Notes under the pieces: model-generated
The model's input: only the letters and a program-made list of their open reading frames with translations
Databases searched by the model: none
What the model was told of the DNA's origin: nothing
Assembly (NCBI GenBank): GCA_963777955.1
Contig: CAVZSQ010000022.1
Span: forward strand, 256,001 to 320,000
Length of the DNA: 64,000 bases
Source of the DNA: Calditrichia bacterium
GTDB lineage: Bacteria; Calditrichota; Calditrichia; JAJRVZ01
Direction: 5' to 3'
Translations under genes and position numbers: made by a program
Shown here: in pieces, positions 1 through 64,000 of the stretch
How the letters are laid out: each line of letters starts with the position of its first letter
How positions within the stretch are numbered: the stretch's first letter is position 1

Positions 1-906
1 GAGCTTTCACAATCACCGCTGGTCGATGGTTTTTTGGTCAAGATCGAAAATAACCAATCTGAATTTGTACTGGAAGAAAGTGGCTGGGTGATAGGGAACA
101 GCACCTACCGCTGGCGGGTCAATCTGGATAAGGATTTTGCCGGTACGCTGAATCTTAATATCAACTATCCGGCTGATTTTGAATTTTATTTTGCAGAGAC
201 CATTGTCGATACAGCGGAAAATAAACTGGCTTACCCACCACGGGTTGCCACTAAATTCAGGGTTCAGAATATTACTGAAAATATTAATGCTCATTTTCAA
301 TTCAAGGAATTTTACACAGTCGATTCGACTCTGAGTCCTTATCTGCCCTGGCAGAATCCGGATTCTATCGAAGCAGCACTTATCTGGGTAGATGATCCGG
401 ATCCCCAAAATCCATTAAAGTTACGTACCACCTGGCGGCTCTATTTTGAAGCAGATGGCACCGCAGGTCAGATTCCGCCAGCCGCGGGCGATATTTTTCG
501 TATTGCAACCCGCAAACCATTTCGTACGGGTGATCGGGTCACCTTCACTGTCAGTGGCAAAAGATTTGACCTGCAGAAGGCCAAGGTGGATCTGGATAAA
601 ATCGCCGTAGTGCCCAATCCCTATGTTGCAGCAGCAGCATGGGAACCAAGTTCACCCTTCCGAACGGGTCGCGGTGAACGACGAATCTATTTCACCAATT
701 TACCACCGGCATGCACCATACGCATCTATACCATCAGCGGATATCTGGTCGATACAATTGAACATAAAGAGACGATCGAGAATGGATCTGAATCCTGGAA
801 TTTACTTTCCAGGGACGGACAGGATATTGCTTATGGGATATATCTTTATCATGTGCAGGCGCCGGGTATAGGTGAAAAGATTGGTAAATTCGCTTTGATC
901 AAATAA
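1..906 (+). CDS. C-terminal part of a large secreted protein with a VVPNPY-type (T9SS/FlgD-like) sorting domain; 5' end outside the window
   Basis: Frame 1 is open from base 1 to TAA at 906. The tail IAVVPNPY...IYFTNLP..CTIRIYTISG.LV...WNLLSRDGQDIAYGIYLYHV...KFALIK has the sorting-domain pattern. Lies directly upstream of a PorV-family gene. Confidence 0.75.
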   Translation, partial: ELSQSPLVDGFLVKIENNQSEFVLEESGWVIGNSTYRWRVNLDKDFAGTLNLNINYPADFEFYFAETIVDTAENKLAYPPRVATKFRVQNITENINAHFQFKEFYTVDSTLSPYLPWQNPDSIEAALIWVDDPDPQNPLKLRTTWRLYFEADGTAGQIPPAAGDIFRIATRKPFRTGDRVTFTVSGKRFDLQKAKVDLDKIAVVPNPYVAAAAWEPSSPFRTGRGERRIYFTNLPPACTIRIYTISGYLVDTIEHKETIENGSESWNLLSRDGQDIAYGIYLYHVQAPGIGEKIGKFALIK

Positions 907-937
907 GAAATAAGTTCAAACAGGCAGGATACAGGCC

Positions 938-1962
938 ATGATGAAAAGCAGATATTTATTTATTTTTTTGATTGCGGCCGATTTGCTTTTGGCCCAATAT
1001 AAGAGTAACGTGTCTAATGTGGCGACTACGGCAGCACCGTTCTTGCAGATCGGTGTGGGTTCACGGGCAATCGGTATGGGCGGAGCATTTGTGGCCACGG
1101 CAAACGATGCCAGTGCCATGTACTGGAATCCGGCCGGATTGGGTAAATTAAATTCAGCCGAATTGATTTTTGTACATACCAACTGGCTGGCTGACATTAC
1201 TTTTGACTATGCCGGAGTTATTCTGCCGCTCGGTAAGATCGGAACACTCGGAGCTGGCATCACTCATACTGAACATGGGTGAAATGGAAGTCCGCACAGA
1301 AGATATGCAGGATGGTACAGGCGAATTTTTTAATGCCAGTGACCTGGCTTTGACCGTATCTTATGGATTCAGTTTAACCGACCGTTTTGCTTTGGGATTA
1401 AATGTGAAATACCTGCTGCAACGGATCTGGAAAGAGAGTGCTCAGGGATTTGCCATTGATATCGGTACTATTTACCAGACCGGCATCACCGGTTTACGTA
1501 TCGGAGCAGCACTCACCAATTTTGGTACCGATATGCGAATGGAAGGTGATGACCTGTTGGTCTATCATGATATTGATCCCTATCAATCGGGTAATAACGA
1601 TCGTATTTTTGCAGAGTTGCAAACCCAAAGTCTGGCCATTACCACTGAATTTTCAACTCGGTCTGGCCATGGACATCATTCAGAGTCCAGCACATCGTTT
1701 AACCCTGGCCAGCGATGCTATCCATCCGATTGATAATAAAGAAAGTATCCACCTGGGTGGCGAGTATGCGTTGCTGGAAAGATATTTTTTACGTCTGGGT
1801 TACCGGAGTCTGTTTCTAAATAACAGCGAGGAAGGCCTGACGGTCGGTGGCGGTATAAGCATGCCGCTGTTGGGTAATTTCAGGATTAATGTCGATTATG
1901 CCTATGCAGACTTTGGCCGTCTGCAGAATGCACAACGCTTTTCAATTAATTTAAGGTTTTAA
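938..1962 (+). CDS. PorV/PorQ (UPF0164) family outer-membrane beta-barrel; split by two apparent +1 insertions (~1265, ~1628)
   Basis: Signal peptide; FLQIGVGSRAIGMGGAFVA...SAMYWNPAGL motif; C-terminal DYAYADFGRL...FSINLRF. ORFs 938-1282, 1170-1733 and 1438-1962 join into one protein when one base is removed at each junction. Confidence 0.85.
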
Positions 1963-1964
1963 TT

Positions 1965-2005
1965 TTCCGTGTAGCATTGCTTAAAGGTTATGCTACATCA
2001 CGGAA
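1965..2005 (+). other. Intergenic stem-loop between the PorV-family and solute-binding protein genes
   Basis: TTCCGTG-TAGCAT ... ATGCTA-CAT-CACGGAA inverted repeat; no U-tract follows, so not a canonical intrinsic terminator. Confidence 0.45.
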
Positions 2006-2016
2006 GGTGATAAAGA

Positions 2017-3360
2017 TTGTGGTACCTCAATCACAGTATGCCGGTATATTATGGGCGAAGATATACTACCAGCAGCATCCGCACCTTTGAAAAACTCTTT
2101 CTAATCTTCATTTATTTTTGTGTCTCATGCGACCACAAAAATCCAGGGCAGAATGAAACACTGCTCTACTGGTCGGCCAATAATCCCTATGAGACTGAAT
2201 TTGCTCAGGCAGTAGTGACTGAGTGGAATATGCTTTTTCCGGAGACACCGGTTCATTTTCAACCAGTTCCCGAAGGCCGCTCCAGTGAAGAAGTAATTCT
2301 GGCAGCGGTGGTAGGTAAAACGACACCCGATATTTATTCCAACATGTGGCAGGGGGATGTTGAATATTTTGCACAGGCAGGTGTACTGGTTCCTCTTGAC
2401 ACTCTGGCCGGTTTTATCGATTCGCTGTACCAGCGCTGTGACAGTTCGGTGGTTAGCGAGATCACTTCGCAGGATGGTCACATCTATCAGGTACCCTGGA
2501 AGATCAATCCGATCATGTTGCTCTACAATCAGAATCTGTTCAGGGAAATTGGTTTTAACCAACCACCGCAGACTTATTCGCAATTTTTTAAGGCGGCTGA
2601 AAAAATGAAAGCGGATCTGAATGGAGATGGATATGTAGATCGCTGGATTGGTTATTCTGAAGTATTGGTTACCTGGTGGCAACGGTTTTTCGATTTTTAT
2701 CCGCTTTATCTGGCGGCCTCCAACGGCGGCATGCTGATCGAGAACAAGCAGGTGGTATTCGATAATGTTTATGCTGTTGAAGTCTTTGAATTTTTAAAAA
2801 CCTTGTACGATCAGAATTATTTTTCCAGGGAATTTTTATCTGCCCGCCAGGATGTATTTTTATCCGGGATTATTGCCAGTCGCTTTGCTGGTCCATGGGA
2901 AATCATACATGCTGAAAAGTTCAAAGCGCAGGGATTTAATTATTCGTTCAGCCCTTTACCGGCTCCGGACGGACATGAAGGGGCTATTTATACTTACGGT
3001 GATCCCAAGAATATAATTATATTTAATACTTGTCAGCAACCACGACAAGCCATGCGTTTTATCTTATTTTTAATAAACAGAAAAAATGATTTACGATTAT
3101 TACAGATAACCACGCAATTGCCCAGACGAAAAGAATTATTTGCCGATCAACAGTATGCCGAATATTTTCAGCAAAATCCCCAAATGATTCCATTCGCTCT
3201 TCAGGCCCAACACGTCCGCGGGACCGACAACTGTCCACAATTGAAAGAAATTTTCGATATCATTTCACAGGAATATGAAGCCTGTGTCATCTATGGAGTA
3301 AAATCACCAGCTCAGGCGGTTCATGATGCTGCCCGGGCAGCACAGGTGTTGTTAGAATAG
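2017..3360 (+). CDS. Carbohydrate ABC transporter solute-binding lipoprotein
   Basis: Lipobox-like FCVSC; PDIY, DGHIYQVPW, LLYNQNLFREIG..PPQTY..F pattern of family-1 solute-binding proteins; followed by two permeases. True start may be downstream of 2017. Confidence 0.9.
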   Translation: MWYLNHSMPVYYGRRYTTSSIRTFEKLFLIFIYFCVSCDHKNPGQNETLLYWSANNPYETEFAQAVVTEWNMLFPETPVHFQPVPEGRSSEEVILAAVVGKTTPDIYSNMWQGDVEYFAQAGVLVPLDTLAGFIDSLYQRCDSSVVSEITSQDGHIYQVPWKINPIMLLYNQNLFREIGFNQPPQTYSQFFKAAEKMKADLNGDGYVDRWIGYSEVLVTWWQRFFDFYPLYLAASNGGMLIENKQVVFDNVYAVEVFEFLKTLYDQNYFSREFLSARQDVFLSGIIASRFAGPWEIIHAEKFKAQGFNYSFSPLPAPDGHEGAIYTYGDPKNIIIFNTCQQPRQAMRFILFLINRKNDLRLLQITTQLPRRKELFADQQYAEYFQQNPQMIPFALQAQHVRGTDNCPQLKEIFDIISQEYEACVIYGVKSPAQAVHDAARAAQVLLE

Positions 3361-3391
3361 AAGATTAAAGATATAAGATAATTACAAAAAC

Positions 3392-4255
3392 ATGATACAA
3401 GGCAATAAGACAAAAACTATTCCTTATCTGATGGTCTCGCCCTATTTGTTGCACTTGCTTGTCTTTGTGCTTTTTCCGGTAGTATTCTCTTTATACCTGA
3501 TGTTTTTCCGGTGGAATATTATATCACCAATGGAATATATCGGTCTGCAGAATTTTTATAAATTATTCCAGGATAGGCTGTTTTTCAGGTCGTTGGGCAA
3601 TACCCTGATTTTTCTGGTGATTCACATCCCGTTGCAGATCATAATCGCTTTATTGCTGGCCGAGTTGCTTAATCAAAAAATAAAATTCAGATCGTTTCTA
3701 AGGGCATCCTACTTTCTGCCGGTTATCATCTCCGGGGTGGTTGTAACTATCGTCTGGTGGCAACTTTATGGCTATGATACCGGTCTGCTCAACCGGATTT
3801 TAATAAAACTTAATCTACCGAAAATGGGCTGGTTGATCAGTCCCGCCATGGCGATGCCTTCCATTGCCCTGATGGCTACCTGGAAAAATGTGGGGCTTTA
3901 TGTGGTATTGTTTCTGGTCGGTTTACAGAGTGTGCCTCACCACTATTATGAAGCAGCTGAAATTGATGGGGCTTCCCATTGGCAACAATTCAGATACATC
4001 ACACTACCGGCAATCAATCCAACGATTTTTATGGTGGTGGTCCTCTCAACTATCGGCGGGTTTTCGTTATTTATCGAACCTTATATAATGACTGGTGGCG
4101 GCCCGCTCAACAGTACTATGTCGGCAGTTTTATATATTTATAAACAGGCTTTTACTTATTATCACATGGGATATGCTGCGGCACTTGGATTCTTCTTCGC
4201 GGCTCTAATCATGCTGGTGGTAATAATTCAAAGAAAACTGATCGAGAAAGATTGA
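3392..4255 (+). CDS. Carbohydrate ABC transporter permease (MalF/UgpA-like)
   Basis: Multiple TM segments; EAA motif YYEAAEIDGASHWQQFRYITLP. Confidence 0.95.
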   Translation: MIQGNKTKTIPYLMVSPYLLHLLVFVLFPVVFSLYLMFFRWNIISPMEYIGLQNFYKLFQDRLFFRSLGNTLIFLVIHIPLQIIIALLLAELLNQKIKFRSFLRASYFLPVIISGVVVTIVWWQLYGYDTGLLNRILIKLNLPKMGWLISPAMAMPSIALMATWKNVGLYVVLFLVGLQSVPHHYYEAAEIDGASHWQQFRYITLPAINPTIFMVVVLSTIGGFSLFIEPYIMTGGGPLNSTMSAVLYIYKQAFTYYHMGYAAALGFFFAALIMLVVIIQRKLIEKD

Positions 4256-4256
4256 G

Positions 4257-5075
4257 TTGGACGTGCTGAAAAAAATATTGCTCTACTCGGTGCTACTGGC
4301 CGGGGCTCTGATGTTCCTCTATCCCTTCATCTGGATGCTCAGCGCTTCTCTGGCCCCGGAGAATGAGTTGAGTGATCTGGTCCTTTTACCCAGCCACTTC
4401 ACCCTGAGCAGTTATGTCCAGATGCTGGCCAAGATTCCTGTCGGACGGGCTCTGTTCAACAGTTTATTTGTTTCTATTTCAGTAACCGCCGGCGTGCTGA
4501 TCTTTAGTTCAATGGTCGGTTATGCCCTGTCACGTCTTCAATTTCGCGGTCGCGAGGTGATCTTTTACATTATCATATTTACCATGACCTTACCTTTTCA
4601 AATCACCTTAATCCCGCAATATATACTGATCGTTAAATTTGGCTGGGTTGATACTTACTTGGCTTTGATCGTACCCTACTTCATGAATGCCCTGGGGATT
4701 CTCATTTTTCGGCAGCATTTCAAAACGATCCCACAGGATTTGATCGATGCCGCCCGTATTGATGGTTGCGGAGAATTCCATATTTTGTTTAAGATATTAT
4801 GGCCTATCTCCATCCCAGCCCTGGTCACAGTCGCAATCTTAACCTTTTTAGGTACCTGGAATGAGGTATTGTGGCCCTTGATTGTCATCCGCACTGAAGA
4901 ACTTATGACCATGCCGCAGATGGTGACTCTTTTTGCAGTGGGTGGACGGGCCGAAGCACAATTGGGCGTCAAACTGGCTGCCGCCACCATGCTGGCTCTA
5001 CCCATCCTGATAGCTTATACATTTTTCCAGAGATATTTTATTCAGAGCATGGCTTCAACTGGATTAAAGGAATAA
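4257..5075 (+). CDS. Carbohydrate ABC transporter permease (MalG/UgpE-like)
   Basis: IPQDLIDAARIDGC EAA motif, WNEVLWPL, FQRYFI tail; TTG start one base after the previous stop. Confidence 0.95.
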   Translation: MDVLKKILLYSVLLAGALMFLYPFIWMLSASLAPENELSDLVLLPSHFTLSSYVQMLAKIPVGRALFNSLFVSISVTAGVLIFSSMVGYALSRLQFRGREVIFYIIIFTMTLPFQITLIPQYILIVKFGWVDTYLALIVPYFMNALGILIFRQHFKTIPQDLIDAARIDGCGEFHILFKILWPISIPALVTVAILTFLGTWNEVLWPLIVIRTEELMTMPQMVTLFAVGGRAEAQLGVKLAAATMLALPILIAYTFFQRYFIQSMASTGLKE

Positions 5076-5077
5076 TT

Positions 5078-6350
5078 ATGACTTGGCAGAGTAATTTAAT
5101 AAAAAAACAGCGACTGATTCTTAAACCAGACTCTCAAAGAGTGGTGGGACAATTTTTTGATCCGGGCAATGCTGAGCGGATGCATAAAATCGCCCGGCGG
5201 ATAGCGGGATTGACCGACCAGCAAGTCCAGGAGTTACTCCACCTGGTCAACCGGGAATTTGGTAAGCGACATCGTGATTTTAAGAATATGATCACGGAGC
5301 ATTTTTCCAAAATCGTCCGGATTTTTCCGGAATATGATTTGATTACGGCTGATCGAAAAATGCTGATCGGGGCCTACTTTAGCAAAGAGTATTCTTTTGA
5401 ATCCAGCGCCCTGATGAATCCTTCCATGGTCTTCTTTAATCACGGTCATCAAGAGAGCCGAACCATGGTACCTTTTATCATGAGTTTAAGGGCGGTTGGT
5501 GAAGGGCATGTTTCTTCGGTGACCTTCCGCAGCGGTTATCTGCGAACCGATGGTAACATTGTAATGGATAAAAAGTCAAAATGGGCTACATTGCCCGATG
5601 TGATTATCCATCCCTTTGAACCGGAAGCACCCGTGCAGATACAGTTTGCCCAGAATATTCCACCCGCAGAAAGAGTTTTGTATCCTCTTACCGTTGATGA
5701 ATGTAACGGGATCGAAGATGTACGGCTGGTACGTTTTATCAACGATGACGGATCGGTGATTTATTATGCAACCTATACAGTCTTATGATGGAAAAACCAT
5801 CAGTATAAAATTGCTGGAAACGGCCGATTTTGAATCTTTCAAAATATATCGCCTGCAGGGAACGGCAGTTCAGAATAAAGGATTTGCTCTTTTTCCTCAA
5901 AAAATCTCCGGTAAGTTTGCCATGATCTCCAGGCAGGATGGAGAAAATATATATATTATGTACAGCGAACACCTGTTGCACTGGGACCAGGCCGATGTAT
6001 TATTAGTACCGGAATTTCCCTGGGAATTTGTACAGAACGGTAACTGCGGATCACCGCTTAAAACAGATGAAGGTTGGTTGCTGCTTACGCATGGTGTAGG
6101 TCCATTCCGAAAATATGTGCTAAGTGCCCTGTTATTGGATCTGGAGAATCCGGCCCGTATCAAAGCACGTTTGCAGGAACCCTTACTCTGTGCCGATGAA
6201 AATGAAAGACATGGATATGTGCCTAATGTCGTGTATTCCTGCGGAGGACTAATCTGGCGTAAACGCCTGATTCTGCCATATGCCGTTTCGGATTATGCAA
6301 CACGAATTGCTACCATTGAATTAAAAGCATTATATAATAGAATGAGTTAA
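5078..6350 (+). CDS. GH130-family mannoside phosphorylase/glycosidase with N-terminal extension; split by a +1 insertion (~5781)
   Basis: NPS, SLRAVGEGHVSS, GIEDVRLVRF, YATYT(A)YDG after removing one base, NKGFALFP, GNCGSP, HGVGP, GYVPNVVYSCG. Confidence 0.88.
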
Positions 6351-6396
6351 TATGGGTACGCTGAAAGTACATACTTTAAAGAAAGGGTATAATACT

Positions 6397-7299
6397 ATGC
6401 CGGTGCAACGATTTGAGAAGAATCCGATTATAACAGCAGGGGATATTCCCTTTCAGGTTAACAGTATTTTCAATGCCGGTGCAGTCAAAATGAAAGACCG
6501 CTATATATTACTTTGCCGTGTGGAAATGCCGAATGGACGATCTGCTTTCGTGCGGGCGATCAGTACAGATGGCATTCATTTCCAAGTCGATTCTAAACCG
6601 TGTTTAACACCTGCTCAACATAGCGAATGGTCGACTTATGTCCAATGGGGAATTGAGGATGCCCGTATCACCGCGTTAGAAGGGAAATTCTATATACTAT
6701 ATACCGGTTATTCGTCTCATATGCCCCTGGTTATGCTGGCCCAGACTGATGATTTTCAGCAGTATAAAATATTAGGACCAATCACGGAACCATCAAATAA
6801 AGATGCAGTGCTGTTCCCTGAAAAAATAAATGGGTTCTATTGGAGATTAGATCGTCCCACAGCTGAAGACCGGCGGGAGATCTGGATTAGCCGAAGCCCG
6901 GATCTATTACACTGGGGCTGGTATCACTTTCTGCTGCAGGGAGAATCGGGGACCTGGGAGAATGATAAAATCGGAGCCTCATCACCACCTGTGCGTACCA
7001 GAGAAGGCTGGTTGTTGTTGTATCATGGTGTCCGCGGATTTGGGCTCAGTTCGATTTACCGCTTGGGTGTGGTTTTACTCGATCTTGAAAGTCCATGGAA
7101 AATCAAAGGAAAGAGCAGCGTACCCATACTCAGCCCGGAAATGGATTATGAACGGCTGGGAGATGTTCCCAATGTTATTTTCTCGACCGGCTGGATTGTG
7201 GAAGATAATCAGGAAGTGAAAATATATTACTCCGGTGCCGACACGAATGTATGTCTGGCTACGACCACCATTGATTATCTATTATCATTGTGCAGGTAA
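6397..7299 (+). CDS. GH130-family beta-mannoside phosphorylase
   Basis: RFEKNPII, FNAGAV, GIEDARIT, NKDAVLFPEKING, KIGASSPP, YHGV, GDVPNVIFSTG, YYSGADT; no signal peptide. ATG 6397 follows GAAAGGG; the ORF is open from 6352. Confidence 0.92.
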   Translation: MPVQRFEKNPIITAGDIPFQVNSIFNAGAVKMKDRYILLCRVEMPNGRSAFVRAISTDGIHFQVDSKPCLTPAQHSEWSTYVQWGIEDARITALEGKFYILYTGYSSHMPLVMLAQTDDFQQYKILGPITEPSNKDAVLFPEKINGFYWRLDRPTAEDRREIWISRSPDLLHWGWYHFLLQGESGTWENDKIGASSPPVRTREGWLLLYHGVRGFGLSSIYRLGVVLLDLESPWKIKGKSSVPILSPEMDYERLGDVPNVIFSTGWIVEDNQEVKIYYSGADTNVCLATTTIDYLLSLCR

Positions 7300-7317
7300 A
7301 GGTGCGGGTCACTAATA

Positions 7318-8608
7318 ATGAAAAATTATTGGACACTGGTTTTACTCTCTCTGCTGCTGACATTTAATTGCTCCAGGAGAATGGATCTGTCGACCTCCAC
7401 CCTGGTTAATACAGCACATCTAGATCATTTGTACGAAGATATCACCGTCGATAGTATACCTATGGCCATTATCCATATCTATAGTAACTTTCCCGATTAC
7501 CAATGGATTGATGCTGAAGGCGAAGGGATTACCTGTGTAGATGATGTAGCCCGTGCGATAATTTTCTATCTTGAACAGTACAAAGTAAGTGGTGATATAG
7601 AGTACCGCAAGAAAGTAAAGAAACTGGTCAGTTTTCTTCAGTACATGCAGGCAGCGAATGGCTGGTTTTATAATTTTATGAAATCTGATTATAGCATAAA
7701 TACCACTTATAAAACCAGCGTAGCCCTGCCGACCTGGTGGACCTGGCGTGCCCTCTGGGCTATATCGGAAACCGCCTTGCAACTGACCGGCCAGGACGGC
7801 CCGGATAAAAAGCAGCTGCAAGCATGTATGACTAAATCTGTACAACAATTACTTCTTCAGCAACCGGACACTTCCAGTTTTAAAAAAATAGCGGGGTTGG
7901 AACTTCCAACCTGGCTGCCTTATGAAACAGGTGCCGATCAGGCAGCAGTACTGATCTTGTTCCTGCTTAACTATTATAAATTAACGGGTACACCTGAAGT
8001 GCTGCCCTATATCAAAGAATTATGTTCGGGAATTATACTTATGCAACAGGGGGATAAAAGAAATTTTCCTCATTATGCCTTGCTGAGCTGGGAAAACAAC
8101 TGGCATGGCTGGGGTAATTCCCAGTCTTATGCTTTATTACAGGCTTATGCAGTTATACCCGATCCGGCTTTACTCACCACAGCTTTGAACGAGATTGATA
8201 ATTTTTATAATTACCTGTACCAGCAGAAATATTTAAACAGTTTTTCCATAAAAAAAGTGGCTGATCGCTTACAGGTTATTTCAAAACAACAATTTTCGCA
8301 AATAGCCTATGGGCTGCGACCAATGATCTGGGCCTGTTTACAGGCCGGGGTGATTACCGGAGATGCCCGCTATGATAAACAGGCAGGGCAATTAGTCCGG
8401 ATGGTTTTTCGGCGATAATGCGGCAGAAAAACGAATGTATGATCCCCACACCGGCCGGTGTTTTGATGGTATAAATAGTACGGATAAGATAAATGAAAAT
8501 TCGGGAGCAGAATCGACCATCGAAGCACTATTGACCCTGATCCGGATTGAGCAAAATCCTACAGCCAGACTGAATTTATTCGAGTATATGAACACCAGAT
8601 CAGAATGA
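7318..8608 (+). CDS. Uncharacterised lipoprotein, putative (alpha/alpha)6 glycosidase-like domain (CVDDVARA motif); split by a +1 insertion (~8398)
   Basis: Lipobox LTFNC; CVDDVARA, NGWFYNF, WWTWRALWA. After correction the frame continues GWFFGDN..MYDPHTGRCFDGI..NENSGAESTIEALL to TGA 8608. Confidence 0.7.
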
Positions 8609-8620
8609 GAGATGGTTTAA

Positions 8621-11600
8621 ATGATCGTTTATAATCGTATTAATCGTTTAAATTATTTGTTATCTGCAGGATCAGCAGAAATCCGTACAAAAAAGATAAT
8701 AATGATAGCTACTTTTATATTCTGCAATCTGGTTATTTCTTCACCCGCACAGCAGATTGACATCACCCGTATCGAGCAGATGCCCAATTTACCCGAGCCT
8801 TATGAAATGCGTGACTGGAAACAGGTTGCACTTGGTTATGATTCGCTGGTTTTTGATTTCGATCTCAGTGGCCAGTACCTGCCCCTGGTCTGGATGGATA
8901 ACGACGGTGTAAATTATCCCGGCCATAGTCGTTTTGGATTACATACGGTTGTTGGCACCCCCTATCCTGGTTCAGCAGAAGGGATTAATTTACTACCGGC
9001 AGTGATAAGTGCAACGCTGGCAGGGATCGACAAAAGCAATCAGCATGGCTTGAATTGGGTACTGATGTGTGAAGAGTTCTTTAACCGCCGTCCTCAGGAA
9101 AATGTATATTTAAATGCACCGGTTTACAACAGCGGACAGGATTGGTGGTATGATACCATGCCCAATATTTTTTTCTATCAGTTATACAATTTTTATCCGC
9201 ATACCGGGGATTTTGATTTTCAGTTTTCCATGATTGCCGACCGCTGGTTGAAAGCGGTTCAAATCATGGGGGGCAGTGACACCCCCTGGCATGTACCTGC
9301 CATGAATTACCGGGGCTGGTATCTGGAAACGATGACCGGTAATATCGATAATTTTCCCTATTATGAACCAGAAGCGGCCGGTGCAATAGGCTGGTTATTA
9401 TATCAGGCTTTTGTTTACACTGGCCAGCAAAAGTACCGAATCGGCGCAGAATGGTGTCTGGAATTTTTAAGCGGGCGATCGGCCTCGGCCAATCCTGCCT
9501 ATGAATTGCAATTACCTTATGGTGCTTATGCAGGTGCCCGCATGAATGCTGAATTGGGCACCAGTTATGATATCAGTAAAATAGTTAACTGGTGTTTTAC
9601 TACCGATGGGAATGTACGCGACTGGGGTGCCACCCTGGGTAACTGGGGCGGTTATGATTGTTATGGCTTGATTGGAGAGGCAAAATATACGGGCAGTGGA
9701 TATGCTTTTGCCATGAATACATTTGAACAGACCGGTGCACTGGTGTCAATGGTCCGTTATGATGACCGCTTTGCCCGGGCTATTGGTAAGTGGGTGTTGA
9801 ATGCAGCAAATGCATCCCGGTTATTCTACTCCAATTATCTGCCGGATTCCAATCAGGATAGTGAATTGTGGGCACAGCAGTACGATCCCAATTCCTGCAT
9901 CGCCTACGAAGCCCTGCGTGAAACAGGCTGGGATGGCTTGACCAAGCCATTTGCTACCGGAGATGCCATTCGCGGCGGTTGGGGCGCAACTAATCTGACT
10001 CTGTATGGTTCATCCCATGTCGGGATCTTTGGTGCGATCATCGATACTACCAACATCAGCAGAATCCTGAAACTGGATGTGCTTAAAACCGATTATTATC
10101 GTTCCACCGCTTACCCTACTTACCTCTATTTTAATCCCTATGCTCAGGATACCATGGTCAGCATCGATGTTGGAAATACGAGTTGTGATTTGTATGACGC
10201 GGTGAATAATACATTTTTAGATCAAAATGTCATTGGTCTGACTTCGTTTCCCATCGCTGCAGATGCCGCGGTCTTAGTGGTACTTACTCCGGCAGGAGGT
10301 ACAGAAACCTATAGATCTGGATAAAATGTTAATCAATGGCGTGGTGGTGGATTATCGGTCAGGCCAGCCGGTTACCAATTATCCGCCGCGGATCAAAAGT
10401 CTGGCCGCCGGCACAGATCTGGCTATGATCAATGAACCGGTAAAACTGTATTGTACCTGCAGCGATAAAGACGGGGATCTGCTTACTTATTATTGGCTGG
10501 CCGATTCAGGATCATTCTCGGGTAGTGGTAATAGTGTGGACTGGCTGACCCCCTCCACCCGCGGACAGTACCTGATTAAGTGCACCGTTATTGATAATCA
10601 GGGGGGAGAGGCTGCAGACAGTGTGGTAATCAATGTAACGGATAATCGTAATCCGAGTATTATTGAATTAAAGGCCAATCCTGCCGAGATCGATTCCCTG
10701 GAAATTACCGAACTGAGTTGTACAGCAGAGGATCCGGATGGTGACTCGTTGCAGTATCATTGGACTGTAATGGGTGGAGTGTTGAATGATTCACTGCAAA
10801 AGTATGTTATCTGGACAGCACCGCGACAATTTGGATTGTACTGGCTGGTGTGCAAAGTAACCGATAACCGGGGCGGTGAAGTTACCGATAGCCTGGGAGT
10901 CAGTGTGGGTCACCTGGTTGCTTATTATACTTTGGATAATAACACGGAAGATTTTAGTGGATTTGATCACAATGGTCTGGCTTCGGGAGTGACTGCGGTT
11001 GAAGACCGGCAGGGTATTCCAGATAAGGCATTATATTTTGATGGGCTAAATGATTATATCAGGATTGCCAATAGTCCGGCTCTCAATAATCAAAAAGCCA
11101 TCACGATCAGTTTATGGATTAACATTTCTCCTTACGATTCAACTCAGGAAGCTTATCCTATTTCACATGGTAACTGGGAAAACCGCTGGAAAATATCGAT
11201 CACCGCTAAGAAAATTCGCTGGACCATTAAAACGGATACCACAATTAATTCAGGAGTAAAAGATCTCGATTCGCAAAGCCAGTTGAAATGGGATACCTGG
11301 TATATGGTCAGCGCAACGTATGGAGATGGGAAAATAGAAATTTATATCAATGGTGTTTTAAATTCTGCTTCCACCTGGAATGGTTTATTACTGACCACGC
11401 CGATCGACCTGGTACTGGGTCAGCATTTACCGGGTAGTAACGGATATAATTTTAAGGGAGCGTTAGATGATGTGCGGATTTTTAATCAAATACTAAGTGC
11501 AGCGGATATACTGGAAATCTATAATCAAAGTACTGGTGGTTTTGAGAGTGTTACTGATGCGGGACCGGTTACTTTTCAATTGTATCAGAATTATCCTAAT

Positions 11601-11831
11601 CCTTTTAATCCGGTTACCAGTATCATGTTCTCGCTGCCCACAGCAGGGCAGGTACAATTAATCATTTATGATCAATTGGGTAGAATTGTAAGTCGATTAT
11701 TAAATGAAAAAAGAAATGCTGGCCTGCACCGGTTAATCTGGCACGGCGGGACCTGCGCTTCAGGAATTTACTATTTGCGACTGACTGCAGCCGGTCACTC
11801 TGAAACCAAAAAAATGGTATTATTACGTTAA
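8621..11831 (+). CDS. Secreted multidomain protein: unknown N-terminal putative catalytic domain, two PKD/Ig-like repeats, LamG jelly-roll and NYPNPFN sorting domain; split by a +1 insertion (~10313)
   Basis: ORFs 8621-10324 and 10326-11831 join as TYDLDKML. Two D.DGD.L.Y.W repeats, LamG (ALYFDG.NDY, FKGALDDVRIFN), QNYPNPFNP...KKMVLLR. Start may be ATG 8702. Confidence 0.75.
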
Positions 11832-11866
11832 CCATTTCTTTATAATCTGGGTGGTAGTCAGACAAA

Positions 11867-14357
11867 ATGAAATACCGTTCTTCTTTTCAATTATTCTGTT
11901 TTTGTGTTCTCTTGTTAAGTGGTTGTAAACCGGAGAAATTTTCAGAATCAAAATTAATTCAACATTTTAATGGCCGATATGGTCAACTCGAAATAGGCGG
12001 AAAATACGCCGGGCTTGAATTTCATCATAGCCGGCCGCTGCCTGCGCGGATCAGTTTTTACTATCCGGTAGCCAACAGTATCGATTTGAGTACAGACTAC
12101 TGGCAGCGTGACCGCTCTTTACCATATACCCTGCTGATTCACTGTAAGGATAAAACCGACAGTATTGCCGCGCTATCCTGTGATTATTCCTATACTCCCT
12201 ATCAGGCACAATTTGAAATTTTGGATGCTGATTACCGCTTGCGCATCACATATGATTTTTGTGATGATCTGCCCATTGTGGCGGTCCAGTTTAAGTTGCA
12301 GAATATAACCAACCAAAATACAAAATATTCATTAAGCCTCGATCTGAAAACTATTTTACGAACCTGCCATAGCTACGCTACACGCTTTCCTGCCGGTATC
12401 GAATATGGGGCAAATTGTCAATATGCCATAGCAAGTTTTGAAAGCAGTGATACCGATTCCTGCTTGTTGTTCGTGATAAATCAGTTCGGAATAAATGGCA
12501 ATGCTAATGTCCTGGAAAAAATATCTGCGATTGATTCTATTCCAGCGGTTCGATTCCGTTATACACAGGAACTTGCTCCGAACCAGGAATTAACATTCAA
12601 CCAATTAATCGGTTCCTGTAAGCGGACGGAAAAGGATTCTTTACTTCCGCTTATCCACAAACGTTACCAAAGCAGTATCAAACAGAACCATGACCAAATA
12701 GCATCATATATTTATGACCAGTCTAATCTCGACCTGCAGGATTCGACACTGTTGGAAACTTATTTGTGGTCAAAAGCAGTCATGGCCGTCAACCGCCATT
12801 ATCTGAATGGTTCTGTGGTGCCCATGCCTTGCCCGGCAGAATACAATTTTTTCTTTACCCATGATGCTTTACTTACCGATCTGGCAGCTGTTAATTTTGA
12901 TTTAGACCGTGTCCGGCGCGATCTGCTCTATCTGCTCAGTCTGAGCAAAGCCGATTCCATTTTACCCCATGCCTATTATTTCAAAGATGGTCTATATCAA
13001 ACCGAGTATTGCAGCAGTGATAATTGGAATCATCTCTGGTTCCTGATCCTGGCCGGCAGCTGATTATCAGCACAGTGCCGACCTGACCACCATACGACAA
13101 ATCTACCCGCTGCTTAAAAAAAGCGTGGAACTGATGCTGCAGAATAAAAGAACAGATCAATTGATGTATGCTTTTCGACCGGACTGGTGGGATATCGGAC
13201 ATATCTATGGCGCCCGCAGTTATCTGACTATTTTGATGATCCAGGCTTTACGCTCATATGTACAGGTGAGTCTGATCCTGGAGCAGAACCCTGACCGGTT
13301 ATTGCATTATTTACAACTTGCTGATCAGATGAAAGAATCATTATCTGCCCGATTGTGGAATGAACCACGTGGATTTTTATTTAATATGCTGGATACCGTT
13401 GCTGTGGATACACATTATTATGCGGGATCATTGCTATCTGCCGTATTTAACATCCTTGATGATAGCAGCAATAGACGTTTATTGCAGACGGCCGGAGAAA
13501 AACTGCTTGACCCGAATATCGGAATTCGTATCGCCATGCCGGCGGATTTCCATCAATTGATCGATTTATACCGATTTAATGATCTGGAAATGGGTAAGCC
13601 CTATCTGTACTTAAACGGCGGTTGCTGGCCGCATGGAACGGCATGGTACATTCTGGGCCTGATTCAGACCGGACAGATTGAGGAAGCACACCAGGCCCTT
13701 AAAAAATATTTAACGCTGGATGGTATTACCCGCAGTCCAAGAGGTCAACCCTCCTTCTATGAATATCGTAATACTGATCGCGGATCGCAGCAGTATGGTG
13801 AGATTGATAAACCTACATTTTTATGGGCAGGGGGCTGGTATCTGTATACACTTTACAGGCTTTTAGGTTTGCGGGAAGATCCGGAAAATGTTTATTTTCA
13901 TCCGGGCATACCCGTCGCAGTTGGTGAGCAAATAGAATATGATCTGAACGTTTTTGGTTCACGGGCTCGGGTCCACTGGCAGGGAAGTGGAAAATATTTT
14001 GAACGGATACTTTTTGACGATCAACAGGTTCCGACCAGTGTGCTTTTTAAACCGGTACGGGACATAAAACTGGTACGCGGTAAACCTCAGCGACCGTATT
14101 TATGTAAAGCGAATGTCATGATCGGTTTAATTTCCTTTGATCAGGATTCAAAAGTGTTAAAGATGACTTTAAATGGTGTCGCCGGACAAAGAGCGCAGTT
14201 AGAAATAGTTTCACCACAGGATCTGGATTCTGTGATGCTTAATCAACTACAGTTTAAGGATGGTATTTCTATCCGCAGTGATAATGATATCCAAATCTAT
14301 AAAATCGTTTTTATTTTAGCAAAGCAGCAGACAGTATTAGAATGTATGTTTCGATAG
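11867..14357 (+). CDS. Lipoprotein with a glycogen-debranching/GH63-like (alpha/alpha)6 domain; split by a +1 insertion (~13062)
   Basis: Lipobox LLSGC; FFTHDALL, LWN...GF, YLNGGCWP, FYEY, FLWAGG. Removing one G gives AGSYYQHSADLTTIRQIYPLLKKSVE, continuous into ORF 13125-14357. Confidence 0.7.
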
Positions 14358-14388
14358 AAACAGATCCACAGGAGAATAAAATCACACA

Positions 14389-16830
14389 ATGCGCAAATCC
14401 TGTCCATTGCAGCAAAACTGGCAGTTCAGATATATAACAGCAAAAAATAAGACCGGTCAACCCCGGCTGAAAAAGAAAGGCTGGCAACCGGCAACTGTTC
14501 CGGGTACCGTTCATACCGATTTACTTACTGGCAAACAAATTCCTGATCCGTTTTATGCTGATAATGAAGTTACCCTGGACTGGATCTGTAAAAACAACTG
14601 GCAGTACCGGAATCAATTTAATCTGCCGCCGGACTTTGAGGTCAGTAAACCGCTGTATATAATATTTGACGGAATTGATACCTTTGCCGAAATATCTCTG
14701 AACGGCCATGTTCTCGGTAATACTGAAAATATGTTCCGCACCTACCGCTGGGAGATCTCCCGGTATGTCAGCAGGAAGAAAAATATATTGCTGGTTACAT
14801 TTACCAATCCTTTTGAAATCTATCAAAATATACGACGGGATAAAGGGGCTGATTTCGATCCCTCCTGGGAACAACGGGTTTATTTACGTAAAGCACAATA
14901 TTCTTTCGGCTGGGACTGGGGTCCGGCCTTGCCTACTATGGGTATCTGGCGTCAGGTCCGCCTGGAACAGGACGACAAAATTAGAATCAAAGCGCTGCGC
15001 TTTACCACTCAGGAGGTTAAAAATAACCGGGCCCGTATAAAAGTCATGGTAGACTGTGAGGGGCAAGGCGAGCGGATCTCTGTGGTAAGAGTCAGACTTG
15101 CCGGTCAAAGATCGCACTACGAGACATTCCTGGCGCCCTCATCCGCATCCAAAGGACAATTACACTATATCTTCGACTGGGAAATAGCGGATCCGCTATT
15201 ATGGTGGCCTAATGGCATGGGTAAAGCCAACCTGTACGATCTGGAAGCAGCGGTTTTGGATCATCATGGGAAAGTTATTGATTCCTGGTTGAAGAAAGTA
15301 GGAATTCGCACCGTAGAATTGAGACAAAACGAAGCGGGGAAACCGGTTTTTCGCTTTCTGATTAACGGAGAACCTCTGTATATCAAGGGCGGCAACTGGA
15401 TTCCCGCTGATTCTTTTTTACCACGGGTAACTTATCAACGATACCGGCAGTTGCTGAACGATGCCTGCCAGGCTCATCTGAATATGATCAGAGTATGGGG
15501 CGGAGGAGTTTATGAAGATGATATATTTTATCAATTATGCGATGAGTCAGGTTTACTGGTTTGGCAGGACTTTATGTTTGCCTGTTCGGCTTATCCGGAA
15601 TATCCCGAATTCCTGCAAAATATACAGGAGGAGTTGAAACAGAACATTCTGCGTTTGCAGCATCATCCCGCTCTGGCTGTCTGGTGTGGCAACAACGAGA
15701 ATGAATGGATCTGGCAACGCCGGGGAAACCCGCATCTTGAAACTATGCCCGGTTTCCAAATCTATCATCAACTCATCCCAGCAATACTTAAGGAATTAGA
15801 TCCGGATCGACCTTACCGGCCCAGTTCGCCCTATGGTGCTGATCCCGATCCGAACAGCGTGACCAGCGGCAACCGCCACCAGTGGGATATCTGGAGTTTT
15901 TGGCAGGATTATACGCAGGTGAAAGATGATATAAGTCTGTTTGTGACCGAATTCGGATTTCAGGCTCCGGCAAACCGGCAAACCCTGGAGGCGGTGATTC
16001 CGCCGCCGATGCGATACATACAAAGCAGATTATTTGAATGGCATAATAAGCAGATTGAAGGCAACGAGCGCCTGATTCGTTTCCTGGCCGGACATTTGCC
16101 GGTCTGTCCGCAATGGCCGGATTATATCTACCTGACACAACTCAACCAGGGCTTTGCTTTAAAAACATGCCTGGAACATTGGCGCCGGCACTGGCCGGAA
16201 ACCAGCGGCAGTATCATCTGGCAGATCAACGATTGCTGGCCGGTAAGCAGCTGGTCCTTAATTGATTCCGGCCTGCATCCTAAACTCAGTTATTTTTTTG
16301 TGGTCAAAGCCTTTTCGCCCTGTTTTATATCCCTGGAAAAAGAAGAAGATTATTTGCAGGTCAGTTTATGCTGTGATCAAAACCAGACTGGAATACTGAA
16401 TCTTGTTGTTTACCGGCTTTCCTCAGGTAAAAAAATTACCGGCCAGCGAATTGAGGTTGATCTGCAAAAACACGAGTGCCGGAACTGGAATGTTCCTGTA
16501 TCCAAACTGACGGTACAAGAAGATTGGATTGCCATCGCCACGGTTTACGATAAAGAAGGAGAAGTTCTTAATCGGAATTATTTTATCCCGGGCCGCTGGA
16601 AACATCAGCGGATCGCCGATGCAAAAATTAGAATTCAGAGAAAAAACAAAAATCTTAAAATTACCTGCAGAAAACCAGCTTATTTTGTCGATCTCTATCA
16701 TCCCCGGTATCATTTTGAAGACAGGGCCTTTATTTTGTTACCAGGTGAGGAAAAGAAATTCTCAATCCCCGACGGAATATCTTTAAAAGATATCCGGATT
16801 TTTATATTGAATTCCTATCTTAAGCATTAA
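14389..16830 (+). CDS. GH2 beta-mannosidase (cytoplasmic)
   Basis: VPGTVHTDL, RKAQYSFGWDWGP, KGGNWIPAD, NMIRVWGGG, VWQDFMFAC, WCGNNENE, TEFGFQ, WQINDCWP; no signal peptide. Confidence 0.95.
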   Translation: MRKSCPLQQNWQFRYITAKNKTGQPRLKKKGWQPATVPGTVHTDLLTGKQIPDPFYADNEVTLDWICKNNWQYRNQFNLPPDFEVSKPLYIIFDGIDTFAEISLNGHVLGNTENMFRTYRWEISRYVSRKKNILLVTFTNPFEIYQNIRRDKGADFDPSWEQRVYLRKAQYSFGWDWGPALPTMGIWRQVRLEQDDKIRIKALRFTTQEVKNNRARIKVMVDCEGQGERISVVRVRLAGQRSHYETFLAPSSASKGQLHYIFDWEIADPLLWWPNGMGKANLYDLEAAVLDHHGKVIDSWLKKVGIRTVELRQNEAGKPVFRFLINGEPLYIKGGNWIPADSFLPRVTYQRYRQLLNDACQAHLNMIRVWGGGVYEDDIFYQLCDESGLLVWQDFMFACSAYPEYPEFLQNIQEELKQNILRLQHHPALAVWCGNNENEWIWQRRGNPHLETMPGFQIYHQLIPAILKELDPDRPYRPSSPYGADPDPNSVTSGNRHQWDIWSFWQDYTQVKDDISLFVTEFGFQAPANRQTLEAVIPPPMRYIQSRLFEWHNKQIEGNERLIRFLAGHLPVCPQWPDYIYLTQLNQGFALKTCLEHWRRHWPETSGSIIWQINDCWPVSSWSLIDSGLHPKLSYFFVVKAFSPCFISLEKEEDYLQVSLCCDQNQTGILNLVVYRLSSGKKITGQRIEVDLQKHECRNWNVPVSKLTVQEDWIAIATVYDKEGEVLNRNYFIPGRWKHQRIADAKIRIQRKNKNLKITCRKPAYFVDLYHPRYHFEDRAFILLPGEEKKFSIPDGISLKDIRIFILNSYLKH

Positions 16831-17063
16831 TTAATATTCAGTTGCGGGAAATGATTGGCATACTTTTTTCTGCTTATTCTTCCGAACGGAATTAATTCTA
16901 AATTCAACCATAGAACATCATTCCGGATAAAATAAGTTAAAGTTAATATAAGCAATGAAAATTAACTTTTAACTCAGCGGATTTAATGGCATAGTTGTTA
17001 TCTTCAGGGCCGGGCGGCTATGAAAATATTTCGGCAAACTACAACTGATACGCTGATAAAGGA

Positions 17064-19151
17064 TTATTTAATCAAATTCATTTTCCCGGCCAGCAAGGCA
17101 TCACCAAAATCAACGATATACAGATAAGTGCCTGAAGCAGCGCTGAGTCCGTTGGCATAGGTGCCATTCCAATGTACCTGATATACTCCCGGGCCATTGA
17201 TGGTAACCATGAGGGTGCATACCAACCTTCCCAGGGTATCGTAAATCCTGACTACGACCATACCATACAGGTCGGTGTTAATCTGAAACGAAATAGTAGT
17301 GCCCGGATTAAACGGATTGGGATAATTACCCAGTAATGTATATTTTTCTGGATAATGTCCGCTGGTTTTAATGCTCTCATCGCTTTCTACAGAAATCGGA
17401 TCGCCGCCGCTCAAACTGGTAAATGGACTCAACACGGCATAACTCAGGCTAATATCGATTATCAAATTCTTAATAGATTGCGCTTCGGCAGATTCAGGAT
17501 TCAGCGAGTAATATTGTATCAGCAGGTTTTCTATTTTTGTTTTAGCCCATACTTTGGTTAAAAATTGATATTTGTCAATAATCGAATCCTGTAAAACCAG
17601 GTCGTAATGATATGTTACCGGTTGCCCGAAGGCCTCCCCGGAAAGAGTGATCGATACTGGCAGGGCTTCCTGATAGCGGCCGGCCACCAGCATCTGCTGA
17701 CCTTTATATAAATTTGGCAACGGGGATGGATAGGTTTCAGAAATGGTTGGCGATGAAAAGGTCATCTGCGTATTCAGTAATACCGGATTCCTGATCTGCA
17801 TATAAAATTCGGTAATGCGCACCTCCAGTTCCGCGCTGCCCAGAAATTCGGCCAGACCGTCATTCTGCACGGCCAGTAATGTCAATAACTGCTGATTGAC
17901 GTCAGTGCCGACGCCAAAAGTAAAAATCATTACTTTAGTTTCGGTTTGCTGTATCCTGGTACTGACACCGTTTAGGATGCCACCGGTATCGGTAGTCCCG
18001 GTAGTAGCCTGACCGTCGGTGAAGAAAATAATAATATTTGCCGTGCTGTCGGTAGCAGCGCCGAACTGGCCGATGGCCAGATCAAAGGCTCCGGAAATAT
18101 TAGTCAAACCATTCGCCTGTAAGGTGGAAATATAGGCTAAGGCATCCGTTTTATTTTGCTCGGTAAAATCGACATGCGCCGGTCGGAAACTGCTGATTGC
18201 AGTACTAAAATCAATGATATTGAATTTATCACCTGGATTTAAATTCTCAGTGATAAAAGTAGCTGCGTTTTTAGCTTGCGTCATTTTTGCACCGGTCGCC
18301 ATACTGCCGGAACGGTCGATGATCAGAGTAAAAACCTTTTTTATTACATCGGCACCGGCACCCGGGTCCGGTTCAGCTATGAAAACAAAGAAACCGTTGC
18401 CATGCTCATCGGGCACAAGCGTATCAGCGATAGTTGTGCTCAGACTGAATAAGCCCAGTTCCGCAGAATTAAGCGTATACTGTAATCTGTAATTAGCATT
18501 GGCGGAGAATTCATATAGACCGGTACTTACATGAGCAGTATGCCCATCATTTGTAAAATCGGAAGCAGTATGGCTCAGCAGTTGAATGTTATCAATGGTC
18601 CTCTCGGAATACAGATTAAAATCAAGTTCCTGTAGATTCAAAGCAGTTGATTGTAACAGACTGTAATCATTGGGATATTCAAATTCCACTTTTCCGAAAC
18701 TGTAAGGCAGAAGTTGCACATAACTCAATTGGACAATCAACAGGGAATCGACTTTCAACTTTTGTTCGATATTAAAGTAGAGAGGAGTGGCTCCCAGATA
18801 GGTCTCGAGATTCGGATGCATTTCTCCGCCCGGACCGGGTTGGGAGGTATCCTGGGGCGTAGGGGCAAAATTGGCCTGATACCAGATATTGTTTATATTC
18901 CAGAGTAATTCCGTCGCGCTGGCATTTTCGGGCAGGGGAAAACCATATTTGACTAATTGTTGTGCACCGGTTTGATTCATAAATGTCTGGGTGGTGGTTA
19001 CCAGGGCAACCTGATTTTCAACGGTCACCTGCACCTGGCTGGAAAGCAGGGTTAAATAGACCCCGTTCTTGGCATCAATAATACACACACCATTAGCAAA
19101 ACTGCCGGTACAAAGCAGGGATAATAATAGTACTAATACCAAGTACTTCAT
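17064..19151 (-). CDS. Secreted VIT + vWA domain protein (inter-alpha-trypsin inhibitor-like) with NYPNPFN sorting domain
   Basis: Signal peptide; VIT (YGFPLPENA); MIDAS DRSGSM, TNISGA, FFTDG; GNYPNPFNP tail. AGGAGA RBS before ATG 19151. Confidence 0.88.
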   Translation of the reverse strand: MKYLVLVLLLSLLCTGSFANGVCIIDAKNGVYLTLLSSQVQVTVENQVALVTTTQTFMNQTGAQQLVKYGFPLPENASATELLWNINNIWYQANFAPTPQDTSQPGPGGEMHPNLETYLGATPLYFNIEQKLKVDSLLIVQLSYVQLLPYSFGKVEFEYPNDYSLLQSTALNLQELDFNLYSERTIDNIQLLSHTASDFTNDGHTAHVSTGLYEFSANANYRLQYTLNSAELGLFSLSTTIADTLVPDEHGNGFFVFIAEPDPGAGADVIKKVFTLIIDRSGSMATGAKMTQAKNAATFITENLNPGDKFNIIDFSTAISSFRPAHVDFTEQNKTDALAYISTLQANGLTNISGAFDLAIGQFGAATDSTANIIIFFTDGQATTGTTDTGGILNGVSTRIQQTETKVMIFTFGVGTDVNQQLLTLLAVQNDGLAEFLGSAELEVRITEFYMQIRNPVLLNTQMTFSSPTISETYPSPLPNLYKGQQMLVAGRYQEALPVSITLSGEAFGQPVTYHYDLVLQDSIIDKYQFLTKVWAKTKIENLLIQYYSLNPESAEAQSIKNLIIDISLSYAVLSPFTSLSGGDPISVESDESIKTSGHYPEKYTLLGNYPNPFNPGTTISFQINTDLYGMVVVRIYDTLGRLVCTLMVTINGPGVYQVHWNGTYANGLSAASGTYLYIVDFGDALLAGKMNLIK

Positions 19152-19420
19152 AATGTCTTTTCTCCTACAACTTGACAAAATGACTGAATAAATGTCTTTA
19201 AACCAGAGAATATTTAGTTCTAATTTATTGCCAGTATATCAGTACAGCCGGTATAAAGATTATTAGCTGTGTACGCAAAAACAAATAATGAATCATTGCA
19301 ATTTGCCTAACGTCAATTCTAAAACTTTTGTTCATGAATGTAAATGAGAATCCGTCTGCAATAAATATATGAATAAATGTGGAAATACAAGGGGGGGTAT
19401 ATTGGTAAATGTTATTTAGG

Positions 19421-19510
19421 TAAGGACAAAGGATAAAGGGTAAAGGCTTAAGGGTAAAAATAGGCACTATGGTACTAAATCTTAAGCCTAGTGCGGTGCT
19501 CAGTACTTTC
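19421..19510. repeat. Degenerate 7-bp (AAAGGGT-like) and 8-bp (GGTACTAA-like) short tandem repeats downstream of asnA
   Basis: taaggac aaaggat aaagggt aaaggct taagggt, then ggcactat ggtactaa. Confidence 0.6.
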
Positions 19511-19515
19511 ATGTA

Positions 19516-20556
19516 CTACAGTATAAATATGTTATTCTCCCGGCATTGTTTGATGACATCCTCCGGCCAGACGCTGCTCTGGATTTCTCCGATATGGGCT
19601 TTACGCAGGTAAAACATGCACAAGCGCGATTGTCCGATTCCCCCGCCGATAGACAACGGAAACTCTCCCTGCAATAAGCGCCGGTGATATAGCAGATCTT
19701 TTTTTCTCATTTCATTCTTTAATTTCAGTTGTCGCAATAATGCTTCGGGATCGACGCGAATGCCCATTGAGGATAATTCATAAACACAATCCAGTACCGG
19801 GTAATGGACCAGGATATCCCCATTCAGTCCTTTATGCTTACTGCTGGTGGGGCTGGACCAATCGTCGTAATCAGCGGCCCGGTTATCATGAGGTTTACCG
19901 TTGCTCAGGGTAGAACCGATGCCGATGACAAACACCGCACCATATTCCCGGCAGATCATTATCTCCCGTTGCTGTGGGGTCAGGTCCGGGTATTCTTCTG
20001 CCAGATCTTCGCTATGTTTGAATACAATGTTCTCGGGCAGGATCGGCTTGATTTTGGGATAAAGATGAAAAATATACTTCTCGGTGCGTTTGATCACTTC
20101 ATAGATGATGGTAACCACACTTTTTAAATAGTGCAGATTATGCTGATCAGCAGTGATCACTTTCTCCCAATCCCATTGGTCGACATAGATGGAGTGCAGG
20201 TTATCCAGACGCTCATCCGGACGGATAGCATTCATATCCGTATAGATTCCTTCACCGGTTTTAATCTTATAATCGGCCAGGGTTATTCGTTTCCATTTGG
20301 CCAGGGATTGCACAATTTCCACCCAGGTTTGACCCATATCCTTGACATTGAAAGCTACCGGTTTTTCGACCCCTGATAATTCATCATTGATGCCGGTGTT
20401 GGCCTTCACGAAAAGCGGGGCAGTGGTTCGTATCAAGTTCAGCTCGAAGGATAAATTTGTCTGAAAGAACTCCTTGATCAGGCGGATCGCTTTTTCGGTT
20501 TCCTTCACATCCAGCGGGGAATGGTATTTCTGGGGAATAAACAAACTTGATTTCAA
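19516..20556 (-). CDS. asnA: Aspartate--ammonia ligase
   Basis: EIVQSLAKWKR, GIYTDMNAIRPDE, HSIYVDQWDWEK, RAADYDDW, ELSSMGIRVD, SIGGGIGQSR; TTG start after GGAGA. Confidence 0.97.
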   Translation of the reverse strand: MKSSLFIPQKYHSPLDVKETEKAIRLIKEFFQTNLSFELNLIRTTAPLFVKANTGINDELSGVEKPVAFNVKDMGQTWVEIVQSLAKWKRITLADYKIKTGEGIYTDMNAIRPDERLDNLHSIYVDQWDWEKVITADQHNLHYLKSVVTIIYEVIKRTEKYIFHLYPKIKPILPENIVFKHSEDLAEEYPDLTPQQREIMICREYGAVFVIGIGSTLSNGKPHDNRAADYDDWSSPTSSKHKGLNGDILVHYPVLDCVYELSSMGIRVDPEALLRQLKLKNEMRKKDLLYHRRLLQGEFPLSIGGGIGQSRLCMFYLRKAHIGEIQSSVWPEDVIKQCRENNIFIL

Positions 20557-20574
20557 TATGGGTCTCCTTCTATT

Positions 20575-20686
20575 GAGGCACTTAGAGAAAAGTACCTTAG
20601 TACCTTAGTCCCTGAGTTCCTTAGTGCCTTAGTAATTGATAAATTACTAAGATATATAAATCATCATACTCAGGTACTCAGGTACA
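20575..20686. repeat. 8-bp short tandem repeats (AGTACCTT-like) with an inverted block upstream of asnA
   Basis: agtacctt agtacctt agtccctg agttcctt agtgcctt ag, then inverted tactcagg tactcagg tac. Confidence 0.65.
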
Positions 20687-20841
20687 TCAATGATTGATAA
20701 TTTTTTAATTTAAAAAAGTATAATAATAAAAAAAATAGCTGATAAACAGATAATTTATATCTGAGAAAAAATTAGATGTTTAATAGCTGCCGGAAGCCTG
20801 TTTATCTATAAGGCGCTATCTCCGGATCAAAAGCGGTGTTA

Positions 20842-22164
20842 TTATACTCCTGATACTACTACATCGGTAAATACCAGACTGGGCATGCGTCGTGAAGAAT
20901 ATATCCAGGGATCGTTGGCGACTTCTGTCAGTTTATGCCAGAACTTCAGGTGATTATCGGCGATGTTCATTTCGGAGACCGGTTGAACCAATTCGCCCTT
21001 TTCGAAAAGAGTGCCGCTGATGCCCATAGATGTATCACCGGTAGTAGAATTGGAATTGCCGCCGAGAAAACCGGTGATCAGAATACCACGACCGAGGTCT
21101 TTCATAATTTTTTCAACAGAACGTTTTCCAGGAGGAATAAACAGGTTAGATGGATTGCCGCTGGTCGGTTCCCAACCAAGTTTACGGCTATAATACCAAT
21201 CGATGTAAAAATCTTTCAGCACGCCGTCCTCGACCATGATCCGCTTCTTAGCGGCAAATCCGTCATCGTCAAATAAACGGCTGCCTAAACCGGATTTAAA
21301 CAGGGGATGGTCGATCAAAGTGAATTTATCGCTGCCGATTTTCTTTCCTTTTTGATCGGCCAGGAATGATCGTTTCTGCTGTATATTTCTGGCATACATA
21401 CCGGCCAGGAAACCATTGAGCAGGCTGGATGCTACCCGGTTCTCCACGATGATGGGTAAGGTTTCAGTTTTGATTTTTTTCGCACCCAGCAGGGCCAGCG
21501 TGCGTTGAGCAGCAACTGTCCCGATTTTCTCTGCACTGGGGAAATCCTTTTTTGATATGGCTACAACATAATTATAACCGTTTGGCCGGCGGTTGCCTTT
21601 ATCCTGAATCGTCATTTGGGCACCAGCCCAGTAACTGGTACTTTCGATCGCACCTTCAAATCCATTGCTGGTCAGTACAACTGACTCGGAATGACTGTCA
21701 TTTTGCGTGGCGGTAACCGAGATTACTTTATCGCCGCCTTTGTCCAGAGCTGATTCTTCAATCGTTTTTACCAGAGCATGCCTGTCATGTGGAGTAGTCT
21801 TTATGTAATCGGAATCCAGAATATTGAGGTCCAGGGCAGAACGGCCCTGATAATATTTTGGATCGGGCAGGGTGCGATATGCATCTTCGGCCAGAAGTCT
21901 GGTGGTAGCCACAGCATTGTGAATAAAACTCTTCAAAGCCTCCTGGCGCAGATCGGAAGTACTTTGACCGGAGTAACGCTGGTTCACAAATACTTCAATG
22001 TAAAGTTCCCGCGTTGAAGCTTCTTTAATATTTTCCGGTTTACGATCGCGATAACTGATCTCGATGAAGCGTTCACTGTTTATACTTACACGGCACCCGG
22101 CGGCCCCTTCGGCTTTTGCAGTTTGCAGCGACCAGCTGGCTATATCTTTTAGTTCTTGATTCAT
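20842..22164 (-). CDS. pmbA: TldD/PmbA family protein, PmbA/TldE-type subunit
   Basis: SFLAD..GKKIGS, SRLFDDDG, GNPSNL, GGNSNSTTGD.S, E.NIA; no HExxxH and no signal peptide. Confidence 0.88.
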   Translation of the reverse strand: MNQELKDIASWSLQTAKAEGAAGCRVSINSERFIEISYRDRKPENIKEASTRELYIEVFVNQRYSGQSTSDLRQEALKSFIHNAVATTRLLAEDAYRTLPDPKYYQGRSALDLNILDSDYIKTTPHDRHALVKTIEESALDKGGDKVISVTATQNDSHSESVVLTSNGFEGAIESTSYWAGAQMTIQDKGNRRPNGYNYVVAISKKDFPSAEKIGTVAAQRTLALLGAKKIKTETLPIIVENRVASSLLNGFLAGMYARNIQQKRSFLADQKGKKIGSDKFTLIDHPLFKSGLGSRLFDDDGFAAKKRIMVEDGVLKDFYIDWYYSRKLGWEPTSGNPSNLFIPPGKRSVEKIMKDLGRGILITGFLGGNSNSTTGDTSMGISGTLFEKGELVQPVSEMNIADNHLKFWHKLTEVANDPWIYSSRRMPSLVFTDVVVSGV

Positions 22165-22179
22165 GATTTGCTCCTTGTC

Positions 22180-23712
22180 TTATGCTTTTACGCCACCGAC
22201 GGTCATTGATTTTACCAGTACCGTCGGCAATCCAAAACCAACCGGAACAGCCTGTCCGCCTTTGCCGCAGGCACCGCCTCCGCCCTGGTGCATTTGTAAA
22301 TCGTTGGCAGACATCGTGATGTTTTGCAGCATCTTAGGACCATTACCCATGATATTGATATCCTTGATGGGGGCGGTGAGTTTACCGTTTTCAATCATCC
22401 TTCCTTGCGAGACATAAAAAGCAAAATCCCCTTCACCAATTTTTACCTGACCGTTACTGACATCCTGAACATAGATTCCTTTAGCGACACTACTGATTAT
22501 ATCTGTTGGGGAAGACTCTCCGCTCAACATATAGGTGTTGCGCATGCGCGGTTGTATATAATGCTGATAACTCTCACGGCGGCCATTACCGGTAGGGGTT
22601 ACGTGATAATGGCGGGCTGAAATTTTATCATGCATGTAACTGGTCAAAATTCCCTTGTCAACCAAAATCGTTTTTTGTCCCGGTATACCCTCGTCATCCA
22701 CATTGAGGGAACCGAGCAGATCGGGTATGGTGCCGTCATCAATGATGGTGATAAAGGGTTCGGCAACCTGCTTGCCGATCATGGTAGCGTAAGTGGATAT
22801 TTTTTTACGGTTAAAATCCGCCTCCATACCATGCCCGATCGCTTCATGCAGCAGGATACCGGTAACTCCCGGGCCCAGTACCACAGGCATTTCACCTGCA
22901 GGCGGCTGCACTGCTTCGAATAATACCAAAACCCGGTCAATCGCGGTTTTAGCGATGATATCGACAACATCAGCGTTATAAAAGGAAAAATTCCGCCGCC
23001 CGCCCATATTCCAACCGGCTCTTTCGCGGCGCCCATCTTTTTCTGCTACCACATTTACCATAAGATAATTTCTGGGTTGTAAATCTTCGGCTTTAGTTCC
23101 GTCACTGGTGATAATCATGATCCGCTTCTGCTGATCATGAAATTGGGCATTTACTTTTACCACCAGCGGAGACATGGCAAAACACTTGTCATTGACAGTC
23201 TGTACCAAAGGCAGTTTGGATTCTAAGGGAACATCTGTTAGCAGGGTTGCCAGCGGGTAAAAATTTTGAATGTTTAATGCGACAAACTCACCGGCTGGTT
23301 GATTAGGATTAGCAGATGCAATTGTTGCCGCTGTCGCTGCTGCCGCCAGCATGGATTTTTCATTTAATTCCTGGGTAAAACCATAACCTACCTGTTCACC
23401 TTTCACGGTACGAATACCGACACCCAGGGAGATGGAACCATAAGCTTGATTGACCTGGCCGTCTTCGAGTATTAACCAGTTACTAATGGTATGCTCAAAA
23501 TATAAATCAGCAAAATCACCGCCGCGGTATAGCGCCTGAGCTAATACTTTACGGCATAACTCGGCGGTTATACCAAACTCTTGTTCAAAGTAGCCTGTCA
23601 TCTGAACATTGGAAAAGTTGAACCATCCTTTCCTCCAGGCAGGCAACATTGTCAAAGCGGCCGCGGCTGTTGAACCTGTCTTTAGAAAAGAACGCCTGGT
23701 TATAGGATTCAT
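22180..23712 (-). CDS. tldD: TldD metalloprotease with twin-arginine signal
   Basis: TRRSFLK Tat motif; GGDFADLYFE, GVGIR, LLHEAIGHGMEAD, DDEG, GNGRRESY, PRMRNTY, CGKGGQ.VPVG.G.P. Confidence 0.93.
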   Translation of the reverse strand: MNPITRRSFLKTGSTAAAALTMLPAWRKGWFNFSNVQMTGYFEQEFGITAELCRKVLAQALYRGGDFADLYFEHTISNWLILEDGQVNQAYGSISLGVGIRTVKGEQVGYGFTQELNEKSMLAAAATAATIASANPNQPAGEFVALNIQNFYPLATLLTDVPLESKLPLVQTVNDKCFAMSPLVVKVNAQFHDQQKRIMIITSDGTKAEDLQPRNYLMVNVVAEKDGRRERAGWNMGGRRNFSFYNADVVDIIAKTAIDRVLVLFEAVQPPAGEMPVVLGPGVTGILLHEAIGHGMEADFNRKKISTYATMIGKQVAEPFITIIDDGTIPDLLGSLNVDDEGIPGQKTILVDKGILTSYMHDKISARHYHVTPTGNGRRESYQHYIQPRMRNTYMLSGESSPTDIISSVAKGIYVQDVSNGQVKIGEGDFAFYVSQGRMIENGKLTAPIKDINIMGNGPKMLQNITMSANDLQMHQGGGGACGKGGQAVPVGFGLPTVLVKSMTVGGVKA

Positions 23713-24055
23713 TTGCTCCTCCGATTTATCATAAAACTATATATGCACAGAGAATCGAATTTAAAATCACTTTCTCAATTTGGTTTTTATAAAATAGAAT
23801 TGACTGGAAAAAATCATTTTTATTGATCGTCAAAGCTCGATTAATTTCCGAGAGTTATCATCTAATACGTATTGTCACGCGCGGAGGTTGCATAGGAATT
23901 TGAAATTGATCAACGTCACTGCTTAAAAATATTATTTATGGTATTATTAATTTATAAATGAAAGCCGAATATTGATGAATATAGGATTAAGTAGTAACTC
24001 TTTCAGGAACAATAACCTGAATGCTTTCCGTCAGTTAAAGAAAAAGGAGGTTATT

Positions 24056-25459
24056 ATGTATAAACTTGCATTTTTGCTGGCATGTCTGTTCAGTATCTTT
24101 GTGCTGAGTAGTTGTGAGAAAGATACAAGTCCCCAGGAACAGACTCTGGAAGTAGATGCCGTGATGACCGAGCAATCTACTTTTGGCTGGGAACTGAATG
24201 ATCTGGTTAAAAGCGGGGATGATATTTCCGGTTTGACCCAGAGTTCAGAATTTTTAGGGCAGGGGAATGATGATTTTCTCGGTATGGAGAAAATGAAACA
24301 GCAAGCGATACAGATGGGCCGGGAGGCCGGAGCCATTCTAAGCGCACGGTCATTTCTGGCCAAAACTCTGACCGATTCCCTGATCTATTTTGAGGAGGAT
24401 ACGCTGAAGGGTACCCGTGCGGCCATGTATTATGATGCCGAAACGGGTCTGGCTACATATTATTCCGTGAAATACATATTTATGGCCTTGCGTCCGCTGG
24501 TGTATGATTCTGCCGTTGCGGTTATCGATATGAATTTTACTTTTGAAAATAGTACAGATGATCTGATCAAAGAGTTATACCAGCAGCGCCTTTTTAAAGA
24601 AACCTTCTTCATCCAGAAAATTGTCGGGGAAGTGACAGTCACAGATTATAACGGTGCTGAAATCAGCGGACTGGAAGCCGCCCAAAATACCTACTATCGC
24701 CAGGACCGCTTCCTGCAACAGTTGACACAAACCGTGGATTTAAATCCCGATCAATCGGGAACCGTGCGTGAAGATTTTAAATTCCAGGATAATACAACTG
24801 TCTATCGAGAAATCACTTTCTATGCTAATCATACCGGTGAATTCAGTAAACAACTGCGTGACGGTACCATGGTCAGCGGAACTTTTAATTGCGTCGAAGA
24901 TGATCTGCAGGGGTGGTATAATGAATTGATAGATTTTCCGGCAGGCCGCTACCTGGATAAGATCATGAAATCAGCCGAAGTCGCTATCGATACGCTGTAC
25001 GACACGTTTAGCGCCCAATTTGTCGAACATATCTTTTTCAGTTCCGGTAAGATCGATACAATTGCCATAGCACTGGTGAGTTATCAGGACGGTGAGATGC
25101 GTCATACGGGTCTGGAGATTCAGAAGGCCAATGGCGCTCACGGATCATTTACTCTTGAGCAGAGCGGAGATGAAGGAGATCTGAGCGGGACCTGGACCAC
25201 CTGGAACGATTATTTTATAATAATCGCAGCTGAATATTATGCCGACGGCAGTGCGCATCTCTATTACGAAGTATATGCTCCACCGTATTCTGAAGGGGAC
25301 GATCCGATCCTGATCGCGGATTATGATATTAGTCCCGACGGCTCGGGTACGGGAACCATTACTTATAACGGTGAAGTGTATCAGGTCAGTTTTGACGGTA
25401 TAACTCAGGCTGAGATAACCAAAGGCGGCAAGAAGGCGATTGTGAACCTGTTTAAATAA
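24056..25459 (+). CDS. Hypothetical lipoprotein, acidic and beta-rich
   Basis: AAGGAGG RBS before ATG 24056; lipobox LSSC; about 467-aa open frame. Confidence 0.8.
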   Translation: MYKLAFLLACLFSIFVLSSCEKDTSPQEQTLEVDAVMTEQSTFGWELNDLVKSGDDISGLTQSSEFLGQGNDDFLGMEKMKQQAIQMGREAGAILSARSFLAKTLTDSLIYFEEDTLKGTRAAMYYDAETGLATYYSVKYIFMALRPLVYDSAVAVIDMNFTFENSTDDLIKELYQQRLFKETFFIQKIVGEVTVTDYNGAEISGLEAAQNTYYRQDRFLQQLTQTVDLNPDQSGTVREDFKFQDNTTVYREITFYANHTGEFSKQLRDGTMVSGTFNCVEDDLQGWYNELIDFPAGRYLDKIMKSAEVAIDTLYDTFSAQFVEHIFFSSGKIDTIAIALVSYQDGEMRHTGLEIQKANGAHGSFTLEQSGDEGDLSGTWTTWNDYFIIIAAEYYADGSAHLYYEVYAPPYSEGDDPILIADYDISPDGSGTGTITYNGEVYQVSFDGITQAEITKGGKKAIVNLFK

Positions 25460-25479
25460 ATGGGTAAAGGGTAAAGATA

Positions 25480-25540
25480 ACCCACCCCAAATCCCCTCCC
25501 TTTCAGTCAGGAGACTGAAAGGGAGGGGCCGGGGGTGGGT
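25480..25540. repeat. Long GC-rich palindromic (REP-like) hairpin between convergent genes; possible bidirectional terminator
   Basis: ACCCACCCC-AAAT-CCCCTCCCTTTCAGTC-AGGA-GACTGAAAGGGAGGGG-CCG-GGGGTGGGT; flanked by GGGTAAA and TTTACCC heptamers. Confidence 0.75.
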
Positions 25541-25570
25541 CATAAAGGCATTAAGTTTTTCCTTTCCCCT

Positions 25571-26032
25571 TTACCCTTTTTCCTTATAACTATACCAGAA
25601 AAGTCGGCGTTGTCGCCAGAGATAGGCGATAGCCCATATGGCTATAAGAGTAAAAGGAAGAAAAAGAATTCCACCCGGCGAGAATTCTCCGTATATATCC
25701 CGGGTCCAGATTACGGTCATGGAGAAAATCCACAGGGCGTTGACCATCTGGGCCGCGGTCCAGCCCCAGGAACGCATACTCCATAAACCGATCGTCGCTA
25801 TCATCAATAATGGTACAGAATAGAGTAAGTCGGCAATCAGGAAACCGCGGGTTGTAGCGGCGTTGACCCGCTCGGCAAATACGGTAAGATCACCGGGAGA
25901 CGGTACCAGATTTGAAAACAGAATCGATAACCAGAATAATAACGTAATCATACACCCCAGGGCATTGATAATAACCAGGAAAGTAACACCGGCCGGGCGA
26001 GAGGGTAATTTATTTTTTGAATTATCAGGCAT
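25571..26032 (-). CDS. Hypothetical four-TM membrane protein
   Basis: Four hydrophobic segments after RPAGVT; AAGGA RBS before ATG 26032 (ORF open from 26053). Confidence 0.7.
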   Translation of the reverse strand: MPDNSKNKLPSRPAGVTFLVIINALGCMITLLFWLSILFSNLVPSPGDLTVFAERVNAATTRGFLIADLLYSVPLLMIATIGLWSMRSWGWTAAQMVNALWIFSMTVIWTRDIYGEFSPGGILFLPFTLIAIWAIAYLWRQRRLFWYSYKEKG

Positions 26033-26062
26033 ATATTCCTTCCATTTTCTCATTGTCCCTAT

Positions 26063-27472
26063 TTATAATTTTAATATCCACGCTGCAATATCTATAATTA
26101 CCTGCTCTGCCACATGGCCGGCTACTCCATATTCTGCCGGTGTGCTTTTACCTGCGCCTGTTATAAATAAATGATTGAGATCAGGATACAATTTAAATTG
26201 CACATTGGAATGCGCGGCCAGGGTTGATTTCCAGCCATCGAGATCTACGCGGGTGACCTGATAGTCGCGTCCACCCTGCAGGATTAACGTAGGCTGTTTT
26301 AGTTTCCTGGCAGTTTCAGCAGGTTTATAATCCCGCAGGTCAAACCAGTAATTGACCGGCATCCCCAGGGGAAGAGCAGAAGCAGGCGTACTGGGAGACA
26401 GATTTGGATCTTTAAGACGGGCTACCTGTACACTCAAAGTATCCAGAAATATTTTCTCCTGACTGGAAATTGTACTGTCCAGAGCGCTGATGTACCTGAA
26501 CTGATCCAGGGCAAGATCTTCCAGCGGTCGGGTGGGACCAGCCATAATAATTAATCCGCTGATCTTTGGATCTGCTGCTGCCATCCTGGGTAAAAGCATT
26601 CCTCCTAAACTGTGTCCCAGCACAAATATTCCGGCAGGATCGATTCCCGGGGTTTGGCGCAACAGTGCCACAGCTGCCAGTGCATCATCGATGGTTTCTT
26701 CCTTAACGGTCAGTTTTGCTATAATCTCCGGAGTATACCTGGCGGCATGGTACTTGGTACGTTTCTCATAACGTAATACGGCAATACCCTTAGAAGCCAG
26801 TCCCCAGGCCAGATCACGGAAAGGTTTGTTGGGACCGATAGTCTCATCCCGGTCATTGGGACCAGATCCATGGATTAAAACCACTGCCGGGAATGGACCA
26901 CTTCCCGCGGGAGTGGTCAACGTCCCGGGTAAGGCCCATTCATCAGAACCGATGGTTATTTCCCGCTCCTGATAGGAATTTGGTTTTACATAAGCAGGTG
27001 CCACATAAGCAACTCCTGATTGAGCCGGTACAAAAAACATTCCGGCAATCTGGCCGGATGGATTAATAATCAGTTTAAAATCAATGGTCATTGCTGCAAA
27101 TTGCCAGGTGACGTAGATGACATCAAATTGCTGGTATTTTTCTGCCCGGATACCCAACTGTTTCTGAAAAGCACCCAGACGTTGATCCAGGGATTCCCTG
27201 GCTTGCTGAAGTTTATCCAGAGGAAGGGCTTCTTTCATGGTGGCATCAAATTTTTCCATAAAAGCAGTATAATCTTTTTGCAGAAATTTGTCGGCTAAAA
27301 TTTGAGCTGCGGCAATCCGCTGCGGAGAAACAACAGTACTGTCCGGCTGGGCTGAGATAACTGATTTCAAACTCTCTGCAGAAACTGGATAATCAGACGG
27401 TGATGGATAACTGCCGGCGTTTATTATGCCTGCTGTGATTAGTAATGTGCTTATCCGGAGGATTATTTTCAT
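26063..27472 (-). CDS. Exported alpha/beta hydrolase with N-terminal DUF3887-like domain
   Basis: Signal peptide; LPGTLT.P, HGSGPNDRDE, RYEKR, GHSLGG nucleophile elbow, QGGRDYQV, LNHLF. Confidence 0.9.
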   Translation of the reverse strand: MKIILRISTLLITAGIINAGSYPSPSDYPVSAESLKSVISAQPDSTVVSPQRIAAAQILADKFLQKDYTAFMEKFDATMKEALPLDKLQQARESLDQRLGAFQKQLGIRAEKYQQFDVIYVTWQFAAMTIDFKLIINPSGQIAGMFFVPAQSGVAYVAPAYVKPNSYQEREITIGSDEWALPGTLTTPAGSGPFPAVVLIHGSGPNDRDETIGPNKPFRDLAWGLASKGIAVLRYEKRTKYHAARYTPEIIAKLTVKEETIDDALAAVALLRQTPGIDPAGIFVLGHSLGGMLLPRMAAADPKISGLIIMAGPTRPLEDLALDQFRYISALDSTISSQEKIFLDTLSVQVARLKDPNLSPSTPASALPLGMPVNYWFDLRDYKPAETARKLKQPTLILQGGRDYQVTRVDLDGWKSTLAAHSNVQFKLYPDLNHLFITGAGKSTPAEYGVAGHVAEQVIIDIAAWILKL

Positions 27473-27544
27473 GTTTTTTACCTTTCTTGATATCTAATAT
27501 GATATACACAGCAGATTCTGAAATATTCAAACACTTCACATCAT

Positions 27545-29183
27545 TTACGATTTCCACTCCTGCATAATTTCGCGCAAAACATTCCAGTCCGCTGGGTATA
27601 ACGGCACCGTAGCCGTGACCGGGCCTGGTCCAGGCGCCGGCCAGGTATAGGTTTTTAATCGGCGTTTTATGCCCGAGCCGGCTCTGCCCGCTGTTATCCA
27701 GTGTCTGATCAAAGCCGTATACAGCACCGCGATAATTGCCGGTGTAACGCACGTTGGTCAGCGGTGTACCGATTTCAATTACTTCGATAGCAGCACGCAA
27801 TCCGGGCAATAAAGTTTTTTCAGCCTGATCGATTAGTATATCGGCCATACGTTTTTTCTCGGCCCGGTAGGTATCCTTTTTCCCCTCAAGATAGTCGGCT
27901 TCATAAGGCAACCAGTGCTCATACCCCTGCAGGGTCAGCAGGTTGATAATATTTTTTCCGGCCGGAGAATATCCTTTATATAGATTATCATACAGGGTAA
28001 CAGCATACCCGCCGTGCTCAACATTGGCCTGTACCATGGCCTGATAATCTGCTTCCAGATCGTAACCGGTGTTGTAAAAAATTTCGGTATCTTTAATACC
28101 CAGTTCACCGGCCAGGTCTTTTTTTAAGCCGAGAAAAATCTGGAAGGATGACAGGCTGACACTGTAAGAATCCAGTTTACTCAAATACTCGTTTAAATAA
28201 TCGTTTTCATTCATCATTTTCTTAAAAGTAACCGGTGCGCTGGCATTGGAAATCACAACTTTGGCTTTGAACTCTTCACCATTTTCCGTTCGGACACCGT
28301 AAGCAGCATGATCCCTGGTCAGTATCTCTTTCACCCGGGTTGACAACTTCACCTGACCGCCACGTTCTTCAATAAAAGTTTTAAAAGCAGTGCTGATCTG
28401 TTGCGATTTGCCGATGGGATAATAACCGCCTTCCTGCAGATAACCAAGGGTGGGCATGGCATAATAAAAGGGTGAAAGTTTTGATGGAGGCAGGCCGTAA
28501 TAGACCCACAATGAAGAGATGATTGCTTTCAGCTTGATATTATTAATACGCGAGTCGACCATTTGTCCCCAGCTTTTACCGAAGCTGTTTGCCAGAACCG
28601 GGAAATCCTGGGCAAAGCGGCTCATGTCAATCTGCCCCTGGGCCTGGTATAATTTTTGAATGTCATTCATCATTCCCTGCATATCTTCAAAAATACCCTC
28701 TATCCCAGTTTTTTCATCGGGGAAGTAAGCGATGAGTTTGTCGATATAACCGCGCAGGTTTTTCTGGGGAACGCGGATATCGTAGTCCGGATAGATTACC
28801 CGGTACAGGTCGGGATGGGGTACGAATTCGACCGAAGTGATTTCGGGAAATCCCGGTATCAGATTATGCAAACCGTTCCGTTCACCCACGCCAGTCGAGT
28901 GCAATGAAACATCGAAAATAAAATCTTTACGTTTAAAGGTAGTGGCATATCCTCCCGCTTTGCTGTGCTGTTCCAGCAGCAGCGGTTTGAAGCCCTGGCG
29001 GGCAAAAGCAGCGGCACAACTGAGTCCTCCCAGACCTGAACCGATGATGATGGCATCATATTCGTTGGTTTTATTCCCGGCCCTGGCAGCGGTGGAGAAA
29101 GCACTCCAGTCCAGCGCCGTGACTGAGAACCCGGCCAGTAATGATTTGATGAAATCCCTGCGCTTTAGTTCTGAGATTGCCAT
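27545..29183 (-). CDS. Phytoene desaturase (CrtI)-like FAD-dependent oxidoreductase with Tat signal; +1 insertion near the 3' end (~27575)
   Basis: KRRDFIK Tat motif; IIIGSGLGGLSCAA dinucleotide fold, LEQH...GGY, GTPLT..RYT...GAVYG, NLYLAGAW. Corrected end ...EIMQEWKS-stop at 27545. Confidence 0.88.
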
Positions 29184-29328
29184 AATTCTCTTCTCCCTAT
29201 CATTGATTTATGGATGTCCAAATTATATTAGCTCATCCAATCTGTATTATTACCGTACGTCTTTTCACCAGATTGACAATAGTTATTAGGGTAAGTCTAT
29301 CCCGCGTACTTATTAAAAATAGCGATTA

Positions 29329-30066
29329 TTAAAAGTAAATGATACATCCGATCAAAAAAGAACTGCTTGAAGACTGACTGAAGCCTAGATAAGCATATTC
29401 TGCCTGGAGTGTCATTATCGTATTTGCAGGATACAACAATCCTAATCCTAGATTATATCCACTGGCCTGCTCGGTAAATATACCACCGGCACTAAAACCG
29501 GTTGTAAGTGAACCTACACGCCCATCCGGATTGATTAATTCCCTATCTGTTGCTGGCAGATTATGAAGATTAAAATTTAATAATGCACTCTGGATTATGT
29601 GGGAACTTAGATTTGAATAATTGTAGCTTATTCCGATCGTAGTCGTATTACCTGAGATGAATCCAATTGATGCAGCGCAATTAAGGCCATTATTCAGCCT
29701 GTCAATATAGTCGATTCCCGCTATGGCACTAAATATTAAACTGCCTTTCAGACCATCAGGATTTATTAACTCGTTTAGATTTTCAATTGGTTCAGTAAAA
29801 ATGTTCAATCCGATCATTGCCAGAAATCCATTCTCTGATCCACTTCCACCTGTATAACCACCCGATGTTAGTAAGGTAAAATAATTTGAGACTGGCAATG
29901 AAACAGACAGAAGACCTTGATCGACATTAAAATTATTGGCTGCAGTATGTCCATAATATAAACCAACACCCGGCTGGAGATACCTCCCATCGGGATTGTA
30001 CCCGTTACTCCATCCTATGTTGACAATCAATAATAGAACTATTATGATTCCCTTCTGCATATTCAT
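29329..30066 (-). CDS. Hypothetical outer-membrane beta-barrel protein with three internal NPDG repeats
   Basis: Signal peptide, alternating beta-strand pattern, C-terminal Phe; NPDG at residues 24, 102 and 179. Confidence 0.65.
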   Translation of the reverse strand: MNMQKGIIIVLLLIVNIGWSNGYNPDGRYLQPGVGLYYGHTAANNFNVDQGLLSVSLPVSNYFTLLTSGGYTGGSGSENGFLAMIGLNIFTEPIENLNELINPDGLKGSLIFSAIAGIDYIDRLNNGLNCAASIGFISGNTTTIGISYNYSNLSSHIIQSALLNFNLHNLPATDRELINPDGRVGSLTTGFSAGGIFTEQASGYNLGLGLLYPANTIMTLQAEYAYLGFSQSSSSSFLIGCIIYF

Positions 30067-30096
30067 CTCCTTTATTATAGGATTGGCACTATTATT

Positions 30097-30531
30097 TTAT
30101 TCCAGATTTTCTCTGATTATAGATTCTAAACCCAACAAGATATTGCATAAGGCTGTATTTGTGACTTCGGTACTGTCGTGATCCCGTATCATATATATAA
30201 AAGCCCAGGTTCCGACTATATCCAGCGTATCCCGTTTGAAATCGCCAGTTATCTTGTATTTGCCCTTTAATGCATCCGTCAGTGCATCCAATATCTCCCC
30301 GTTCGCAGTATCTCTGATCAGGCTCAGGTTGATCAAAGTATCCTTAAAATTCAGCTTGCTGACATTTGCTGAGAAGATATCAGAAACTGTTGTCGGGTAT
30401 ACGTTGAACTCCAGATTACCACCACCGTAACGTTCGAAATACATATAATCATACCGGTCACCCGGTTGTGTCGATTTTTCTTCGCAGGCCGCCAGCGTGA
30501 ATAAAATCAGCCACATTATTTTGTACTGCAT
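30097..30531 (-). CDS. Hypothetical lipoprotein
   Basis: GGGAGG RBS; lipobox LAAC. Confidence 0.75.
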   Translation of the reverse strand: MQYKIMWLILFTLAACEEKSTQPGDRYDYMYFERYGGGNLEFNVYPTTVSDIFSANVSKLNFKDTLINLSLIRDTANGEILDALTDALKGKYKITGDFKRDTLDIVGTWAFIYMIRDHDSTEVTNTALCNILLGLESIIRENLE

Positions 30532-30896
30532 GTCATGCCTCCCTTACAAAATAACTCAGAATTGAAAAAATACAAGTGTCATGCCCATGAAATTATCCCT
30601 GATTGAACTTCAGCAGATATAAAGGAGCACTTAGACTAACGAACAAAAACCTACCAGTTTTCGCTCATTATTAAATCTCTTAATTTCTATAAAAGTTTAA
30701 TATTTTGATCAGTGACAACGAAAGTCTATTAATTCGAAAGGCTAATACTGGATCCGGAATTGATAATGAAATTTAATGAATTATTCAGCAATCCGTATAT
30801 ATATTTTTTCCGGTCCTCTTTGACAGCTGCAGTTTGTACTTTCTTGTGGAAGTCGATATTTTGTCCAGCGCCACCAGGATCATTAAAAGGCAATAA

Positions 30897-31790
30897 TTAT
30901 ACTTTATTTAAAATGTACAATTCACTCTCGCCACGAATATTCAACCGTTCAGTGGCAAACCAGATTATGAAACATCCTACCCCCACCATCAACCATAAAA
31001 CACCGTAGAAGGCAATATTTTCCTGCCAGCCATTATACACCCCTTCGGGTACTTGCACAAAAAATAAAAAAGCATCATGCAAAAAGTGAAAGACAATCCC
31101 CGCCAGCAGCGCGCGTGTTTTGTATGCAGCATAAGTAAAGGCAATCGCAATGATCATAACTGAAACGACATCAACCAATACCAGCCAGTCAAAACCTTTG
31201 ATATGGGCCAGGCCGAAAATAACAATCTGCCAGATAAAGGCCTTGATCAGGTTCCTGGTTAAAGGCAGCAGAAGCATAACGATGATACCGCGATAGAATA
31301 TCTCCTCAAAAATTCCCGGATTCAGGCTGAAAATGATCTGTTTTAGATTTATAGTACTCCAGTTCAATTCATATCTGCCGCTGAGCAAGGATCCCAGCAA
31401 CATTCCCGAAAGTGTGCAAAGCGCCAGAATAATTCCCAGCATGATATGACGCCAAACACGGGGCGGAACATATAAACCGATTCGCTGCAGATACTCCTTA
31501 ATTGGGACCGCTCCGAATGGGGCACGATAGAGTACGGGGAAAAGGTAAAAGACTCCAAAACACCCTACTCCCAGATTGATAATTGATTTAACGATTTTGG
31601 ATATTTCGATTTTAAATATCATCTGTACTACCAGACAAAGAAAAAAGCCCATCATCGGCCAGGCCAGCGCTACCAGAATTGCCGCAATCGGATGAATTTT
31701 CATCTTTGTCCCGGCTTTGGCACCGGTCAGATCATCCGGCTTTTTACCGGGTATTTTTTCCTGCGCAGGTGATGAATTCTGCCGTACCAT
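30897..31790 (-). CDS. CPBP/Abi family intramembrane glutamic endopeptidase
   Basis: PGIFEEIFYRG, FGLAH, HFLHD motifs in a multi-TM protein. Confidence 0.9.
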   Translation of the reverse strand: MVRQNSSPAQEKIPGKKPDDLTGAKAGTKMKIHPIAAILVALAWPMMGFFLCLVVQMIFKIEISKIVKSIINLGVGCFGVFYLFPVLYRAPFGAVPIKEYLQRIGLYVPPRVWRHIMLGIILALCTLSGMLLGSLLSGRYELNWSTINLKQIIFSLNPGIFEEIFYRGIIVMLLLPLTRNLIKAFIWQIVIFGLAHIKGFDWLVLVDVVSVMIIAIAFTYAAYKTRALLAGIVFHFLHDAFLFFVQVPEGVYNGWQENIAFYGVLWLMVGVGCFIIWFATERLNIRGESELYILNKV

Positions 31791-31818
31791 TGACTTCCTC
31801 AAAGCTTAAGATTGTAAT

Positions 31819-33145
31819 TCAGTTAACTAGCATTTTAAATTCCTGGTCATTACTAAGATTTTTAAAGTTATTATCTACTTTGGCTCTTTGTTTCAGGTTG
31901 GCATCAAGCGTTATCGCTTTGGCCAGGAATATTAATGCTTTTTCTTTGCCGGTTCTATAATAATAGAAGATAGCCAGGTTATAATACGCATCCGCAAATT
32001 TGGGATCAAGATTCAAGGCCAGGTTAAGATCATTCTCAGCCTGCTCATAATTCCCCAATCCGTTAAAAGCCCAACCTCTATGGATATATGCATATTTGTC
32101 ATCAGGGTTTAATTTTATTGCGGCATTCAGATCTGTGAGTGCTTCCTGATAGTTCCCCAGCCCATTATAGGCCCAGCCGCGCATCACGTAATGTAACTGT
32201 TGACCCGGATCAATTTTCAGGGCCTTGTCCATATCTTTTTTCGCCTGTTCAAAGTTGCCCAGGGCATTACAGGCCCAGCTGCGATGATACAATGCCCACT
32301 GGTCATTCGGATTTAACTTTAAGGCCTTATCCAGATCAGTGATCGCTTTCTGGTATTCACCCAGTCCGTTATAAGACCAGCCGCGTTCGAGATAGGCATA
32401 TTCGTTTTCCGGTTCAAATGTCAATACACGGTCCGATTCAACGATTGCTTCTTTAAATTGGCCTGCCCCATTATAGGCCCAGGCGAGGTGAATATGAGCA
32501 GCGATATTTTCCGGCTCTAATTCTATAACCTTCAGATAGGCCGGGATAGCTTCCTGGTAACTTCCTGTACTGACCAGAGCATACCCCTTATCGAACCATT
32601 GTCTGGCCGATAGGATGTCAACAGCCTTTTCATACTCCTGTTGTCTTTTTCCACTCACCTTTATCGTTTCGATTTCGTTTTTTAACCGCTCAATTTCTTG
32701 CAGCGACATTTCTGCTTTTTTACTGGTTTCTTCGAGCAACCTGCTGTTGGTCTGGTCGGCAAGAACTTTGGCAATTGCACTGCTCACTTCCGCCGGATCG
32801 GCAATTATTTGTGCTTTTATGTAATATGTCTGCCCATCCCACTTTTCAGCGATGATCGAAATTTTGATGATCCCCGCAGAAAAAGCAGTCAACTGATCGG
32901 AGGTTAGTTGAAAATTTTTTACCTCTGTTTCAATTCGGAGATAAGTCCCCAGTTCTTCTAAAACGAGTCTTTTAACCTGCTCCAGCGCGATAATCCGGCT
33001 GGAAATTTTACTGTCAAGATCACTTGCAGCATAAGTGTATTCTTTAATAAATGTTTTTTCCTGAGCGCAGGCAGTGTTTATTAACAAGGCCGAATGACAT
33101 GATGATTAAGAAAATAATAAGATTATTGGTCATCTCTCTTATCAT
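31819..33145 (-). CDS. Exported tetratricopeptide-repeat protein; signal peptide separated by a +1 insertion (~33095)
   Basis: About seven TPRs with consensus AY..RGWAYNGLGNYEQA..DL.KAL.L.P. A hydrophobic leader MIREMTNNLIIFLIIMS lies upstream in another frame, preceded by GGGAG. Confidence 0.8.
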
Positions 33146-33536
33146 TTGTGGCATCTCCCAGAGGACATATATTTTTATCTTCGATTTGTTTTAAACATCT
33201 GAATAAATATAAAAAGTTTGATATATATAAGTAAGTAATTAGTTTAAAATTTGGCAGATAGAAATTCTAAATAAATAATTATTATTGCCGGGCTTCTCCT
33301 AATTTAATGAAATCAGGTCCTTTTTATATCTAAAAAGGTGCCATTAAGACCATTTTATAGCATTATTTAAGGTCTAACTTCAATAAAAACAATTATATTT
33401 TTAGGTCCGACCCGATTAAGAAGTGATTTTGATCATCAAAATTCCCGGCAGAATAATTATATTTGTTGTTGAAGCAAAAGAAAATTATATTTAGAACCTG
33501 CAAAATATACAAATTCATAACCAATTTGGAGCGACG

Positions 33537-35234
33537 ATGAAGAAACTGTTCTTTTTCGTTTTATTGATATCCGTATCCTGTATTTATGCCAATCCACATT
33601 TTACCATCGGCAGCAATCCGTACTATACCGTTTTTGCCTATCCGCACGACTTGCTGAAATGGCCGAATAAAGACTTTTTCAGTTACATGTACCCGCAAAC
33701 ACTGCCCTGGCAGGGCCATGTGACCAATATTGCCGAACGCCCCAATGATACGTATATCAGCAATTATAATTATTTTGAATTTCCCACCCCTGATGATTAT
33801 ACCGGTGATCCGTATGCCATACGCTCCTTCATGCATGTATCTGCTTATGCTTATAATAAAAGATACAGTTTTGGCGGTATCTGGAATTTTGATAAATATG
33901 GTAAAGTATATCTGGAATTAGGCACCAACCGAGTTAATATGGAATTACGGGTCGACGGAATTGTAAGAAATAACACTACCCTGGAATTAATTCCGGTGAA
34001 TGCCAGTACCGATGCCATCAGAAGATATTATGATTTCCAGTTTATGTATGCCAATTACCTGTTTGGCAATCCCATCGGCTTAAAAGTACAGTATCAGGCA
34101 AAAAATACCGAACACCCGGATTCAAAGATCCAATTCATCAGGAATGGGCAGGTAATAAATTCAAATCACCTGACCTGGGGCTGGACCACCACCCCCTGTG
34201 CGCATATTTTCCAGACATCCAGCCAGAATTTTGACGCCTGGTTCCTGAATGATTATACCCTGTACGAGGGGGGGCAGCTGGATCTTCAACTGAGTTATGA
34301 ATACAAAAATCATAAATCCGGAATTCGCTACAGAAACAGGAGTGAACGGGGTCAGACTTACTACTGGCGCAGCAGCATAGCCGATTCTCTGCCTTTTGCA
34401 AATTTTTATGGCGACTATATTACCGACAGCAGGTATGAAGACGAGATAGCCGATGATCTGATCCGGGCCTATTCAAAGATCCGTTTCTGGAAATTCGGGG
34501 ATCTTGATATGGGTTTATTATTCTTCCTGCAATATGCTGATAATGAAAATAATACGGTGAGTACCAACCGTGATCTTGAAAGCGAGCCGCTCAGCACTGA
34601 TGCTTCAAATGAATTTACCCTTGAAGTAAATCCCTGGGCTAACTATAGATATGGTAAAAGTTATTTTGATTTTGGTCTGCTGTGCGAGTTTTCTTACACA
34701 TCCATGGCCAACACTTCTCCCAGATGGAATGATGTAATGGGAGCAAGTCAAAAAGATGTGATCAGAGATTCCTATCCCTGGGAGAGCGGTTTCAGTCCAT
34801 CCTGGGAAACCTATTCACAGGGTCATTACCTCTTTTTTGCATCCGGGTTTGAAGCCACGGCTTCCATTAATTTGCACGGCCGTTTTTCTGCGCTGGCCGG
34901 ACTTTTAGTTTTGCGCAAATACAGTTTTATTACCAAGGAGTATGGCAGTTCAGAAATTCCTGCCGGCGATTTCGAATATGTGTTCCGTAAATCGCATACC
35001 CGGCATGACAATAAAACTGAAACCTGGATGACCGGTTCAATCGGCTTTTCTTATGGCTGGGGCCCTGTTCAAACCATTGCTACCATGCAACTTCCTCTGG
35101 CCTGGCTGCTGGTAAAGAATACTGAACTTTCAAACAATAATGCCACACTGGTTGACCTGACCCAGAGGAATGTCTGGGCTGTGCAGGAACCGATAAGTTT
35201 CAGATTACTCTTTGTGGTCGGTCTGGAAAGATAA
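33537..35234 (+). CDS. Hypothetical exported protein, probably an outer-membrane beta-barrel
   Basis: Signal peptide MKKLFFFVLLISVSCIYA; aromatic-rich amphipathic strands; 565-aa ORF after GGAG. Confidence 0.7.
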   Translation: MKKLFFFVLLISVSCIYANPHFTIGSNPYYTVFAYPHDLLKWPNKDFFSYMYPQTLPWQGHVTNIAERPNDTYISNYNYFEFPTPDDYTGDPYAIRSFMHVSAYAYNKRYSFGGIWNFDKYGKVYLELGTNRVNMELRVDGIVRNNTTLELIPVNASTDAIRRYYDFQFMYANYLFGNPIGLKVQYQAKNTEHPDSKIQFIRNGQVINSNHLTWGWTTTPCAHIFQTSSQNFDAWFLNDYTLYEGGQLDLQLSYEYKNHKSGIRYRNRSERGQTYYWRSSIADSLPFANFYGDYITDSRYEDEIADDLIRAYSKIRFWKFGDLDMGLLFFLQYADNENNTVSTNRDLESEPLSTDASNEFTLEVNPWANYRYGKSYFDFGLLCEFSYTSMANTSPRWNDVMGASQKDVIRDSYPWESGFSPSWETYSQGHYLFFASGFEATASINLHGRFSALAGLLVLRKYSFITKEYGSSEIPAGDFEYVFRKSHTRHDNKTETWMTGSIGFSYGWGPVQTIATMQLPLAWLLVKNTELSNNNATLVDLTQRNVWAVQEPISFRLLFVVGLER

Positions 35235-35368
35235 AAAAATCGGCAATTCACTTTTTCGCAAAAGGATCCGTTCCATCCCATTTTCCACTATATGTATTTT
35301 TTCATGGATAAACCTCATGCGTGCAGTTTTCGAGTGCTGTTTATGATCAGATTATTAGTTTCTCCTGA

Positions 35369-36539
35369 TCAGTTCAACGAATGCTTTTCCCGAATTGCAT
35401 CAGCCAGGGCATCCAGTTCTTTAAAGGTCTCGCTTTGCGGGCGGCCTTTGCACAGCATGGTACCGAGAACTTCGAATTTCAGATTCGACAGCAAGCCGGA
35501 GATATGATCCACGGCTTTAGTGCCCCAGCCGTATGAACCGATGAATGCCGCATACTTCAACTTGGGACGCAAAGAGTTCACCAGATGGACGGCTGAAATA
35601 ATACCGGGGTGCGGGCCGGTATTAACGGTAGGCGTGCCGATCACTATCGTCGCCGCATCAACCAAAGCCATGGCCAGTTTGCCAATATCGGTGGTTGTCA
35701 ATTCGAATTTCTGAACCGTGATGCCTCTCTCCGCCAGTGCTGCGACCAGATAGTTCACCATCGTTTCCGTACTCCCGTGCATAGATATATACGGTATGAC
35801 AACATTGTTCGATACACGGTCAGAAACCCAGTCTTCGTAAGCAGATAAAATGATTTCAGGATGATCGAAAACCGGTCCGTGACTTGGTGCAATAAAGTCA
35901 AACTTCAATTCACGCAATTTTTTTAAATTTTTCTGGATCATTGTGCGAAAGGGCATCATAATTTCAGCATAGTAACGCTTGGCCGCTTCAATGATCTGAG
36001 GATTCTCTCCGGCATACAGCTCAGACATGGCCATGTGCGAACCCAGGAAATCGCAGCTAAACACAATGCGGTCTTCCGGCAGGTAAGTGACCATGGTCTC
36101 CGGCCAGTGGACCCAGGGAGTATAAATGAAACGAAGCGTTTTGTTGCCCAGCGAAAGAGTTTCACCATCCTCAACGGTCTTGATTCGCTCAACAGGAATT
36201 CCCAGGTGGTCAACCAGCATATCTTTCGCCTTTGCACTGCACAGAACCATGGACTGCTTGTACAACTCCAGGATCAGCGGAATGGAACCCGAGTGGTCCT
36301 GCTCGGTGTGTTGTGATATTATATAGTCAATTTTTTTCACGTCAGCCAACTGGACCTTTCAACGCATCGGCCATAGCCGGTTCTACTGTATCGATCAGGA
36401 CTGTCTTTTCCGATCCCTGCACCAGGTAAGCATTATAGCTGGTACCGTCCGGAAGCGGAATTAATGCATCAAATAACCGCCGGTTCCAGTCTACCACTCC
36501 CAGCCAATACACACCGTCACAGATTTTTCTTGGGTTCAT
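35369..36539 (-). CDS. fprA: Flavodiiron protein (FprA/A-type flavoprotein); split by a +1 insertion (~36354)
   Basis: [37 protein letters not shown], flavodoxin SMHGST and GSYGW. Confidence 0.92.
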
Positions 36540-36540
36540 T

Positions 36541-39500
36541 TTATATTTCCTTTGTACGACAATTTTTTACCGAATTTGCTGTTTGCAGTTTACCCATATA
36601 AACGAGTATCCTGTGCTTGACCAGACCATGATCCAACGGGATCAGGCCATCCTTCACGATCTGACCGTCAATCTCTATCCGGGAAACGCCACGTACGCAG
36701 TGCTCCGGATTATCGACCTGAATTTCGTAGATCGCTTCACCGTGGCGATAGATAATTTGGAAACCATCCCACCATCCCGGAATGACCGGGTCGAGCCGTA
36801 ACGAGTGTCCATGCACCTTCAGGCCCAGGATCTCTTCAATCCAGGCACGGTACATCCACGCTGCTGAACCCGTATACCATGACCAGCCACCATGACCGAC
36901 CCGTCCGGACACACTGCTCACATCGGCCGCAACCACATAAGGTTCAATACCATAACGCCAGACTGCTTCCGGATTACGGGCGTGTTCAATCGGGTTGAGC
37001 ATGTGCAGCATTTTCGCCGCCCGGTCACCATCTCCACTGCGGGCCAGAGCCATTGCCAGCCATAGTGCAGCGTGGGTGTATTGGCCTCCATTCTCCCGCA
37101 CCCCTGGCGGGTAACCCTTGATGTATCCCGGTGATGGCTCCATTTGGTCAAACGGAGGCTCGAAAAGCAGCACCAGTCCCTCATCCTCACGAACGAGATG
37201 ATTCCAGGCCGATTCAAGTGCCTGTTTGGCACGATTTGGATCGGCATCACCGCTTAGCCAGGCCCAGGATTGAGGCAGGGAATCGATCCTCGCTTCTGTA
37301 TTCGTCGTGGAACCAAGGGGTGTTCCATTGTCAAAGAAAGCCCGTATATACCATTCCCCATCCCATGAAAACTGTTCAATACACTGGATCAGCGCTTTTC
37401 GATTTTGCTGGTAGGTCTGGCTCAGCTCAGGTCGGCCCAGGCGATCTGACATCTCGATCATTCCCTTCAGCACATCCGCCATGAACCACGCTAACCAAAC
37501 ACTCTCACCCTTGCCCCCGGCCCCTACGTGATTCAGCCCATCGTTCCAGTCTCCGGTTCCCATCAGGGGCAATCCATGTGGTCCAAAGATTTGACTGCGT
37601 TTGATCGCACGCTGGCAGTGCTCGAAGAGCGGGGAGCGTTCTAATGAGATCTCCGGTGATTGAAAACTCTCCTGCTGATCGTCTTTCAGTACAGGGGAGT
37701 CGAGATAAGGGACCATCTCGTTCAGGATGTTCACATCATCGGTGGTCCTGATGTATTGAGCGACAACGTACGGTAGCCAGAGGTGATCATCGGAGATCCG
37801 CGAGCGGATTCCGGCGCCACCCGGCGGATGCCACCAGTGCTGGACATCACCTTCCCTGAATTGACGGCTGGCCGCCAGCAGGATGTGATCACGCGCCAGC
37901 CCGGGAAGTGTGTAAAGCAGTACCATCACGTCCTGCAGTTGATCACGGAAGCCAAAGGCACCACCGGACTGATAAAAGGCGGAACGACCCCATATTCGGC
38001 AGGCAAGGCTTTGATAGAGCAGCCAGCGGTTGATCAGGAAATCCGTGGCTAGTTCGGGGGTATGCACCTGGATTGTGCCTAGCCGATCATCCCACCATAC
38101 CTGGGTTTGCTCGAGCGCAATCTTCAGCGCCCGACTGTCGCGGTTGGCCAGCACCATATCATGTACCTGCTGCAACGATGAGGCCTGCCCGAGCATGCAG
38201 GTGATTTCACTATGTTCACCGGGAGCCAGTTTCAGGGTGATCTGTAACGCGGCGCAAGGGTCCAGGCCCGCTCCGGTCCGGCGTGATAACCTGGTTCGCT
38301 CCATTGCCACCGGATTCTCCAGCGAGCGGTTGCGCCCAATGAAGGTGGTGCGATCGCCTGTGTAAATCTGCGTAGGCACGCTCATAGCCGTAAAGGCTAC
38401 CCGATCTGCCAAATCCGGATGGTAGTAGTTGCGGGCAATCATAGCCTGGACTTCGTCATCCCAGTCGGTCACCACATGCATCTGAGAAAACTCACGAGAC
38501 TCGCCCAGGGTCCACTCCACATAATATGTAAGCGACAGTTTGCGTGATCTGGCGGAGTCGTTCCTGAGTGAAAGTCTTTGCAACTTGATTGGTTTGCCCC
38601 CCTGATCATCCATGGGAACGAAAACCGTCAATTCCTGCTCGATACCATGGCTATTATGCTCGAAGACCGTATACCCCGCCCCGTGCCTGGTCCGGTAAGC
38701 GGTCTCTTCGCGGATCGGTGCTGCGGTCGGTGTCCAGTAGACACCGGTTTCCTCGTCCCGGATATATAATGCTTCAGAAGGCGGATCCATTACAGGATCA
38801 TTCGACCATTGTGTCAGGCGATTGCGCTGGCTGTTGCCCTGCCAGGTGAAGCCGGCTCCAGTTTCACTGACGAGAGTGCCGAAGGTCGGGTTGGCGAGGA
38901 CATTGATCCAGGGTGCGGGTGTGTTTATACCCGGACCAAGATAGATTACATATTCGCGGCCATCCGGAGTAAAACCACCCAGGCTATTGAAGAAGGGCAG
39001 TTCCATAAAGCGGAGTGCTGCCGAAGGATCACGGGGATCGCGTTTCCAGGTTATGGGTACAGTCAAATCGGGAGATTCCAATTGCACACCCATTTGTTGG
39101 GGCAAAGCACCGCGGGCTGCCACCAACACCACGCTTGCCGCGGCCCGCAGGAGTGTCAGATCTTCCGTTGGAATAAGATCCGCACTGCGTAAATAAATAC
39201 CCCCGGGCTGCTCCACCCCGGTAGTAGCCGAATGGGATTGGATCATTTGTTCGAGTTGTTCACGCAGCGGTTGCGTATAACCACCGGTCTCTTCGTTCAG
39301 GATCACCAGGTCGGCCATCAGCCCGTGCATGCGCCAATAGGTATGCGCCTGGAGTATTTGACGGACCAGGTTCAGATCCGTCGTTTCGCCAATAGCGACC
39401 AGGACAATGGGCAAGTCACCCGAGATGGCATAAGCCCATAAGCCGGCCTGACCCTTACGGTTTTCAGCAATGCGTTTCGCGGTGGCACGCAAGAGTAGAT

Positions 39501-42500
39501 TAGGGTACAGCAGGTGACTTGCCAGTTGCTGGAAACGTCGTGCATCGTCGGGCTGGATGCGCAGCAGACGCAACTCTAGTTGCGCTGATGCCCAGGCAAA
39601 GTCCATCGCCTGATCGATAGCATGTGGATCGCTATATTTGCTCATCAGACTAAGCACCTGTTCCCGTGTTTCGCCGGCGGCTAAAACCAGAGAGACCCGC
39701 ACTCGCTGACCTGGATTCAGGTTCAGACTCTGGCGCAGGCTTAGAATCGGGTCCAGAACAAATCCCTGGCTATTGCCGGGTTCCTGAAAGACACCCATCG
39801 GCCTGGCGAGTGTCCGGCCACGACCGATAAAGCGGCGCCGGTCGGTCTCGAAGCGCAAGGCCTGACCTTCGGCCTGCTCCAGCGTAAAGCGGTGCGCAAC
39901 AGCGACAGGTGGATCATCGCTACTGCGCGGCCGACGGTTGGCCAGGAGTACTTTCTGCTCAGGCAGCGCCTCGGTCCGGATGAATAGTTTATTGAACGCC
40001 GGATGCTGACGATCCACATTGTGCGGCGCCAGCGAGAGTTCAACGTAACTCGTCAGATCGAGTTGGCGATTGTGCGGGGAACGATTGATCAGCGTTATTC
40101 GCCTGATCTCAACGTCATCTTCCGGTGCAACGATAATTTCGGTTTCACTCTCAATACCATGATCAACGCGCCGGAACACGGCACGGTCGAGCGTGAAGGT
40201 GACGTTATATTTCTCAGCCTTTCCGCACGTTGGTTGATAGGTATTGCACCATAACTGATCCGAATCGGTATCGTGTATGTAACAAAAGGTTCCCCATGAA
40301 TCCCGGGTCCGATCCGATCGCCAGCGTGTGATTTCAAAGTTACCCCAGCGACTGTAGCCGCCACCGGCGTTTGTCAGCATCAGGCCATAGCGACCATTAC
40401 ACAGCAGTTGGGTCTTGGGTGTGGCGGTATGCGGCGTTTCAGATTGGTTGACCGAAGGCGCGACCTCGCCAACACTCGCCACTGAAGATACCCGTACACG
40501 CGGGGAGATGTAGTGCAGTGACGGCAGGCTTGGGATACGTTCATGAAGCAATGGTTCAACGGTGCGTATACGCGGGTCATTATGGAAATGACGCTGCAGC
40601 GAATTATCATGAAGAAAATTGGTCAGGGCCAGGAAACTCATTCCCTGGTGATGGGCCATGTAGGTTTGCACGATCACCCCACGTTCACCCTCGCGGTTTG
40701 GTTGTTGGCTGTAATCCAGTGCTTCATAATAACCGTAATCACTCAGCATGCCCAGCTTGACCAACCGTTTCAAGTTATGCACGGTTGCCCGGGGCGCGAC
40801 ACTCACTGCCAGCAGGGTGGCATAAGGTGCGATTACAATCTTGTTCGCCAGGCCGCGTTTGAGCCCAAGTTCAGGCACACCAAAGGCTTGATATTGATAA
40901 TTTTTTTGAATATCCAAATCCCCAAAGGCGCACTCCGAAATTCCCCACGGCACCCGGTGCTTACGGCTGTAATCGATCTGTATCGCCACGGCTTCCCGGA
41001 CGGATTTATCCAACAGCGAACTCCCATAGGAGCGCTGGAAAAGCAGCGGCATGAGGTACTCGAACATCGTCCCGGTCCAACTGAGCAGCGCCCGGCGTCG
41101 GCCGATGGCGCCATACGGCCGGTTCATAGCAAACCAATGCTCGACCGGAATATCTCCGCGGGCGATGGCGATGAAACTTCCCAGGCGCGCTTCGCTCGCC
41201 AATAGATCGTAAAAGGCGCGGTCCAGGCGTCCTTCCGAGACATTATAACCGATCGAAAATAAACGGAATTCAGTGTTGTAAAGGAAGCGCATATTGATCG
41301 ATGTGGATAGTTCACGTCCCGATTGAATGAGTCGCTCTGTGGAAGCCAGCATCTCACCAGCCAGCCATTTCGATGTTTCGAAGGCCTCCAAAACTCGATC
41401 AATCCAGCCGCGCAGGGCGAACTCATCCACCGGGGCTTTCTCCTTGATTGACCGGAGGGAGGCGATACAGGGGATGTGTCCACCGGCAAGGGACAGAAGC
41501 GAGGGTGCGCGGCGCAGCGCCCGGCGAAAATACGGCAGGGCATCCGGATCCATTTTGGCGATATCTTCTTCGGTCTTTTCAGCCAGGATTGTAATCCAGG
41601 CTGAGATATCGATCTGCAATGCTCAGCAAAGCCGCGAGTTGGTTCTGTATCTGGCTGGCCCAATAGACTATGCTCCCCTGAACGGCAGCAGATCCATGGG
41701 TTTTTGTGAACAAACTTCTGACCCGATCCTCCGCCTGTCGCAGCAGGCCAGGAGTATCCGTGATAATATCCGGAGGGGATTTCCATATGCCCAGCAATTC
41801 ATCCAGGGATTGAACATCCAAAGCAGAGACCTGCTCTTCCCGGCTAACCTGTCGCAGAACTTCGCCGGTGTCGCGCAATCCCGCAAATCCTTTCACATCC
41901 AACAACGGAACCTGCATAAGCGTCTTAAGCCACTGGTCCAGAGCCCACAAGGCCCCCAGCAGATTACCGCTGTCCACGGTAGAAACGTATTGCGGTTTCA
42001 GAGGAGCCAGGGTTTGAATGTCGTACCAATTGAGCAGATGACCCTCATAGCGCTCCAGTTTATCAATCGTTTCCATCGTCTGTGTCAGTTTATATATGAC
42101 CTCATCCACGGTTAAATATCCGAAATTATGGGCGCTGATTACGCTGACCATATAGAGACCAATATTGGTCGGGCTGGTCCGCAGGGCCAGTTTCTTCTGA
42201 TGGCTGATCTGGTAGTTGTCGGGAGGAAGCCATGAGGTTTCTTTATTCACAAAATCTGAAAAATAACGCCAGGTTCGCCTGGCAATATTTCTCAGGAACT
42301 GCCGATCCTCTGCCGCAAGCAGAAATTGTGACTGCTTCAGCAATGGTCGCCGGTTAAGGAGCCAGCCGATCATCGGGGAAAGAAACCAGAGCATCAGCCA
42401 GGGACTGACCACCCAGATGTTTGTTGGTCTCCACCACTGCATCGCCCAGCCAATAATCACGCTGAACAGGCTCACCAGACCAATTGAAAACAGAAATACA

Positions 42501-45500
42501 GGCACTTTGGCCTGAGCACTGCTATACATCACCTGGGCCGAAGTCCACTCCAATAACCGTCGATGCGAAAAGTGTCGGCGATAGAAGACCCGTGCTATGG
42601 CATCCAGGGCCAGCCAGGCCTGGAACGGAAGCAGTGCTGCTTCAACCAGCAATCGCAGCAGATCATGTGCTGTTTTGGTAAGGGAGACGCTTTTGAGGCT
42701 CTGCCCGGTTGTAGCCCAGGTGAACGGCTGCACCAGGGAGTGAAAGAACAGTTGGGTGGTGACCACAATAGTAGCAACCCACCCGGCCTGAACGGAGATT
42801 AACCAGGAGATCATCAGTAAACTCAGATTGATTACGGGCAGCAGGCTGCGGCGCAGATTATCGATTACCTTCCAGCGATCGAACCAGGAGAGCGGATTTT
42901 TTCCTCGACGCCCGCCGCCGGGTTGGGGAACACGCGGTTTGATCCAATCCACAATCTGCCAATCGCCGCGAATCCAGCGGTGCTGCCGGTTGATGTAACT
43001 CAGGTAATCCTGCGGGAATTCATCATAGAGCTCGACATTGCTGGCCAGACCCACCCGGACGTGAGCACCTTCAATCAAATCATGGCTGAGGAGCAAGGCC
43101 TCAGGAAACCTGCCGGAAAGCAATTGGTTGAAAGTGTGCACATCATAGATGCCTTTGCCGTGATAGGAACCTTCTCCAGTCAGGTCCTGGTATACATCGG
43201 AAACTGCATTGGTATAGGGATCGATACCGACCGGGTACGAAAACAGCCGGCTGAAAGGTGAACCACTCATGCTCGGCAGGGATGGGCTGACGCGCGGTTG
43301 AATTATCGTGTAACCGGATTGGACCTGACCTGCGTCATCAAAGCGCGCCTGGTTCAGCGGATGCGCCAGGATCTCGATCATCCTGCGGGCGGTGTCATGC
43401 GGCAATTGCGTGTCGCTGTCCAGAGTAATGACGAATCTTACGTTGGATAATTGATCCTGGTCGCCGACGTAAACGAGGCGATCTGCCTCACGAGGCCGCG
43501 TGCCAGCAATCAGGCCATTGAGTTCTTCCAGTTTTCCGCGTTTGCGTTCCCAGCCTATGAATTTTTGCTCGGATACAGACCATTTTCGCTGCCGGTGGAA
43601 CAGGAAGAAACGTTCGCCGCCATGGCGTTGATTGAGGGTGTTAATACACTGCGTTATGGCCTCAAGCAGGGACTCGTCATCTGCACAATGGGCCTGCAGC
43701 GCATCTTTGTAATCAGAATAAAGAGCAAAGAGCAGATTGGCCTCTTTATTAGCCAGATAGCGGATCTCAATCTTTTCCGCTTCGGCTTTAATGGTCTCCA
43801 GATCTACTAGTATCATAGGCACGATGACCAGCGTCCGGCAGGAATCGGGAATCCCTGAAATCCTGAAATCCATCTTTGGCAGAATGCGCGGAGGAAACAG
43901 CCGTATCACCAGGTAATTCAGCACTTCAAGTGAGATCTGGCTCATAGGGATGAACAAGAGGGCAGCGATAAGAATCTGAATCCAGGGGGATTGTGTACGC
44001 AAACCGGACCAGATAGCCAGGAAAATGAAGGCAGCACAGAAAAAAGCAAGCCCGAGAAAGTACACTATCGAGTGATGACGATAAGACCATTGCAGGGTGT
44101 GGAAACGTAATGTCTCTTGGCAGTCAACGAGCCGGGCCAGATCCTTTCTTTTTTCGCCAATTAAATAAGTTCCGATATGAATCGACCGTTCATCTTGAGA
44201 TGAATCGCCAGCAGCCTGGGTTGCCATCTCTACGGTGCGTTGAGCAATCCCGTCTTCTGCCAGGCCGGACCCGCGGTGGAGCTGTTCTATCACCCGGCGA
44301 TACTGATCCCGCGTGGCGAAATCCATCCGGGGATAGATGCCGGCCGGATCCTGCCGCAGTATCTGCTCCACTCTGCTGAGCTTTTCGAAGCATTCTTTCC
44401 AATCAAGCAGGGCCAGCTGGCGCAGGCTGTTAAAGGCGTTCCCAATGGATATTTGATCCTTGGCCTGGCGGTTTTTTTCATGCAGACTGAGTTCGTTCAG
44501 GGATTTGTGGAATATACTCTCAAGCCAGCTCTGCACCGGGGCCAGGGCGTTCCTGTCGTCATAGAGGTAATCTATCAGCTGAGCTGCGAAATAGGGGCTC
44601 GGATTGGGCTGGGTTTCGGTCAGTTCCGCCATGATCGAGAAAAGCTGGCTGGGATATCGCCGGTTGACTGTAATGAGCCGGTTTGCCCAGAAATTCGCTA
44701 TCTCCCCTTCACGCAGTTCCGACAATGCTCGGGCAGCGAGATGATGGATACCCTCGATAAGCGCGGTACGCAGCATTTGGGGAACGGCCCAGAGTTCGCC
44801 GATCGAAAGTGGCTCCACCGATTGATAGGCCTCAATAAAAGCCAGAATATTCTCCTGATCAAGGCGCAGATCGGCATGAGCAGCAAGTTCACGCGCCAGA
44901 CCGTAGATGCGCGGTAGTCCCCGGTCTGTCTCACTGGCCAGTGCCGGCAGCTGCCGGTAAAAATGCCGGGGTACATTCAGCCGAACATCGTGAGCGTTAC
45001 TCTCCAGGATATATTCATTATCAAGGAGCCAATCGGTGGTAGGTGGTACATTCTGCTGCAGGCGACTTGCTTCGGAGAGGTCCAGGCATACCTCCTGGAT
45101 CCACCTGCGGCCCTGTTCGAGCCGCTTGAGCAGTTTTGTATCCCGGAGCGGTTTAGAATCTATCTGGTGCTCCCTGGCCAGATGCCGGGCATGGTCCTGA
45201 AACTGCACCAGATTGAATGATATCTCAGCAGGGTTCCAGTTCTCTCCAACCAGGCTCATGCGCCGGGGGTGCAGGACGAATACTGCAGGCGGGGTCTCGC
45301 CGCTTTCCAGCAAAAGGGTGAAGGGGAGGCGCAATGTTTCGATCGGCCCCTGGAGAATGATGACGGTCTCACCGGATACGAGCCAGCGTGTATGATTTAC
45401 AAGTAGATTTCGCTCGACGCCAAACCTCGATCGCCGTATCCAGGCCAGGCTGAACAGGATTCCGCTGAATCCACCCAGCAGAACGGGGATCAGGTTATAA

Positions 45501-45754
45501 GGAAATTGGCTGAGTATCGGATCCGATCTCTGCAGGCTCAGCCAGGATAGTGTGGCCAGTGCTCCGAACAGGATAAACGACAGGACTGCCCCCAGAACCA
45601 GGCGCCGGCGGAAGGGATCCCCTGTCCCGACTATTCCCTCCATGCTCTTGCTCACCCAGGCAATGCGGCGGTAACCCTTTCGCTTTAAGTTAGCGAAGGC
45701 TTCAAGGGCCTCATCATGTTTAGCGAAGTAGCCAATGAGGATGCCTGTTTTCAT
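36541..45754 (-). CDS. ndvB: Cyclic beta-1,2-glucan synthase (GT84 + glycoamylase-like cyclisation domain + GH94 phosphorylase); split by a +1 insertion (~41602)
   Basis: [102 protein letters not shown]. About 3070 aa when joined. Confidence 0.93.
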
Positions 45755-46156
45755 TTATACTCCTTGAAGCAGAATACCACACTGAGCAATTATTTACTTG
45801 AGATACAGGATGTATATGATATGCACGGGAACGCGGTATGATCAGACAATGATAAACCGATCAAGGTAATGTGACCCGGGATAATCCGGGATAAGGGAAA
45901 ATAACCAGGAGCAGGCATAATGTCAACACGGCCATTCCAGGGGCAGGCCATTTATCACTCAAATGAGGTAAAGCAAATCGGAGGAAAACACCCTTCTGCT
46001 TTTAGTGCCTTTCTTTGTCACTTTTTTTATTGCTATAATACATCCGTATTTCCATATTGTGGTTGTTCCTGGTGGTGATTGTAGATGAAATTATGACTGT
46101 CAGAATTTATTCTGGACAATCCGGTCTTAACCAGGAAGTATAAAAGAGAAAAAACC

Positions 46157-47696
46157 ATGGAAAAAATAGAAAATTGCATCATCGTCATCTTTGGTGCTAC
46201 CGGGGATCTGACTAAACGAAAACTTATGCCAGCCCTGTTCAACCTGTTTCAAAACAAACTACTGCCGGATAATTTTGCCGTGCTGGGCATTGGTCAGACC
46301 GCCCACACTGACGAATCATTCCGTGATAAAATGACGGAAAGTATCAATCCCTTTCTCAAAAGCAATCAGGTGGAAAAAGGTGATCTTACTGATTTCTTAA
46401 AACATCTTTACTACCAGAGTATGGATAGCACAGCAATGGCTAGTTATCCACTATTAAAACAGCGTCTGGTACAAATCGATCAACAGGTACAGGCCAATGG
46501 CAATTATATTTACTACCTGGCTACCTTTCCAAATCACTTCGAAATCATCGCCCGCCATTTGGGTCAACAGGGCTTGCAAAAACAGGGTAAAGGTTTTGGC
46601 TGGAAACGCATTGTATTTGAAAAACCGTTTGGTTACGATCTGTCTTCTGCTCAAATCCTGAACCGGCAGATCCAGCGTATATTCCATGAAGAACATATTT
46701 ACCGCATCGATCACTATTTAGGCAAAGAGACTGTACAGAATATACTGGCTTTTCGTTTCGCCAACGGGATTTTTGAGCCGTTGTGGAACCGGAATTATAT
46801 CCACCATGTGGAATTGACCGCTGCCGAAGATATCGGCGTGGAAAATCGCGGTCGTTACTACGATAATGCCGGAGCACTTGCGTGATATGGTGCAAAACCA
46901 CCTGCTGCAACTAATGGCCACTATTGCCATGGAACCGCCGGCTAAATTTGAGGCTACCACCATTCGCAATGAAAAGGTAAAGGTCTTCCAATCCCTTTGT
47001 CCGATCCATCCGGATGATGTGGCCAAACGTGTGATCCGTGGCCAGTATCTCGCCTCGACCATCCGCGGAGCAAAAGTAAATGGTTATCGCGATGAAAATA
47101 ACGTCTCTGCTGAGTCCAAGACCGAAACCTTTGTGGCTATGAAGTTTGGTATCGACAACTGGCGCTGGGGTGGCGTGCCCTTTTATATTCGCACGGGCAA
47201 ACGTCTGCCCACCCGGGTAACGGAGATTGTGATCCATTTCAAAAAAACTCCCCATTATCTGTTTACCCGTGAATTGATGGTGGATATTCCGGCCAACCAG
47301 TTGATTCTGCGCATCCAGCCCGATGAGGGTATTCTTTTAAAATTCGGAATGAAAATGCCGGGCGCCGGTTTTCAGATCAAAACGGTCAATATGGATTTTC
47401 ATTATTCCGATCTGGGCAATAATACCCCCCTGCCCGATGCGTACCAGAGATTATTGCTGGATTGTATTCTTGGTGACCCGCTGCTCTATGCCCGCGGCGA
47501 TGCGGTCGAAGCCTGCTGGTCGTTCTTAATGCCGGTATTGCAGGCCTGGCAGAATAATCCGGATATCAAACTTTACGGTTATCCGGCCGGCACCTGGGGA
47601 CCAATTGAAGCCAATACATTATTTAGCGAACCGGGAGTAGAATGGCGGTATCCCTGTAAAAACCTGGCCCAGGATGGAGAATACTGCGAATTATGA
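46157..47696 (+). CDS. zwf: Glucose-6-phosphate 1-dehydrogenase; split by a +1 insertion (~46878)
   Basis: IFGATGDL, EKPFG, RIDHYLGKETVQN, GALRDMVQNH after correction, GVPFYIRTGK, RIQPDEG. Confidence 0.96.
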
Positions 47697-48431
47697 AGCC
47701 CCAGATAAAAATTTTTCATAACGATATCGAAATGGCCGATAAATTAGCCAATGAACTTCAGGGGGCCATGGAGCAGATTAAAAAGCAAACAACAGTACTT
47801 TTATCTGGCGCTATCAGGAGGCAATACACCGATTACATTCTATAAACGGTTGGCCCAGGTCCCTTACCAGACAGCAGGTTGCCTGGAGTTGTCTGCATCT
47901 TTTCTGGGTGGATGAACGCTGCGTGCCGGCGGATCATCCGCAGAGCAATTATGGCCTGGCCCGCTATAACCTGCTGGCACATGTGAATGTACCCGAAAAA
48001 AATATTCACCGCTTGCGCGGCGAAGCAGATCCGGCAACGGAGGCAAGCAGATATGCCGGGGAAATAAAAAATACGCTCCCTGCAACCGGTCATGCGCTGG
48101 CCACGGTTCGATTGGATACTGCTGGGATTAGGCAGCGATGGCCATACCGCCTCACTTTTTCCGGGTTCACCTGTATTAAAGGAAAAAAATGCTCTTTGCG
48201 CGGTGGCAGTTCAGCCGGACAGCGATCAACAACGGATCACTTTTACCCTGCCGCTGATCAATCATGCCCGGCGCATTACATTTTTAGTGACCGGGGAAAG
48301 CAAAGCCGGCTATGGTGGCCGGTATCTTAAAGCGGACCACAGCATGCCGGCAATTACCGGCAGCTCAGGTGCAGCCTGAGCACGGGTTTGTAGAATGGTA
48401 TCTGGATTCAATGGCCGCGGCGATGATTTGA
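47693..48431 (+). CDS. pgl: 6-phosphogluconolactonase; four apparent +1 insertions
   Basis: ATGA overlap with the zwf stop; motifs across frames LALSGGNTP, FWVDERCVP..HPQSNY, FDWILLGLGSDGHTASLFP, RITFTLPLIN, LPAAQV, WYLD; TGA 48431. Confidence 0.9.
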
Positions 48432-48466
48432 TCGATTTTCTGGGATATTCTACTACAACAATAAAT

Positions 48467-48556
48467 TGTCACGCAGGGACAAATGAAAATAGCCCACCAA
48501 TTTATTGGTGGGAAAGGTGAAATATAGAAATCATTCCGTCCTGTAGGGACGGTCGA
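48467..48556 (+). repeat. REP-like double-hairpin block 3' of tnpA
   Basis: GTCACGCAGGGAC-AAATGAAAATAG-CCCACCAATTTATTGGTGGG (48493-48512) ... CCGTCCTGTAGGGACGG (48536-48552). Confidence 0.85.
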
Positions 48557-48562
48557 AACATT

Positions 48563-49015
48563 TTATCCCCATATATACCTTTCATCATATTCAATGTTGT
48601 GTTTTTTTAAAAATGCAATGTATTCCTCCTTAAATGACATTGTTCTATGATGTTTATTCTGCGTATTTATGTAAGAAATTGTATTTGCCAGATGAGACAC
48701 ACTTATACTAAAAGCGCCATATCCTTCCTGCCAGTTAAAATCTTTAAAATTTGGATATGTCTCATGAACCCATTTTGAAGCGCCGCCTTTGATTAATTGA
48801 ATGGCTTTCGCAACGGAAAGGGTTGTGGGCATTGATAGCAGAAGATGGACATGGTCTTCGACTCCACCGATGGCCAGTGCTTTCATATTGTTTTCGCGAG
48901 CGATTCCACCCATGTATGCCCATAATCGCTCCTGCAAATCAGATGAAATTATTTTTTTATGATATTTTGTACTGAAAATGTAATGGATTACAATATTGGT
49001 ATATGTATTGGCCAT
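48563..49015 (-). CDS. tnpA: IS200/IS605-family (Y1 HUH) transposase, RAYT-like
   Basis: HYIFSTK, DHVHLL (HUH), WQEGYGAFS, YINTQNKHH (catalytic Tyr); intact 150-aa frame. Confidence 0.93.
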   Translation of the reverse strand: MANTYTNIVIHYIFSTKYHKKIISSDLQERLWAYMGGIARENNMKALAIGGVEDHVHLLLSMPTTLSVAKAIQLIKGGASKWVHETYPNFKDFNWQEGYGAFSISVSHLANTISYINTQNKHHRTMSFKEEYIAFLKKHNIEYDERYIWG

Positions 49016-49052
49016 ATGTTTGCTCTATTATTATTACATTTTACATTCATGC

Positions 49053-49648
49053 GTCCCTATGGGACTGTAAATATAAGGCAATATTCGTGCCTAATTACCC
49101 ACCAATAAATTGGTGGGCTATTATCAACAATCCCCTGCGGGATTGCGGGATTGAATGCATTATTTCGTTCCCACCAATGAATTGGCGGGCTATTATTCAA
49201 CAATCCCTACGGGATTGGGGGGGGATGCATCATTTCGTTCCCACCAATAAATTGGTGGGCTATTTTCAGCAATCCCTGCGGGATTGGGGGGTGGTGAATG
49301 CATAATTTCGTTCCCACCAATAAATTGGTGGGCTATTTTCAACCATCCCTACGGGATTGCGGGGTTGAATGCATAATTTCGTTCCCACCAATAAATTGGT
49401 GGGCTATCTGTCGGCAATCCCTACGGGATTGGGGGGGTGAATGCATAATTTCATTCCCACCAATAAATTGGTGGGCTATTATCAACAATCCCTGCGGGAT
49501 TGCGGGATTGAATGCATTATTTCGTTCCCACCAATAAATTGGTGGGCTATTTTCAACAATCCCTACGGGATTGGGGCGAATGCATTATTTCGTTCCCACC
49601 AATAAATTGGTGGGCTATTATCATTGAATCCCTATGGGATTCAATGAT
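49053..49648 (-). repeat. Tandem array of eight ~71-bp double-hairpin units upstream of tnpA
   Basis: CCCACCAATAAATTGGTGGG (two substitutions in copy 2) starts at 49098, 49170, 49240, 49313, 49384, 49456, 49527 and 49595, each followed by CTAT, a CAATCCCT(A/G)CGGGATTG-type hairpin and (units 1-7) ATGCAT...TTC(G/A)TT. Confidence 0.95.
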
Positions 49649-49700
49649 TGAAATCAAATCCGGAGTCAATTTTAAAAATAATTTTAAGTAATAATAGAAC

Positions 49701-49919
49701 CGTTCTGCGGGGTAGATGAGAGTAGCCTATCAATTTATTGATCGGGAACAGGAAATTAAAAAATTGTTCCGCTGGGACGGATGAGAATGGCCAATCAATT
49801 TATTGGTGGGGAACAGGAAATGAAAAATTGTCCCGCAGGGACGGATGAAAATAGCCCGCCAATTTATTGGCGGGGAAATGTAGAATAACAAAACGATTCC
49901 GTCCCGTAGGGACGGTTGA
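49701..49919 (+). repeat. Three progressively degenerate ~65-bp double-hairpin units, inverted relative to the main array
   Basis: Hairpin-A variants at 49726, 49791 and 49855; hairpin-B variants including GTCCCGCAGGGAC (49830) and CCGTCCCGTAGGGACGG (49899). Confidence 0.85.
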
Positions 49920-49933
49920 GAGAAAATATAGGG

Positions 49934-52900
49934 TTATTTAATCACCACCATTTTCCGTGTCTGCGTCTCTTGCTCCTTTCGTACCATCACCTGCAGCAAA
50001 CTGAATTCGATATATATAAATCCCGCTGGCCAGATCACCGGCATTGAATTCAACCTTGTAAGTCCCGGCCGGTTGAGTATTGCTGATTCACCAGTTCGCG
50101 CACCTGCTGACCCAATATATTGTAAACAACCAGATTTACTCTTCCTGCTCTGGGCAGGAGATATTCAATTCGCGTAACGGCATTAAAAGGATTGGGATAA
50201 TTTTGCTTCAGCACAAAATGATCCGGTAAGGGAGGCTCCGGATTGGAAACCGTATCGGTGGTGCGATTGGCACGCCCCGGTGATCCGCCGTACAGTACCG
50301 AGTGGCCCCAATTTTTGGGATTGTTATGATTTTCAGTGGGATCGATCAGTTCCAGACTATAACCGTCTCCGTTAGTTTTATCCGGCCAGGGTGCTGTGCT
50401 GCTGTAGGCTACACTGTCTACCACATTCCCAACAGAAGTGAACAAGCGGACTTGATCCATATCCCCAAAACCAAAAGATATCTCGCCGGCATAATTGTTC
50501 ACTCCGGGATAGACCTGGTGAAAACTGGCGCTGTCGGCACAAAGCACCAAAAATCCTCTGGCCGGGATGATCGTTCCTGCCTGGATTTGAAATACATGAG
50601 CATCATTGTTGTCTTTGAGCAGCCAATTAGAAATATCCTGTTCTATGGGTTGTGGATTGTATAATTCAATCCAGTCTTTGGAATCCAGATCGGCCGGCGC
50701 ATTGTGCATGATCTCGTTGATCACCACCGCACCGGCATTAATCACGCTGGAGTCCGCCCGGCCCATGTTGGTGCCGCGCAGGCCCATTTGAATTCCCGGA
50801 GAACCGGGCGACAGATAATAATAATCATCAAACTGGGGCACCCCGGTGATGCAATTTGCGGAAGTATCGTAATCCGCATCATTGGTCATTGAGTACGAAA
50901 TCTCCAGCGCTCCGGGTAATGGTGCCTGGGTAGTAAGCAGATAATTCCAGATGTTATCGTCGTTATTATAAAGTATGGTATTCGTGACATTCATATAGCA
51001 GCGGTAACTGTTGGTGTAACTGTCGCCGATACGCAGGCCGACATTATTCCCGACCGCAACACAGTGATCGATGAGTACGATCGGTCCCTGGCTGATTCCG
51101 GATTCGGTCCAGCCGGCCTCGAAGCCCTGATCGTTGTTCAGAGCCACTGTATTGAAAATTTTGACAGTATCCTGTCCGGAAGCGGCCACCCCTTCGTGAA
51201 TGAAATCTTCCAGCCAGCAGTTGGAAATGCGCAGCCGCGAGCCGTGATGATCGATGGCATCATCCTTACCGGTAACAAAATAACAGCGGTCGATGACGGA
51301 ATATTGCGGATATTGCGGACTGACATAATCGATATGAAAACCATCGGTATCGATATCCTCGGTAAAAATATGATCGTCGTTGGGCAAGTTGAGCAGGTGA
51401 CTGTTCTGACAAAACAACAGCGAGCGATGGAATTCACCGCCGTGCCAGACAAACGCCGTCACCGAATTGGTCACGGTCACTTTACTATCCTGTGCACCAA
51501 ATACTTTTCCGGGGGAATACATGAAGAAACAATTATCAAATGAGAATTCCGAATTCTCCTGGCCAAAAAAGATATGCTGGTGTCCGGTATGCCAGTCTTC
51601 GGAGGTGGGATGCCCCTGGGACATGTCTCCGCCGCCATTCAGCACGAAACAGTATTTAAAGTCAGCAATGCCGTTCTGAAATTCCATTCCGCCCCACGGC
51701 TCGGACCAGTTATCTGAAGTGATAACCACCGGTTCGTCTGCAGTACCTTCCACCGTAATCCGGCCCTGTACATAAAAATTAACATATTTTTGTACAATGA
51801 CCCAGGTGCCGGGCTTGACGATCAGGTTACAACCGGCAGGAATGGTGAGATGCCCGGTAATCAACCGGTCAGCACTGTCATCCCAGATTATATCACCGCT
51901 TGAGAGTTCACCGGAGTAACTGATAACCGGTACGGCTGAGACAGCAATTTCCTTTTGGATGACCGGAACATTGGCATTTTGAGCGGAGAGGATAAAAGTG
52001 GAATTTGAACTGTTGATCTGTACTACTCCTGTTCCTGCGCCGCGTTTGATTTGAAGACTGCTATCGCTGCGCACCCCTCCGAAACCGATCTGCATGGGTG
52101 TTTGCTCGATAGGATTGATCTGCCAGTTCATATCGCGCACGCGAACCACCACCGGTAAATACTGTCCGGATTTAATACGGGCATGGTGCAATCAGTTCGG
52201 CATTGATTTCTCCCAGCTGGGTAAATACGGCTGATAAGGATCTGTCACTGTTTAAATCCAGAGTAATGGTTTCTTCGGCAGGTAATAGAGGATCCGACCA
52301 GCCGGTGAAACGGTAACCGGGATCGGGAATGGCTGTAATGGTAACCGGAATATTCTGAAAGTATGTGCCGGACCATGGATATTGATCAGCGACTATACTA
52401 TTAATTTTAATTTTTCCGGTTCCTCCGGTAATATCAACGGTCAATCCGGCCTGGCCGGCAAGTTGGAAATAATTCTGAATTTGCTGACGGACAATAGCCG
52501 GCCGCTGTTGGGCAAAACTTCGCAGCAGCTCGACATTCTCTTCCCATTTGGTCACCGTGTTATTCCATTTATCGACTTCTGCCGGAATATCCGCTGCGAT
52601 ATTCATGAGCCAGTGAATCGATGATCGCCTCCATATTTTCGGAACTGAAGCGTGGTATTAAATAAATCGGCCAGGCGATTGATAAAGCGGATCTTGAATG
52701 ATTGATTCTGCAGCATTTTTTTGGTGATCATGTTATCGAAAGAAATCCCCAGGGGATTGTATTGATTGGTGAATCCGTTCCAGTTTACATTGCTGTAAGA
52801 GCGGTCGGCATCCCAGATAGTCCATTCCCATACAGCCCCGGCAAGTTTATTCCTGAACATGAAGGTACCGTACGCCCAGCCCTGAAATTCGACGGCATGC

Positions 52901-54378
52901 ATCAGGGCCTGTAAGGTTATAAAATTATCCAGATCCATATACTGCGCAGCTTCGTTGATTTTGGCATCACTGCTGAAGGTATTGTTCTGAAAGAAGCTGA
53001 TTAACTCCTCCCATTCATCTTTCACTCCATAGACCAGTTGAGTCGAATCCCAGCGCGTGCGCACCAGGTCAATATCGCCGTAACCCAGGTGATCCATCAC
53101 GAAGTTTTCATCGATACTCTGTTTGATATCGTAAATACCGTGAAAGCCGTCATTAAGGTACATAACAGCAAAACTGCTTTGTGCGGTGAGATAACCTGTC
53201 TGGCGCCACAACTCGGTTACCAGCGGATCGCGCAGCAGGGTGGCCTGGTCATTTTTTCCAGAAACGGTCGGTTCCATGCTGTCATCATAACCGGAACGCA
53301 AAACCAGGCGGTCGAAGACTTGTATGGAATCACGTGGAAAAAGATTATAATTCAAATGAGCCCGGCCGAAGCCTTCACGGAAATATGCCCGGAAAGATTT
53401 TTTATCATATTCGGTCGGACCGGTGTTGCCCTGGATGCGGATACCGCAGGGCATATAAAACTGCAGATCCTGATCTTTAAAGTATTCCAGTTCAGCGAAG
53501 CGTTCCCAGGCCCGGCCGTCGTAGTCATGGACATATATACCTGTTTCCGGATCGTATAAATTATCAGGATCGGTCATTAAAGCCAGCACCGGCAATTCAT
53601 GAGCGGTATCGATAAAGAAGGCTTGACTGGCAATCTGGCTGGGCAGGGCCGCGGGATTAATCGTGCGTGCTTTGAGGATTACGGTTTGGCTGACCGGGAT
53701 GGCCTGACTGTACAGGGCAGAATTTTCGTCGGGATCCTCGCCGTCAAGCGTGTACCTGATTTGATCTCCAACCTGGGCGGGTTGCATGGTGATATTTAAA
53801 CCGGATGTATAAAAACCTGCATCCTGCTCTATGACCGGAGAGAAGGTGAAATTAGTGTAACCGTTGTTATTAGCCTCAGCGGGTGTAATTTCGGTTTGAT
53901 AATACCAGGAACCGCTACCGTCGGGATAACGGGCATAAGAGATATCGCGGAATTGATCCTGGTAGGAAATACCGTCGATAATGGTAACGCCGTCAGCATT
54001 CAGCAAAAAAATCTGTTCGCTGTCTTTATCCAGTTTAAAACCGAGATGATCGGCGCCGAGTTCGGGTTTATTATCGGCGCAGAAAACCAGAAAACCGTTG
54101 GCCGGCACGGTTGTTTTAGCCGGTTGACCGGTTGGTATTTGCCAGTAAGTTGCGGCCTGCAGATCATCGGTCATATAATAACCGGCCAGGTCCACGGGAG
54201 AATCGCCGGAGTTATAAATTTCAATCCAGTCTTCATAATCACCATTCGCGTTTTCATGGGAAAGAACGTTGGAGACCATGAATTCGTTGATGAACAGGTT
54301 GGAAGTATCTTGGGAATTAGCAGTAGCAATTAAACCGGATAAAAATATCAATGATAATGAAAGAAGTGATTTAATCAT
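49934..54378 (-). CDS. Large secreted protein: lamin-tail domain, Fn3-associated domain, CotH kinase-like domain, beta-helix, second lamin-tail domain and NYPNPFN sorting domain; several +1 insertions
   Basis: Signal peptide; INEFM...DWIEIYN, IRYTLDGEDP, CotH-like KKSFRAYF/LRDP/WDAD, DTDGFHID/DDAIDH beta-helix, INEIM...DWIELYN, QNYPNPFN...RKMVVIK-stop 49934. ORFs 52603-54378, 52172-52606 and 50050-52191 join. Confidence 0.82.
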
Positions 54379-54600
54379 ATTTTCATGCCTATGAAATTCT
54401 GAATCAATTGCTCAATCTTAATGAATTAAATTAAGCGTACCTCGTCTGGTACTGAAATCGATTACTAAAGGTGTCTTAATTAAAAGATAATGTTAAAACA
54501 GGGGAAATACTACTGTTTTTATAAATTAATATTTGATTTTCTTATTATGTGAACTATTTATACAATAATGAATGTAAATCTGACTTATCGCAGCAGGTAT

Positions 54601-54690
54601 GTGTAGGGACAATCCTAGGATTGTCCCTACTTCACATTTTTTTCAGTTATTGTTTATTCAGTAGGGACAGGTCGCGACCTGTCCCTACAC
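54601..54690. repeat. Doublet of GTAG-type REP palindromes
   Basis: Perfect 28-bp palindromes GTAGGGACAATCCTAGGATTGTCCCTAC (54603-54630) and GTAGGGACAGGTCGCGACCTGTCCCTAC (54661-54688). Confidence 0.88.
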
Positions 54691-54727
54691 ACCAATTATT
54701 GTGTCTGGCTCCAGGGATGATAATATT

Positions 54728-55486
54728 TTATCGAAGACCCCCGTTACTGTAGAGTCAGCTGACCGTTAATCCAGCCGCCTTCTTTGGAACTACAAAAATC
54801 TGACCAGGTTGGCACAATCCTGCGGCATACCGACACGCCCGGACAGGGTTCTTTGCTTGACTGCGGCCATGAGTTCCCTCTGACATCCAGCCGGTGTCGG
54901 TTGCACCGGGATTGATGACATTCGCGGTAATGCCTTTTGTTCTGAACTCACGGGCCGCTGCCAGTACAATACGATCCATGGCGCCCTTGCTGGCGCCATA
55001 AGGCAGATTACCGGCGGTATGATCGCTGGTGATGGCGATGATCCGCCCGGTTCCGGGTTCACTGCTAAACCGCCGGCCAAACTCCTTAACCAGCAGCCAG
55101 GTAGCCCGGGCATTTACCGCAAAGTGCAAATCAAAACTTTCGACACTGGTACTTAGAATGTCGGAATCGACTGAGTGGCAATGTGACATGACCAGAGCGC
55201 TGATTGCACCTAGATCGTATTCTGCGGAATCAAATATTCTTGCAGGCGACTCGATCAGTGACAGGTCAGTTTCTATGGCAGTGGTTTTAGCACCAAAACT
55301 TTTTAATTTTGCCTGTAGTAAAGTAATTTCTTCCGCGTTGCTGCCCCAGGGCATGGCAGCATCGTAAGGACGCCAGTAAGTAAGACCAACATTCCAGCCG
55401 GATTCGGCCAGTGCTGCTGCAATAGAAGCACCGATTCCTATGGCGCGACTGGCACCGGTTACCAGAGCTACGGGACGTTGTGGCAT
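54728..55486 (-). CDS. Short-chain dehydrogenase/reductase; three +1 insertions in the 3' third
   Basis: LVTGASR..GIG, YGASK, NVINPGATDTGW; corrected end GRVGMPQD.ANLV.FL.S.EGGWINGQLLYSNGGLR-stop 54728. Confidence 0.88.
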
Positions 55487-55551
55487 AAACTATAACTCCA
55501 TTTTTAGGGATAAATTACTTCGGGGATATCGTTTTGGAAAGCTTTAATTAT

Positions 55552-55758
55552 TAAGGGGAAAGGGTAATGGGTAAGGGATAAAGGTTAAAGGCCAAAGGCA
55601 AAGATTTTCTTTATTCATTATCCTTTTGCCTTCGGCCTTAATAAAGATTCCCGCCTATGCTACAATCAAGCAAGGCATACGATCGGCGGGAATGACACTT
55701 TGTCTCTATGTCCTTAGTCTCTCTTTACTAAGTGCCTTTAGTGCCTCAGTGCCTTAAT
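55552..55758. repeat. Composite intergenic repeat patch: 7-mer tandem block with inverted partner, GATTCCCGCC...GGCGGGAATGAC hairpin, 8-mer tandem block
   Basis: taagggg aaagggt aatgggt aagggat aaaggtt aaaggcc aaaggca (55552-55600); hairpin 55646-55696; agtgcctt-type octamers 55707-55758. Confidence 0.7.
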
Positions 55759-55766
55759 CTTTAATC

Positions 55767-56636
55767 TTACTCAGCCAGCGCCGCCCACAACTTCCAGGCT
55801 GCGTAGGCTTTGCGGTTGGCATTTAACGGCTGGCTATGTGCCGAACTGCAATTGTACCAGTCCACCCCTGCGGTATGCATAGTCTGCCAGGCGATGGCCC
55901 AGTTGGTGTCAAGTGAACCGTTGGCATCGCTGTCATAATCACAGTTGTCGTTGGCAGCAAGCAACATATAATTTGTGTTTCCATCCGGATCGTAAGACTC
56001 AATATCGGCAAAATCGTACAGTATTTTCCCGTTGTCCTGGCAATAGGCTCTGATCTGGTTGTTGCGCTGATTCAAATTCCCTTCTTCTCCGCTGCCGTCC
56101 AGGTGCCCGGTCATGTACACAAATTTGACATTGGAATAATCCTGCTCCAATCCGTTCATCAGGGCGAGATAGTTATTTATATCGGTTTCGCTGGCGGAAC
56201 TGACCTGGCCACACCACGACCAGATGACCACGTTGATATCGGTATGACTATTCAGATAATTCCGGGTAGCGGCAGCCCAGGCGGTACGGTCGGGATTACC
56301 CAGATCAGCGGCGCCTGAAAAGGGACTGTCGCGCAAATCGAGCGCGCCGTTGGTACCGCCGTTATTGAAAGCGTAAAGATCTCCCTTCCACTCATATAAT
56401 CCCGCCATACCGGTTGTAAGTTGACTGCCATGGGAAGTGTGTCCGTAGGCGATATGTAATTTACTTTTTGCCTGCTCAATGGCAGCTGACGTAAGCAGGG
56501 TCAGACTGGCGGATGAATGGCCGATGATTCCGGTTTGGACTGTAGGTACGGGTTCGGTACTGTTTTCACAGGAATTTAGCAGCAAGATCAAAATAATTAT
56601 CAATGAAAAATTTTGCATTAAGGTAAGAGTTTTCAT
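55767..56636 (-). CDS. Hypothetical lipoprotein (AYGHTSHGSQ motif)
   Basis: GGAGGA RBS; lipobox LNSC; motifs HTSHGSQ, WSWCGQ, YMTGHLDG, YDFADIESYDPDG, SAHSQ. Confidence 0.8.
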   Translation of the reverse strand: MKTLTLMQNFSLIIILILLLNSCENSTEPVPTVQTGIIGHSSASLTLLTSAAIEQAKSKLHIAYGHTSHGSQLTTGMAGLYEWKGDLYAFNNGGTNGALDLRDSPFSGAADLGNPDRTAWAAATRNYLNSHTDINVVIWSWCGQVSSASETDINNYLALMNGLEQDYSNVKFVYMTGHLDGSGEEGNLNQRNNQIRAYCQDNGKILYDFADIESYDPDGNTNYMLLAANDNCDYDSDANGSLDTNWAIAWQTMHTAGVDWYNCSSAHSQPLNANRKAYAAWKLWAALAE

Positions 56637-56824
56637 GATCGAAATCCTCCTCCTGGTTAATCTATTGTAATATTCGAGTAGAATGAGGAATTCTTTATTC
56701 TTTAATTAATAATGGTTTGCAGGTAATAAGTATAAAAGGGGTAAAATACTATTTATTTTGAGGAACTGAATAATTGTTCAACTAGGCAACCTAACTCTTT
56801 TTGTTTACTATAACGGCATAAATT

Positions 56825-58069
56825 TTAATATAAAATTCTGGTGCGGATGGTGCCCTCGATATTTTCCAGGGCAGCCCGCAGATCTTTCGATTGTTCGCGG
56901 GAGGAGAGCGGTTCGATATCGAATACCACGTAACCGATCTCTTTCCTGGTTTCCAGATACTGGCCGGAAACATTGATGCCCATATTGGCGATGATCGCGT
57001 TAATTGCTTTCAGCATACCCGGACGATTCTCATGAATATGCAGCAGCCTGGTCGCTTTCTCATTACGGCGTAAATTGACATTGGGAAAGTTGACCGAGCC
57101 TTCGGTATTGCCCAGATCGCTGAAATTGACCAGCCTGGTCGCCACCTCCGTGCCGATGTTCTTCTGCGCTTCCTGGGTGGAACCGCCGATATGTGGTGTC
57201 AGGATGACGTTTTCAATACCGATCAGCGGTGATTCAAATTTTTCCCGGGCCGAGCCGGGTTCAAAGGGAAAAACATCAACCGCAGCACCCCGCAATTTTC
57301 CCTGCTTCAGTAAAGCAGCCAGGGCCTCTACGTCAACCACCCGGCCGCGGCTGGCATTCAACAGACAGGCTTCATCTTTCATCAGGTCCAGACGTTCATG
57401 GTTCAGCATGTTGATAGTTGTCTCGTCTTCCGGAACGTGCATCGTAACGATATCGGCCATTCTTAACAGGTCGTCCAGGCTGTCAATCTGCCTGGCATTA
57501 CCCAGCGGCAGACGCGTACGGATATCATAATAAATAACCTGCAGGCCGAAGGCCTCGGCCAGTATGGAAACCTGGGAACCAATATGACCGTAACCGATAA
57601 TCCCGATTTTTTTTCCGCGCAGTTCGTTACTGCCCTTGGCCGATTTAATCCAGATATGGCTGTGCGCGGCAATACTCTTGGGAAAAATGCTGCGCATCAG
57701 CATGATCGATAAACCGATCACCAGTTCAGCCACCGAACGGGTGTTGGAGTGAGGGGCATTAAAAACCGGTATGCCCAGCCTGGTCGCCTGGGCCAGATCA
57801 ACCTGATCGGTTCCGATGCAGAAACAGCCGATCGCGATTAATTTAGGAGCATGTTCTAAAATAGTCTGATTGAGTTTGGTGGCGGAGCGGATACCAATCA
57901 TATGGGCGCTCTGTACTTTTTCAATCAACGAAGCTTCGGATAAGGCGGAATTATTAATTTCCACATAATCGTAGCCGTTTTCTCTGAAAACCTCAACTGC
58001 CTGCTGATGGACATTCTCCAGCAGGATTATTTTTATTTTAGCCTTGGATAATGAAAGTGAATTATTCAT
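56825..58069 (-). CDS. serA: D-3-phosphoglycerate dehydrogenase with C-terminal ACT domain
   Basis: KIILLENVH, GIRSAT, GCFCIGTDQVDL, FNAPHSNTRSVAEL, GYGHIG, NASRG, TPHIGGSTQEAQ, HENRPGML. Confidence 0.96.
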   Translation of the reverse strand: MNNSLSLSKAKIKIILLENVHQQAVEVFRENGYDYVEINNSALSEASLIEKVQSAHMIGIRSATKLNQTILEHAPKLIAIGCFCIGTDQVDLAQATRLGIPVFNAPHSNTRSVAELVIGLSIMLMRSIFPKSIAAHSHIWIKSAKGSNELRGKKIGIIGYGHIGSQVSILAEAFGLQVIYYDIRTRLPLGNARQIDSLDDLLRMADIVTMHVPEDETTINMLNHERLDLMKDEACLLNASRGRVVDVEALAALLKQGKLRGAAVDVFPFEPGSAREKFESPLIGIENVILTPHIGGSTQEAQKNIGTEVATRLVNFSDLGNTEGSVNFPNVNLRRNEKATRLLHIHENRPGMLKAINAIIANMGINVSGQYLETRKEIGYVVFDIEPLSSREQSKDLRAALENIEGTIRTRILY

Positions 58070-58248
58070 AAATAAAAATTTTGATATACTTAAATAATTG
58101 ATCAGTATTGTTCAAATTCTACGAACCTTTACTGATCAGATCAATACTATTTAATGGTTTTCAATTAAAGGTAAGATTAAATAAAATAATAAGAATAAAC
58201 TGATCATCCGTATCAAAATAATTTACAGATGATCAGCAATACTCAGTT

Positions 58249-58524
58249 TTACTTTGCTACCATTTTTTTAATCAAACCCACGATAATCATCAGAACACCG
58301 CCGCCGACACCGGATGAAGCAATATTCGCAAGAATACTGCCCAGATCCATTCCTGCCCCAGCCGCAGTACCTACACCCAGCGCGCCCAGTATCTGGCCGC
58401 CCAAGCCGCCGCCCAGGATGCCCACCACCGAATTCCAGATGGTTCCAAGATTATAATTTTTTAGCAGACCACCGGCAATATTACCACCAACGGCGCCACT
58501 CAAAAGACTGATAATAAGTTCCAT
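58249..58524 (-). CDS. Small glycine-rich membrane protein
   Basis: AGGAGG RBS; SGAVGGNIAG and GILGGGLGGQIL glycine-zipper-like helices. Confidence 0.8.
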   Translation of the reverse strand: MELIISLLSGAVGGNIAGGLLKNYNLGTIWNSVVGILGGGLGGQILGALGVGTAAGAGMDLGSILANIASSGVGGGVLMIIVGLIKKMVAK

Positions 58525-58642
58525 CTCACCCTCCTGATTTTTGGTTATACAGATTGATTAAAAATAATCTAACATAAATCACCAATATCTGCAATTTATA
58601 TAATATTCTAAAACTTTGACTATTCTCTATGCCTGCTGAAAT

Positions 58643-59230
58643 TTATACCGCCTTCTGCAATAAAACTGAATAACTAAAACGCACTTCTGGCCAGTCAATG
58701 ACGGATAATCCGGCAGCCCGGGCAGCATCCACCGAGATCATGAAATTATCCCTGGTCACATGCAGTCTGGGTTCCACCAGCAATAAAAATCCATTGGATT
58801 TAAGAATCGCTGAGATCTCGCCTAAAAATGAGTGTTGATCGGGTACCTCATGCAGCATCCAGAAGGCTAAACAAAAATCTATTGGTTCAGTAACTCCGAT
58901 CTTTTCAGCAGTACATTGATGAAAGATAATCCTTTCGGCCAGGCGGGCTTTACGGGCACGATTAAATATGGCCGTCAACATTTCCTGCTGCAGGTCCACG
59001 GCAATAACTTTTCCCGAGTCTCCTACCATTCTTGCCAGCGGGATGGTAAAATAACCCATCCCGGCACCGATATCCATAACCGTCGCTCCCCTGGTGATAA
59101 AAGGGGCCAGCAGGCTTTCAGGATTATGAAATAGTTTTCTGAGAATATTGTCGAAGGTGAAACAGAACCACCAGGGACAGACAAAGGGTTTTTTTGATGG
59201 TGTAGGGTCAGTGACAAGTTTTGGTTTCAT
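58643..59230 (-). CDS. Class I SAM-dependent methyltransferase
   Basis: VCPWW leader, DIGAGMG, AVDLQ, HEVPD, LVEP. Confidence 0.92.
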   Translation of the reverse strand: MKPKLVTDPTPSKKPFVCPWWFCFTFDNILRKLFHNPESLLAPFITRGATVMDIGAGMGYFTIPLARMVGDSGKVIAVDLQQEMLTAIFNRARKARLAERIIFHQCTAEKIGVTEPIDFCLAFWMLHEVPDQHSFLGEISAILKSNGFLLLVEPRLHVTRDNFMISVDAARAAGLSVIDWPEVRFSYSVLLQKAV

Positions 59231-59257
59231 GGCTTTGGTTCCAAAAAATTTCCTGTT

Positions 59258-60862
59258 TTATTTTTTTATCACGGCAGGTGTAATTTTACTCTCGCTGGTC
59301 CAGGATAGCAGGTAGAACATACCGGCCAGGGCCAGGTAAGCGAGTGAGAATTGATAGGGTACCTGGCGGGCGGTGCCGGTTAAGTACCACGGCAGATACA
59401 TGGCGCCATCCGGCAGGGCCGAATGAATAATACCAAAAAATGAAAATCCCGCCAGTATAAAAAGGTACAACGCTGAAATTTTCAAACGCCGGTCAATCAG
59501 TTCGGCCAGAAAGGCTGCCCACAGCATCGCGGTCACAATAAATCCGTTACCCAGGGCCACAATAACCTGTAATTCCGGTAAGGCCTTGCCGGGCAGAGTC
59601 ATTAATTTATTGAATATTTCTGGCGGCACCGTTTGCGGATCGCTGAGTTTAATGGCCAGCAGGCGGGCCAGTGTGGGGAAAAAGGCCACGGCCACTGCCG
59701 CCGCATGCCTGCGCGGTGCGACCTGAAATGCCTGCACGATAATCTCCAGGGCCACAAAAACAAGGATCGGTGCCAGCACCGCCCGCGGGATCAGTTCAAC
59801 AATAAACGATACATAGCCGAGAATGCCGCCCAGGCCGACGAAGATACCGGTCAAAAAAGTATAGCCGGCCCGCGCGCCCATATTTTTATAGGCCGGCTGG
59901 CCGATATAAGGGGTCGTTTGAGCCACGCCTCCGCATATTCCGGCAATAAGTGTGGCCAGTGCTTCGGTCAGCAGAATGTCGCGTGTGCGGTAATCGTCCC
60001 CGGCCACCCGCGCACTTTCGCTTACATTGATGCCGCCCACTACCGTGAGAATGGCAAAAGGAATGGCTAAGGGCAGGTATTTCAGAGCAGGAACAATACC
60101 CTGCATAAAATCAAGTGTCGGAGCAGGAAATCCGAAATGAAAGTCCAGAGGCGGTAAACCAGTATAGATTCCGCCGATGATTCCAGCCGGTCCAAGCAGA
60201 TAATAGAGCACAGTACCGCTGACGATGGCTGCCAGCACTCCCGGAATTTTTCCCGGCAGCCGGATACCGGCAATGAGGGTATAAAAAATCAAACCCAGGG
60301 CGATCAGCCCAACCAGGGGCATACCGAAAATATCGAGCAGGGGAGCCATGCCGATAAGTCCGAGTCCGATACCGGCCAGTGAACCGAGCAGTCCGGCCTG
60401 GGGCATAATGCGTTGCACCCAGTTGCCGAAGAAGGAGAAAATAAGTTTAATGATGCCCATGAAGATCATGGTAGCCATACCGATATACCAGGTCATCATG
60501 GCTGCATCGTGCTCAGGATATCCCTCCGCTTTTAAACCCATAAAGGCCGGACCAAGCACGACCAGCACCAGTCCGATGGTCGAGGGGGTATCCAGGCCAA
60601 GCGGCATGGCTGTGACATTTTGATTGCCTGTTTTTCTGGCCAGCCGGCAGGCCATCCAGGTATAGATCAGGTCGCCCAGCAAAACACCCAGGGCTGTACC
60701 CGGAAACATACGGGTATAGATTATATCCGCCGGGAAATTGAATACCAGGATAAGTACACCGGCGAGAAAGGAGAGCACGGTCAGGTTATCAAACATTAAA
60801 CCAAAGAAGCCGTTTAAATCCCCTACCACTAGCCAGTGATACTTATATTTGGTGTCCTGCAT
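59258..60862 (-). CDS. NCS2/AzgA-like nucleobase permease family membrane protein
   Basis: Many TM segments; GDLNGFFGL, TAMPLG, ESARVAGDDY, YIGQPAYK.MGAR.GY, FFGIIHS. Confidence 0.78.
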   Translation of the reverse strand: MQDTKYKYHWLVVGDLNGFFGLMFDNLTVLSFLAGVLILVFNFPADIIYTRMFPGTALGVLLGDLIYTWMACRLARKTGNQNVTAMPLGLDTPSTIGLVLVVLGPAFMGLKAEGYPEHDAAMMTWYIGMATMIFMGIIKLIFSFFGNWVQRIMPQAGLLGSLAGIGLGLIGMAPLLDIFGMPLVGLIALGLIFYTLIAGIRLPGKIPGVLAAIVSGTVLYYLLGPAGIIGGIYTGLPPLDFHFGFPAPTLDFMQGIVPALKYLPLAIPFAILTVVGGINVSESARVAGDDYRTRDILLTEALATLIAGICGGVAQTTPYIGQPAYKNMGARAGYTFLTGIFVGLGGILGYVSFIVELIPRAVLAPILVFVALEIIVQAFQVAPRRHAAAVAVAFFPTLARLLAIKLSDPQTVPPEIFNKLMTLPGKALPELQVIVALGNGFIVTAMLWAAFLAELIDRRLKISALYLFILAGFSFFGIIHSALPDGAMYLPWYLTGTARQVPYQFSLAYLALAGMFYLLSWTSESKITPAVIKK

Positions 60863-61145
60863 GATCCATATTCCTAAAGATTTGGCATTAAATTAATTTA
60901 TTTTTAAGATTTATGCCTGCATAAAATAACATATATAAAATAATGAAAGAAGATAATATAAGAGATGGTTCTTTATCTATTTATTGAATTAAATCCTAGT
61001 TTTGACGTCCTGATCGATTCATTATGTTGAATTGATTTGTGTTAATATAAAAGTGATTAAAATGAAGATCGAATCTTTTGGCAAATATATAAATATCGTC
61101 AGTAAAAGTTTCATCTTATAAAATGAGCCTGTCCACTTTTAATGC

Positions 61146-62321
61146 TTATTCTTTTCTGACATTTTCCATTATTTTCTTTTGATTGAAATGTTGTGCAGAT
61201 TTATTAATAGTATTAATGGGTGTTATACTCATATCTGGTATAATAAACTCAGCAACGGTCCATACTTGTCCCACGCTCATCGAGTCAGGTGCATTAAATT
61301 CGTAAGTTGAATCATTCAGGCTTACATAAACACTCGGTGCTACTAGAACAGCATCGTTGAAGACATTTGAAAAATAGACTACGTTAATTTGGTACGCACC
61401 GTCCGGCGTTTCATTCATGTATAAAATTTCCTGACAAGAGTTATCGCCATAAGGATTTGAATCCTCATATAATACAGGATTATCCCTTTGATTGTCTTGA
61501 GCACCCCAATCGGGATTAGGATTTTTATACCAGCAGCTATCATTGAGTTCTTTATTAATCAAATGTAAGTCAAAATCACCAGCGGGATTATCATGGCTAT
61601 ACCAATAAAGCTCAATGTCAGTCTGTTCTATTCTGGATATAATGAAAGTTGTTGTATAGCAGTTCTCATTTATCTGTGAAGAATGTCCAGGCCATACTTT
61701 AACTTCACAGAGTCCTTCCTGAACGGGAAGTTTTTGGTAAAAGAATCCTTTTGACGTTTCAGTATAGTATAGAGTTGAATTATAAAGTACGGTAAGTTGT
61801 GTATCCTGATAGACAGAATAACGTCGATTGTAATTTACAAGACAACCTGCCAGCAATAAGGAATCACTGCCGATATCATCAAAATCAATGATACTTGTAT
61901 CATTATGTGAAAGATACCTTCCGTTACCATTTGAATATAGAATGTACAAGGCCCTCAGGAATGAAGGTTGATTAAAATTTTCTGATATTTCAAATATAAT
62001 ATCATTAATGTTAGTTGTTTGACCGGATTTAACAATAACATCATTCACTTTTTCGGTCCAATAATAATTGACTTCAAGATCATAATTGCCTTCCGGTATA
62101 TTAAAAAGAATAAAATTTCCCAGCGAATCTGTACTGGCCCGTACTGAAGTCCCGGGTATCTCCACACCTGCATGCTCGAGTGGTGCATAAATGGTATCAC
62201 TCTTACTCATTACCCGTCCCTTAATATGTCCCATTTCAGAAATGTTCACGATTTTTTCCTCAGTACAACCAGCCAAAATAAAAAATGTAAGGCAGATAAA
62301 TTTGAAACTTATAGATCTCAT
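61146..62321 (-). CDS. Lipoprotein with carboxypeptidase-regulatory-like Ig domain and C-terminal YfaP/DUF2135-like domain
   Basis: Lipobox LAGC; G.IKGRV..ASTDSLGNF.L.NIPEG.Y; DFDLHL...CWYKNPNPDWG..NPVLYED..E...PDGAY.INVVYF. Confidence 0.7.
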   Translation of the reverse strand: MRSISFKFICLTFFILAGCTEEKIVNISEMGHIKGRVMSKSDTIYAPLEHAGVEIPGTSVRASTDSLGNFILFNIPEGNYDLEVNYYWTEKVNDVIVKSGQTTNINDIIFEISENFNQPSFLRALYILYSNGNGRYLSHNDTSIIDFDDIGSDSLLLAGCLVNYNRRYSVYQDTQLTVLYNSTLYYTETSKGFFYQKLPVQEGLCEVKVWPGHSSQINENCYTTTFIISRIEQTDIELYWYSHDNPAGDFDLHLINKELNDSCWYKNPNPDWGAQDNQRDNPVLYEDSNPYGDNSCQEILYMNETPDGAYQINVVYFSNVFNDAVLVAPSVYVSLNDSTYEFNAPDSMSVGQVWTVAEFIIPDMSITPINTINKSAQHFNQKKIMENVRKE

Positions 62322-62440
62322 TTGATATCTCCTCTTATATTGAATAGTATTATGTCTGATTCTGTATGTAAACGAAACAGACTTTATACCATCCCTCTGG
62401 CACTGAGTTTCTTATCTGATACTAGATTTATAAAATACGT

Positions 62441-63392
62441 TCAATGCATTTTCTGTTGCATTATCTCAAATACTCGTGCTGAAAGTTTTTTAAATATTGG
62501 TAATGCCTTTTCTTCTGTCAGTGGCAGAAAGCAGGTAATGATATAACGGACTTCACCGTCATCGACAATGGCCGCATCATTGGTCCAATAGGAATACCAG
62601 CCGGTTTTATGATACATCATCACGTTGGAGGGTAATCCGGTGGCTAATTTGGATTTATCCAGTTGCCGGCCCAGAAATGTTTTCAGTTGCATGCTTACCC
62701 ACGGATTTACCAGTTGATTGGTATAAATCCTGTAAAGAAAATCAGCAGCGTGCAAGGCGCAGGTTTCGGTGCCGCGGATTTTTTCGTACCCCGGATCTTC
62801 GTATTTCCTTTTTAGAAATTTGCGGGTTACCTCGCTGCCGTACCAGCCGCAGGAATGCAGCAGGCTGTCGATGTTCTTTCGTCCATGTTTTTCGTCCGGC
62901 CAGATCGATCAGGCAGTTGGCGGCCGAATTATCGCTGCGGGTGATCATCAGGTCCAGCAGATAATTTACCGTGACCGAATCGCCCCTCTGCAAAAGCGGG
63001 CGCGGATCGGATTTGATTTCACGCCAGGTATCCACCACGTTGGGTGAATCGGCGATACAAATAGTGGTCAGCGCATAGCGGCTCCGGCTGATTTGTTGTA
63101 ATACCCCGGCAGCCACGTACATTTTGTATACCGAGGCGGGATAGATGAAATTCTCGTAATGTACACCACCCAGTTTTGGCGGATTTGAATTCAAATCGAT
63201 AACTGCCAGGGAGATCTGTTCGATGCCATCCTCACCGACATCGAAATCCTTATCGAGATCCAGGTTGTGGATTATATTTTTCAATACTGCTGATAGTTTT
63301 GTATCGAGTTGATAATAAACAGGAACATTCACATCTTGGGAATAAAGTAAAGTCACCAGAATGAAAAACAACAGAACTATTCGTTTATTCAC
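62441..63392 (-). CDS. Serine hydrolase, class A beta-lactamase-like fold; frameshifted by a 13-bp imperfect duplication
   Basis: Signal peptide; PASVYK (SxxK), SDN, HKTG. Removing 62885-62897 restores one continuous frame. Confidence 0.85.
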
Positions 63393-63450
63393 AGATCTTC
63401 TTCCCCGGATAAGTTTCTCAGCGCATAAATTTTTATCTTTATATTGTATA

Positions 63451-63583
63451 TCTGCGACCTTTGCGTCGAAGACCTTGGCGTCCTTAGCGTTTTGCTTTTA
63501 TCTTTTTTTAACGCAAAGGGCACAGAGGTTATCGCAAAGGACGCTAAGATTATCTTTACCCTTTACCCCTTCCCCTTTTCCCT
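63451..63583. repeat. Inverted 9-bp-period repeat blocks (CTTTGCG / CGCAAAG) plus 7-mer TTTACCC tandem repeats
   Basis: tctgcgacc tttgcgtcg..ttggcgtcc ttagcgt versus aacgcaaag ggcacagag..cgcaaagga cgctaag; then ctttacc ctttacc ccttccc. Confidence 0.65.
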
Positions 63584-63586
63584 CAG

Positions 63587-64000
63587 TTATTTATTCCCAA
63601 TAAACATCAGGCTGATCTCCGGAACGTATGTAATCAACAACAACACCAGTACCAGCAGCAGGAAAAAGGGCAAAACGGTGCGATACACCTCCGGCAGCGG
63701 CTTTTTAAATCGCAGACTGGACAGGAACAGATTCAAGCCCAGCGGCGGAGTCATATAACCTATTTCCAGATTCAATAAAAAGATAATACCCAGATGAACC
63801 GGATTGATGCCGTACTGCAAAGCCACCGGCACAATCAGCGGTACTACAATAATGATTGCGGAAAAAATTTCTATCATATTCATTATTAAAATAAAAATAT
63901 TTAAAATTATGAGGAAGACTACTTTACTGCTGACATACTGACTGACCAGGGCAAACATTTTCATCGGAATCTGTTCGTCAATCAGGTAATTGGTAACTCC
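63587..64000 (-). CDS. dctM: TRAP transporter large permease, C-terminal part; 5' end outside the window
   Basis: GINPVHLGIIFLLNLEIGYMTPPLGLNLF, LITYVPEISL. Confidence 0.92.
   Translation of the reverse strand, partial: GVTNYLIDEQIPMKMFALVSQYVSSKVVFLIILNIFILIMNMIEIFSAIIIVVPLIVPVALQYGINPVHLGIIFLLNLEIGYMTPPLGLNLFLSSLRFKKPLPEVYRTVLPFFLLLVLVLLLITYVPEISLMFIGNK

Follow-up and report, generated by a model that had tools for sequence, protein, structure and literature searches.

A stand-alone Y1/HUH nuclease gene bracketed by mirror-image three-hairpin DNA modules

Introduction

REPtrons, as described in the available parts of three reports (PMC3333891, PMC3479197, PMC8266576), consist of a single-copy Y1 gene between inverted palindromic repeats in which an unpaired xTAG stands 5′ of the hairpin, with the feet outside. 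Their repeats are dispersed as singles and doublets, are amplified locally in tandem and co-diverge with the enzyme. The locus described here, found in a 64,000-nt stretch of DNA (the window), has these same features. On the other hand, its protein is of class 1, carries Y---Q--HH instead of Y---NP and scores below the RAYT cut-off; its foot is ATAG, as in most homologues, whereas the REPtron foot is GT[AG]G; two extra hairpins with G-N-A loops stand at fixed distances; one branch lacks the hairpin behind the foot; and the copies number tens, not hundreds. Furthermore, REPtrons are said in the available text not to show duplicates of the whole unit, whereas one two-copy case was found here among the ~100 loci compared.

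With IS200/IS605 elements (IS608 and ISDra2; structures 2vju and 2xqc) the locus shares the core fold, the sequence family and hairpin ends provided with a tetranucleotide. It differs from them in that its two ends mirror each other and both read towards the gene, with no left and right end on one strand; in addition, it is present in single copy, lacks tnpB, carries Y---Q--HH and has a 30-aa tail beyond the solved chains. With TnpA-Y1 subclass 1.2 (PMC6006769) it has in common DH[IV]H, WQ, Y---Q--HH, a length of ~150 aa, a short tail, low copy number and the lack of tnpB. As far as the available text of that paper goes, the subclass has a specific 30-aa C-terminal domain, is entered as "no" for REP and is generally without typical terminal IS200 structures, and all five occurrences of "1.2" in the repeat table are energy values, not subclass rows. 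By contrast, the window gene and most of its homologues are bracketed by the module described below. TIRtrons (TIRYT), including the "double palindromic TIRs" of Acidobacteria (Di Nocera et al., 2013, PMC3733652, available text), likewise combine Y1 genes with long inverted repeats, some of them self-complementary, and with dispersed dimers. All 26 examples are placed in class 2 in the available text of PMC6006769, and the Acidobacterial set may overlap with the family of the window gene. Overall, the locus works like a REPtron, although its protein class sets it apart from these, and its end geometry and copy number distinguish it from an ordinary IS200.

As for the repeats, their outer part matches Acido-Lenti-1 (RF01687; Weinberg et al., 2010, PMC2864571), which is filed, in the text available, as a two-hairpin sRNA on the opposite strand with no third hairpin. 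COG1943 and IS200 gave no match in the eight readable supplements of that paper, and its available text does not tie Acido-Lenti-1 to a transposase. A published link between subclass 1.2 and Acido-Lenti-1 was not found in Creative Commons PMC papers and bioRxiv. A first-pass annotation, made from the DNA letters of the locus, had put forward a candidate for an undescribed system; as regards the two-hairpin unit this is not supported, given the match to RF01687 and the description of the protein subclass in 2018 (PMC6006769). Protein subclass and repeat motif are each published, and their link, which we did not find in the literature, would be the new point. With it, a large Y1 nuclease subclass that was published as lacking a substrate gains a candidate, and an Rfam family still read as a regulatory sRNA (bioRxiv 10.64898/2026.02.09.704811, available text) gains a likely explanation at the DNA level. 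A class 1 protein with REP-like ends also bears on the origin of RAYTs from IS200 transposases.

Results

Organization of the locus

Sequence and fold analysis of the window identified a stand-alone Y1/HUH gene bracketed by mirror-image three-hairpin DNA modules (Table 1). The order of the parts towards the gene is hairpin B, ~8 nt, NTAG, hairpin A, ~25 nt and hairpin C. When the three end modules were folded as DNA, both strands each, the z values ranged from -4.4 to -5.7, and none of 200 shuffles was as stable. The intact 150-aa tnpA reported by the first-pass annotation was recovered (Pfam Y1_Tnp, E = 1.9e-27). Among the window ORFs no tnpB adjoins it, in agreement with the earlier reading, and the three weak PF07282 matches of the genome lie on other contigs. 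The neighbours identified with Pfam among the 10 ORFs between 41.6 and 55.5 kb are zwf, pgl, CotH/LTD and SDR.

Table 1. Coordinates of tnpA and of the hairpin modules in the window
Feature	Position	Strand	Basis or remark
tnpA, 150-aa Y1/HUH nuclease with subclass 1.2 motifs	48563..49015	-	ORF, Pfam, motif comparison with PMC6006769 Table 1
Downstream end module	48466..48552	+	Read towards gene; RF01687 29.5 bits on - strand
Downstream module, hairpin B	48466-48480	+	Folding
Downstream module, ATAG	48489-48492	+	Folding
Downstream module, hairpin A	48493-48512	+	Folding
Downstream module, hairpin C	48536-48552	+	Folding
Upstream-end hairpin C, between array and start codon	49053..49065	-	Folding
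Tandem array, eight B-ATAG-A-linker units	49098..49641	-	Repeat finding, TRF, RF01687
Array, direct-repeat starts	49098, 49170, 49240, 49313, 49384, 49456, 49527, 49595		
Array, ATAG positions	49121, 49193, 49263, 49336, 49407, 49479, 49550, 49618	-	
Second half-element, facing away from tnpA	49697..49915	+	Repeats, folding, RF01687 43.8 bits at 49829-49874
Second half-element, feet of three degenerate B-foot-A units	49722, 49787, 49851	+	Period 64-65
Second half-element, hairpin C	49899-49915	+	At 3′ end of neighbouring gene

Upstream of the gene, the eight tandem units follow each other at 72, 70, 73, 71, 72, 71 and 68 nt (TRF score 796), the same spacings as previously noted. One inverted copy downstream of the gene (48467-48512) and three beyond the array (~49697-49877) bring the A hairpins to 12, as counted before, two of them being degenerate. 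Hairpin A itself stands, with a predicted 8-bp stem and 4-nt loop in place of the 9-bp stem first given. The two-hairpin unit of the first-pass annotation turned out to be the outer part of a three-hairpin module, the three C hairpins of the locus (Table 1) having been missed.

Beyond the array, the three units likely represent a half-element of greater age, more decayed than the array and opposite in direction. At the matching site of a congener (G001), a degenerate C-A remnant, read by eye, is the counterpart of this second half-element, and tnpA is missing from the corresponding region of the same congener. The locus of a 93% identical relative was not among the matches listed by the homologous-locus search.

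The protein

The TnpA sequence reaches 69.2 bits with the NCBIfam IS200/IS605 model NF033573 (cut-off 55) and 22.7 bits with the RAYT/REP_Tyr model NF047646, far below its cut-off of 80. It carries the signature motifs of subclass 1.2, namely D54-H55-V56-H57, W95-Q96 and Y115-x3-Q119-x2-H122-H123, followed by a tail of ~30 aa, and by its motifs would belong to this subclass. Its length of 150 aa is close to the ~148 aa published for the subclass. In an alignment of 105 homologue rows the catalytic and signature residues are invariant or nearly so: Y115, Q119 and H122 do not vary and H123 is kept in at least 90%. Conserved residues of the tail are F128, E131, L136, D144 and Y147. The family is large, since 7,990 of the 7,996 database proteins scored are homologues of tnpA.

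IS200/IS605 TnpA is an obligate dimer with a swapped catalytic helix, and single-chain models can fold such a helix back. The single-chain model of the protein (pLDDT 94) superimposes on IS200/IS605 TnpA over residues 2-111 (Z 13.4-14.4) and on TnpA-REP over residues 5-133 (Z 10.4), and places the Tyr helix as in TnpA-REP (rmsd 2.8 Å over 118 columns). This placement was not counted as evidence because such models can refold the swapped helix.

A single tblastn match at E<0.01 was obtained with tnpA in the genome, which is 91.8% complete; the many identical copies with simple IS ends expected of an ordinary insertion sequence were thus not found. Three other Y1 genes are present, and the module was found at none of them. 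Together with the modules and covarying stems of the homologues (below), these data support a Y1 nuclease that stands alone in single copy and is linked to hairpin repeats of its own, closer to a REP system than to an ordinary IS.

Conservation of the module around homologous genes

The module was searched for around 167 non-redundant loci (180 before removal of duplicates), made up of the 160 best-scoring of longer lists, found by shared peptide words, plus 19 others and the window. The detector demands AG-C and covers 260 nt from the gene. Within this range an inward-reading B-NNAG-A is present in 107/155 upstream and 116/158 downstream flanks, compared with 24/155 and 33/158, respectively, for the opposite-strand control and 9/190 for control windows 1.5 kb away. 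Of 146 homologous loci, 82 have modules on both sides and 64 have none detected on at least one side. The homologues with flanking modules belong to many phyla. At the second position of the foot, which is free, T stands in 193 of 223 cases, and the tetranucleotide, ATAG at the window locus, is ATAG in 116, GTAG in 45, TTAG in 24 and CTAG in 8 of the 223.

All three stems covary. Alignment of 48 modules, selected to have a standard A and NTAG as the foot, shows changes on both sides of 16 of the 18 pairs; 95% of cells are paired, compared with 37-50% in slid controls. Homologues thus carry covarying stems, a point for which the first-pass annotation had proposed a check. Furthermore, similarity between the two ends within a locus (median 0.81) exceeds that between ends from different loci (0.58), and the A arm is identical at both ends in 41 of 82 loci as against 2.6% between loci. 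Module similarity tracks protein similarity (Mantel rho 0.41), a value to which shared descent contributes, kin not being independent.

Strand marks and the match to RF01687

RF01687 comprises hairpins A and B plus the conserved joiner, and nine of the twelve units in the window match it. The best scores are 46.7, 43.8, 38.4 and 37.4 bits, with a gathering threshold of 37 bits; five more units score 26.5-36.7 bits. Within the array, seven of the eight units match at E<0.002 and three exceed the gathering score. An Rfam scan of 20 homologous loci gave 21 matches to RF01687 in 12 loci, most of them no more than ~250 nt away from the gene and with opposite strands upstream and downstream of it.

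Several features single out the strand that reads inwards. On this strand B loops have the form G..A in 171 of 223 cases and T..C in none, and C loops have the G..A form in 143 of 207 and the complementary form in 2. The A loops are TTCA or TTTA in 111/130, and mismatches in the A stem are G.T in 20 cases and A.C in 3. No such G.T bias exists in the B and C stems (13 vs 17 and 3 vs 9, respectively; all stems 36 vs 29, p 0.46). d(GNA) loops form very stable DNA hairpins (available text of PMC3201870 and PMC13037366), and an unpaired xTAG 5′ of a hairpin is the guide arrangement of REPs (available text of PMC8266576 and PMC3479197). The G-N-A loops, the A-stem wobbles and the xTAG foot all lie on the strand opposite the Rfam model. 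From these marks we therefore infer that the module acts as folded single-stranded DNA. The part filed as RF01687 is likely the DNA substrate of the nuclease and not an RNA gene, in which case the Rfam "RNA" would correspond to B-NTAG-A read as its reverse complement.

Alternatively, the module could be a structured RNA, as Acido-Lenti-1 is filed, or a terminator-like element, the array giving small RNAs or regulating tnpA and the link to the gene being regulatory. Besides the filing as sRNA by Rfam, covariation does not separate RNA from single-stranded DNA, and T runs follow several A hairpins on the Rfam strand, terminator-like sites numbering 11, compared with 2.1 expected. Promoter-like sites, however, are not enriched (5 vs 5.8 expected), the mirror-image modules stand at a fixed distance on both sides of the gene, and the G-N-A triloops and G.T wobbles of the A stem are on the wrong strand for this reading, which we regard as very unlikely. 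Accordingly, the array of structured RNAs envisaged by the first-pass annotation is not favoured: the strand marks fit folded DNA, and the linkers between units are related to each other and are not unique spacers.

A probable B-NTAG-C core and a branch without hairpin A

Among 41 distant homologues (34-42% identity), many flanks contain B, NTAG and C and no hairpin A. The distance from the B loop to the end of the foot is 17-18 nt in both the A-containing and the A-less form. From the foot (NNAG) to the C loop there are 49 nt with hairpin A, or 29 nt once A is subtracted (n = 184 flanks), and the same distance is 29-33 nt in 18 A-less flanks. These 18 are what is left of 26 distant flanks scored "no A" after removal of 6 with a weak A by eye and 2 with other spacings. 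In the 31 "no A" rows of nearer homologues the spacing is scattered from 24 to 65 nt and is uninformative. The A-less forms cluster on one branch of 20 rows (SH-aLRT 90) in a quick tree limited to the sequences analysed. Since the A-subtracted spacing matches the A-less one, we infer that hairpin A behaves as a loop-out and that the conserved core is probably B-NTAG-C, in which NTAG is compatible with either a guide or a cut site. This spacing rule, together with the strand assignment, indicates which oligonucleotides matter first.

Dispersed copies and other genomes

A profile built from the genome's own copies gave 33 matches at E<0.01 and none in the reversed genome. The genome-wide count of units that had been suggested thus yields 17 distinct gene-less modules at 12 other sites, 5 of which are inverted doublets around a central C and 7 singles. 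A clean pair of empty and filled sites was not found for the 5 of 12 dispersed sites searched in congener G001: the flanks there are mostly not orthologous, and at two syntenic sites the difference extends to the entire intergenic segment, small genes included. Neither a cut site nor a target duplication was found, the tails beyond B varying by subfamily.

In 100 related genomes, RF01687 is present in 12 of the 13 with a homologue of at least 50% identity and in 34 of the 87 without; grouped by any Y1 match, it is present in 42 of 71 with and 4 of 29 without, numbers obtained with 54 candidates scored per genome and with kin that are not independent. Four genomes (G013, G014, G024 and G072) have 24-49 RF01687 matches and homologues only 36-42% identical, and another (G066) has 5 RF01687 matches and no Y1 match. 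In G074 and G077 the modules are contained in longer repeats with unrelated sharp ends: 11 near-identical copies with a ~57-nt tail ending sharply in the former, and 9 doublets in the latter, bordered by short terminal inverted repeats that stand 40-60 nt outside B. This points to another mobiliser in these two genomes. A group II intron, considered beside the G074 copies on account of a short motif, was rejected: eight loci gave no Rfam intron match and L156 has no RT-sized ORF.

The sharp-ended tails and the terminal inverted repeats, as well as the high copy numbers in genomes that lack a close homologue, would be expected if modules travelled chiefly within miniature elements, as cargo mobilised by unrelated cut-and-paste transposases, and if the Y1 gene did no more than share its ends with these elements. 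Under such a scheme the orientation, the matching of the ends and the co-divergence at tnpA stay unexplained, the second transposase is only postulated, and the 17 dispersed modules of the window genome show no such common outer ends by eye. Its chances are accordingly very slim.

A proposed mechanism

With a probability of about 0.7, we favour a REP/BIME-like repeat system of the IS200-like branch, in which the enzyme likely binds, cuts and rejoins B-NTAG-A-C as single-stranded DNA and so would seed the dispersed copies and the array. What is observed on this side is the anatomy, conservation and orientation of the module, the covariation of its stems, the strand asymmetry, the dispersed copies, the sporadic arrays and their period of one module. 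By analogy with the chemistry of E. coli TnpA-REP and of IS200/IS605, the inward-reading strand would be the substrate and Tyr115 would form a 5′-phosphotyrosine link. NTAG may be the specificity tetranucleotide, a guide like GTAG in REPs, which would predict cutting at C|T. Nicking and rejoining of the inward strand of a module would seed gene-less copies and add tandem units. Judging from the spacing analysis, B and C may be equivalent, and cut-and-rejoin or primer extension between successive modules would add one 71-nt unit; growth by one unit at a time would be possible since the two hairpins are of one type, each with a G-N-A loop. From two units on, ordinary slippage or unequal recombination may lengthen the array without the enzyme.

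A bolder, unlikely variant takes subclass 1.2 as a third Y1 chemistry between IS200 and RAYT. The enzyme would grip B and C on one strand and act at NTAG; inserts such as hairpin A would be looped out and carried, and one-module circles, running from cut to cut, would build the 71-nt arrays and seed copies. In IS608-type ends a right end and a left end abut at a junction, and the geometry of B-NTAG-C would be comparable. If this were true, a very large nuclease family from several phyla would constitute a compact, retargetable system for insertion and amplification of single-stranded DNA.

A further possibility is an insertion sequence of low activity, in which B-A-C-tnpA-C-A-B moves as a whole, the doublets are MITE-like internal deletions and the array results from enzyme-independent slippage at one end. 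For instance, two copies on one chromosome (L060 and L062) are 96% identical over 695 bp in unrelated surroundings, the identity ending at the outer B hairpins. Moreover, the protein is assigned to IS200/IS605 by score, those structures give the best fit to its core, the G077 doublets with two C hairpins and a short spacer resemble the unit minus the gene, and the matching region of congener G001 has no tnpA. We nevertheless consider this explanation distinctly unlikely: the genome holds only one copy, 7 of the 12 dispersed sites are single modules, and several loci are syntenic across species (L002/L007/L036, 80% over 3 kb; L016/L018; L001/L095). In addition, the ends are inverted, so that neither strand bears both a left and a right end, in contrast to IS608-type elements (PMC3333891, available text). 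The term "domesticated" used by the first-pass annotation is likewise only partly apt, as it suits the syntenic loci and not the genome with two nearly identical copies of the whole unit. The low-activity insertion sequence and the REP/BIME-like system overlap as explanations and differ in what moves.

The tandem array

In the REP/BIME-like system favoured here, the array is likely a local pile-up of the module. The unit length of 17 + 3 + 20 + 31 nt equals 71 nt, or one module, and each B of the array sits where the C of the previous unit would be. No CT occurs on the inward strand of the array unit within the 120 nt examined, and cutting on a plain C|T model would therefore not fall inside each unit on this strand.

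The units are 85-99% identical, linkers included, and the linkers, described earlier as variable and G-rich, are variants of one 22-27-nt sequence. Of the possible pairs between the seven full units, 20 of 21 differ by 3-9 substitutions, while units 1 and 6 differ by one indel only. As assembled, the array is neither spacer-like nor a plain assembler copy, given these substitutions and the related linkers. It is thus exceedingly improbable that it represents an assembly artefact or a CRISPR-like repeat-spacer array. An artefact could be suspected from the near identity of units 1 and 6 and from the single-base indels of the region, which split zwf, pgl and cotH-region genes that are intact in G001 (7 gap openings over 2.3 kb). 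Reads spanning the array were not found in four DNA runs sharing 5-8% of words (at 85%, the sharing was with short contigs of relatives). The substitutions between units and the arrays of the same period at homologues in other assemblies speak against an artefact. Likewise, CRISPR arrays have unique spacers, which the window units lack, and none of the 10 neighbouring ORFs scanned with Pfam is a Cas gene.

For E. coli, the available text of PMC3333891 already reports BIMEs in tandem and their local amplification next to a Y1 gene, as well as in vitro formation of multimers of REPs by TnpA-REP. In itself the array is a minor and sporadic trait of a kind already known. Among 313 homologous flanks, only 6 contain runs of at least three units, and these lie on either side of the gene, a count from which short-read assemblies may hide some; the array can hence be taken neither as the defining feature of the system nor, unlike the covarying stems, as a regular property of the homologues. 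The array of the window is the longest, and those at other homologues have periods of 71, 71, 72 and 83 nt.

The tnpA locus and its gene order

A small extra hairpin (window 49076-49092) lies directly upstream of the tnpA start and extends to 37 nt the linker that separates hairpin C from the innermost hairpin A; it could affect tnpA expression.

Over window 36570-48430, the gene order is not the same as in loci L113 and L114 of the congener G001. There, pgl directly adjoins the 3′ terminus of the large gene whose window counterpart ends at 36570, and after the cotH-region gene come a small gene and then the flavoprotein gene found at window 35366-36555. Compared with G001, the window contains a circularly permuted block of 11.9 kb beside the repeat cluster. 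Single-base indels split the zwf, pgl, and CotH/LTD genes (window 46157-54378). In G001 the orthologues are uninterrupted, and the contigs of relatives are missing several of these additional bases, so the indels are probably assembly errors. Such errors may also underlie part of the 68-73 nt period variation of the array.

Modules at other sites

At two sites of the source genome (G000), a B-GTAG-C module, which lacks hairpin A, has one B hairpin in common with an A-containing module. In G001, the same B-GTAG-C module lies beside a homologue of 39% identity (L133), for which no counterpart was found in the source genome. Besides tnpA, the source genome carries three more Y1-family genes, one of which (242 aa) reads as class 2; the module was found at none of the three. 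In three relatives, modules lie within longer repeats whose outer ends are sharp and unrelated; these resemble miniature elements of another, putative transposase.

Coordinates of module variants, enclosed modules and further Y1-family genes (C, contigs of G000; L, extracted loci)
Feature	Genome	Position	Loci
B-GTAG-C and A-containing module, common B hairpin	G000	C3:21450-21510	
B-GTAG-C and A-containing module, common B hairpin	G000	C15:323020-323095	
Further Y1-family genes	G000	C19:415057, C22:372164, C22:1018191	L322-L324
Modules within longer repeats	G074		L156-L182
Modules within longer repeats	G077		L184-L201
Modules within longer repeats	G024		L153/L157/L177/L181

Small, AT-rich, co-oriented, variable genes, many of them lipoprotein-like, often flank the dispersed, gene-less modules (L115-L125 of G000; L113 2600-5950), in regions that are not the same in G001. 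The placement of a module between small variable genes suggests a cassette-like pattern. In L115, a module remnant is adjoined by a different palindromic repeat family (2755-2872), which has at least 10 matches in G001.
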